The notes beneath the pieces were generated by a model. That model searched no databases, was not told the DNA's origin, and saw nothing but the letters and a program-made list of their open reading frames with translations. Positions 1 through 64,000 of a stretch of 64,000 nucleotides of DNA are shown here, in pieces (the first letter of the stretch is position 1; every line of letters starts with the position of its first letter). The position numbers and the translations under genes are program-made. The stretch is from Parasitella parasitica NRRL 2501 (lineage: Eukaryota > Fungi > Mucoromycota), in the NCBI GenBank assembly GCA_025201805.1, contig MU619263.1, forward strand, positions 133,715 to 197,714, read 5' to 3'.

Positions 1-445
1 ATATAAAGGTTCATCTACCTGGCCAGTAGATGAACGGGAGCTTTATACACCTGTCGATTTGATAATAAAACCTATACCTTTATCAAGTTGACTTTATTGT
101 TTTTTTATGATTTTTTTCCGTGAATCCATATAACTTATACCGATTATTCCACAATAAGACTCAAATGTCATGCATAGTCAACTCATTTATTCGAGTTCGC
201 ATAACATATAAAATCTTATAAATCAAAAAGCATTACAAATACAATTTAAGACCTTATCAATGAATGTCGTGTGAAGGAAGACACTCCTGATCAAAGTGCT
301 TTCCCTTACATAATAAACATTCAGAATAAGAATAAATGATGACAAAGATATTAGTTATGACAGCTCGTCATTCAATGAGTTTTCCCCATCATTCTAGGTA
401 AGGATATTCTTCACACAGTAACTAAAATATGACGATAGTCATCCT

Positions 446-1588
446 CACACGGCCAACTAATGTTACCAAAATCTCTATCAATGGTAAAAGCATCTCAGCA
501 TGATTTGCTCCTCCTCAAAACCTAAATTAAACAACGACAAATTAAAGCATTGACTCTCGGATCAATACTTTATTCATGAGAACCGAGATACGACAATTCA
601 AATCCTATAAATACAAAATGTTTTTCTCAAGCTAAAACTTCGGTATACTTTCATAAAAAAAGAACCCCAAACTTAATTATAATTGTCATTTTACAACGGT
701 TTTATTTCTATATTTTATTTTTATTTTCGTAAATCTGTCAAATCTACTGCAGGTATATCATAGATACAGAACAAATATTTATGGACTTGTTTATAGGCAA
801 GATCTTTGAGTATATATATGGGTAAATAAAATATATTTATTAAAGTTTATATCTCGAAATTGACATTAAAGTTGTACAGTCAAGTGGATAAACCAATATA
901 CAGATCCTATTCTATGTGCGAAATTACTAGCATAAAAAAATATAAAATACTTTTAAAACTGTTATTTATTTTTTAGATGAAGATATTCAAGATACCATTT
1001 AAAACCTATCTTTTTATACTAGTTTCACAAGGATAAATGTGTATGGATATGGAGCTAAATTATAGTGGATTATTCATTAAGGACGTCTTGGCAGCAAAGA
1101 TTGAGAAAGAGAGAGCCTATTGCAGATTTTACGAGTGTTGGAGTTGCTTCTACTTGTTCTGGATATTGGATTATTTATTCTTGAATCCATGCTAGCCTGG
1201 TCTTGATAATGATTGTGATCTTTATAGAAAATTCTTGGATAATTTGAAGTTCATATTCATAATCTTATTTACAAATTCTTTTTATGTGATAGCTCAGTTT
1301 GTACTGATCTATAACACTATGACACTGATAATTTTATGCAAATTCCTACCAGTGATAAATGCATTCAGCATAATCATCTTCCTATAAAACCTAAATCAAA
1401 GAACTCTTGATTTCCAGATCAATACTCAATTCGCGAGAACTGACATACAACAAGCGAATTCCATTCTTCAAAATACCAAGATATTTTCTTGTATTGAAAC
1501 CTCATTAGATGGGAACCCAAACTTCATTGCAACTGTTATTTTTAAAAAGCTTCATTTTTATTTCGTAAATTTTTCAAATTTAACGCAG
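446..1588 (+). repeat. Degenerate direct repeat pair (~446-752 and ~1322-1588)
   Basis: Collinear matching blocks: gcatctcagcat/gcattcagcat, aaaacctaaat in both, gatcaatact in both, gaaccccaaactt/gaacccaaactt, ttttcgtaaat/tttcgtaaat, and the ends aaatctactgcag/aaatttaacgcag. Boundaries are approximate. Confidence 0.6.
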
Positions 1589-3365
1589 TGCGAACTATAA
1601 CAAAGGTTTTACTATCTAGGATTTGTAGAGTGTGTACATCAGGATTACCGAGATAATTTACCTCAGGCCGTAATACTTAAGATGACACCTTGTATGAAAG
1701 ACCCATTGGATAACCTTGATATAGATAACCTTGAGATAACACAGTTTTTGAAAGACATTTAACGATTTTTATCTACTCACTCTCACTACTTTTTAAAGCG
1801 ATAGAAAAGATCACGATTAATATAAGCGGGCATGAGCCATTCAAAAAAGCGAGTTTATTGCCGTAAAAAGGGGACAACAGAGGATGATTGAATCTAACGA
1901 AAATGGAAAAATAATACAGACTATTGATTTATTATCAGATACAAAATCGAAGATTTTATTAATTTTTAAATCTACGTGGGTCAATCTGAAAATAACACCA
2001 TTTGATCATGTTGGACATTTGCTTGCCAAACAACAAGATTATAATACTCAGTATTAGCTTGAGCAAGACCTATTTATATTTATTCAGCTAATGATCAATG
2101 GTCCTATTTTCAATATAGTCTAAAAATAATAAGCAGAATCAATGGTCCCTTATACGATTCGTTTAGTTAACCCTAACATTACCATCGACAGTTAACCTTT
2201 GATCCGATCAAGAACGGTTGTCATGACAACTGAGTTGAAAATAATGATAACCAGTGTATTCTATGGATACAACACACACGTTACATTTGCCAGTATCAAG
2301 ACCTAATACTTGCAGAAAATGTCTATCCCAAACAATTTCTGCAAATTACATTTAACTTCATTGTGTTTTTGAATTTATATCATTATTAAGGCTTTTGGCA
2401 ATACCAGCTCTATTATTAATGAAGAAACGACTTGCTTTCGTGGCGGCAAGGTGTACTCTTCATTAATATTTACTAAACAAAACCACTTTGGCTAATGTGT
2501 TATCTAGATCTTGAGCGGCCCATACTATCATCATCACTTTCGGCTGTGTTGGTAATCTGCTTAAATTGGTTGAAAAAAAACTTTTGACGTGGATGAGATA
2601 ATAAGGATGGAAGACTCCTTAGTACCTCCAGTTGTTTTTACATCATTGCGCGACAACTAAGAGGATGCCAATTAAATATATACTCTCATTGGGAGCATCA
2701 GTGCAATAAAAAATTGTGCATCCTTAGCATTCGCTAACTGTCTGGATGTCCCTGTCATCAGGCATGAAATTTCCTCAGATATACGTGCACAATCAAGCTC
2801 AACTTTTATGCTTAACTTGAGGACGCAAACCAACCGATTTGGACCATTATTTCATTGTTATCTACAGACAAAAAGCTAAATCAAAGATTTATTGGTATAA
2901 AATCCTGCTTCTCACTGATGGAGAGGACTTCACTAAACATCCTGCATTTAGTGTTAAACAAGCATCAAGGCAAGTCCAACCAGTGTGCCAAGGATGAATG
3001 CGCAGCAGTATTTCACAGAAGAGTCTTTTTCTTTTTGTGAGCAATAACTAATGGTAAGATTCAAACGGGTTAAAAGGAGCACATTGGGTATTGGAGTAAA
3101 TATTAAAACCTTTCTGAAATAGACATTCATCATATTCCAAATGCTTGTTGAATAAAACTCTCAACCGATTCGAATCGTTGCATGCAGTTGCAAGATTTCT
3201 AGATTCCGTAACAACTTTGTGAAACGACAAATTAGCCATTTTGCCCAAACAATCAAGGAGTTTGTTTAATTATTTGGCCACTTTCCCAGTTCCCGTTTAA
3301 TTTTAACGTTTTGTTTCCGTACCAACTAACCGGCAAACAAAAACACAACTGACATTTCCCAAGAG

Positions 3366-6300
3366 ATGTTGGAGGCATCACAAACAGAGAAAGAGCCACA
3401 GACAGCAGCGGCAAGTACAATTTTCATGTAAAACATAGCAAATAATTTTTAACCTTTTCTTTTAGACAGCTGAAGCTGCAGCAAATATAGCGAGGTACTC
3501 CATATCCTCGTTAGCTAGCAGCATCTATTACAATTGCGAAAAACATATATATTTGCTATCAAAATCAGCAAAGCAAAGCGGCAGCAATGAGAGCATGAAA
3601 AGAGACGAATCCACCAAGGAGGCGCATTGCGAACGAGGCAATGAGTTTGAAGAGAAATTGTTTGAGCGCCACAGATCCAATATGGTGGATCACAGTAAAA
3701 CAAAAGACTTTAAACAAGCACTGAAAGACGCAGAACCAGGCAAATACCTGTATCAACTCAAATGCTCCCTTCCCGAGTCGTTCTACAAGGACGTCATTCG
3801 AAATACCACTTCTTATCGCATCAATAATTTTATACCAGACTTTCTGTACATCCGACTTGATCCAGTAAGCAACATTCGCAAGATCTTCATTATCGACGCC
3901 AAGGCGTCTAAAAAGGTTTCCAACTCTCATCAGTTTCAAGTGTCTTCTTACGCGTTCTTTTTGTCGTACTTGATTTTAGACATACAGAATCTCGAGCTGG
4001 ATGAGTTGGGCGGTGTTTGGCTTCCTTCTAACATGGCTGCTCCGGAACAGTTTCGAATCGACTTTGTGCTCAACAAGATCAAATACATGTACATTGATAC
4101 GCTTGTAGGCATATCAGGAAACCACAACCCAGAATGGGTGATGGGTAGCAAATGCGAGTCTTGTTCCTTTTTGAAGCGCTGCAAGTCAGATGCGGCGGGC
4201 ACTGTGAGATCGATACCCTATATGAACGAAGAAAAGGCAAAACAACTCAAGTGTAACAGCATGGTGGATATCGAAGATCTCTCGGACTTGCTGAATAATC
4301 TTAGCATTGACGGTTCTGCAAAGGATGCCACTTTGCGACAACGACCACAGCAACCACAGCAACCACAGCAACCACAGCAGCAACCACAGCAGCAACCACA
4401 GCCGCGAGCATTGACAGGCTATGAAGACTATGTCCATGCCTACAACGACCATCAACCTAGATTTATGGGATATGCGTCTGTCCACACGGCGCAAGTCATA
4501 GATCATGCAATCTACATCTATCTGCAAATAGACAACTACTCTCAACGTCCCTTTGTATATGGCATACAAGTGGTTGATGAGCAAACCAAGGAAAGGGTTA
4601 CAGAGCATTATTATACCATTGATTACCAGGAGAATTTGCTTGATGAGTTGGATGTTTACGGCAAATTTGCCAAACGGTTTGTGTCTGACCTAGCCCAAGT
4701 GCTGCATATGATGGATCAGCAGAATTCAAAATGTCTATTTTACGTATACGACGGCCAAGAAAAGAAGCAAATCCAAAGGTTTCTCTACGACGTGGTTATG
4801 CACAGTAGCCACGACTTGAGGAGCCTTCAGAAGGATGAAAAGAAAAAGATCATCTCAGACGCAATGCAATGCTTGGTTGTGCTTTTCCAGGACACCAAGT
4901 TGCTTGGGCTTCCTGGCATTGTGCAGTTGCCCGATATGGATGATTTACCCAAGACTAGCTTTGTAGGGAGGTTCACTAGCATCGAACAACTGCTGCAACA
5001 AAATATTGCATTGGGCGTCTCTGGGTACTATGGGCTTTTGGATGCTGTTGAATGGATGACCAACATGAATGCGGATTACGCTGATAGCGATGCCGATACA
5101 AAAGAGGATGAGCTTGTGCAAGCTTTGAATGGACTCGACCTCAACGAGATTTACACACACTGGAAGACTCCAGGTAACGACAGCGCTTGTGCGACTGAAC
5201 TCCTGGTTTCAAAGCGTTTCATATGGCTGCAGGAGATCATGTCGACTTATTGGCGTTTAGCAATCGACTACATGACAACCACACGAACAGAGTTATTTCC
5301 ATTAACATGCAAGCCCTTTAAATGGCCATCACTCAAGAAATTCAACAACCAAATACTGGCAAAGCTGGTGTTCTTTAAACAGTTGGAGTGCATCAAGTCG
5401 TGCGACGAGGTGCGTATGGATCGCATCCGAGATTTGTCCAAGCTGGAACATCATGTCAGCGTCAACGAAACAAGCTTGGGAGGCCTTGTGCTGGAGTACG
5501 AATATGGTGTAGGCCAAGATTTTGATTACGAGCATACATTTTCAGTGAGTCCTTTACTAAACGGGCCTCATGTGCAGCAAAAAATAGATAGTCTAAAGAT
5601 GGACAAGTTCAAGCAGTACATTCTAGTTCCTGACGACCGAGATGGCATTATATCGACTATTGTGTATCCGGATTTGCAATACAAGGAAGCAGGTATAAAC
5701 GCAAGAGACTGCCTGCATTGAAGCTCTAAAAAGTCCATGTATATATTTATATAGGCACATTCCAGAAAAAGTCTATTCGTTGCGTTGATATCAAAGCGGT
5801 GCGCGGGAGCCAGGTCGTTGTTAGCACTTACAACATAAAGAAAAGCATCCGGCGATGGAGACTGTACAAACGATTTACAGACTACACTGTGAACCGATGT
5901 ACCAGGACTCTGATGGACCTGGACAAAGATCAGGATGGAGAGGGACTAACTGATGCCATGGAGCTCATCAAAGACCCTAATGCATGGTCTATGAAGAATG
6001 CGGCAAACAATGACCATATTAACTTTAGCACCAACACAGCAGCGCAGAAGCTACTTGATGACTTTGCCATGTCTCCTTCACAAAAGGATATTTCAGCCAG
6101 TATATTCGAGAGACGCTTGCAGATTGTATGGGGACCGCCGGTAAGCTTGACAACTGCACACTAACCTCACCCTCAGCGCGCGCACACACACACACACGCT
6201 CACCTCCTTAATGTATTATCTTACAGGGATCTGGAAAAACAGAATTTTTGGCTTTGTTTATCAACTGGTACATCAAATGCTTCATTGATCAGCATGCAAA

Positions 6301-7830
6301 CAAGGGCAAAGATTTAATGATTGGAGTTACTGCTTTCACACGTGAGGCCATCGTGAACCTGCTGAAACGCGTTGAAAAAGTGCAGCGGCATCATGGATTG
6401 GATGCCTTGTTTTCAATCGTGTACGTGAATAAGGACGGCGGCGATGCGCTCAAGGACTCCAACATTGTGTGTGTGGAATGGAAGGATTCCATCAAGAATA
6501 TCAACAGGCTGAAAAAGTCAACATCCGTCAAAATTTACGTTGTGGGTGCCACAGTGTGGGGATGGGATAGGATCCGAAATACCTGGAAGCGCTTCAAGCA
6601 AAAGGGGTGCGACATTATGATTCTTGACGAAAGCACGCAGGTGAGTGTATAAGTTGAAGACATGTAATAGCGCGTAGCTTATAATGAACCTCCTCCTTAC
6701 AGCTGCTCGTTTCGGATGCCATCTTGGCTATTGCCTGCCTGTCTAAACCCGCTGGCAAGCTAATTGTCGCAGGAGATCATATGGTAAACTACAAATTCGT
6801 CTTATATTCACGCTATTGGGTGTATGCTAATTCCTCGCATTGCATATACAACAGCAACTTGGACCTATTGTTAAGAACGATTACTCGGATATCCCGTCTT
6901 CTTTGGACAACCCGTTATTATACGGCTCTATCCAACAGTGCTTGATGCGTACGAGCGAAAATCATGCAATTCCTACCCGGGAATTCCTCTTGCAGATGGG
7001 TGCATTGCATGACTTTGGACCAAATACGCTCCAGCTCAAAGATAACTGGCGAATGGTACGCACCAACATGACACACACGCAGTGAAGCCCATGCTAACAT
7101 TTTACTCTAGAATGCAGAGCTGAATAGCTTCTTCCAGCAAATTTACGGCCGCGACTATACATCCAGGTTCCCAGAGGCCAAATTACAGCTTGACTGGGCC
7201 AAACCGCAACAGCACCGCCATGCTGACTTGATCCAGGCAATACTGGATCCGTTGAAATCAATCTCTTTAGTCAAGCTCCAGCAATCCAGCCATCCAAACG
7301 CAGTTGAGAACGAGGCCAACATAGTCCAGCAGCTCGTGGCAGCATACCTGGACACCAAAACAGCAGACCAACCCAGTGTCATGATTGTCACACCTCATCA
7401 CCAGCAGCGCATTGCTATCCAAAAGAAGCTAAACATGCTGTCGAATGCCACAATCCCTGTGGACACAGTAGAGAAGATGCAAGGCCAGGAATGTGAGCTA
7501 ATCATTGCTTGTTTTTCGTGCACAAACAACAAGAGGCCGAGGAATAATGAATTTCTACGCGACTTTAGACGATGGAATGTAGCACTGTCACGAGCAAGGT
7601 CATTATTATTGCCATTCTTGATTTAATTTGTACATAACTAACAGCAGAATGCCTCATTCTACTACAGAACCAAGGTCGTTGTCCTCACAGTAGAAGAGCT
7701 GTTGAATCCAAATCCTGCCCAGGGCATTCTAGCGTCTTTCCACCAGCCCTTTGAGCCAACTGATGGCTACGCTTTGCTATGCCTGTTGCAAGTTTGGGCC
7801 AAGAATAAGGATTCCATGTGGACCATCTAG
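3366..7830 (+). CDS. Multi-exon Cas4/RecB-like PD-(D/E)XK nuclease with Fe-S cysteines, fused to a Upf1/Dna2-like SF1 helicase (~1250 aa)
   Basis: ATG at 3366, then a GC-AG intron (3411-3465) in frame with ORF 3553. Nuclease motifs: SISSL..YYNCEK, FIPDFL, IIDAKAS, HQFQVSSY, CESCSFLKRC. Helicase motifs assembled across exons: MSPSQ, WGPP|GSGKT, ILDESTQ, GDHM|QLGP, NWRM, TVEKMQGQE, WNVALSRAR. The last exon ends ...DSMWTI* at 7830. Confidence 0.85.
4344..4401 (+). repeat. Coding tandem repeat (accacagca/accacagcagca) encoding a PQQ/PQQQ linker
   Basis: The 9- and 12-bp units are directly visible inside the nuclease-helicase gene. Confidence 0.9.
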
Positions 7831-8174
7831 TTTGTTTGTGTTTGCCTTTTTCTTTCAATAAGGTTTGAGTGTTTCTAGAACTGATCGCTGTTTCTTCCGT
7901 CGCAAGTAGAGCATATACATATATACATTTATATAGATATATATAACGTCCTTTTGGCTTAATCCAATGCATGTATGTACAACATTGGCGCGCGCAAGTG
8001 GGTATATGTGTATAATTTATTTTATTGAAATAAAACAAAAAGGCATATATATTGTGTTGAGAAAAAAAGAAATAGACATATGTTGATTTTGTTGTTGTTA
8101 TCGCTGCGAGGGCTTAATAACAGTTGTATGCTTCAGGACAGAGATCTACTCTACTCTATATATCTATATCAACG

Positions 8175-10077
<1,903 letters not shown>

Positions 10078-10420
10078 TTTAATCTATTTTATGTATATAT
10101 ATTACAAAGAAGAAAAATTGTCTGAAGAAAAGAGAAAAGAAAGAGGTAAAGACACAAGAATTAGACAGCTTTTAATGTATAATGTCGCTGTCCATGTAAT
10201 TTATATATGTATATATCGAGTAAAGTAAAAAAAAAAATCGAGTATCAGCATATGAAAGGGGTGCGTATGAGCCTATCTCACTCTTTCTTGGAAATCAGGT
10301 GCCTCACTGGAATCATTTGCGTATGAACCGTACTGTTAGTAAATGACGTGGTTTAGGTATCAGCCTTCTTTAACAACATTGATTTTCATGGTGGTTAGAA
10401 AAAAGGAATCAAAGGAAACA

Positions 10421-10423
<3 letters not shown>

Positions 10424-10501
<78 letters not shown>
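10424..10501 (+). repeat. Poly(A) homopolymer, ~78 nt, upstream of the forkhead gene
   Basis: Directly visible. The length may be an assembly artefact. Confidence 0.9.
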
Positions 10502-10502
<1 letters not shown>

Positions 10503-11457
10503 GAGCATTGCAGAAAAACCTTAATCATTTTCCATGTATCAATCATGAACATTTGCTTTCTTGTATTCTCCATTCAATTGTGCGCCTGAATAAAGAAAGT
10601 ATTAAATAACTCATATCTTTTCAACCATTTTTCATCGAAATATGAGTATGACAAGCTGCTTAATTACCATATGTAATGTAGTTTAGTATTTGGGGCTTCA
10701 AACCTTACATATTGTATGCACCATGTTATATATATCCAAGTTGAGTTATTTCCCTCTTGGGTTATATGTATGATGGTGGCTATTGTGTCCCTTGTTTTTT
10801 TTTTTTTTTTTGCCGTGTGTATTCTGGGCACCCTCCGTGCTCTTTTTCTCTATCGCTCCATGTCTCTCGCAGGCAAAGAAGATGTATAGTATGGATAAAA
10901 ATCTGTCTGCAAAGTTGAAGATCCAGACATCGCATTCAGTGAAGCCTTATTTTCAATGCTGTTGAGAAACGAACTGATAGGATTCCTCTTTGCCTCAATT
11001 TGGTAAATTTAAAGTGTTTCATCTCTTTTTTTTTGGGGGGGGGGGAAAGGCGAGAGAATGAACGGATTCTTCTTAATGGGTTTATTAATGTTGTTTTTTT
11101 CGTTTAAATCATAATCTAGTCAAACATTTTCAGATGGGATACGATTGACAACATTGTCATTGGTATAGTGCGAATCTGTATTTTCTTTTTTTTTTTTCCA
11201 GTCTTGTTAGTATACAGCATCCAGGACGAACGATGATCGCTTATTAGCACCTGACGCCCTACAGCTCAACCTTTTTTAAGTTGAGGATTTTCAATATTTT
11301 AGGCGTAGAAGAAAATTGTGTTACATGGGGACTCAAGCATATCAGAACGGAAAGCATTCCGTGCTTCTTCTTCTTCTCGTCACTATATACGCCTTGTTGC
11401 ATGCAAAAAGTACATCACATGTTATGTCAAAGAAAAATCTACAAGTTTATTATAAAA

Positions 11458-13072
11458 TTATTTCTGCTCTTCGTTGGAGGCAGCAGGAGGGGGTGGTGCT
11501 AAAGGCTGGCCTGAGGCAGCTTGTGTCATCATATCCCAAACAGACATTTTCATTTCCTTCATCATCTGCATCTGCCTCTCCATGTCCTGCGCCATGGCCT
11601 CCTCTTGGCTTTTCTTTTGCTGCTCGAATTCAGAGGCAAACGTCTCTCTAACATGCTTTCTCATCTGCTCCAGATAGGTGGGTGGCGGCCCCTCCACTTG
11701 AGCAGCAGCTCCACCTCCACCCAAAATCGAGCCCAGGTTGCGAGATGTCTTCTTTTTGGCCTGCTCCTCCTCCCATTGCAGTCTGTGCATCTTGTTCATC
11801 TCCTGCTCGCGCTTGGCCCATTCGACAGGAATATACTGTCCTTCAAAGCTCTTCAGTACGGGTCGGATATCCTCAGGAGTGGTCAAAGCAACCGCTGTTA
11901 ACACGAAAAACAAACAAAGATATAAACAAAGATTTCCCTGCGTTATCACAAAATGGGGTATTTACCTTCCAAGAAAGGAATATATTCCAAAAGGCCTTGA
12001 TCGTTGACCTGTCCCTTCCAAGGCTTCAATGCAATACCGTTTTCGGGTTGCAGGCTAAATGAATCGGGGTTAGAGTCCATGATGATCACCTTGCTCAAAT
12101 CACGGTTCAGATGCGACAAATCCTTGACATATTTTCCGTCAACGTAGCGGGTAGCTTCGCGGTAGAGTCTGTACATGGCGTATTGGTAAGGATCAAGCTT
12201 ATCTAAAAGCGGCATGGCGTTCATAGATGATTGAGAGGTGAAAATGACAATTTCGTAAAATTGCGAAAGGTATGAGAGGAAATAGTCTACGCCGGGTCTC
12301 TTTGCATGGCGCCAGCCGTGTTCTTTCTATATGTAAGGTTAAATAACCTCTCTTTCTCTCTCTCTCTACCTTGCAGCTTTTACTCTACACCCAACTTACA
12401 TCCCAAGTCGAGTATACTAGTGTCTCGTCCAGATTGATGACCAATGTGTAGGCACGACGGTAAGGCTCGGGCAAAGGCTCAGGAAGGAGCTTATCCCACA
12501 TGGGCTCATTCATTCCCTGTCCGTAAACGAATCAGCCTCCGTTCAGAGTCGTCAACTGCCCTGCTTACCTGTTGAAATTCATGGAAACGATCAAGACAGC
12601 GCTTATAAGCAGCAGAAATGGCATTGTCTTTGACATACTACGCATGCAAACCATCAGCGCCCTCCCCTCAATCAACAACCCGTGTTAATCAATGCACTTA
12701 CCTTGTCTTCCCTGCCGTCCTCAAAGGGTCGACCTGTGCAAAAACAACAATCAGTCCAGAAACCATTTGATATCCTCAAAGAGAAAGCCACATACCATAA
12801 TAAAACAAACCGCCAAGGGCAAGGCCCGTAATAGCACCAGCAGTCAAGGCAATCTCTTTGTAGTTGTTGCCTTTTTCTCCCTTTGCCTTTGTGGGCTTTT
12901 TGTCACCTTTCGGGAGTGTAGCTCTACCCTTGGTTGCAGAGCCCGTCTTTTGTGCAAGAGCTTCCTCGGCTAATTTGTGAGCTGACGACGAGCTGGGCGC
13001 TTCGCTGGTGTAGCTTCTTTTCAATGCTGCTGTTGCAGTCCTTTGTAATCTTTTTGCTGTTTGACGAAGCAT
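11458..13072 (-). CDS. TIM50: Mitochondrial inner membrane translocase subunit Tim50
   Basis: Arg-rich presequence [11 protein letters not shown], one TM segment, and a NIF/FCP1-like domain ([40 protein letters not shown]). Multiple short introns. Confidence 0.93.
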
Positions 13073-13995
13073 AACTAGGCAATTATAAAAAGAGAGAGAG
13101 AGAAAGAATTATGCTGATAGGCAGTGGCTTGTTTTTTTTTACACGCAAACTCTTTATTAATAGGGGCCAGTTGCGCAAACCAGGGTATAGACTGCCAATT
13201 AGATTTTTTCTCCGGCAAATACTCTTTAGGCCATCATCATCAAAGCATACTTGTAGGCTTTCAGATCAGCAGCTCTTTGCGATGCTGATAAAATCTAAGG
13301 CGTTCAATTTGTACAGTATGTATCAGGAACATATATGTGGCTATAAAGATCGGTAGCGAAAGAAGCCGATGGATTTTTTTTTTGCAATGTTGCTAGAGCT
13401 GGCTGTTATTTCCTGGAAATTGCAATGCGTGCCAACAATGCAATCTACACAGAGCAAAGTGACTAAAGAGTTATAGCGGAAGACTAGTGTCTAGTAAAGA
13501 CAGGGCGATGGACACTGTCATAAAGATGCGACATTGCAGAACTAGAAGGATAGCTTGCATGACATTAACATGGTATTGAAATATTAATATTTCCGTTCGC
13601 CTCATGAACTTCAAGTTTTTTGAGTTACAAATCATACAATTCAGCGCATCGCATCTCATCAGTGCAAAATGACATCTTTTATACACATTGACAGCGTTTG
13701 TAGTACCACTGAGCCTCTATACGCCAGATATTTGACTTTGATCTAGGTGTTGTTGGGTTTGTCTCGCAGGTTCTGCTTCAAACGGTGATTTGCTTTGATT
13801 GAATATGTCTGATGTTGCAACGTCAGATCTATCATTTATATGAGACATGTTGAACGCTGTCCTGTGTTCAGTTTGAGATTCTTGATTAATACAGAAAGCA
13901 AAGACCTAAAAGTGTAAAAGGTAAAGCACAAATGCATTTTTCCCAAAAAAAAATGGCCTTGCAATGTTGTTGACTTTTGTGGGTTTTTTTGGCTT

Positions 13996-14045
13996 NNNNN
14001 NNNNNNNNNNNNNNNNNNNNNNNNNNNNNNNNNNNNNNNNNNNNN
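13996..14045. other. Assembly gap (N run)
   Basis: Run of n characters. Confidence 1.
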
Positions 14046-15118
14046 AAAAAAAATTACTATTTGTGCCTAAAGACAAGCATTTTCAATATCAAGATAACCT
14101 ACAGGAATGAATGTTTCATATCTATAGCTTAGTGACAAGGCACCCATTTTGGGGAACAAACTGAATTTGATTACTCATGGAATAGGTTCAAGTGATAAAA
14201 TAGGCCTATTCCTATGATTTCGCAAAAAGTCCAGTACATTTTGTGCGGTTTTGCAGTTCGTAAAAGAGGCGATAAGTAGCTCTCAAGAACGGTGTATCCG
14301 CATGCAGGAGAGAAATGCGGTAATAAGCGAAAAGCACATGGCTCATTATATCGAGCTTATGATTAGACATTCAATGAGCAAGCTCTATGCGCATGCTAAT
14401 CTGATTGCGCAATTTCGTTGAAAAGCACTTTGCTATGGACTTGAGATCTGTGGTTAAAAAACATGCCTTGCCCTCACAACGCTCGTGGGATTTGTTGTTG
14501 CCACGCGGCATGTATTCGTTTTCCATACATGTGTGCGCAATAAAAGCTGTTGGTGTCAAATGTATATGATATTATGTGCCTATGCATGGCTCAAGAAGAC
14601 ACCACAGTTACCGTAATGTCATATGTTTTATACATGTCGCCCGACAAAAGAAGGCTTTGTTTGGTATAAGATACGAATCTCATAATTCCGCCTACACATG
14701 ATAAAAAAAGACCCTCGGCTATTAATGGAATGGAGAAAAAAAAATGGACGTGCTTGCTTGGTCTCTGTGCTCTCTCTCTCCTCTCTCCCCCCTCCCTTTG
14801 GGTGATATGAAATGTATTAACGCATATGTAAACACACAAACGTGTATATTAAAAAAAAAAAAAAAGATACATAATTTCTCTGCATAATTTAAACAAATAC
14901 GACAACACATATCTCATGTAAATCTAATGTGTATCGTCATTTGGCAAATCGTTTTAAATGCAACTGTACATTTCCTGGAGAGTTCTTGTTTGTTTAAACA
15001 TAATTTATACAACACCAGTGTTGTGAAAGGGAATATTTGCATTTTTCCTGCTTCTTCTCTTCTCTACCAGACTCACATACACACACACACGCAGAGAGAG
15101 ACTCAAAGAGAGAAAATC

Positions 15119-18100
15119 ATGGAGGAGGATTCAATTTCGAGCAGAAAGAAGAAACCGATTCTGGATGCCAACAGTGACGAAAGACCAGTATCGGATTCAG
15201 CGCCTGCGCTTGGCCTCAATGGATCCACTTCATCTGTAGATATTTCCACCAGCAAAGCCTCTTTGCCAGATATTCGACATACCCACCAACATAAATCTTC
15301 ATCATCCAACCAGCATCATTCAAAAACTTCCTCTAGCAATCACCAAGATTTCCCAGAGATCCGGGCCTATTATGCAAAGTGAGTAGCGCTGATAATTTCC
15401 GCGAGCGTGTATAAAACTGACGTGTGGCATGTTTATGCTGTAGCATTGCAGGACAGCCACCAGGCACAGAAATACGCCCTGCCTTGAATGAAAGCACAGA
15501 CTCTCTGCCCTCAAGCATCATCAAGTCCAAGATGAGTGATGTCTCTTCGCTCGCGTCATCTTCAGACTCGATTCCTTCCAACATTTCGTCGCCCATCTTG
15601 CCACCCATATCCGCCTCTGAAGGTAATAAAAAAAAATAAGGAATGTGGTTGTGTTTTTTTTTAATTAAGCTATTATAAAACAGGTCAAATACAACATCTA
15701 AAAGACAAGCATAGACACCACCACAAAAAGAAGAGCGACTTTCCTCCACAGTATGTCTCAGCGCCTGTACCCACATCCACACCTGTATCCATATCTAGTT
15801 CCGCTGCTATTTCGCAGCAGCAACAGCACAACGAAATATTTGACGTCGACGTCTTGGCTGCCCTCACCGACGGAGACGATGGTAGATACATGCGCTATGC
15901 GTCATCCGCCGACTCTATGCTAGCGTTACTCGAGAGCCGCAAATACAAGGGAAACAAGGGCCTATCCAACGAGTCTCAGGCGTCCATCCAGAGCTCGCAC
16001 GGCACCATTAAGCCTGCAAACAACCTCAACATGCTCACAGGTTACGCTACCGAGGAGTCGCCCTACCCTGCCTGGGGCCCCGAAGACGCCATTCCCATCT
16101 CATTCAGGCAGCTAGACGACATTTTCCTGGCCATGTCGAGCAAATTTGGCTTTCAGCAAGACAGCATGCGCAACATGAGCGAGCACCTCAAGGTCATGCT
16201 AGACTCTAGAGCATCACGTCTTTCGCCCCAGCTGGCGCTCGATTCGTTGCACGCCGACTACATTGGCGGCGAGAATGCAAACTACCGTAAATGGTACTTT
16301 GCGTCGCAAATGGACACGTACGATCAGACCGAGCATGAGAAGCAAGTCGCAATCGACATTGGCGACGAGCACGAGCAGCTGCTTCGCATGCAGGAGAAAT
16401 GGTCTTTGCGGATGCGCAACCTTTCCAACGCTGAAAAAGTGCGTGATCTAGCCCTGTACCTTTGCTTGTGGGGAGAAGCAGCGCCTGTCAGGTTTACGCC
16501 CGAAGCCCTGTGCTTTATCTACAAGATGGCGTCTGACTTTTACTGCCACGAGTCGACCGCCGCCACTGCGCCCAACGTCCCAGAAGGCGCCTACCTGGAC
16601 CAGATCGTTCAGCCCCTGTACAACTTTTTCCGCGACCAGATCTACGTGATGAGCAACGGTAAATACGCCAAACGGGAAAAGGACCACAACCAGGTCATTG
16701 GCTACGACGACGTGAATCAGTTCTTTTGGCACTCTACATTTTACGACAAAATTTCGATCTCGGCGGCCAGCAAGGACCACAGCAACACCCTCGGCAAATT
16801 ACCGCCGCACGAGAGATACAATGCGCTGAAAAACGTGGATTGGGAAAAGTCGTTCAAAAAGACATACCTCGAAAAACGCACCTGGATGCACGCGTCCATC
16901 AACTTTTCGAGGGTCTGGGTGATCCACATTGTCACGTTCTGGTACTACATCATGGCCAACGCCTATTCTTTGTATTTGAACGTCGACAAAGAGATAGCCA
17001 AGGAAGAGGTTGCTGTGCAGATCTCGATTGTGGCCCTGGGTGGTGTCGTGGCATGCTTGCTGGTCCTCACCGGATCGTGCGCAGAGCTGGCTTACTTGCC
17101 AACCACCTGGCACAATTCTAAATACGTGCTGCGTCGAATTGGCTTCTTGGTACTGCTCATTCTGGTCAATGCGGGTCCCTCCTACTACTGTGTCATCATG
17201 GACAGGACGAGTTCCATTGCAAGGCTAGTCTCGATCATCCAGCTACTCGTCAGCGTGGCAACAACCCTCTTTCTGTCCATAGTGCCATCATCCCGTCTCT
17301 TTATGCGCGCATCGCAACATACACGCGAAGAATTAGCAAATGAGCACTTTACAGCCAACTTTCCCTCGCTGAAAAGGATCGACCGCATCATGTCTATTTG
17401 TCTATGGCTCTGTGTGTTTGCCTGTAAGCTGCTGGAGTCGTACTTTTTCTTGGCCCTTTCATTCAAGGATCCGCTCAAGGTAATCAGCACCATGAAGATT
17501 ACCAACTGCAACGACGCTTTGATTGGCACTATGCTGTGCGAGCAGATGCCCCGCATCACCATCTTTATCATGTTCCTGATGGACATGGTGCTGTATTTCT
17601 TGGACACCTATCTGTGGTACATTATCTGGAACACCGTGTTCTCTGTATCTCGGTCGTTCTACCTCGGTATTTCCATTTGGTCTCCTTGGAGAAACATCTT
17701 TTCAAACCTCCCAAAGCGCATCTTTGTCAAATTACTGGCTACCCCCGATATTCAGGTGAAATACAAGCCCAAGGTACTCTGTTCTCAAATCTGGAACGCC
17801 ATCGTTATTACCATGTATCGCGAACATTTGATTACCGTGGACCATGCTCAACGCATGCTGTATCAGCAGGTGTGTAGCTAGCATATGTATATATACATAT
17901 AAACATATATATATATATATATATATATAATATGCCAAAAAAAAAAAATGCACATATACTAACTTTATCGATTCATTCAATTAGGAAGTGAATCCAATGG
18001 ACGGCAACCGCACGCTGAAAGCGCCTACATTTTTCGTCTCTCAGGAAGACACCTCGTTTAAAACCGAATACTTTCCCCAGAGCGGTGAAGCAGAGCGGCG

Positions 18101-21100
18101 CATACATTTTTTTGCCCAGAGTCTGACCACGCCTATGCCGCCACCGCATCCCGTTGAATGCATGCCAACTTTCACTGTTTTAACGGTAAGTCTTGCAACA
18201 TTTAGTAGCGTCCACTGTTTCTCCACCCCCACCCCCACCCTTACTCACACACATCCAAAATAGCCCCACTACGGAGAGAAGATCCTTCTTAGTCTCCGCG
18301 AAATTATCCGGGAGGAGGACACCAGCACTCGAGTGACGCTGCTAGAGTACTTGAAGCAGCTGCATGCTGTGGAATGGGAGAATTTTGTAAAGGACACGAA
18401 AATGCTGGCGGACGACGACGACAAGCGCAGCCTTGATTCCAGTGCCAAAAGCGACTCAGAATTATCAGTCGCTGGCTCACTGGAAAAGAGCCTGGTCAAG
18501 AGCGACATTGACGATCTGCCGTTCTACTGCATCGGCTTCAAGTCCTCCAAGCCAGAGTACACTCTCCGCACCCGTATCTGGGCATCGCTAAGGGCGCAAA
18601 CACTGTACCGCACTGTGTCTGGCTTCATGAACTACCGCAAAGCTATCAAATTGCTGTATCGAGTCGAAAATCCCGAGACGGTGCAGCTGTACGGCGAGGA
18701 CAAGGAGGGTCTGGACCACGACCTGGACAAGCTGTCTCGCCGCAAATTCAAGTTCCTAGTCGCCATGCAGAGATACGCCAAATTCAGCCCAAGCGAAGCC
18801 GAAGACGCCGAGTTCTTGTTCAAGGCTTTCCCAGAGTTGCAAGTCGCCTACGTGGACGAAGAAAAGTCTGAGGCCGGCGACATCACGTACTTTTCTGCAT
18901 TGATTGACGGCACATGCAAGCTGACCGAAGACGGCAAGCGACAGCCTCGCTTCAGAATTCGGCTGCCTGGTAATCCCATCCTCGGTGATGGTAAATCAGA
19001 CAACCAGAACCACGCCATCATCTTTTACCGCGGTGAGTTTCTGCAACTGGTCGATGCCAATCAAGACAACTACTTGGAAGAGTGTCTGAAAATCCGCAAT
19101 GTGTTGGGTGAGTTCGAGACCCTGGAGCCCTCACAAGTATCGCCCTACTCTGCTACCTACCCTAAATCCAATCGATCGCCCGTGGCCATCGTAGGGGCTC
19201 GTGAATACATCTTTTCCGAAAACGTTGGTGTCCTCGGCGATGTTGCTGCTGGCAAGGAGCAGACGTTTGGTACTCTAACGCAGCGTATCATGGCTAAAAT
19301 CGGGGGCAAGCTGCATTATGGCCATCCGGATTTCCTGAATGCCATTTTCATGAACACGCGCGGCGGCGTTTCCAAGGCGCAAAAGGGTCTTCATTTGAAC
19401 GAGGATATCTATGCGGGCATGAATGCATTTACAAGAGGCGGTCGCATCAAGCATACCGAGTATTTCCAGTGCGGTAAGGGTCGCGATCTAGGCTTTGGCT
19501 CCATTTTGAACTTTACCACCAAGATTGGCACTGGCATGGGTGAGCAAATGCTGTCGCGAGAATACTACTACATTGGCACGCAGCTTCCTCTGGATCGGTT
19601 CTTGACTTTCTACTATGCTCATCCTGGCTTCCACATCAACAACATTTTTATTATGATGTCTGTGCAAATGTTCATGCTGGCTATCCTGTTTATCAGCGCC
19701 ATGGGTGCTACTTTGACCATCTGCGAGTATAATGCGGATGCGCCTCCTGAAGCACCACTCACGCCGGAAGGCTGCTACAATTTGGTCCCCATTTTCGACT
19801 GGGTCAAGCGTTGTATTCTCTCCATCTTTGTCGTATTCTTTGCAGCTTTCTTGCCCCTGTTCTTGCAGGAATTGACAGAAAGAGGGTTCTGGAGAAGTTT
19901 AACGCGTATGGGACGACATTTCATGTCTCTCTCGCCGTTGTTCGAGATCTTTGTCACCCAAATCTACTCGAATTCCGTCTTGGATAACCTGGTGTATGGC
20001 GGTGCTCAGTACATCGGCACTGGCCGTGGTTTTGCTACCTCTCGTATTCCGTTTTCTACGCTGTATTCTAGATTCACTAGCCCTAGTATCTACATTGGCG
20101 CCAGAAATCTGATTATAATGCTGTTTGCCTCTATCGCCTACTGGATCCCACACTTGATCTACTTTTGGTTCACGGTGATCGCTTTGATTATATCTCCTTT
20201 TGTCTTTAATCCAAACCAGTTCTCTCCAGTAGACTTTCTGGTGGACTACAAAGAGTTTATCCGCTGGCTTTCTCGCGGCAATTCCAAGACGCACGCCAAC
20301 TCGTGGATCAGCCATACTCGCGCTTCCAGAGCTCGCATTACCGGATACAAGCGTAGCAAGCCTACAGAGGCTACTAGTAAAATCAGCGACATGCCTCGTG
20401 CAGGTCTGGGAGCCATATTTGTCAGCGAAGTCATCTTACCACTGTTCTATGCGTTACTGTGCACTATTCCTTACACGTTTGTCAAAAGTTTCGACACAAC
20501 CGACCCCACATTGCCTGCTACCGGGCCCAGCCCTTTAATTCGTATCGGCGTCATAGCATTTGCGCCCATTCTTCTCAATATCGTGGGCCTCATGGTCTTT
20601 TTTGGCATGTCTGTCGGTATGGGATCAATTCTGAGCATCTGGCTCGTCAAATTTGGCTCTCTCATGGCCGCAATGGCCCATGCCTGGTCTGTCATTTGTA
20701 TCATTATCATTTTCGAAGTGTTCTTTTTGCTTGAGGAGTGGAAACTGGCTAATGTTGTGCTCGGCATGGTTGCAATGGTGGGGATCCAGCGCTTTGTTCT
20801 GAAGCTGCTGACTGTCTGCTGCCTGACAAGAGAGTTCAAGCAGGACGAAGCCAACAGAGGCTGGTGGACCGGCAAATGGTATGGTCGAGGGGTAAGTTAT
20901 TTGAACACACATTTCAATTGTATTTTCGCACACGTTACTCACTGTATTTTGTCTTGTTTTTATCTGTCAAAAAGTTGGGCTGGCATGGTAAGTTCAGCAT
21001 AAAACTCTCATCCAAACAATCGTGTACTCACATTATTGCCTGTAGTTATCACACAGCCCGGTCGCGAATTCATATGTAAAATCATTGAGATGACAGAATT

Positions 21101-21395
21101 CTCTACCGACTTCTTGCTAGGACACATCATTCTCTTTTTCCTTTCACTGTTTATTATTATCCCTTACATCAATACCGCCCACTCTCTGATGCTGTTCTGG
21201 CTTCGACCTTCCAAGCAAATTAGAGCGCACATTTGGACAGCAAAGCAACGCAGAGAAAGAAAGCGTGTTGCCATCTGCTACGGTGTTATGTTTTATAGCA
21301 TGTTTTTATTATTTATTGGCCTTGTAGCTGCTCCTATGATATTGGGTAAATCCTTGCTTTCAGGACTTGTGCCCGTTCATAATATTCCTATTTAG
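15119..21395 (+). CDS. FKS1: 1,3-beta-glucan synthase (GT48)
   Basis: Motifs [87 protein letters not shown]. At least 7 exons, including a 13-nt microexon at 20975-20987. The 5' exons are less certain. Confidence 0.97.
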
Positions 21396-21688
21396 AATTA
21401 TATAAATAAATATATATATATATACGTATGCTCTTTGATCATCGATGTAATTTGCGGCTCTATTTTTTAATGTGTTTTGTTGATCCACTTGTGTCTTGAG
21501 CCACCACAGGTGTAGACAAAGTCAGGTTTAAGTTGGGTAATGCCATTTTTACCACAACAGCCAAATGGTAGCTGGCACATTTGGCTTCAAGGCAAGATGT
21601 GGCTTATGAATGCCTTCAAACACTTTTGGCCCAAGAGCAACCATACCTTTCTTTTTTTTTTTTGTTTCAAATCTGATACATCATCAAT

Positions 21689-23342
21689 ATGAAGTCGAGG
21701 ATCCTAACGAGACGCCATAAAATCGATCTTCAGCCGGACAATGATAATAAAATCAATTTGAAAAGCGAAGAACACGCTAGTGTGGTGTACGTTCGTAAAC
21801 ATACCGAAGACGACATGCAGGCATTGGAATCAAGCAATGCAGGCATCGGCAGTGAAAATGAGCCGCTGAGAGTCAAGTTGGAAGATGTATCAAACAACGA
21901 GCCGCTTTTTCAAATAAAGCCAGGTAAGTTTAACTTTTTTTTTTTTTTTGAAGGCGAAAAAAACATTACGTTAAAATGTTTTGTTTTGTGCAGAGACAGC
22001 CAGGACATATGATGTCAATTCCCGTTATTATTGCGTAAAGTGCAATCTACCAATACCAGATTTCAAGTCAGTTCTGGAGCATCGCAAGGCGGTCCACAAC
22101 TTTACTGTCAAAAAATCGACCTTAAAGCACATGGAACTGGAGCCAGACATACACAATCCTGACTTCTATTGCAGCACATGCGAAACAACGTACACAGCCC
22201 GCGCACTATACAGATTCCATCTTAAAAAAACTCATTTTATGGTCCTTAAACCACTGCGCTCCGTGTCGGTGCTAAATAAGAAAATCAGGCCTGATCCGTA
22301 CGACGCCAATTTTTACTGCCGCTCATGCGACTTCACATATGCCGAGAAGAGCGTGTTCCGACAACATTTGTGCACCGTCCACGGCATTACCTCATTCAAA
22401 AGGGACCCTGAATATTTCCCTGACTGGGATAATCCAGATTTCCGCTGTGAATGCTGCAAATACACTTACAAAAGTCGAACCGTGTTTCACACTCACTGTA
22501 TAAGAGTGCACGGAATGAGGAGGCCTTACGGAGCACACTTGAACAACTATCCGGACGTAAATGACCCCAACTTTTATTGCAAAGTGTGCGACAAGACATA
22601 CAAACACAGGTGTTCGTACAATAACCATTGCAAGTCTGTCCACGGCATCACGTACGGGAAATCGTTTGCTAATCCTGACGTGTCACCAGACGCTTCAGAT
22701 CCCAACAACTACTGCAGAACATGTGAAAGATGGCTCTGTGGTCGCTATACTTTCCGCAAGCATTTGTTTACTGCCCACGGCATTCTCGCTGCACCACATA
22801 GGGCCGCAAATAGCAAAATCAGACCAGATGTCAACGACCCAAACAATTACTGCAGGATGTGCGACAAGACCTTGTCGTCAAAGTCTAGTTACAGATACCA
22901 CCTATTCGCAATACACTCTATGAAAAAAAGAAAAGGCAAGAGGAGGATAAAGGGCAAGAAGCCTGATGTCAACGATCCCAACTTTTATTGCTGTATTTGT
23001 CAACACAAATTCCCGAGCAAGGCCAGGTATCGTTTGCACCTTGGCATGGTACACCACATAATGGCAGATCTAGGGCCTCAAAAACCCAAAAGCCTTCCTG
23101 ACCCTAACGATCCGAACTTGCACTGCGCAACTTGCGATAAATCGTTCAATTCGCGGGCACAGTTTAGATACCACTGCAGAGTTTCCCATTGGATGTTTCT
23201 GGATCCTCCTGACCAAAATTCTGCTGCTGTTATCGACGTCAACAGCCCGGATTTCCTCTGCGCCAAGTGCGATCGCAACTACACTCGCAAAACCGCTTTC
23301 AGTGTTCATCTGAATACGCATCATGGCATCATAGTATCTTGA
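21689..23342 (+). CDS. Protein with 10 widely spaced C2H2 zinc fingers (PD-x-NDPN-x-YC repeats)
   Basis: Ten C-x2-C-x12-H-x4-H units, most preceded by a PD(V/P)NDPN(F/N)YC-like linker. Intron at ~21923-21993. Confidence 0.88.
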
Positions 23343-23454
23343 ATGTCTTTAATATAGTTTACCATTAGTACCTTTTTTTTTTTATAGTTTATATGATTAA
23401 ATAAAAAACGAGCTATGAATTTTTTTTACAAGTTTATTCTGCTACTATTTACAT

Positions 23455-25373
23455 TTAAAGAACATCAATCGACTGCAATATTTTGACACCAATTTCAAAC
23501 TAACAGAGATTAAAAAGTTAGCGGTTTGAGCACATTAGCCGTTCTACAATGCACTTACACAGGCTACAATCACTGCAACAATAATCAGGTAAATGATAAT
23601 CAAGGTCTGATACTCCACGCCAAAGTTGGTCAAATGATCTCTCAACATGGACAGCAGATCAGAAATCACACGCAGACGATCATTCAGAATCTGGGCACGC
23701 TGAGGAATCTCCAAGTACTCTCTGATTGCCGTATACATGGGCTGCAATGCAGGCTCAGACCAAAAGATCTCGGGAGTGTCTAGTACATTGGACACAAGAT
23801 TGACGTTCATTCTCAATGTAAACAGCTGGCCGTTGATTTTGGTGATCTCGGCACGAGTTTTACCTAGTCGGCCTGTTTCAGCCATTTCTTTGGGCAGATG
23901 TTTTGTGTCTTCGATGGTTTTGTCCATGATGTCCTCATAGCGAGCCACAACGGCGCTTTGCGATAAGCCGTGCGACAGCGTCAGTTTGATCATATGGTTG
24001 CTGCTTTTCAGCGTAATCATGTCGTTGAAGATGCGGGGCTTCATTTGCGAAGTGTCGTATTGAAAGTGGATTTCCTCAATTTGCATGTCTTCGTCTGGGT
24101 TATCGCGGAAAGGATCGATGGAAAACTGCATAAAGTCTTCCAGCATGAGCAATTCCTCCGCACGGCGGAAATTCCAAAACACAACGACGCCATAGTCGAA
24201 TATGAACACTTCGCCGCCTTTGAATATTTCTCGAGGCGGAGGAGGAGGCTGCTGCTGCTGCTGCTGCTGCTGTTCTTGTTGTTCTTCTTCTACATGTTCT
24301 TGCTCGGGTATCTTTTCATTTGGCTTATTATCTGCAAAGGGATTATCAAAGATTCCTTCCTCCTCCTCTTCCTCCTCTTCCCCTTCTTCCCGCTCTCCTT
24401 CTCGCGGCTTAGGTGAGCCATTTTGTTGTTTTTTAAACTCTTCGTGCAACCTCTGCTGTTGTTCTTGTTGCAATCTGGCTTCGTCCTCCTCCTCATAAAA
24501 GTCCTTGTGATTTGGATAATACTCATCGGCGTAAGGATGGCCTGGGGGAGGTTGGCTGGTGATAGGCGCACCATCTTGCTGTAAATGGTCTTCGTCATAG
24601 TCCATTTCTTCTTCGTCCTGTGTGTTATGACGATGGTTGCCCGGTGCTTGAGGCACATTGCTCCTTACTCGGATGTTGTGTAGATTGTCCTTGTCTGGAC
24701 GAAGTGTTCTCAGTGGGAAATGATAAGCGGCGTACAAGCATTCATCATACAGACGGGGCGCTACACGATGGTGTTGGCGCAGAAAAGGCCGAAGACGGGC
24801 AAGATCGTAACCATCGCCAGTGCAATAGGCAGCAGCTCGCGGTAACAGAGCCAACTCACGTTCGTCTTTTGTCATGCGCTCAGCTTGCGTCCGAGAACCA
24901 AATGTCCATTCAATAGGAAGCGGTACGCCTGCCGTACGAGGCTGGCTTTGCTCGTCTTGCCACTGCTGTTGCTGATGCTCATCAAACGAAATAGTCGAGA
25001 AGCGCCGAAGCTCTGCCGCAGTGACATACGTTTCTTGTTTTGCAGTATCCATGTCGTTGCTGTTGTTGTCGAGGTTGGCATCCACAGGCAGTGTCGACTG
25101 CATGCTCGTCTCGGGATCATCCGCGGTAGACTGGGGAAACAGGACCAGCTTTTGAGACACCTTTGTGCTTCTCAATGGCTGCGTGGGTTTTCCCTTTGAT
25201 TTATCGTTGAGTGCGTTTAGGCTGTTGCTCAAGTTGGAGCTACTTGTCGCTTGCACATTTTGCGGGATAGGATTTGTCTTGAGCACTTGCTTAGAAATCG
25301 CCGACGGCTTTTTGCTTGCTTGCGATATCTTTTTACTGGAGGACGATGGCCCGTCAGATGGTTTGTTTGACAT
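23455..25373 (-). CDS. RMD1: RMD1/Sif2 (DUF155) family protein with C-terminal TM segment
   Basis: AAAYCTGDGY, EVFIFDYGVVVFWNF, LSHGLSQS, GQLFTLRMNVNLVSNVLDTPEIFWSEP, YLEIPQRAQILNDRL. A short final exon reads FEIGVKILQSIDVL*. Confidence 0.88.
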
Positions 25374-26239
25374 AATGTTTGAATAGTGAAAACTGAAGTT
25401 GTAGACGAAAAAAAAAAAAAAAAAAAAAAGCGGGATTTTTCAATTGAAAATGTTACTTATAGAATGTGTTCAAACCTTTGCCGACCAATCAATTTTACAA
25501 TGCTATTCTTTTTTTTAAAAAAAAAAAACTAATGCAAATGCCTTTAATCATTATGAATAAAAAATAGCATATTGAAAAAGACTAAGTCTTGACGGTTTGA
25601 GACAATAAATGGTTTGGAATTTTATGAGAAGATCCCTGAGGTAATTGTCTTGTTTCCTTGGTACACATCAGCAAAGTGCAAGTAATCAAGATTGAGGTTT
25701 AATTAAAGTAGCTCCCAGAACTTATGGTCCTTTTTGATTTCTATTTTAGAAAAACTTGACTTAAACGCAAATCACTGCATTAGATGCAAGATATGGCCAT
25801 TAAAGCCCCGGGCAAGCATGTGTCTAGCTTGATCTCTGATCATGGTTCAATTGCAAGCTTTGCAGTGCAATGAAACTCTAAAAAGTAGCTCTACGAATAT
25901 TGAAAAACGTAGGCGGAAACTTGTCAGTTAATCCCACAATCACTAATTTTACAATTACCTGAAAAAATAAGACTACAACAAACAGGCGTATTCCAGGCAT
26001 TTGAGCAAGTCAAATGTCATAAATCTCTACCAAAAGCCATGGATTTAGAGCCAAAAGAGTATTAACTTCAAAAGTATATGCACGCTTTAAATTTGCAGCA
26101 TTCAGGCGTTTTTTCTAATGATGGCATCGTGTCGAGGAGCTCACTGCCGCAAAAGGAAGAAGGTGACCCATCATCATTTTTGACGCACCAGCAACTCCGT
26201 TAAAATAAATTTTTGTTTGTATTCATCTTTAGAAACAAA

Positions 26240-26916
26240 ATGGGTTTGCTAACGATTCTCAAGAAAAACAGACAAAATGAAAAGGAAATGCGTATCCTGA
26301 TGTTGTAAGTAACGATTCAACCGTTTAATATATTCCCATCATATAGTAACAATAAATAAATAAAAAAACTCCCAGAGGTTTGGATAACGCAGGCAAAACA
26401 ACCATATTGAAAAGAATCAACGGCGAGCCTATTGACACCATCTCTCCTACGCTCGGTTTCAACATCAAAACATTAGAGCATGAAAAGTAAGTATATATGC
26501 AGACAAAACTCTAGCAGCAAGCTAAACGACGAATAAGCTACAAACTCAATATTTGGGATGTTGGTGGGCAAAAGTCAATTCGGTCTTACTGGCGAAATTA
26601 CTTTGAACAGACGGATGCGTTAGTCTGGGTGGTAGATTCGGCAGATCGTCTTCGATTGAAGGATTGCAAACACGAATTAGCACAGCTTCTGCAAGAGGAG
26701 AGATTGGCAGGCGCTACGCTGTTGGTGTTTGCAAACAAACAGGATATCGCGGGTGCTTTGACTGATATAGAGATCAAGAACGCACTAGGGTTGGATGATA
26801 TCAAGAGCCACCATTGGGCCATTTTGCCTTGTAGTGCCGTGACAGGAGACAATCTACTTAAAGGCATGGATTGGGTTGTAAGCGATGTTGCTTCAAGAAT
26901 CTACATGTTGGATTGA
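26240..26916 (+). CDS. ARL2: ADP-ribosylation factor-like GTPase Arl2/Cin4
   Basis: MGLLTILKK...EMRILML|[59 protein letters not shown]. Two introns. Confidence 0.95.
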
Positions 26917-27918
26917 GAGAATAGCGCGTCGAGTTCTGGATCACATATATACCTTTTTTTTTCTTTTTTTCTTTTTCGTTTTGATTAAATTCCCGTTAGA
27001 AAGGTGATCCCTTTGCTAAATCATTGAGCATGATTTGGAAGTTAGCCTTGAACAGATTGCAACCGAAAGCTATATCTCTGGACAATTTTGATGAAAACCT
27101 TTTAATCTTTAAAGTGTTTTATCATAGAACGAGCTGGTCACCCCGCCCATTCTGGTGATTTTATTTTCGCACCTTCGCTACGCTACTGTAAAAATCGACC
27201 TTCGTTTATGCGAAGTCCATCTCTCTCTGCGAGGCTGTCTGTATTTATACGGTATAAGAGGAAATAGTATGTGATTGTGGTTGTACTACCTTTAAGAAAG
27301 ACTTCAGTAAAAACGACATTTCTCATGCAATTGGGTGGGATTCGATTTTGCTTCTCATATTCAGATTGCTCTATGAGACCTTTTATAGAGCTAGGATTTT
27401 GGACTCTCGAGAGAGCAACGTATAATTGGCCAAGGGAAAAAACAGGCTTTGGAAGGTATAAACCCACCTTTTGCAAAGTTTGTCCTTGAGCCTTGTTTAC
27501 AGACATTGCAAAGGCAAGCCTAATGGGAAATTGGTGTCTTTGGAAGCTGATAGGGGACTCATCAGGTGAATTTAAAGATATTTTTGGAATAAGCACTACA
27601 TTATCATAAAGACCGGTAGATGGGCTTATGTTTCTCAGCAGGATTATAGGACAATGCTGTTGAAGTTTCAGTAGGTGAGGAGGAAGATCACCGACGTCAA
27701 TGTTGTTCATCATTTCTGAGGGATATTGTACTTGAGCTACCACAGAGGAACATTTATCAGCACTACTATATATGACCTCTTGGTCATGAATTTGAGTAAG
27801 CGTGATATCATTAAAAATCTGGACATCGGCATTCATTGGTGTCGTAATAACTAAGTTAGTGAGCTTGTCTACCCAAAAGTGGGAGTGTGCTATTGATACA
27901 GTGAACGCAGCATCAAAT

Positions 27919-28928
27919 ACAACAGTTGCCGAAGCGAAGGTAGAAGAAGTGGTACAGGCTTTCCAGCCACGCTTTATTTTCAGTATATAACTAAGAAACT
28001 TATCTCATAATCTCCTCTTTCTTCAGATCTTTTCAAGCCACACATTCGTAGCTAACTATGAGTAGTGCTGAACAACAAGATGCCCCAGTATTTACTCAAA
28101 ACCAAATTAACCAACTCGTCGAACTCGTCACCCAACAGGTCAGACAGGAAACAGAGGAACGTTACCGAGGTCGTCCATTACCTTCCTCCATCGTCGAAGA
28201 ACTGGATCAATGCGCCCAAACAGACAACTTACACAAGACAGTACAAAAGTTCAGAAAGAACATTCCCAAGTATGTCAGTGAAGACTGGGTCACAGCAGAA
28301 GCCATCAATCCCAACTTCACAAACGATCTCCGACAGCACAAAGTGGATTCTTTACAGTACACGCAAACCATTTACAGGTATGCCGAAATTACTCGAACTC
28401 AAGCCAGAGCAGCAACAGCTCTCTGTGAAAGACTACAGTTCCTTACCACAAAAGAATTCCAACCAGACGATGTCGCAAGCGTCGCAGAAGCAGCCGACGA
28501 CTTACGACAACTTGCCGTTCACGGCTTCGGATCAGCCAAGTTACAAGAAGCAGATGTCCGAGAACTCACACTCAAGGCCATCAACCTTCCACCGTCGCTC
28601 AAACACTTGGAACAGCAACACCAAAGCACTAGTGAGAAAAAATTTGCCTTCAGTGAAGAATTCTTGGAACAATATTATGACGAAACCTTTAAACAAAAGC
28701 TCACCTCTCAAGCAACCAATAAAGGCAAGTTCACAAACAAATCATTACCTCAATGACCTTCAGCAGGGTCCACCATCCAGCATAAGACCAGCAACAGTGG
28801 CCGTCTGGGTCAGCTACCATATGGCCGAGGCAGGCATCAGCAACGAATACAAACCGCACTCTATCAGGGCTGCAGCTAGCACAAAAGCAGTTCAAAAGGG
28901 TATTTCTATTGCCCAAGTAAAGGATTAG
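27919..28928 (+). mobile_element. DIRS-like tyrosine-recombinase retroelement fragment (gag-like ORF joined to YR C-terminus; RT/RNase H absent)
   Basis: A 232-aa gag-like ORF (28058-28756). An overlapping frame ends in IRPATVAVWV...AGISNEYKPHSIRAAASTKAVQKG, the H-x-x-R box of tyrosine recombinases. Confidence 0.65.
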
Positions 28929-29160
28929 CAAACAAATGGGATACAGATGCGATCTCTTAATAAGGCAACAAGGCCCCACCAATGAAATAAATATGGAATA
29001 TTGCGCTTCGGAAGTTGGAATGAAGAACAAGAAATTGGAGTAAATTCCATTCATGCAAGTAGAGTCCTCTAAAAAACAATGATATGGAGAGAATCCGATA
29101 TCGCAGGCTATAATATATGGTTAAAGATGAATTCATAAGTAAGTCAGAACTTCTAGGATT

Positions 29161-29415
29161 ATTCTAGAATTCCAATCACTCAAAGTTATTTTAGATGATA
29201 TTGCAAACGGAATCAGGGAAGACACACCTAAATTCCAACAATACGTTAATAACCTCAAGTCAAATGGATACGAAGTAATTGGTTACGTAAGAACGTCGTA
29301 TGGAAATGAAGATAAGGACACAAGAATCAGATTACTTCAATCTATGATGGATAAGGTGGTCAAGGACACAGAGAAAGACATAGATTGTCATCTGATTGGT
29401 AATCACTATAAATAA
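29161..29415 (+). pseudogene. Serine recombinase/resolvase-like catalytic-domain fragment
   Basis: An ATG-less frame absent from the ORF track reads ...NLKSNGYEVIGYVRTSYGNEDKDTRIRLLQSMMDKV. It matches the resolvase GY-x-R-x-S motif with the catalytic Ser. Confidence 0.55.
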
Positions 29416-29636
29416 CTCATTTGGGTTGTTAATTCATATAAAAAGAAGCAATATTTTGCAGCAGTGAGTTTTAGTTCTTTCTAATTAATTTTACTCTTAA
29501 ATTTTTTGAGCTCTTTACATCTTTTATTCAACATGTAAAAGCTTTTATACAGTACTCTTGTAATCAATTCGAAAAGTTTAGAAATAAAGAACCCATCTGA
29601 TCATAAGAATTCTCGTCGCTTTACCTAGCATTATAC

Positions 29637-29780
29637 CCACAATTTAATTTCACAGAAAACTGCAAATTGAATTCACAAAAACCGCAATTTGAATTTTGAA
29701 AAACCCGCAAATTGAGTTGTGAAAAAGCCGCACTTTGAATATTTATTTCCCGCACTTTACTTTTTTTAAACCCGCAATTT
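29637..29780 (+). repeat. Seven phased 9-bp motifs (consensus CCGCAATTT) running into the right TIR
   Basis: Cores start at 29637, 29660, 29682, 29705, 29728, 29750 and 29772. Spacings are 23, 22, 23, 23, 22 and 22 bp. Confidence 0.9.
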
Positions 29781-31249
29781 GATGCTGCGTTCACTGTGAA
29801 TAGCAAGCTCATCTATACTGGTTTGGCCTGTTATATCTCCTTCTATCTGGAGTACCATGCGCGCGGAAGATTAGCTTGAGGTTGGGAAGTCTCTGAATTC
29901 CCACATTATTAGTTTGCTGCTCATCTGCTATCTCATCGGCAATTAGGGACATGTACTGTTAATGCTTTACAAATAGATTTATCTCATGCATCAATATCAA
30001 CGTATTGCTCGAAATATGGCTCGCGTGAGCATGACGATTGTCCAGCTCAATATCAGCATTATAAATGTAAATCTGAGAGAAGGTTGGGCGTTCTGCAGCC
30101 GCAGGTAAGCCACTGCCCATTAAGTGGTACGCACTTCCGTGCAATTTAAAGTTGTATACACCACTACCTCGAGTTTCTTGTTCTCTCGAGATCTCTTGCA
30201 GTCTGATTTATTTATTTTTCTCAACTCCCTTTAAAGCAAAACTCAATACACTGTTATATGACCTTATGTTGTTCCTGAACTCTCTACATTCGCTTGTTGA
30301 TCCTGTTAGTAAAATAGCAACTAAAGGTGGTGTTGGTTTAAGAGGTTTAAGTTAGAAAGAGTTGTTTGCACAGCAAAGTTGAAGTCTAGGGTTAGTATTA
30401 GATGATGTTTTGATTCTCTCTACCGTCCGCATCATGGCTCCGCAGCTAGTACAATCCACGCTCATATGGCCACAGCCATCTTTCTTAGTGGGCAATCATA
30501 CGGGATCTTTTGCAATATTTCGTGTGGCAAAATCGTTTGTTACTCTTGGACGTCGTGTTGATTTCGTTGGGTTAGCGGAACCTGTTGTGCTTTCAAACGG
30601 ATTTAGATCATTTCTTGGGTTACTAGGGCAAGAATTGTGCGTACTTATTGAATGCCCTAATTACTGACATGAGGCACATCTACGGTAGTTGCACTGGCTT
30701 GGGGTGTGTGGGTTATGTCACTTTCTTTAACAGATGGAGCGTCCGCATTTGTATCATTTGTAGGGGCTACCACTTTTTTTTTTGGATTGTTAGGACATGA
30801 ATTATGTGATTTTCTCGAATGACCTAATATATGGCATGAAGCACAGCGCTTGGTTCGCCGGTGGCTAGGACCTGCTATGTTTTGATCTGAATCAGAGGAG
30901 GGACGCTTTGGCATATTACAATTTATTATAACACGGTAATTTCTAAAAATTTGATCAAATCATTAGGACCTTTCATTTTAAGATTTATTATTTGCCGTTA
31001 TCTAAAAGATTGAGGTTACATTCGGCAAAATGTAAAAAAGTATAGATTAATTAACTGCATGAAATCAATTGCGATAACTTCTTATCGGTTAAATGATTTT
31101 CTTTTACTGAGATGATGTGTGAATCCTGGTTGTATGCAAGTTACTTTGGACGTAACCGTAGCAGATATAGTATTAGACAGTGCACAAGATTTTACTTTGA
31201 AAAGAAGAGTACATAAATCAGTATTTAAATTGACGTGTCCATACCGTGC

Positions 31250-31677
31250 TTTGCATATTTACGAATGCCCTTAAAGGTGTAAATTGTGACAAATAGAGTA
31301 ATGAGATAATGCGATGGCGAGGGGTCCTCGTGCAAAAACATGATTGCCATATTCCAAGTAAAGTTAGGTTTGGCTATCACCGATGGTTGATTGGATATGA
31401 GCTAGTTACCCCATGAATTTTATTCAGACGCCTTTTTTGTTTTTTTGCGGTATCTGTAGAACGGTAAGAAGCGTTTGGGATGGCCTCAACCCGGAGAAGT
31501 CAAAAAATCTAATGACGGCATGTTATTAAGGTCACCCAGCCAGCCATTACATGCACCAGAAAGGTAGGAAAGGTCGGCCTTCAATCCCAGATGTAATAGG
31601 TGCTTGTTTACAACTTTGTAAAAGCAGCGATTCAAACAAATCTGGGGAATTAGGTTTTCAAAAACCGAAGATAACAT
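31250..31677 (-). mobile_element. Possible highly decayed non-LTR retrotransposon (post-RT region) relic
   Basis: Broken frames read SSVFENLIPQI...LNNMPSL...LRPSQTLLTVL, loosely like the post-RT region of Mucorales LINE ORFs. The match is weak. Confidence 0.25.
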
Positions 31678-32517
31678 ATGCTGTGTGTCTTCAGTTTATA
31701 CGTCAAAAATAAAGTTTTAATTGTGTAGAGTATAATCTTAATTAAGAGGCTTATGAAGTGTGGGGAACGCGTCTTTTAAAAAGAATGCTTGCCGCGGAGA
31801 GCCTTTACATATTTAATAATCATGTACTGGAATAATATGATATGCAATGCTTGAAATGCTCATGCAGTTACACACAATCTGACGATTCAAGATCCATCAG
31901 GGTCGACCTGAATCAAGTGTATACTGAATATAACCGAAGCGTTTGCCTTCTCGAAAACAAATAATACAACACTATATTACACGCTTAATGTATTGGTTAC
32001 ATCTTGCAGCGAAATGTCCATATAGAAAAGCAAGAAATACGAGAATGGGTATAACCTATTTATTTAAAAAGGTAATTTGTATTTGATCTACTGCTGGTAA
32101 ATCTGGGACTTATATTGGCTTTAAAAGAATGTATGAGGCGTAGCAATTGGCCCAAGAAGTTTGTAACACATTTATCTAAGGCTATATTTGAGGTTTTTGT
32201 GCAAGAGTATTACCAACAAGCCTTTTTTATTTTTCAAATGCATGGCAATATAACACATACATACTGCAATAAGGAAAATTGTCCCTCATTATTAGAGGGA
32301 AACAAGGGCGATTAAGTTTTTGTTTCACTACCGATCCCGTTGAAGTTATTGGTTCCAGGACATATTTTTCTCACGAAAGAGTAACACAGCAATTGAGCAG
32401 TAGTATTTCATTTCATTGGGTGGGTGGTTCTCCACCATTGTAGACACATTTCAAATATAAATAGGACATGGTTAAACGACTCAGAATTTTTTTTGCAATT
32501 CTACCAAAATACACAAG

Positions 32518-33846
32518 ATGGATCCCAAGTACGATGAAAAGGCTAAATCCCGTCCTCCTTCCATAGTTAATGAGAAATTTGAAGAGGATGAATATATCTC
32601 TGAAGTGCAAGTCGAACATGTGTCTCAAGCAACGGCTTCATTTGGCAAAGCTTTATTCATGTTACTGAAGGCTTTCATTGGCACAGGTGTTCTTTTCTTG
32701 CCCGGATCCTTTGTCAGCGGTGGTTTAGCTCTCTCTATCGTTCTTATGGCCGTCATTGCCTTTCTTTGCCTCATTGCCTTTCAGTTGTTGGTCCAAGCTC
32801 AACAAAAGGTTGGTGGTGATTATGGTGCTGTTGCTGAAAGTCTTTATGGCCCTTACTTGAGACATTTGATTCAATTCTTTTTGTGTGTTTCTCAAATGGG
32901 TTTTGTAGCTTCTTATATGATCTTTATTTCTGAAAATATCGGCATTGTCGTCGACACCATCAATAATTGTGTTGCCCCCTTTGACTCCAAATATTACATC
33001 TGGATTATCCTTGTTGCTATTATTCCATTCTGTTGGGTCAGAAAAATCGCAAAGCTGTCTTATCTCGCCATCGTCGCTGATATTTTTATTGCTTTTGGCT
33101 TGATCTGTGTCCTCTACTTTTGCTCGAGCCAAATCGCTACGCATGGTCCCGGCAAACACATCATCATGGTCAATCGAAGTGATTTTGGCTTGATGCTTGG
33201 CACTGCCGTCTTTAGTTTTGAAGGAATTGGAATGGTACTGCCCATCGTTGAGAGTATGAAGGAGCCCAAGAAATTCCCTGCTGTTCTGACGCTTGGTTTG
33301 ATCATCTGTCTTGTCATTTTCACGCTGATTGGTACTATAGGTTACGTTGCCTATGGCGATGCCACTCAAGCTAGTGTTGTTTCTAACATTCCCAGAATTC
33401 CTTTATCTACCACTGTTCAATTGCTCTATGCTATTGCTATGATTTTAACCTCTCCATTCATGCTTGTCCCTCCTTTGCAGATCATCGAAAAGTATGTTTT
33501 CGGTACTCGTTCTGGCGAAAAGTGTCTCAAGATCAAATGGGGAAAGAATTTTGTGCGTTCCCTGATTCCTGTCGTTTGCGCTGCTGTTAGTTTTGGTGTT
33601 GGAGCCCAAAATTTGAGCAAGTTTGTCTCCCTTGTTGGTTCTGTTGCTTGCATGCCTCTTTGTTTCATCTTCCCTGGGCTTTTTCATTATAAAACCTCGT
33701 CAAATCGCAAACTCCAAGTCGTCGATATCTTTTTGATTATTTGGGGTGTTGGTATCACTGTGTACACAATGTACATCACTATAAATTCTTGGATTCATCC
33801 TTCCATTGGTGGTGTTACCTTGGCTGCACAATGTGCTCCTTTGTAA
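32518..33846 (+). CDS. Aa_trans (AVT3/AVT4-like) amino-acid transporter, intronless
   Basis: LLKAFIGTGVLFLP, GTAVFSFEGIGMVLPI, FVSLVGSVACMPL, and about 11 hydrophobic segments. Confidence 0.93.
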   Translation: MDPKYDEKAKSRPPSIVNEKFEEDEYISEVQVEHVSQATASFGKALFMLLKAFIGTGVLFLPGSFVSGGLALSIVLMAVIAFLCLIAFQLLVQAQQKVGGDYGAVAESLYGPYLRHLIQFFLCVSQMGFVASYMIFISENIGIVVDTINNCVAPFDSKYYIWIILVAIIPFCWVRKIAKLSYLAIVADIFIAFGLICVLYFCSSQIATHGPGKHIIMVNRSDFGLMLGTAVFSFEGIGMVLPIVESMKEPKKFPAVLTLGLIICLVIFTLIGTIGYVAYGDATQASVVSNIPRIPLSTTVQLLYAIAMILTSPFMLVPPLQIIEKYVFGTRSGEKCLKIKWGKNFVRSLIPVVCAAVSFGVGAQNLSKFVSLVGSVACMPLCFIFPGLFHYKTSSNRKLQVVDIFLIIWGVGITVYTMYITINSWIHPSIGGVTLAAQCAPL

Positions 33847-34399
33847 AAACAAAAAACAAAAAAACAATTGCAAATATTTCTCAAAACACTGTATATAATC
33901 AAATTTCAAGATTCCTAATATTTTTTAACCATTTATGTATCTAATAAAAACACTCGCTTTATATATTAAAATTTTTTGCAAATTCTGGATTAAAACTTTA
34001 TCAAGTTTTGTAAAATTAAAGAAAGTGCACGTTTATCCATACAAATCGTTATGAAACAAATGGAAGTAGACGATCTTGAATGCTTTCCAAATCTGTGACA
34101 GAATTAAGCGTGTATCACAAATATAGATCGCCTATCAAATAAACTATCAAAAAGTACCAGTTTACTGTAGTAAATTTTTTTGGATTAGCATTTATGGGTT
34201 ACGACTGGTGCATTCATAGACTGAAGTTTGACCTAGCAAAAGTTTTGAAATTGGTGCAATTCAAGAACTTGACGGTCTACTACGTTGCACAACACTCTTC
34301 AAAAATGAATAATCTTGTGCATGATGAATACCAAAAGAACCTTTTACAACAGCAGAGGCATGACGGTTACAATAGTCAAGATGAAGATAGAGAAAGAGA

Positions 34400-34760
34400 T
34401 GTATCTTATTGGAGCTATTCAATTATGAACAACGCCTCCATCGACATAAACAAAGATACAAGAATTTTTATAGAAGACTGTAGATAATGTCCTCCCCTTT
34501 ATTATCCATTAGAGTTTAGTCCCATCGGTCAGTTTTGGTCTGTTTGGGGCTCTTAAAAGAAGAAGCACTTTGATTGAAAATTTCCAATGCTTGTAACCAA
34601 GTTTTCTCGGTAATCTTGAAGTTTTCTGTAAACGTTTCATCGATAGATTTGATGATTATTTGCAGGAAAAGCCTCTTTAGAATTAAAAACTAGTTTATTA
34701 ATGCGACAAATTTCATTCCATTAGTACGTAATTTGCAGCACGTTTTTTTCAGGTAGTGTA
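34400..34760 (+). mobile_element. Tc1/IS630 (DDE_3) transposase C-terminal relic
   Basis: Decayed YSIMNNASI (compare MDNA-x-H) and PPLYYPLEFSPIGQFWSV (compare LPPYSPELNPIEQFWS), broken by stops and frameshifts. Ends in ...caggtagtgTA. Confidence 0.65.
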
Positions 34761-35052
34761 GCAATTTTTTCCCACTAGTGCGCCAATATTAAGCGAAATA
34801 TTTCATAATTTCTTCTATTGTATTATCCGTTCTGAGGCATACTCCTTGTTATGATGTTATGAATTTTGCTGCTGATGCAGCAGGACATAATTTTATACTC
34901 CGCCAAATTTTTGAAACACAGTACCAATAGAAAAAGGTATTTTAGGTTTTTAAACGTCAGCTATGAAATATTTGTTTTTTCCTCTTCTATCCGAACTTTT
35001 TTTTTTTTTAGTTTATTCCACAGAAATAACTATTGAATAATTCTGCATTTAC

Positions 35053-36009
35053 ATGCTCCAAACACCCAGCCTCAGAAATAACTTCCATATGCTGTCGACT
35101 CCACGCCCAGCTTCTTCCAGTTCCAGAACCAATAGAGTCTTTCTGGAGCTGCAAGAAAATTTAGAAAGTCTTCAAAAAGATTTGGAAAACACAAAGGGAC
35201 AGGTAAATTTATTCAGCTCTTTAAAAGAAATCCAAAGGGGAGATGTGATTTTGGGAGGCTTCAGTGGAAAGGGGTTTATCGACGTAGTTAGGAGATCATG
35301 CTAATATTGATATATTGCACGTTATCAGCTTCGCACTACTAGAGATAATAAGGAACATTTTGAAAAAGAGAATGAGGAATATATAGAATCCAACAAGAAA
35401 CTTAGGTCGGATATTCAAGAAGTGATGCAGATATTAGAATCAAAGCAAGAATTGCTGGATTCTACCAAGCAGACGTATGTTTGTACGGAAAACAAAGTTA
35501 AACAGCTGAAAGACGAGGCGATGGAAGCTAGAAAGGAGTTGGATGAGCTGAAACGGAGAGAACTCACGATTGAGAAGGAATGTCGTACAATTCGATCACA
35601 AATGGAAAAGCAACTGCAGCACCAAAAAACAGTTGAACAAAGGGTTGCACAATCACAGGCTGAGTTCGATAAAGAAATCCAAGCTTTAAAGTTAGAATTA
35701 ACCTCTATTCAGCAAAATATTGAAGTTATAAAGGCTAAAGACATAGCTAAAGAGGTGCAAGACATTATAAAAAGACAAACCCAAGAGAGGGAACTATGGA
35801 TAAAGGATTTTGAAAGAATACAAAAGGAAATAGAGGCAAATAGTCAGGAGTTTCTCCAAGAAATCAAGCAAGAGTTGGTGGATTTGATGAAACATTTACC
35901 AACTGATAGCGATCCAATTTTGGAGACTGAAGCTGCTCATTGTAAAGATGATGCTCAAAGCTTGATTGCTCGCATTAAACTAAATGCTGCAGTTGCAATA
36001 AACGAGTGA
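35053..36009 (+). CDS. Coiled-coil protein of unknown function (2 exons)
   Basis: Intron ~35202-35328 joins ORF 35053 to the frame of ORF 35422. The sequence is heptad-rich in E/K/Q/L. Confidence 0.75.
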
Positions 36010-36239
36010 AATTTTTGAGCTGATTATGTTGTTTAATTAGTTATAAAAAAATATGCATTTTTGTATAGATGAAACCAAATCATTCCTATTACAGAAAAAA
36101 GATGCATTTCGTACGATAATGCAGGTACCCGGTGACTGAAAATCTTTTTTTTTTTCCTTTTTTTTTTTCGCTTGTTTCTCAAAATAATTCCTTACTGTCC
36201 GGGTGTATCTTTCTTCTTCAATCAATTGAATTATATAAT

Positions 36240-37041
36240 ATGGGTTTAGCTGGACAAAAAGAAAAACAACGTATAAGCCAAGATCCAAACAACTTATTCT
36301 GGAGTAAAGATGAATCAAAGTTTGGATTTAGAATGCTTCAAAAGATGGGCTGGGCTCCTGGAAAAGGCTTAGGTGTGAAGGAGGATGGTAAAAAAGAACA
36401 TGTCAAGATCAAGCTCAAGGATAATACTTTGGGTGTGGGCGCAACAAAGAAAAATATCGATAATTGGCTTGGAAATACAGATGCATTCTCAAGGTTATTA
36501 GCAGATCTTAATTCTCAACCCACTTCAGAAGCTAGCAGCGTCAATGTATCCGATGCTGAAGAATCCACATCAGTTGTAGATCAACATGGAAATAATACAA
36601 AGGAGAAGAAAAAGAAGAGCAAAAAGGATAAGAAGAGTAAGAAAGAAAAAAAAGAAAAGAAGAGTAAAAAAAGATCGAGAGATGATAATGATAATGACGG
36701 TGAAGATGGAGATGAAAAGAAGAGCAAAAAGAGTAAGAAGGAGAAGAAAGAAAAGAAAGAGAAGAAGGATAAAAAGAGTAAAGACAGCAAAAAAGAAGAA
36801 AAAGTAGCTCCCGTTGCACTGCGTAATGCGTGAGTAGTAGTCATAGTAAACAACATATGAACGATAATTAACTTACATCTGTTTCATCAGTGCTCGTGCA
36901 AAATTTTTGCGTGCAAAGAGAATGGCATCCAGCAGTGGAGATCAAACTCGCTTGAACGAAATTTTGGGAATCAAGGCACCAAGTGGATATAAAACTGTTG
37001 AAACCACATCGACAACATTTATGGCATCTTTCTCTGTGTAG
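36240..37041 (+). CDS. PXR1: G-patch protein Pxr1/Gno1/PinX1
   Basis: MGLAG...DPNNLFWSKDESKFGFRMLQKMGWAPGKGLG...KDNTLGVGA, a KKE/D tail, and a final exon ARAKFLRAKRMA after intron 36830-36890. Confidence 0.92.
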
Positions 37042-37433
37042 TTTACCCTTTTCTTTTCTTGATTTTCCCCAATATATCTATGAATTGACTATTTCATAAT
37101 TGTGCTTGATAAGATTTTACCTTTTTTGTTCTCATGTCATAACGCTGTAATTGTTTTTCAAGAGACGTAAGATAAGCATACTATCGTTGAAGGAAAATCC
37201 TGATTTAAGTTTATCTCTGGATTGTCGTTTTACATTTGCAAATTTCTGGCACCAGAACCATTACATTTTGTATATAATTTAGGGGGGGGGATCTCTATTT
37301 TACACTTGGAGACAGTAACATTTGCTAGAAGCTTATTTGTGCTTTTATAAGGCGTTTTGCCATTATTTTATTATGAGTCAAAAATGTATTGGTATGCTTA
37401 CTATATATATTACAATTGTACAGCAAATGAAGG

Positions 37434-38533
37434 CTATGACGATTTGATGTTGGATACCATTAAATCCAAGACTTCCTGCACTTCACACTCTTCAAACATA
37501 GGTCCCGTCCTTGAACATTTCGCTCTTTTTCTCAATTCATTGCATAGTTCGTCTGTATTAAATTGATCAATCATTGGATGCATTGCAATTCTTTGCCAAG
37601 CCTCTGAACAAGAAATCAAATCAACAGAAGTACTAGTATTCGATGCAGAGTCTATTGTTGGCAAGAAATTTTCGTTCAAAAATTGCTCCAGCTCATTAAA
37701 TACATCTGTTCTGTTTTGTTCCTTGGTGGCGGATGTAACAATAGGCACTGGATGACTGGCCACAGTCTCATTCAAGTAACCTTGCGCGTCAAATAATGGC
37801 TCAGTCAGTAGTTGGGCGTAGGCATTGGAGCAAACTTCTTCCTTTAACCTCTCACAGAAACTAACGCCATCCTTATCACGAATGCATGCAACCGCAGATG
37901 AAGCTACTCTAGGTGTTGTTGCAACAGGAGATGTATTAGGCGAAGAATTGGTGGAAATTACAGGTGACCGGGTGTCTGATTGGCATGCAAGTGTAGGCTG
38001 TGGTGGTATAACGCCATTGCTACTCGCGGTACCTTTAGACTTGTAAAACTCATTTTGCATATCTTTCAATGCTGCTTTCAGGTCTGAATTCTCTTTTTCC
38101 AGCCGAGATACCTGTAAGGCATGTGCTGTCTCTATTTCTTTGATTTTATCCTCAAGTTCTTTTACATATCGTTCCTTTCTCTCTCTAAAAGCCCGTTGTG
38201 CTGCTCTGTTTTGTTCTTTTCGTCGTTTGCGCTGCTCTGTAGCCAAAGAAGCTGACTTGTTAGAGCCTTGGGAACTTCCGCTGTCTCTTCTCTCTGTATA
38301 AACAATACATGAGCCAAGCCATTAATGGAAAAAAAAAGGTTGTTCAACGTACGCATTTTATTCATCAGTAATCTGGAGTGCTCAGCATCGTCGAGATTAT
38401 CTTCAAATCTCCGTTTTTCTGTATCAAAGGCTTCTGGACGAGGTAGAATCTTGGGCGGCGCAGAAGAAGGTGCAATTGCTCGAAATGTAGCAAGCTGGGA
38501 TGGTTTTTGCTTGAGCTGTTGATGCTGTGCCAT
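37434..38533 (-). CDS. Yap1/Pap1-like AP-1 bZIP transcription factor with C-terminal cysteine-rich domain
   Basis: bZIP RKEQNRAAQRAFRERKE, then SFCERLKEEVC, then the c-CRD LISCSEAWQRI...DELCNELRKRAKCS. Intron 38294-38352 joins in frame. Confidence 0.88.
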
Positions 38534-39761
38534 TTTTTTTTTTCTATTTAAAAAAAATTGAGACGAAAAAAGCTCTTTAAAAAAAATATATTATAGCTAA
38601 GCAGGATTGCCACAGTCGGAAGACGTCTCATTTTTTTCCACTTCATTAAACGACACAGCTAATTGGGATTTCTTGATTTCATAAATGATTTGAGTTTACA
38701 ATCTTTTGACGACTACAAACTTTCAAGCAATGTGAAATTTTGCTTTTCTTCACAAAACAGCAACTTTTCAATGCCAATCAACAAGTGAAAAATGTCTAAT
38801 CATGCTACCCATGGCTTCATCATTTAAAATATTCCTAATGTTAAGCTCTACGAGCTGTTGACTTCCCCATAAAGGTTTCCATACCACTAAACAGTTGGTT
38901 ACAATTGTATATTCGGTTGATTGCAAATGGAAAGCTTATTGATCTGAAATTTGTAAAACCCACACTCGCATATGTAACCACTTTCATATGATGCTAACTT
39001 TTTGAATCTTTGAGCAATGCAAACATGGTCAATTTTAATGAGCATGCGTTTCAAGTTAAATCCATATTTTCATTTTCCGACTTTATTATGCTCAAAATGC
39101 ACGTAAGATTGCCTTTTTGGGAATTAAATAGACAAGATATCAATTTTTAATTCAAAATTACGTTTTTTAAAGTTGCAAATTACTCCATGCTTTTATTGAT
39201 AAAAATCACTTGAAAAACTATACCGTTGGATGCTTCATCACTTTGTATTATTTTGCAACGCACGCTTGCTTAATAAATTTTAAAGATATGAGTGGGGAAG
39301 GCTTCAAAGGAGCTCAAAATCACATACAACAGCTGAATACATAACATTCGGCAACATCGCTAATGAACATCCAACTGATCAAGTCTTTGGAAATAAATCA
39401 CAAATGTAGCTGCTTCTCATCAAATCAATGCTAGACACCACCACGCTGCTCTCAGATTATAATAATGACATGCTCCCCTGTCTTCTTTCCCCCTTAATCT
39501 TTGATTAATCAGAGAGAAATAAGTTGCAATTGCGCGCGAAAAATTGGCCGGTATGGGCATGGGCATGGGCATGTATTAATTTTGACATAGAGCAGGCATC
39601 TACTACATATAAAACAGTTTACTTAATTTTGTTTATGGCACAAGTAAATGTAAGCAAAGGAGTGATTTGCGTTTGCGGGGGAGGGAGGTAGGAGGGGACG
39701 TAACAAGTACAACGCATAGTGATTTTTTTTTATGTAGTTTTGATCTATAAATGCATATATT

Positions 39762-40751
39762 TTATTGAATTGTGCATGCTGCTTTGTTTTTTCTTGAAGA
39801 TCGATTGTTGGTAGTTCCTTCCTCCCAGGCCTGCTGGGAATCGAAGCCAATTTTCATATTATAAGCTGCATAAGAGTTTGCCTATGTATTACAATCAATA
39901 TTTTTGACATTTTTATCATCATTTGTAGAAAAAGCTTTTTTTTTTACCTTGACCCATGCTTCTCCAATTTCAGTGGTATATTCATTCCCTAATCGTTTTT
40001 TCAGGGCAGATGCAAAGGCAGGGCCAACAAGTTCCAAATGCTGTGGCTTCACTTTATAAAAATAGTGTCTTGCACCCAATTCTCTCATTTGAAGCGCAAG
40101 CCATTCGGGATCTCCTTCATCATAGCTATCTTCGCTGCTATCAAAGCTAGTAGCTCTTTTTCTGGCGTTGATATCTTTAATAGTTGTTGGCGTTGAGGGG
40201 GGAGAATCAGGTCCTGCTGCCGAGTAGTTACCAGAACCACCACAGCACGCCGGTCTTGTCAAGGCGGAATTATTATTAGTGACATTGGGAGCTCTTGCAA
40301 TATATGAAATCATGCCAGTCAAGGCTCTTGCTTGTTGAAATACATTGTCAAACAGCTGTCTACAATCTTCATCCATCTCAAACAGAGCATCATAGAAGGC
40401 CAAACCAAAGGCATGAGATGCAGACACATTTCTATCGTCTGTTTCATGTCGAATTTGAGAGACTCTTTCCCAGCTGGTTCGGACGAGGTCAATCTGCTTT
40501 TGGGTAGGTGACATGTCTTCATCTACGCTATTACCGTTCATCATCGGACAGCGGCTTATATCGCCTTGATATCTACTTATATCGGGATGTGGTGGTGATA
40601 ATGGAGGGGACTTCGGAAACCGATTGAAGAACTTGCGTATGTTTGTGCTATTTTGTCTCTTGCTGCCGCCCAGCAGTGACGATGATAAACTAGACTTTGC
40701 GCTATTTGAGCTGGTTAAATATGAAGTTTGTTGAGTTGTGTCAGAATTCAT
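39762..40751 (-). CDS. Single-domain 3/3 globin with a long E-F insertion and C-terminal CaaX motif
   Basis: QIDLVRTSWERV (A helix), AFYDALF (TyrB10), QLF (CD1), QQARAL (E), ELGARHYFYKVKPQHLELVGPA (proximal His), EAWVK. After phase-0 intron 39882-39947 it continues ANSYAAYNMKIGF...RSSRKNKAACTIQ*. Confidence 0.85.
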
Positions 40752-42771
40752 TAGTCTAAATTTCGGGAAAAATGAAGAGGTAGAAGCGAAACGCTAATAG
40801 AGTAGCCTTTTTATATTAAAATTTAATTTTTTTAAGGGGGTTTTGTGTCCACTTCAGAACAAGGAGAAGGTGGTAATATTGGTGTAATTCTGAAATACGA
40901 ACGGTTAATCAGTGTCTTTCGGTGGTGAATGTAGAAATGCAGATGGTTCTAATAATCAGGCTATTTATTATTACAGTCAGCATGTCTTTGTGCGCACAAA
41001 GTTGGCAATCAAATGGGCGCGTTAACTATTGAACGTCGTAATTTTATACTCGTATTATTTTCTTAAAAAAAAAGGGGGAGGGGCCATAATCTCCAATCGA
41101 TCGCGATATCATTGGAGCAAACACACAATGGAGAAGCTACTGTTTTACCCCAAGCAGTCAGAATGGATGATACTAGAAGCTTTCTTTTTTGATGTTTCAA
41201 AGAGTGTTTGCAACAGACTCAATACGTTGCCTTTTTTGCCATGTACTGAAAAGCGTCTTAATTTACATGTTAATGAACAGGCGTCTGGAAGGCCGTATGA
41301 TGTAAAACAGCCTTAGAGATACATCGATCAAACCAACTCTGCTTAAAAGATCGGCCAAATATTGAACGATTCTGGGTAAATTTGTCCCTTTAGTTGAGTA
41401 GCTTCTTTCACTATAGACTTATTTTCTCAGATCACTGCATTGCCATAGAAAAAAGGGGAGAGGGCACTTACATTCGCTTGCTTGTTTGTCTACCTCAAAT
41501 ACATGATTAATTTTCCAAGAATTCAATGTAACCATCGTTTTAGGTTGCACAAACAAATCCAGCCAGAACACGTTTCCAATCAACAACAGTAAACGAGGTC
41601 GTAACTAGTTGCTGCTTTACGATAATCTTCAAAAGGCAACTTGACATTCATTAGCATTTATCAGGTTACGCAATAACGTATGTGGTTTTCTTTTGACTAC
41701 TGTTGCACATTTACAGCTCGTCTGTTGACTGAACAATAATACAGACACCTTGAGTGTATTGATATTGTATATATTATTCTCTCCTATCATCGCCTCCCCT
41801 TCTTCTTTGCTAGTACATGTACTCGAGATGCCTGTATTTCATAATAGTACTGCTGGATATATGGCTCGATTGGAGACACAGTTTCGCCTTCCTGTGACAT
41901 TAAAGACGAAATATTCAATATCGATAAATCGATCACAGGAGTAAATGGATTTTGTTAACATAATAAGTTAAGACGCATTAAAGTAAACATCATCATATCA
42001 TTTACTAATGCAGGAGGCGTTTTCATTTTATCATCGCCATAATCTTGATTATAGAATTCAAATTATACAATATATGCGCGCATCAAGTAAAGTGCGCGGA
42101 ATGTAATGCAATTTAATGCCATTTCCAGAATACATGTGATAGCCAGTCTCTGTGCTGTAATATAGTATACATATACAAATGCAAAAGACTTTCTATATCA
42201 CACAATGCCGATGTTTATTCTCGTTGCACAGCATGTCTTTTTAACTTGAATTTTCCTGTCAGGCCAAGATATAATATTCTGTATCCCACATGGGAGCCAT
42301 CTCAAAAATATGAGGTAATCTTTTGATGCTGTGCCTCTATTGTGCGGCAGGTGCTTCTTTTATGGAACCAGATATATGATCAAGCATACTCTACAGTAAT
42401 TTTTATATAAATTAGTAGAGTTTAAATCGAAGTATGCCAAAATAAATATATGAAAATGATGAAAAATCAATCTAACGGAGCCTTTGCATATTGCTGGCTT
42501 TACAACTTTTTCTGTAGAGAAGCCCTGTTGCCCTACATATGCACAATCAGATAAGACACCAAAGTGCAAACTAAACTGCAATGAGATCATTGATAAATCT
42601 TCAATCATCAGACTTTTCGATCTTCAATTGCTGTTTTGTACAGTTTTTCAGCATTAAATTCAAAACAACTATTAATTTTTTCAGACCAATAAAGATAGCC
42701 TCGAAGGACAAACTATTTACGATACAGTGATGGCTTGTTGTTATTGCTGCTGCAGTTGCTGGCTACTATTC

Positions 42772-42960
42772 TTATCTTGTTGAAAAGCACTTGGCTGGAT
42801 GATTGCATTTCAAATTGCTAAAGGCAATCGTCATCGTATTCCACGCAGCCTTCACATCTCGTCGCCACAGTATTCTGCAGGACTTGCATACCAGCGCACA
42901 TCTAATTGAACAAGGCGATCAAAATTAAGCCGACATGTCGAAGCTTTTCCACTCGTCATA
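42772..42960 (-). pseudogene. Fanzor/TnpB-like C-terminal relic (Zn-ribbon half plus RuvC III)
   Basis: The frame reads YDEWKS..(stops)..RCALVCKSCRILWRRDVKAAWNTMTIAFSNLKCNHPAKCF. A shifted frame supplies QPSAF. This matches the C-x2-C-x3-W-x-RD-x-NA-x2-N...RP-x2-F pattern. Confidence 0.6.
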
Positions 42961-43467
42961 AGATATCCTCAACAATACCATCCATTCTGTTGACTATAAT
43001 CATCAGAGGGAGCGTCATTTTGTAAATGATAAAAGCCCTGATAAAATAGATTTTGATGATTTGGCGATTCAGAAAAATCATCTAAATAAAAACAACATTC
43101 GTCTAAAATTGGAACCTTTGATCGTTGACAATACTGAAACTTTACCTAAATTTACATTTTTGGATATGCATTCTTATATGGTAATTGATCCTTTACTAGT
43201 TGTGTGTATGCAGTAATGTCAACATCAACAACAAATGGACCTTTTTCTCCCTTAAATTTAGCTCTATAATATTATTTTTTCATACATTCCTCTCTAGTAT
43301 ATACATTTATTTACATTAAAGAGAACAAATACCTAATGCATCATTGTTTGGCAAGCATACCATCTGTCAATTTATAATTCATACAGTTTTCTTGTATTTT
43401 ACAACAACTCGCATATATCAAGATTTTTATTCTTCTAAATTTGTTTGTAGAGTGTCTCAATATCAAG

Positions 43468-44705
43468 TCAAAGTACTGAACTGCTGCTGCTAGTTGATTG
43501 CTTGGGCGATGATGCAATAGGTATTGTAGATGTAGATGCAGATGCAGATGTGGATGTGGATGAAGACTTTGTTGTTAATGATTCTGCTGCTGTTGTGTGA
43601 GCTTGTTGTTGTTCTGATTTTTGATTTCCCGGCATCTCATCTTCGTGTCCATGTTGATGGCTGTCGGGAGCAAATACTTCCTCTACTACTTCCTCTGCTG
43701 CTGACTCAGGCACGTTAGCCGCCTCTTCTTCTACTTGTCCTTCCACTGAATCCATTGCGATATCAATGCTGTCGTCTCTAGGCCGGTTTCCTTCTACTAA
43801 CCAACGTCTAAAGTTGTACGGATAAAGCTTAGTCAAATGGGGACTTCACCATGAGTGTTTCTTACATTATCCTCGGTGTAGCAAGCCATTTCTTTCCTTG
43901 GCTAACGGGATCCCGAGGCCATACGTCTTCGAAAAAGTAGTAAATATGTCCAACCAGAACACCCAATATATCGCCTGTAGGTATTTGACCTCCTAAGCAC
44001 AAAGAGAATATCAACAAAACCCAAGGTAAATAAGGTGCAGTGAATACGAGCAATCCTAGAAAATTCAGGCGAACATATGGGTTTCTTCTAGCCCAAATGT
44101 ATACCATTGTAAACGAGAGAGCAGAGCCCATGAAAGGTAGAGAAGCAAATGGTACAATGATCTAGTATGTTTGTAAGTTACACGCCATGTGCAGCAGTGG
44201 TCGAAAACTTACAGATATAGCAAGAAGTACACTTGCTGAAAACACCATAAGCCATACATAATCCGCAGGTTTATTCCTGAAAAAGCCCTCTTCCATCATC
44301 CTACTATACCTCGCTCTTTTTACTAATGTCAGCTTCTCCATTGCCTCTTCTTTCGTAGTACACTTACAGGAAGAATATGTGAAAGCAGAAGTCTATCGAT
44401 AAAGGCCCAAAATAAAAGAAGTTTGTGATTAATCGCCACCACTGTTGTATATCACTTTTAGTCTTTAGTTTGCTCTCTGTCGTATTTATAGTTACCTGAA
44501 AGTCATGAGCAATGCTTTCGTAATTCAACCACAACTGCAAAGGATGTATAAAGCCAAGTTGCTATTAAAGAATGCAATTAGGTACAAAGACATTTCAGTT
44601 TAAAAGGGGCCTTACCACTGCAATGCTGGTACAGCAAGCTGCAGATATATAAATTCTCGTAATAGGTGGTATCTCAGTAAACCATGTTTCCAAAGGTGAT
44701 GGCAT
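43468..44705 (-). CDS. DER1: Derlin (Der1/Derlin-2) ERAD membrane protein
   Basis: MPSPLETWFTEIPPITR, WWRLITNFFYFG, YSRMMEEGFFR, VYIWARRNP, APYLPWVLL, GHIYYFFEDVWP. Multiple introns. Confidence 0.92.
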
Positions 44706-45344
44706 TATGTGTGTTTTTAGGAGAAGAGAAACAAAGGTTTATTATTCATCGCTGGCTAGACTCCATTGGACATTCATACAGGTTGCTAATTTGCTGTGAC
44801 TACTGCAATGCTTATGCGAAATTGAAATGAACAATAGCGAATAGAACATCACAATGAACCAAGCCAGTTCTTTAATGCTATCAATCTTGAGACACAAGAC
44901 TCATCACAAAAGAGATACACCGAAAAAATAAAAGAGTAGTAATTTATCAATGATGATAACGAAATGATAGATGATGACAAAAGCAAATGTGCTAGTAGAA
45001 CCTGAATTGTATAGTGTCCCTTTAGGCACACTTATCTATACCATCGACATTGGAAACAGTAGATTACGGGGTAGGTACTTTTGAAACCCCAATTCAATTG
45101 TCTCTAAGCATGTCAGCCTGTGTACTCTGCACCATATTATTAGCTGCTTATATCATACGTAGCAAAATGAATGACAACCTACATCGAGCGACGCAGAGCT
45201 GGCCACACCTCACCAAGAATAGCAACGGGATTAAAAAAGTGCATGAAATTAAACAAAAAGCCTCCTCCCCCCCCCCTCCCCTTATTTTCATGTGGCCTTG
45301 AACCAGGTTTCCTATTTCTTCATTTTATCTTTTACTTTTATAAA

Positions 45345-46362
45345 ATGTCTGATATTGGTAGCGATACTCAAGTGTCTCCTTCTGTTCTTATAAAGAGTAT
45401 GTTGTAATGCTAGTGAAAAAAGATAGTAGCATAATCTAATTTTTACTCGACTAGACATTGTCGAGGATTTATTTTCCTACAACACAGTTAAAAGAAAGAG
45501 AATTTTAGAATACTATTTCTTTGAAAACGCTTCGCTATCATCGCCTATCATGAGCACAGAAGGGGTGCTAAACATTCAATAGTAACTATGCAAACATATA
45601 CCACCGCAAAACAAAAAATTTTTAACATACAATTAGTGTTTATACTGTTTGGCAAGCCATGAATAGAACAGAACCTAAAATAAACAACATTGTATTTGAT
45701 GGGTACATTAAGAAAAAAAGCAGCCATAGTACACCAGGATTCACACGATTAACTTGGTTTGTTTCATAGACATACAGCGGTTGTTCATTTTACGCAAAAT
45801 ATTTCACCATGTATATTTCCATCATTTATCCGCCTTCAGGTACCAGCGATCACGACGCTTCATTTCAAGGAAACAGATCAAGACAATGGACTATTGAAAA
45901 TATACAGACAAGAAGACAGCTGGACCTTGGAAGGTACTATGCAAACACTCAATTTCATATGCATGTATGGTCAATTAAACAACACCACTAGGCTTAATCC
46001 AATCTGTACCACTCATATCGTTCTGGTATGACCATGTCCTTCGTTTGATCATGGGAAAGATTGTCACGGCTACAGGTGATTTGCTCGACGCTGCTATACA
46101 GCAGGCTGAAAAAATGACGGTTCGCGGTCAAGAAATTCAACGGATTGGACGCGATTTAGCAATTGAAAATATGGAGAAGCTGGATGAATATAAATCAGAT
46201 TTGCATGAAAATTACCTGAAAGGAATCAGAAGCTGGAGAGAATCTTGCGTATTGGAGGATATAGATGACTTTAGTGAACCTCCAATTCCTTCTTCGTATT
46301 TGGTGAAAGAATACGATGGAAGAGAAAGTCGGCATCATATGGCTGTGGATGATGTTGACTAA
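45345..46362 (+). CDS. Hypothetical protein, probable NTF2/SnoaL-like fold
   Basis: Spliced product MSDIGSDTQ...YFFENASLSSP...AVVHFTQ...ITTLHF...KIYRQEDSWTLEG with plausible GT-AG introns. The terminal KI-x2-QED-x-W strand is typical of SnoaL-like folds. Confidence 0.65.
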
Positions 46363-46882
46363 CATTCGTTTTATTGCCAATAAAATATCATTGATACTCG
46401 ATAGGGTTGGAATTGCCATTTCGAAGTTTTAAACATTTCGTAAATAAGGGATATTGAATCCAATGAACCCAGGCCCATTACCGTATAATGTACAAAATCT
46501 TTATATGCAATTAAAAGGGTCTAGTATGTGGTCAAGACAGCAGGTGGCTGTTCTCTCTGTAATAGTCTGTGAATTAAGATCTACAGGGTGCCGGGGTTTC
46601 AAGCCAAAAAGGCAAACATGTAATAATTCAAATGTCGATCTGGTGCCTGAATTTTTTGTGTTCAACCTGAATTCAATTTTACATGTTATCTATATTAAAT
46701 TTTATTCTGAACTTAACTATGCATGTAATAAATAGTGTTACTCTTGGATTGTAATCAAGAAAACACAAAATTGGGTTTTTATAACGTTCATTTAGTTGAA
46801 GTGATGCTGGTTTATAGTTGCAAGCGCTAGATATCTCATCATCCCAAAAAAAAAAAAATAAGAAATTACATGGTTGTTTATA

Positions 46883-46929
46883 NNNNNNNNNNNNNNNNNN
46901 NNNNNNNNNNNNNNNNNNNNNNNNNNNNN
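46883..46929. other. Assembly gap (N run)
   Basis: Run of n characters. Confidence 1.
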
Positions 46930-47150
46930 AAAAAAAAAAAAAGAAAAAAAAAACTAGTGCTTTGTATGTTTTGTTAACAGCTAATTTTTATTATGGAATT
47001 AAGCTAGTCTGAATCATCAAACATATATAAGTTTGACGCAAAACATTATGTTCTGCTGGGGAAATTTGCATTCTTTGAACATGGGTTTGCTACAACTTGG
47101 AAACAGCGTTTCAGCAGTTATGTTGTATTCAGCCAGACATCTAACAGCAT

Positions 47151-47462
47151 TTAATTAGATTTGCCAGATAAGCGGTAAGACTTGAACTTTCCATCGGTGA
47201 CACTTTTTTCATGTGGAGACAATTGTTTCGAACTTCCTTTGCAGTTGGAGTCAAAGTAAAACGTAAGCTTGCGATTTTTGGTAAAATTCACAATGTCATA
47301 ATACTGGGGATGCTCTGGGAAGGTGTTGATACACTTGTTTTCGGATAGATTGTATCCTTTTCCATTGATTCCAGCCTGTGGAAGATTTTTTGTTGGTGCG
47401 GCAGAGACAATGCAGACAGCAATTAATAGAAGCAGAAGCATGGAGAGGGTTTCGCGAGCCAT
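47151..47462 (-). CDS. Small secreted protein (signal peptide, 2 mature Cys, beta/gamma-crystallin-like pattern)
   Basis: Hydrophobic LLLLLIAVCIVSA|AP cleavage site, then KCIN...LTFYFDSNCKG...FKSY. Confidence 0.75.
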   Translation of the reverse strand: MARETLSMLLLLLIAVCIVSAAPTKNLPQAGINGKGYNLSENKCINTFPEHPQYYDIVNFTKNRKLTFYFDSNCKGSSKQLSPHEKSVTDGKFKSYRLSGKSN

Positions 47463-47844
47463 TTTAGATAGAAGCGTGATATTGAGATGGTACTAGCTCT
47501 TTGCCATCGACTGCTTTTATACAAATTCTCCAAACACAGGCTCATTCTTATGAGCTGCATGCTATTTAGCGCATTACCTGATGTAACAATGATCGTGACG
47601 AACAATGAGCTATCCGCAGAAGCCAGAGCAAGAGACGGTTAATTGTCCAGAGTCAAATGATAGAAAAGGAAGCAATGTCTTTGTATATGAGGCTGCAGCA
47701 TATTAACGAGTGATTTTGCATAATGGCATGCCATAGAACAAAAACCACAGTTGAGCCGTATTGCCGCTATTTACAGTGCCTCTAGCCAGGGCACCGCACA
47801 TTACCAATGTTTGATTGCGTTACGGTACCACAAAAGGGAGGTGA

Positions 47845-49199
<1,355 letters not shown>

Positions 49200-49727
49200 C
49201 GTTCGATGTACATTACCTTATATCCTTTTATTTGACGTTTATTTGTAATTGGAATAGTATCAATTGATATTCCCCTGGATCTGCTGCATATCATCGATAT
49301 TGCAACCCTGATTGACGGCATAAAATACGTCAACCAGCATTTTCTGTCATTCTAATACAATATGCAAGTCTTGATTACATCAACCTTATCTGATAATGCT
49401 TGTGAAACAAGTATAGGATTTTGTTTAATTTTTATTTTATTTTTCACGAATGCTTCAAGCCAAAAAAGCCGTAGAGCTAACCTGCGTTAGAAGCTAGCAA
49501 ACAGAATGCTCATATGGACGCAATTGCCAAAGTATGCACCGAACCCTGTTTGTATTCCATGTACTGTATTTCCATCGGTTTTCTTGATGTCTGCAGTATA
49601 CGTGTTTCTTGTGGCATGTCTCACAAATGGAAAGGGTGACGATTAAATTTACCTTTCTGCAAAAGAAAAAGCTATATCATTTGCGTGTCTCTCATTCTTT
49701 CTTTTATCACTTTTTTCTTCTTCTATA

Positions 49728-50783
49728 ATGGCCCCACCAGCTTCTGCTCCATTGCAAGCACGCGTGCTCTCCCTTGTCAAGGTAAATACTGAGCAATTTG
49801 ACTGCAAGAATTGCCCTCGGAATAAACAATATATGTGAACAATAGACGCTTCAATTTGCTTGGTTTGTTGGCCATGTTTTAACGCTTCTCGGTACATGCT
49901 TATACGCCACCACCGTAGTCTTATTCCGCTCAAACACATATTTCTATAAGCTTGCTTACTTTGGTGCCTTATTATCGTATGGCGTTGTTATTTACAAATC
50001 GCACGGCGTAAGTAGCTTTGATTTAGCCATGACCTCATCATAACTCAATGATACATTCAGAAACCCCAACCCAATGTCAATTATGCTCGCAAGTTGGTTA
50101 TGGATGAAAATGCTCAATACTTGCTGCTTGCATTTTTCTGGTTCTTTTCAGCCCCCATCACTGGTAAATGTCATTTTTAGGTTGCTGGTGTGTCATCATC
50201 AAGTTCAATTCATGCTAAAAAAGTAAGCGTTATGTAGTTACCCTGATCCCCTTCTTTACCTTTTCTGCTTTCCATGCTCTCGGTTATGTGCGTACCAATA
50301 TCATTCCTTACGTTTTCCCTCGCCCCGCTGCACCGGCTGGAGGAAATGAAACTGCTCCCGCTACATGGCAATCCAGTGTTCAAGAAAAAATCAAATCTTG
50401 GACCGACAAGTACTATGGCTCTGCTATGCGCTTCGTTGCTCAGTCAGAAGTTACTATAATCGCTGTCCGCTTGATTTTGGGTCTATTCCGGTAAGTTGGA
50501 TGGCTCTGGGATTTAGGCTGTGTATGCTAACAGTTGCGATCTTAGTTTGAACATTGTGCCCATCATTTTATTTGCTCAGTTCCTCCGTTTCCGTTACCAT
50601 TTGTCAACGTATACTCGCCAAACATTTACAGAACTTCGCGTCAAATTGGATGCTTTATTCTTGCCTCCTTCAGCTGATCCCCGCATCCCTCCCATTGCTG
50701 TCAAGGCTTACACCATGATTACAGGGCTCATTACACAGTTTGGCAACTCTATTGTTCAAGCTCCACCTGCAACTGCCCAATAA
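49728..50783 (+). CDS. POM33: Pom33/TMEM33 (UPF0121) ER/nuclear-pore membrane protein
   Basis: QFAWFVGHV, YGVVIYKS, LVMDENAQYLLLAFFW, LIPFFTFSAFH, FLRFRYHLSTYTR. Confidence 0.85.
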
Positions 50784-51307
50784 TAGTCAATATATTCCTT
50801 TTTTTTTTATTCATAGGATGTATCACAGTAGTTATATTTATAAAATTCTTGCATAACGTCTACTGTAAAGTAAAATGCACTTTAACTGAAAAAAAGACCG
50901 AGTGGACATGAAAAGAGAGGATGGGGTGACATGTGAATGTAATCCGAGTGAACATATATGAAAAGAAGACCACAAAAAATTGGGCGAGATGGAATAGTAC
51001 TACATTTTTGGTCGATGAGATGGTCAAGACCATCACCTTCCCACATATATGCCATTACAAGTCATTTATACATACACAAATACACGGGCACATATTCCAT
51101 GAAAAAAAGACATTTTAGGGCGGGAATGGCTCTCATTATTTCGCCTAATGTTCGTTATTTCAGCCTTCTTTTCATATTTCAAATTGATTAATGCGTATAA
51201 AGTATCGTGTTTATAAAAGAGATATTTAAAAGTAGTATTGAAAATAAATTATTTACATAATATTTAATATTTAAATGGTATATCTCTTACACACATTGTT
51301 AGGTAGT

Positions 51308-54257
51308 TCAAGTAAACTTCTTTGCATTAGCTTTGACCCAGTCAGCAACAAGTTGATGGTCTCGTCCAACCCATTTGGCATTGACTCTATTACCTTCCAA
51401 AGCTTGTTGAAGAGGACGTGCGTATTCCTTGGTATCCTTATCAGCAAAAAAGGCCTCGATTTCATCAATGCGGTCTGAGGATACAAATCCGCCAACAGCA
51501 GAGCGGATAGCAGACCCAAACAAGCTTATAGACTTAGCAAACTTGGCATGCAAGACGTCAAAGTTTTTAGTAAAGAATTCCCATAAAAGATCACGAGCAT
51601 CAGGGTTAGAGCTCAGGGAACCAAATACATAGAGAGAATCTTGACCTCTGACTTCCTTGTCATCCATGGACATGGCAAGGTATCTTTCGATCAAAGCCTT
51701 GCTCTTGACACCACCCAAGGAGTTGAGAGCAATCAATCTTTGATCAGTAGGGAGGTTTTCGTCACGATAAATCTTGAGGATCTGCTCCCAGAACTTCTCT
51801 TCTTCTTCCTCATTCTCAGCAGCACCCAAGACAATGTTATATACGGGACCACGGAGGTTAGGATGAAGAGAGTCATTGTTGCCTTCAACAAATTGCCAGA
51901 AACGCTTCTTGGCTTCTTCCACCGTCTTGGCATCGTCGGAGCGACCAGCATTAGTTAGAGCAAGAACACGCAAGATGTTGGTAAGATAGTCTTCATTCTC
52001 TGCAAATTCCCAGCCAAGTTTATGAGCAATAGGAGCAAACAAGCTGCGACGCAGTGCCTTTAAACCATCACGGATCTCCTCTGGTTGCTCATACCATACA
52101 CCGAGAATTTTGCTGAGATGAGTGCTCAATTGAGACCACACACTATGCAATGTATTTCGTCAAGTCAGCCAATATCGAGCTCATATTTAATCTATACTTA
52201 CAAGTAGTTTTCTTCATTGACAAAAGCCTGAGCAAGTTCCAAGAAGGCAGTAGTAGTTTGCTCACCACTGACGCACAAGTTTCCTGCATCGGCAATCAAA
52301 CCTACGCGATCAGACGTGTTTGCTAAAAGGCCATCCTTGCCCTTCTTGACCTCATCACCAAGAACACGGATAGTTTCAATAGGATAGTTAACACGGTAAA
52401 CAGATGTTTGACCAGCGTTGATCTTGAACAGACCGTCAGCAGGCACATCAAAGTTTTGAGTCTTCTCAGTCAAAGTATAAGGCTCAATCTTTCCAGGCAA
52501 AAGTACGCCAAGAGGGACCCACCAAACGGTTCCATCCTCCTCCTCTTTCAAGTCGCCGGTAGAGAGATAACGAGATTGAGTAACACTGATAGACTCAGCA
52601 CCGTTGCTCTTGACAGCCAAAACAGGGTAACCGACACGCTTTGTCCACAAGGTCATGAATTTGGACACATCTACATTGGCTTCTTCGCTCAATGCTTTCC
52701 AGAGATCATTGGTAGAGGCGTTGCCCAACTTGTGGCGATGAACATAACGCCTGACACCAGCCAAGAAAGTGTCAACGCCAAGCCATGAGCTCAACATACG
52801 AATAACACTGGCACCCTTGTAATAGGAAATGGCATCGAAAATTTGGTGGATTTCAGCGGGGTCGTTGACAACAACTTCAATGGGATGGGATGAGCGAAGC
52901 GCATCCAGACTCAATGCACGAGGCATGTCCTCGTTGACAAAAGAGGTCCAAACATCCCAATCAGGGAAGATGTTATCCACAGCTAGCCATCCGACCCAAG
53001 TGGCGAAACCTTCGTTCAGCCACAAGTGATCCCACCATTCCATAGTGACCAAGTTGCCAAACCATTGATGAGCCAGCTCGTGACAAACAGTATATGCCGT
53101 ACTCTTTTTAAATACAATCGAAGAAGACTTTTCATCAAACAACAACGCGACAGTTCTATAAGTAATCAAGCCCCAGTTTTCCATGGCACCAGCTTCAAAG
53201 TCAGGGATGGCAACCATGTCGATCTTGGGGAGAGGATAGGGCTCACCAAACACTTTAGCAAAATACTCCAGTGCAGCAACACAGACATTCAAAGCATGAC
53301 GACCTTGCTCGACGGAGCCAGGCAAGGCATAAACACGAGAACGGATGGGCTTTCCGTTATGTTCACCACTAGTAAAGGCTTCAATATACTCAAAAGGACC
53401 GACACAGAAAGCCAAAAGGTATGTGCTCATCAATGGAGTAGTAGAATATTTGACTTCCTTGAGACTCTTGCTAGAGGATTCAGTCTTGCCCTCAGTCTTG
53501 CCCTCAGTCTTGCCCTCAGTCTTGCCCTCAGTCTTGCCAGTAAGTTTACCAGTATCAGAGTAAGGTTTTTCAGAAATAACGTCCATGTTTGAAAGGGCAA
53601 CGAGATCGGATGGAACTACCAATGTAACATCAAAGGTTGCCTTGAGGTTAGGCTCGTCCCAACAGGGGAAAGCTCTACGAGCATCAGTGGGCTCAAATTG
53701 AGTAGTCGCCAAATACTGAGTATTGCCATCAGCGTCCTTGTAGGTAGATCTGTAGAAACCAGCCATATTATCATTCAATTCACCCTCAAAGGAAATGTCC
53801 AATACAGCCTTAGTGTTTGCGGGAACAGATTCTGCAAATGTCATGGTAGCCAAATCCTTTTTATCATCATAAGTAATGTCAGTAGCAGATTGCCTAACAA
53901 AATTTCATATATCAATATCCAGGAACATCCCCCCCCTTTATATTTACAAGTCCTGGAACACTTACTTTGATTCTGTCTTCAGGCCTTCTGAAGACAACAC
54001 GGCAGAATGTATTTTAATATCGCGTGTATTAAGGGTGATTGATTTAGTGTCTTGATCAACATTCAAACTAAATCACGGGGAGGGTTTAGATGCTATATTC
54101 TTTTGCATTAGTTTTTATGAGTTACTTACTTAACCTTGACTTGACCATAGAAGACAAAGGTCTTCAAGTTGGGTTGAAGGGTCAAATCATAATGGGTAGG
54201 CTTGACATTTGTAGGCAAGACTTGACGGTCAGGATTTTCTGCAGTGGATGTACACAT
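51308..54257 (-). CDS. APE2: M1 family aminopeptidase (Ape2/puromycin-sensitive type)
   Basis: LPTNVKPTHYDL, TQFEPTDARRAFPCWDEP, GAMENWGL, HELAHQWFGNLVT, WLNEGFA, and an ERAP1_C domain. Three introns. Confidence 0.95.
53480..53538 (-). repeat. Coding 12-bp tandem repeat x5 encoding (GKTE)5 in the aminopeptidase
   Basis: The unit tcagtcttgccc is repeated about 5 times on the + strand. Confidence 0.95.
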
Positions 54258-56472
54258 ATTAGATGACAGGTCTCTTTTTTCTTCTTTGAAAGTAAAGTGT
54301 AAGAAGAAGGATAAAAGAAGCGTGGTAAAGTTACGAGTTTGTTGCTTTATATTTTCGTATTACGTACACAAAATACGAAATCCAGGCGGCACTTGGCTCA
54401 ATGCAAAAAAATGCCCCTTCTAAAACAGGAATTGTACTCCATAAAAGTCTAGAAGGCAAACACAAATTATAGTCAGACTTTTGTAGATATTAAAAAATCC
54501 GTTTAACGAGATACTAATAATTAACTTTGATAGTCGTATTAATTGTTATTAGCTACATGTTTCTGATCGCTATTGCTAGTGAGCGTTCCAATTGTATTTA
54601 TAGGATGGCTTGCTTAAAATTTGAAAAAACCTTCATCCCCGACGGTCGGCTCAAACTGACAACCATATTGACCTTCTACTTTGGTCAGTTTCTTCCATTT
54701 TTGTAACATGTCAAACTAAAATGAAAAAGCCGATTATAAAAAGCGTTCCATGAGGAAATTGGTACCCATTTATACAAGATACTACATTATTAGGTCCGGG
54801 TTTCTCAAAAAAAAAAAAAAATTACCTGCTAAAGATATTTCGGTTATAACTTTTTTTGACAATATTTGTAAATATGAAGTATTCTAGACGTCTCCAATAT
54901 ATCGAAATTATGTAGAGGCCTTTTGTGCCTTGTTTACATAACACTTGTAACTACATTTTCACGCCTTTTTTCTTTGTTCATCGTAGAACTGGGATATTAT
55001 GCTGATGCATTGGCACAGCATTAAAACATTACTTCTGAACCACCTAAAGGATAAAGCATTAGAATTGAGGTTTTAATCAGTGTTGTCATTATCCGACAAA
55101 TTATTGTTTTACAATAACGAGGTGGTCCACACCACTTTGCTTTGCGAAGTTACTCAAAGTTTAAAAGCATTGCTCACTTACTGACGCCACTGCTCAATTT
55201 GTTCAATCTCATCATTGTAATGGTGTGATGGCTCTATTACGTAAACCTTTGCTTCATCAAGTATTAAATACTGAGCAGTAGTTTTTGGCCCATAACTGCT
55301 TCAAAAAGCACCATCAATGTAAGATCAGACGTACATATCACACTTTAGAGCTAGGGTAAACTGATTCAAACCTTGCTCTCACTGTTAAATTTATACATTA
55401 ATAGCTGGTTTAAGAAATCACTAAATTCCACATAGATAAACGCATAGCTAATACTATTATTATTATTATTTATTACTGAGGCCTGTAGTTGTGCTAGGAC
55501 GTGTCAATTTTTCATTCGCTTCATTTTTTTTTCGGTTATCATTGCCCGTTTTCTGATTATTAGTGTTTATCCCAAAATAAACTGTAGAGCCAAGATAGTA
55601 CCTGGAAAACAGAGGGTTAGCTCAGGGATGTTTTTACCAAATTTGACAGCCCTAAAAGAGGTCTACAATTTCTTTGTAAAGCATATTATCTTGCACAAAA
55701 TAGTATTGAAGAGCAAAGATTTTTTTACAGCTACTATTGCAACTATTTCTGGAAATGATTTATAAATTATGCGTCGCCCAGTGCAAATTAAATATGCATG
55801 GGATAGCCTTAATCATGGCAGTATCACAAAAATATAAAGCGTGGCCTGGTTTCGATGCTATAACATACTTACGATTATAGCTTTTTACAACAAACAAAAA
55901 TAAAGAGACTGCAAGAACTATTTACAGGTACACATTGAAGAAAATGAAACTCTGTTCTCCAAAGCAAGTTGGTGTTAGTTACGAAATTAAATAATAGTAA
56001 CTAAACTGTGTAAAAGAAATTTCAATGTGTTTATAATAAAATTCAATGTATTTATATCTTCACTGTATTCATGCTATCTATGAATTCTCGGCATCCTCCA
56101 AATTCAAACTGTCAAATCTCCTTTTCTGACAAATAAATACTCCACATCAAATGTAACAATGATAGTTATAATCACACTACTGCCCCACCACCTGAGCTGC
56201 ATACATACATAAGTTTGCTTGAAAATTATTTATACAACCTTGAATATTTTGTTAGTTCCTTGATAACGCTTAATGGCGTCATTGTAATGATTCACATTAC
56301 ATGATGTCTCATTTTACATGAAACATCCAATTATTATAAATAGGTTCAACTTCTACCAGATATTGGAACGGCAGTGAAAATGTCTGTAATAGTTACTATA
56401 TTTTATTAAAATAAACATTTCTAATATACTAGCAAATCTATTATGTATAAGTTTTCCTTATCACTACAAACC

Positions 56473-56618
56473 TGATCTGTCAATATTTTTTTTTTAAAGG
56501 TTTTTATTGATTGCTCCGCGTAAAGAACAGTGATGAGACTGCCTCAAGAGACGGGCGCAAAATGATTTGGTAACTAATAAGATAATACATATGTCAAGGC
56601 TAAATGATCTGTCAATAT
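56473..56618 (-). mobile_element. Short 5'-truncated retroposed insertion (LINE/SINE 3' end) with 14-bp TSD and poly(A)
   Basis: TGATCTGTCAATAT occurs at 56473-56486 and 56605-56618. The minus strand of the ~118-bp insert ends ...gagcaatcAATAAAaacctttAAAAAAAAA. Confidence 0.8.
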
Positions 56619-59600
56619 CGATCATTGTTTACATATAAGTTTATAGTTCATATAAACACCGCCGCATTGCTGTCAATTACTTCTTGTCCAATAATATTCA
56701 CATATATGATATAGTAAGTAATAACCCTGATAGCAATGTCAACAATTAGATACACAAACCGTCCATTAACATGGTACATCAATATACTCTTACTACTAGA
56801 TAATTGTACTCCATCACTTGAATATTGAAAAATAAAACTGTTTTTGCAGATAACTACTTTTGACAGAGACATCGCCCCGCGGAAGCCAAGTTATGCTCAG
56901 ATAGCGATGATCATGCCTGTTTTTATGGCGCATAAGACAAGCTATGATTTGCTCTTTATCGAAGTCTATCAACGATTATACAAAATTTCGATATGAAAAT
57001 TTGTGATTTCAGCTGATAATGTTATAGATATCAATGAAAACATGGAAACCAATGTTGTTGCCAGATGGCGTCAAATTAATCATGTAGATTTGAAATCAGC
57101 GTGTCTGATGCTTGCACCAATTGGATATACACAAATACAACAACTTGTTCTTCTATTGTTTCAAAACTTATATGTTAGTTTGCCTTTTTTTTTTCTACTG
57201 ATTGCTATTCTTATCAAGACATAACATGTTAATAGAATCATCGAATTCTGGGCATAATATGTTAATTCCGGGTTTTTTTTTCTTTCTAATTTGTTTTTTC
57301 GTCCTTCTATTTGTTGTTATCAGTGTAATACTTCAGGGTTTCCAATGAGATGATTGGGCTTGATACTATACTATGGACAGACAAGAGGTTGATGATTATT
57401 CTAATTGTAGACAGGGTCACTGTCCGTAATTGTACCTAGTAGAGTGTATGTGCTGGGACTTTAAGCTCGCCTTTAAGCAATTGAAGATTATGAGGGCAAG
57501 TATATAGATTTATTAAATAAAAATAAACGGAAATGAAAAAACAGATAAATTCATTAATGTTCGTTTATCGGTGGTATTAACTGTTGTTTCCATACAAAGG
57601 CTACATATGTCATGTTTAACATGGTTACGATGGAACGTAATTCTTTAACAAATGAGGAATAAGCTATAAGTTTTAATTGATCCTCTTGCAAGGTTCCAGG
57701 CTTATTCAAAGAATACATCAAGATCTTCTCTTTAATGTAAAATAGAAAATAGGTCTGCCCTGGAAATGCTGTGATTTAGTAATGTTTGACTCTTCTTGAC
57801 AATCATCAGATGTTATGTGGATAAACATTGATTGGGATATATTTTAGTATAAATAGAGGTCATTTCTTATGTCAGTAAAAGTCTTTAGTTCTGTATCTGG
57901 TTTTATTCAAAAAGAGTCTCAATTACTTCTTTCATATAACATTTACACAACATTTCCCTGCGCTCTTCGACACTGGCACAATATTAGGTTATTTATATGG
58001 TTTAAAGAATTGAGAAAGATTCTTGATTAGCAGCTTGTTTGCTGCTTATGTAATGTCTGCTTACAAATCATGACAACCAATGTGCATTTGTCATCTATTC
58101 ATCCATTCATTCATTTATTCATTCATATCATTTGGCAAATACCAAATATACCGCTAGTACTTCTGCCTCGCATACTTTATTTGTTGCATGAACTTACCTT
58201 ACTTAAATAGTTTGTATAAATAGGAACCTATTTGATGAAGATTGTTGATAATCATATTATGAATAATTGGTGCAGTAATGTGTTCAACTAATCATTGCAT
58301 AGTGGTATATATGCTTTAAATTGACGATTCACGACAAAAACAAAGATTGCTTATAAGAGCATATAACTTCATGCGTATTTTTCTTTTTACCTGTTGCCTA
58401 CAAGAAGCTGAAAGTTATTGTTATTCTAATTATTACACGTATTTCAAAATCATATTAGATTATATACCTGGATAAAGCTAATAAACTTTCATCTCATTTT
58501 ACATTAGGCGTTTGGCTGTGATCGACAATTCGGCAAGTATCACTCTGGGGACATAATGGATCATCGGCTGATTCGAATCAGTTAAATATCGTTTTATTTT
58601 TAATGTCTTCTATATTTTTATGTTAGGTAATAAGTATTGCTGTTTGTCTCATTTTATAATGGAATACTATCTTTGTCTATGTCATACTTGATCTCAGCCA
58701 GATTAGATTTACGCATGGCAAGCTATAATGGAATTTTACCTGAGCGGATTATATGGCAATGTATGTGGAATTGGTCACTGGGCAGTTGTGAAGTTATTAA
58801 GGTTTATTCTTCAATAAAATTGTTTTCTAAAATTGAAAGTATTTACGAAAATCTAGCTTATCGGTTATTCCATTAATCATTATGCTATTACTACCCTCAT
58901 TACCAATGCTACACTCGCGACCTCATCTCCAAATAACTTGTACTTGACAAACATTTTGAAACTTGATGACTGAATAATCATTATCAATGTATAAATGCCT
59001 TAATATCTATGTTTAAAATTTGCACTCGCAGGTATAAATATTATATACTTTTTGAACATGTAGCATGTGTAATCCTGATTCTTGATATTGGAGATAGTTT
59101 GTAAACAATTTAAAACATACGTTTTTTTTCCCTCCTCTTCTTCAAAAAAGATATTTGAACTGCTACAAATCGCTTCTATAATAGAGGAAAAAAGCATATT
59201 TATATCCTACTATGCACATCACACACCATACATCATACAGTAACGCTTCAATATGAATGATCATTATTGGCATTTAATAGTAGCGATGATCATTTTTATT
59301 CTACATTCATTCACCATATACAGAGTGCGGTCATTTATTTAGCTATTCTATCTGCATCGATTATCATGTCTGTTGACTATTCTTGTGGCCATTTGTCCAG
59401 CGATTTCCAAATTAATAATGTCAAAAAGAGAAGAATTAGTTGCCTTTCTTCATAATCGTATTATCGCTCGTAGTATAGAATATCTCATTCGCTTATAACG
59501 TGCAACATCAATCCTTCTGATACTCGAATCACTGTGGTTGATTCATTCATTTATTTGGCAAGATCATTAGTAGTCGTGTTGAACTCACAAAAGTCAAACG

Positions 59601-59782
59601 CTACTCTTAGCAGTTAAATGAAATTAATCTCATTAGCTTTGTACACTTGATCAACCATTGATTGTAGAGCTTGTTTCTACATTATGACTGTGATTTACAA
59701 GCTAATAAAAAAAAAAAAAACCTTTTTAATTTTCATTTTCTGTCAACACACAATAGAATACATAAAACCATTTAGAACCATC

Positions 59783-60173
59783 ATGGGCAAAACCAAGAAA
59801 GAGTTAACAATAAAAAAAACCCCATATACCCGAAACAGCAAGCCTCAATCAACAAAAGATAAAAAAGCCATTATCAAAAACAAAAAGCCTTTGACCAAAT
59901 CTGAAAAATTAAAGAACGCTGACATGACTGAAAGTTTAGACAGTTTGATGAACGATCTTACACAGCACCTTGCGCCAAAGAAAAAGTTGACCAAGATCAA
60001 AAATGACAATATGGAAGATGTAAGCATGAAATTGAAAGATTTTTTTTTTTTGTTACCTGCATCTAAATTGAATTAACCTTTTGCAGCCAGCGAAATTAGA
60101 AAAGGAACAACGTCGTTTCGAAAAGACACAGACTGACATGGATGAAGCACTTGGTTTATTGACCAAATTGTAG
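59783..60173 (+). CDS. Small basic protein of unknown function (2 exons, possibly nucleolar)
   Basis: MGKTKKELTIKKTPY..., intron 60019-60086, then ...DMDEALGLLTKL*. Lys-rich. Confidence 0.7.
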
Positions 60174-60372
60174 ACAAGTGTTTTATATTATTGATTTTTA
60201 TTAATGAAGAGATAAAAAAAAAGATGAACATAATAAAAAACAACTTGCTTACGGTCCTTTTCTTATGAAAATTTTAGGTGAGGAAAAGTAAACGAACTTT
60301 AGAAAAGATATATAGTTTGAAACAAAGAAAGTAAACAAAGAGTTCTTTTTTTTTCTTTTTTTTTTACGAAAC

Positions 60373-61763
<1,391 letters not shown>

Positions 61764-63199
61764 TTTGAGAATATAAACTTTAGAAAGTGAAAAAGAAGAA
61801 GAAAAAAAAGAGAAAATAAAAAAAGTTGGCAGAAGAGATAAAAAAGAGCGAATTGTACGTAGCCTAACTGTAAACCAAGTGACGCAGATAGATACTATTG
61901 GTCTCTATTGAAAGACGCTGTGTATCAATCCTTTATCCTAGCAACTCAGTTCATTTTGTTGGCACAAAGGGATCCTCAATTTCTCGTGTTTTTGCCTATG
62001 TTACACTCCTAATGAAACTTGTCCTTATTTAACAACCTTGAACAAGAAGCCTCCTACCCTTCCCTCTCCTTTTAATGTACCTCTTTACATTTGGTGTAGA
62101 AAAAAAGGCATTATAATGAATCACAAGACAACATATCCTCCCCCTTTTTTTTATTAGAATGAAAACAGCATATGCCTGGACCTACTCAACCTGATGCCCA
62201 TAAGAGCAATATGTATATGCTGGTAAATACACAAAAAAAGGCCCGAGTTGCGCTCACGCTTTCATATACACAATACAAAAAATAAAAAGCTAGTAATTAA
62301 AAAGATCAAGAAAGATTAAGCCCTAAACATCTTGTTTCCATGTATCCCCTTACATATCTCACACATTTTTCCAATTCTTCATCAGCTTTGTGGTTTACCA
62401 AAAGGATGTTCAAATGGCCTCACATCTCATCCCGGTTGAGCATTATAAGGATATCTATCGTTTGATGAAAACAGGGTATTTTTGAAAGGCATTTGAAAGA
62501 ATCAGTTTATACAAAAACGAGCTGTTTTTGAATGTACGAAATTCGAATTTTCCAAGTTTTAGTATCCTTAACAACAACCAAAAGAATAAAAGGAGACACA
62601 AAGATATCCTACACATGTGGGATTCGTTTTTCGTTTCAAAAAAAAAAACCTTGATTTATCGTTTTGATTGTGTAGTACAACTACAATGAAAGAGTGTCTC
62701 TTGCCACCACACATATCAATTTGCGGGCATCCAATGGGCCTTGTTTTATATTATAGATTGTATGTTGTTTGGCCTATGCACCTTTAACAGCAATTTTGGT
62801 CGTGTTTACGAAACAATGCAACATTTGGTTGAGGTTTACGTTAAAGTTGACTTGCGAGAGCAAAAAAAGTTTTTAAATCAACTTTTTGAGAAATTATACC
62901 AGAACATTACAAAGATGCGTAGTAGACAAACCTCATTAAGTTACCATCAAAAATCAGGCACCAACATTTTTGTTATGCGGAGCTTAGAAGGGCCGGAAAA
63001 ACCAATGATAGATTTGCTTCTGTACATCCATGAAGTTCCCCAAATCATAGTATTGCAATTTTCTCTCGATTAATGGTACTATATCTTAGAAAAATCTTCA
63101 GAACTTTTTTTTTTAACGAAAAAAAAAAAAAAAAACGATACTTGAATATGATTAAACTCTACTCCTTGGAATCATCTAATGCGTTTAGGATGAGTCAGT

Positions 63200-63480
63200 T
63201 ATTATGTGGATATTATGTTCATGTCCTATTTAATTGCATAGAGATCGACTTTGGCAATACTCGCTTCCCTTGGCTGACAATCTTCTATCAAATTTGATTC
63301 AAGATGTTTATATCCAATCCCGGAATCCTATTTTGTAAATTATTAGGACACCCCTAAACCCGTGATAACACATCTAATCAAGTTTCTTGGTTTAGAAGAT
63401 GATGGTTAATAGTGATATCATCAGATGCGTAAGCTAATCCCTATCTTGATCTTAAATCAAGATTATCATCACAAGTGCTT
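63200..63480 (-). mobile_element. Possible decayed LINE reverse-transcriptase relic
   Basis: Broken frames give LAYASDDITI (compare LAYADD) and, downstream, IPG..YKHL (compare YKYLG). Confidence 0.3.
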
Positions 63481-63756
63481 ATGCAAAGAGTATAATATTT
63501 ATATACGGTACATACGTCATGAATAGTTTTATTGTAACACCATCCAGTCAAGTCAATCCGTTATCAGTAGTCAATATGCATACACACGAATACAAATGCT
63601 CCTTTAAATATTATAATTGGACATTATATATTATAACCTAAATATAGCATAAATATCATATTTCTTTATTAACGAGCTTCTGTAAGAAAAAACATAGAGG
63701 GTAACATATAGCTTGTCCTGCTTTCTAAATGATTATATACCGGTATATAAACGAAA

Positions 63757-64000
63757 TCACTTTTTTTTCAGCAACTGAATCAGTTTGCATTGTTCTTCTA
63801 ACAGTTTCTCCAGGCTTAACTCTTGATCTTCTTGTTCATTGTGTAATACATCTTTCAAATACTTGTTTTGAATCATTTTGTACATTGTCTTCGAATTATC
63901 TAGGACTCTGTATAATTCGTCTAGTATTAGGCGTTCCTTGGTATTTTTCGGGATATAATTTGGATTGAAAGCATTGTTTGATGCAGCAGTGATTGGCAAA
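63757..64000 (-). CDS. 3' part of a hypothetical gene running off the window edge
   Basis: An 80-aa open frame reaching the window end with coiled-coil-like composition. No family recognised. Confidence 0.35.
   Translation of the reverse strand, partial: LPITAASNNAFNPNYIPKNTKERLILDELYRVLDNSKTMYKMIQNKYLKDVLHNEQEDQELSLEKLLEEQCKLIQLLKKK

Follow-up and report, generated by a model that had tools for sequence, protein, structure and literature searches.

A globin gene on the minus strand of the window (the whole 64,000-nucleotide stretch of Parasitella parasitica NRRL 2501 contig MU619263.1 that was analysed) raises the question of whether a globin may be carried to cell membranes by a prenyl group at its C-terminus, and what such a protein would do there. 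An earlier reading, made from the sequence only, had proposed that splicing uncovers a hidden polybasic CaaX tail, and that the product is a lipid-anchored sensor of O2 or NO. As judged from the sequence comparisons described below, the protein is probably a membrane-tethered haem protein, with a predicted lipid anchor.

Structure of the globin gene

The gene model used throughout this analysis consists of two exons and one intron, as follows.

39948 to 40751, minus strand: exon 1, with the ATG at 40751 and 268 codons (open reading frame and translation); it encodes a Ser-rich N-extension (residues 1 to 79), globin helices A to G, and the E-F insert.
39882 to 39947, minus strand: intron of 66 nt, GT..AG (GTAAAA...ACATAG), phase 0, located within the H helix after ...EAWVK.
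39762 to 39881, minus strand: exon 2, with 39 codons and TAA; it encodes the remaining H helix, a flexible tail, CTIQ, and the stop.

The spliced product is a 307-aa globin with the C-terminus RSSRKNKAA-CTIQ, while in the unspliced reading the open reading frame enters the intron and halts at its last codon, so that the H helix is truncated. For the searches, the two window exons were used separately, the public P. parasitica model P0004 stood in for the spliced product, and the Mucor orthologue P0002 served for the full-length, 307-aa form. The results showed that P0004 is 100% identical to the predicted protein from residue 80 onward, with the same junction and the same C-terminus, and that the Mucor orthologues are 79% to 85% identical to exon 1 along its entire length (100%), with the N-extension.

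The predicted splice and tail were borne out not only by the junction in P0004 but also by equivalent introns in orthologues, by intron-free Logan contigs, and by an intronless gene in Absidia. To map the introns, a script was used to align the genomic DNA of six orthologous loci with their public proteins. An intron at the equivalent position and in the same phase was found in five orthologous loci, with a length of 58 nt in Mucor clade A, 62 nt in Mucor paralogue B, 210 nt in Phycomyces, 98 nt in Syncephalastrum, and 50 nt in Rhizopus. The globin gene of Absidia glauca has no intron, yet its C-terminus is CILQ, with the counterpart of exon 2 contiguous with that of exon 1. Logan contigs of an orthologue that are without the intron show the identical K|A junction. 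The intron-free Logan contig L001 carries no poly-A tail and likely derives from a transcript; the idea that this contig and a genomic ORF call containing the intron share a species of origin was ruled out, P0006 and P0009 being only 89% identical. The two-exon globin gene of P. parasitica is real, and the word "hidden" in the earlier description of the tail has to be withdrawn, given that CTIQ is already present in P0004, an NCBI gene model.

Globin fold, family and appended segments

Exon 1 matched the Pfam Globin family (PF00042) at 28.1 bits, above the cut-off of 22, and the orthologues scored 30 to 32 bits. The best sequence matches in the PDB were 3wfw (HbRC), 3s1i (Hell's Gate globin I), 3ubc, 1cqx, and 4g1b, the E values of the solved flavohaemoglobins being ~4e-4 to 6e-4, and no S-family globin or protoglobin structure was found among the PDB sequence matches up to E = 1. 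The AF2 model has a pLDDT of 81, with helices A, B, C, E, F, G, and H above 90 and the H helix at 95 to 97 across the splice junction, and in the Foldseek comparison globins were returned at a probability of 1.00, with 3s1i as the nearest solved fold (TM 0.83). The residues expected to line the haem pocket are located as follows.

40056 to 40400, minus strand: haem-pocket residues Tyr120 (B10, AFYDALF), Gln140 (E7, VFQQARA), and His229 (F8, LGARHYFY).

Tyr120 and Gln140 correspond in the alignment to Tyr29 and Gln50 of Hell's Gate globin I, and His229 to the proximal His; in the family alignment the Tyr B10, Gln E7, and His F8 columns are all invariant. Tyr G5 and Glu H23, which are expected on the proximal side in flavohaemoglobins, gave no clean alignment by eye. 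Globin was the sole Pfam domain in exon 1, exon 2, and the full-length orthologues, in which neither a reductase (FAD/NAD) domain nor a sensor output domain was detected, and P0004 ends 13 residues past the H helix in its AF2 model. On the basis of these sequence and model comparisons, the globin is a single-domain, reductase-less member of the flavohaemoglobin (F) family for which haem binding is predicted. This agrees with the sequence-only reading, which had recognised a reductase-less globin of this family with a Tyr B10/Gln E7 pocket. A genome-wide scan with Pfam Globin gave no match, the target gene included, the match being too weak at genome scale; the scan found the family in an E. 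coli control and is informative only against a canonical flavohaemoglobin. A second paralogue in the Parasitella genome, at one point taken as intact for use in comparison, turned out to be a pseudogene.

The family itself has been known since 2012. In the census of Hoogewijs et al. (PLoS One 7:e31856, PMC3287990), which covers the same family as the P. parasitica globin, the Mucoromycotina had single-domain F globins only, two per genome, most of which are extended at the N- and C-terminus; the globins cluster apart from other fungal F globins. The extensions were trimmed in that census before the phylogeny, and it makes no mention of prenylation, CaaX, acylation, or membrane anchoring (PMC3287990). 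What is new in comparison with the census is the CaaX tail, the motifs of the E-F insert, the Cys-Pro motif, and the synteny with Yap1.

[quoted passage not shown] The flavohaemoglobins (E. coli Hmp, yeast Yhb1 4g1b, and Ralstonia FHP 1cqx) have a homologous globin domain with the same type of distal pocket, and their reference function is that of an NO dioxygenase. Unlike a flavohaemoglobin proper, the P. parasitica globin is without the FAD/NAD reductase domain, and with no fused reductase its electrons would therefore need to come from a separate partner.

Two further segments distinguish the protein from a minimal globin domain, and both had been pointed out before.

40539 to 40556, minus strand: SRCPMM (residues 66 to 71, in the N-extension), a Cys-Pro in a context like that of a haem-regulatory motif.
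40101 to 40253, minus strand: E-F insert, with PACCGG (residues 167 to 172, 40236 to 40253), a Pro/Ser/Thr-rich linker, a conserved TIKDINARKRA helix, and, ahead of the F helix, an acidic run.

The CP dipeptide is present as described, in a region that is disordered in the AF2 model of the full-length orthologue, and within clade A its context has been retained among the Mucor-like members: [R/K]-C-P-hydrophobic was found at the corresponding site in Mucor, Thamnidium, Pilaira, Pilobolus, Blakeslea, and Backusella, and it is missing in the Rhizopus, Syncephalastrum, Apophysomyces, and Absidia members of the family alignment. The E-F insert also has the claimed length of ~60 aa, as in the AF2 model of P0004 residue 73 is the last of the E helix and residue 136 the first of the F helix; between them, residues 79 to 101 have a pLDDT below 50 and residues 112 to 122 form an extra helix. 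The motif T-I-[R/K]-[D/E]-[I/M]-N within it is retained in both paralogue clades. The ACCGG motif that had been singled out in this insert is of narrower occurrence, its CC pair being limited to the nearest relatives.

Conservation of the CaaX box

The C-terminal features that bear on the predicted lipid anchor are the following.

39765 to 39776, minus strand: CaaX box C304-T-I-Q307 (CTIQ), a predicted farnesylation site.
39777 to 39803, minus strand: moderately basic stretch RSSRKNKAA, immediately N-terminal of the CaaX Cys, with four K/R in nine residues.

Substrates of this kind have a Cys at the fourth position from the C-terminus, an a2 residue that is uncharged and ideally I, L, or V, and an X residue other than K, R, or P, with X = Q, S, M, or A favouring farnesyltransferase (PMC10320760). 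CTIQ agrees with these position rules for farnesylation, and in yeast both X = Q and a2 = I were positive determinants for the farnesyltransferase, a2 = I also being good in a Ras-based assay that serves as a read-out of the canonical three-step pathway (PMC10320760). In the portion of the yeast CXXX screen's supplements that was covered, neither CTIQ nor CVIQ nor any of four similar endings came up, and the assessment of CTIQ relies on the published position rules only. The tail past the H helix has no secondary structure and a pLDDT of ~50 or lower in both AF2 models, and no N-terminal signal peptide was recognised by eye (MNSDTTQQ...). The Parasitella genome has three Prenyltrans (prenyltransferase beta-subunit) loci as well as ICMT loci above the cut-off.

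Conservation of the box in Mucorales orthologues, which had been suggested as a check on the proposal, was confirmed. A terminal CaaX is carried by 57 Mucorales globins from ~25 genera, a tally that is based on gene models, some of which possibly come from shared annotation pipelines. The Cys column is invariant, like that of the proximal His; I, L, or V stands at a2 in 55 of the 57 members (I in 43, L in 9, and V in 3), and at X there are 55 cases of Q and 2 of S. Among spliced models the box is present in 53 of 58, the exceptions being three partial models, one fused model, and one with an odd tail. It occurs in every clade of the family tree, and the bacterial outgroup is without it. The relatives were collected by a word-indexed protein search, and the restriction of the family to the Mucorales rests on that search only. 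By a rough estimate, an ending of the form C-x-aliphatic-Q would arise by chance in ~0.03% of proteins, or a few per proteome. Judged from these alignments, the retention of the box in 57 related proteins is not a matter of chance, and virtually all complete relatives that were detected in the Mucorales have the putative signal in common.

The tail had been called polybasic; the residues in front of the CaaX box are only moderately basic. K is present at position -7 in 68% of family members. In the 12 residues upstream of the box the members have a mean of 2.9 K/R versus 0.5 D/E, where 1.4 K/R are expected from composition, and in 11 of the 57 members the net charge of this stretch is 0. No palmitoylation-type Cys adjoins the box. 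Farnesyl alone would lead to loose, mainly endomembrane binding.

K-Ras4B, Rheb, and the PRL phosphatases likewise have a CaaX box with an aliphatic a2 and X = Q or S at the end of a K/R-rich flexible tail; PRL phosphatases, for example, end in CCIQ or CCVQ. The basic stretch of the P. parasitica globin is weaker than that of K-Ras4B, and its cargo is a haem globin where canonical CaaX cargo is a GTPase or phosphatase. Globins that are tethered by lipid have been described in animals, where vertebrate globin X and the nematode GLB-26 type are cytosolic globins held at the membrane (PMC7475203). Those proteins are myristoylated at the N-terminal Gly2 and may also be palmitoylated at Cys3, whereas the P. 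parasitica globin has a C-terminal CaaX box, which belongs to a different enzyme system, and a Met-Gly myristoylation site is absent from it (it starts with MNSDTT) and from the orthologues (MNS, MAS, or MTS). No paper on a prenylated, farnesylated, or CaaX globin was found in the literature searched, in which the globin literature for Mucorales consisted of beta-globin PCR controls and reviews citing the Aspergillus fungoglobin only. If the prediction is true, these would be the first prenyl-anchored globins described, and they would represent a second, independently evolved route of a globin to the membrane beside N-terminal acylation. The CaaX globin is conserved order-wide, agents of mucormycosis included.

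Possible role and alternative explanations

The reading as a whole to which we give somewhat better than an even chance is that of a farnesylated F-family globin located on membranes, where it would carry out NO/O2 chemistry together with membrane-bound reductases; we infer the lipid modification, the membrane location, the reductase partner, and the chemistry alike. According to this reading, Cys304 would be farnesylated on the flexible tail by the cytosolic farnesyltransferase, after which -TIQ would be removed and the carboxyl group methylated at the ER, and the globin would then stay attached to cell membranes on their cytosolic side, aided by the mildly basic stretch upstream. The anchor would bring the globin beside electron donors of the membrane, for instance NADH-cytochrome b5 reductase and cytochrome b5, although the identity of the partner is a guess, and the globin could turn over there as an NO dioxygenase or as an O2/ROS-handling enzyme. 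Such an arrangement would amount to a flavohaemoglobin split into two membrane-assembled parts, with the Ser/Pro-rich N-extension with its Cys-Pro and the E-F insert as possible regulatory add-ons. No canonical flavohaemoglobin with a fused reductase was seen in the genome, and the anchor therefore most likely places the globin beside membrane-bound electron donors. If true, this would explain how a reductase-less globin meets its electron donor.

Mucorales in general appear to be without a classical flavohaemoglobin, which makes the CaaX globin an obvious candidate for the handling of NO and O2, with relevance for the survival of host nitrosative stress and hypoxia. A broader version, in which farnesylated globins with separate reductases would have replaced flavohaemoglobin throughout the Mucorales, under control by free haem via the Cys-Pro of the disordered N-terminal arm in the Mucor-like branch and with a genomic link to the oxidative-stress regulator Yap1, is tentative, and we doubt it more than we believe it.

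The sequence-only reading had instead taken the protein for a gas or redox sensor. In such a model the tethered globin would signal the state of O2, NO, or haem to a partner protein without turnover of substrate, and the disordered N-extension (with its Cys-Pro and Ser-Pro sites) and the helix of the E-F insert would form the output or regulatory surface. We consider this unlikely, although several features speak for it: long non-globin segments are conserved (NIRKFFNRFP, [R/K]-C-P-hydrophobic, and TIR[D/E]INARKR with the acidic run), the N-extension and part of the E-F insert are predicted to be disordered, as is frequent in regulatory regions, the Ras-like tail is typical for signalling proteins, and the neighbouring gene encodes a redox-regulated transcription factor.

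37437 to 38485, minus strand: Yap1/Pap1-type bZIP transcription factor gene in two exons, downstream of the globin gene (Pfam bZIP_1 37 bits, PAP1 40 bits).

The Yap1 neighbour in Parasitella is 73% identical to the neighbour gene in Mucor, and the order from globin to Yap1 is likewise found in Mucor, Phycomyces, Syncephalastrum, and Apophysomyces, i.e., in five genera with Parasitella, and this conserved link to stress counts in favour of the membrane NO/O2 reading as well. The conserved block is DER1 - methyltransferase - globin - Yap1. The use of Yap1 as proof of a specific coupling was tempered, as the whole four-gene block is syntenic and Yap1 is missing at the Rhizopus globin locus; the adjacency could reflect inheritance rather than functional coupling because it is part of this block.

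Against the sensor, sequence and fold place the globin with the F-family and not with the S-family (Hoogewijs 2012, PMC3287990), no output domain is present, and many of the CaaX-bearing members lack the CP motif and the CC pair. The sensor function thus amounts to speculation, the sequence grouping with the F-family and not with sensor globins, and NO/O2 redox chemistry is the more likely of the two roles. The suggested connection with Mucor dimorphism is weak as well; the organism is Parasitella, and the link is unspecific because the globin family is distributed across the whole order while dimorphism within Mucorales is confined to Mucor species (PMC11034785).

There is a slim chance that the globin is farnesylated yet largely soluble, with the lipid serving protein-protein contact or folding as in Ydj1, Nap1, and Pex19. 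Many farnesyltransferase substrates in yeast never reach membranes (PMC10320760), and both the moderate basic patch and the lack of a palmitoylation Cys beside the box would fit such a fate, but the a2 residue of 55 of the 57 members is of the kind (I, L, or V) that is favourable in the Ras-based assay for full cleavage and methylation (PMC10320760). The enrichment of K/R upstream of the box, which is conserved, also argues against a soluble protein. Farnesylated proteins that are shunted from the canonical pathway carry a non-aliphatic a2, as in CASQ, CKQS, and CKQQ.

It is quite improbable that the terminal Cys has been kept for a reason other than prenylation, that is, as a redox thiol, in a disulphide, or as a haem ligand supplied by the tail. 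Cys thiols are known to regulate other globins, and the flexible tail might reach the haem pocket. However, a function of this kind leaves unexplained the fixed distance of three residues to the C-terminus, the aliphatic a2, and the presence of Q or S at X in 57 of 57 members, all of which are recognition determinants of farnesyltransferase (PMC10320760).

Finally, an annotation artefact, with the intron not spliced as proposed and the protein stopping inside it, is hardly credible even though ~40 prokaryote-style ORF calls in the databases run into the intron (...AWVKV...), since these calls are unspliced and lie on genomic contigs, whereas exon 2 is conserved as protein in over 50 models, supplies the missing part of the H helix (pLDDT 95 to 97), and is contiguous with exon 1 both in the intronless Absidia gene and in the intron-free Logan contigs.

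Structure of the globin gene and its C-terminal exon

The globin region was translated in both strands and the exons were searched one at a time, while the structure work was carried out through two public proteins, P0004 (a Parasitella parasitica model of 228 aa) and P0002 (a full-length Mucor orthologue). The gene consists of the following parts:

40751-39948, minus strand: globin exon 1, ATG at 40751, 268 codons
39947-39882, minus strand: globin intron, 66 nt, GTAAAA...ACATAG, phase 0
39881-39762, minus strand: globin exon 2, 39 codons plus TAA, translation ANSYAAYNMKIGFDSQQAWEEGTTNNRSSRKNKAACTIQ*

The gene is real and correctly read: on re-reading, the exons, the intron, the SRCPMM and PACCGG motifs (residues 66-71 and 167-172) and the long E-F insert were all correct to the base in the sequence-only reading. 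Five independent lines of evidence agree that the predicted splice is real. First, P0004 matches the window at 100% identity and shares its junction. Second, matching genomic loci to their public proteins by script located a single phase-0 intron at the corresponding site, following A-W-x-[K/R/S], in five other Mucorales loci, with lengths of 58 nt in Mucor circinelloides, 62 nt in the Mucor lusitanicus paralogue, 210 nt in Phycomyces, 98 nt in Syncephalastrum and 50 nt in Rhizopus. Third, the Absidia glauca globin (locus L012, 6001-6801) is intronless, its H helix and terminal CILQ lying in a single ORF, which means intron loss there or gain in the five other loci. Fourth, two Logan contigs from an orthologue with 66% identity have no intron at the K|A junction, and fifth, the H helix is continuous across the junction in the AlphaFold model (pLDDT 95-97). 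Left unspliced, the frame continues for 21 intron codons, the last triplet of the intron being a stop; about 40 prokaryote-style database ORF calls follow this unspliced frame (...AWVKV...) and lack the CaaX tail. The tail had been described as hidden, but it is not hidden from eukaryotic annotation, since P0004 uses the exact junction and ends ...KNKAACTIQ.

The first residue of P0004 is an internal Met (MSPTQ), which is residue 80 of the globin read from the window. Exon 1, including the 79 codons upstream of that start (40500-40751, minus strand), is 79-85% identical to Mucor orthologues over its whole length, and the blocks NIRKFFNRFP and KSPPLSP in the N-extension are common to Thamnidium, Pilobolus and others. 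Because the upstream codons are conserved, translation more likely starts at the 40751 ATG and yields 307 aa, and the annotated P0004 is probably truncated at its N-terminus. In the model of the full-length orthologue P0002, residues 1-79 including the Cys-Pro motif are disordered (pLDDT about 40), as are the last 11 residues.

Conservation of the CaaX box

A word-indexed protein collection was searched twice, with exon 1 and with the family profile, and returned 111 proteins. All named matches better than E = 1e-33 belonged to Mucorales, in about 25 genera. Below them came a cyanobacterial globin (E about 1e-24), an unnamed protein of similar score and, from E = 2e-15, unnamed globins of about 135 aa of the bacterial single-domain type; by this search, the family appears to be confined to Mucorales. 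The proposed conservation of the box in mucoralean orthologues was borne out, as 53 of the 58 models that include the H-helix exon end in C-x-x-X, while of the other five, three are flagged as partial, one is a fusion with the next gene and one has an aberrant tail. Four more CaaX endings that the first pattern had missed bring the total to 57, with the pattern C-x-[I 43, L 9, V 3, other 2]-[Q 55, S 2]. Columns anchored at the C-terminus have an entropy of 0 bits for Cys and 0.2 bits for X, whereas most of the twelve positions N-terminal to Cys have 2.4-3.6 bits, the exception being Lys at -7 (68% of members). The 12 residues before the box carry on average 2.9 K/R, against 1.4 expected, and 0.5 D/E, so that K/R is enriched there, yet no K-Ras-type run is present. 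In a quick maximum-likelihood tree with SH-aLRT support only, every mucoralean clade has CaaX-bearing sequences and the CaaX-less bacterial globins fall outside; the box is therefore older than the family's duplications.

In a comprehensive yeast screen, Q at X was a positive determinant for farnesyltransferase and I at a2 was positive in a Ras-based assay that reads out the canonical pathway of farnesylation, cleavage and methylation, while D/E/K/R at a2 and K/P/R at X were restrictive (PMC10320760). None of these restrictive residues is present in the globin box, and the window's genome holds three prenyltransferase beta-subunit loci and ICMT.

Hoogewijs et al. 2012 catalogued the family as single-domain F globins of Mucoromycotina that are extended at the N- and the C-terminus, and the words prenyl, CaaX, farnesyl, myristoyl and palmitoyl are absent from that paper (PMC3287990). 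A 2020 review of globin diversity treats membrane anchoring only for globin X, by N-terminal acylation, and leaves prenylation unmentioned (PMC7475203). The literature searched, with most subscription journals outside its scope, held nothing relevant on a prenylated or farnesylated globin, which does not prove absence. Membrane-tethered globins are already known with another type of anchor, and what is new here is the order-wide conserved CaaX box on a globin; where globin X has its N-terminal acylation, the Mucorales globin would share the idea of membrane tethering through a C-terminal box instead.

Globin class and proposed function

Globin was the sole Pfam domain (28.1 bits against a cut-off of 22). 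No reductase domain was found in the protein, which is therefore a single-domain F-family globin and not a flavohaemoglobin. The best sequence matches among solved structures were Chloroflexus HbRC globin (3wfw), Hell's Gate globin I (3s1i/3ubc) and flavohaemoglobins (1cqx/4g1b). In the alignment with 3s1i, its Tyr29 (B10) pairs with the Tyr of AFYDALF and its Gln50 (E7) with the second Gln of VFQQARA; the proximal His is that of LGARH, and none of the three columns varies across 41 aligned sequences. The AF2 model is a 3-on-3 globin (mean pLDDT 81.4, pTM 0.74) whose top Foldseek match is 3s1i, with a target TM of 0.83. Between helices E and F lies an insert of about 62 residues, in which P0004 residues 79-101 are disordered (pLDDT <50) and an extra short helix (112-122, TIKDINARKRA) precedes an acidic run; both paralogue clades (A and B) retain the T-I-[R/K]-[D/E]-[I/M]-N motif, and the CC pair of the insert is restricted to the nearest genera.

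The only other globin locus in the source genome looks like a pseudogene:

L003 about 1430-2215 (G000:C161 about 62400-63300), plus strand: second globin paralogue, clade B

Its B helix is broken by a frameshift in a run of 14 T, possibly an assembly error. Two stop codons lie in frame, a TAG and a TGA (KL*ELGAMH in comparison to the family KLRELGARH), and the H-helix exon is degraded. Its tail reads SNWLIQ*, in comparison to SNCLIQ or SNCVIQ in Mucor paralogues, the CaaX Cys codon having changed to Trp.

From the C-terminal motif we infer a lipid-anchored membrane location, in which Cys304 would be farnesylated, the last three residues cut off and the new C-terminus methylated, so that the globin may be held on the cytosolic face of membranes, probably mainly the ER or endomembrane given the weak basic patch and no adjacent Cys. 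We favour a catalytic role, in which the protein would act as NO dioxygenase, or as a related O2/ROS enzyme, and be re-reduced by separate membrane-bound reductases, whose local concentration the anchor would raise. This preference follows from three facts: a genome-wide Pfam Globin scan of the source genome gave zero matches, although it picked the family up in the E. coli, B. subtilis and D. radiodurans controls, the other locus is an apparent pseudogene, and the Mucoromycotina globins reported in the 2012 census are single-domain F globins only (PMC3287990). The sequence-only reading had proposed a prenylated O2/NO sensor linked to Mucor dimorphism. A sensor is the less likely alternative: the conserved non-globin segments speak for it, and the F-family assignment and the absence of an output domain do not favour it. 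That function is unsupported, as is the dimorphism link, the source organism being a mucoralean mycoparasite and not Mucor; the earlier interpretation is thus correct in part, since the real gene, the reductase-less globin and the conserved CaaX box stand.

Genomic neighbourhood

The following features were found near the globin gene:

32518-33846, plus strand: Aa_trans amino-acid transporter ORF, 442 aa
36132-36833, plus strand: G-patch domain ORF
38485-37437, minus strand: Yap1/Pap1-type bZIP factor, two exons, bZIP_1 and PAP1 domains, next gene downstream of globin
41620-41279, minus strand: methyltransferase (Methyltransf_11/25), two short relics of 36 aa (58% identity) and 33 aa (48%)
44705-43768, minus strand: DER1-like ERAD gene, multi-exon

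The one-strand order DER1, methyltransferase, globin, Yap1 recurs in Mucor circinelloides, Phycomyces blakesleeanus and Syncephalastrum racemosum, and the globin-to-Yap1 order is present in Apophysomyces too. As the whole block is conserved, the Yap1 adjacency is only a hint of an oxidative-stress link. A Methyltransf_11/25 gene sits between DER1 and globin in other Mucorales, and it seems to have been lost or to have decayed in the Parasitella parasitica genome. The Rhizopus locus has DER1 and globin with Yap1 absent, and the Mucor paralogue B locus keeps the methyltransferase with no called Yap1. The Apophysomyces ossiformis model P0080 (639 aa, named 'DNA-binding transcription factor yap1') consists of the globin as its N-terminal part and the neighbouring bZIP/PAP1 gene, and almost certainly arose when gene prediction merged the two and passed over the stop codon of the CaaX exon.
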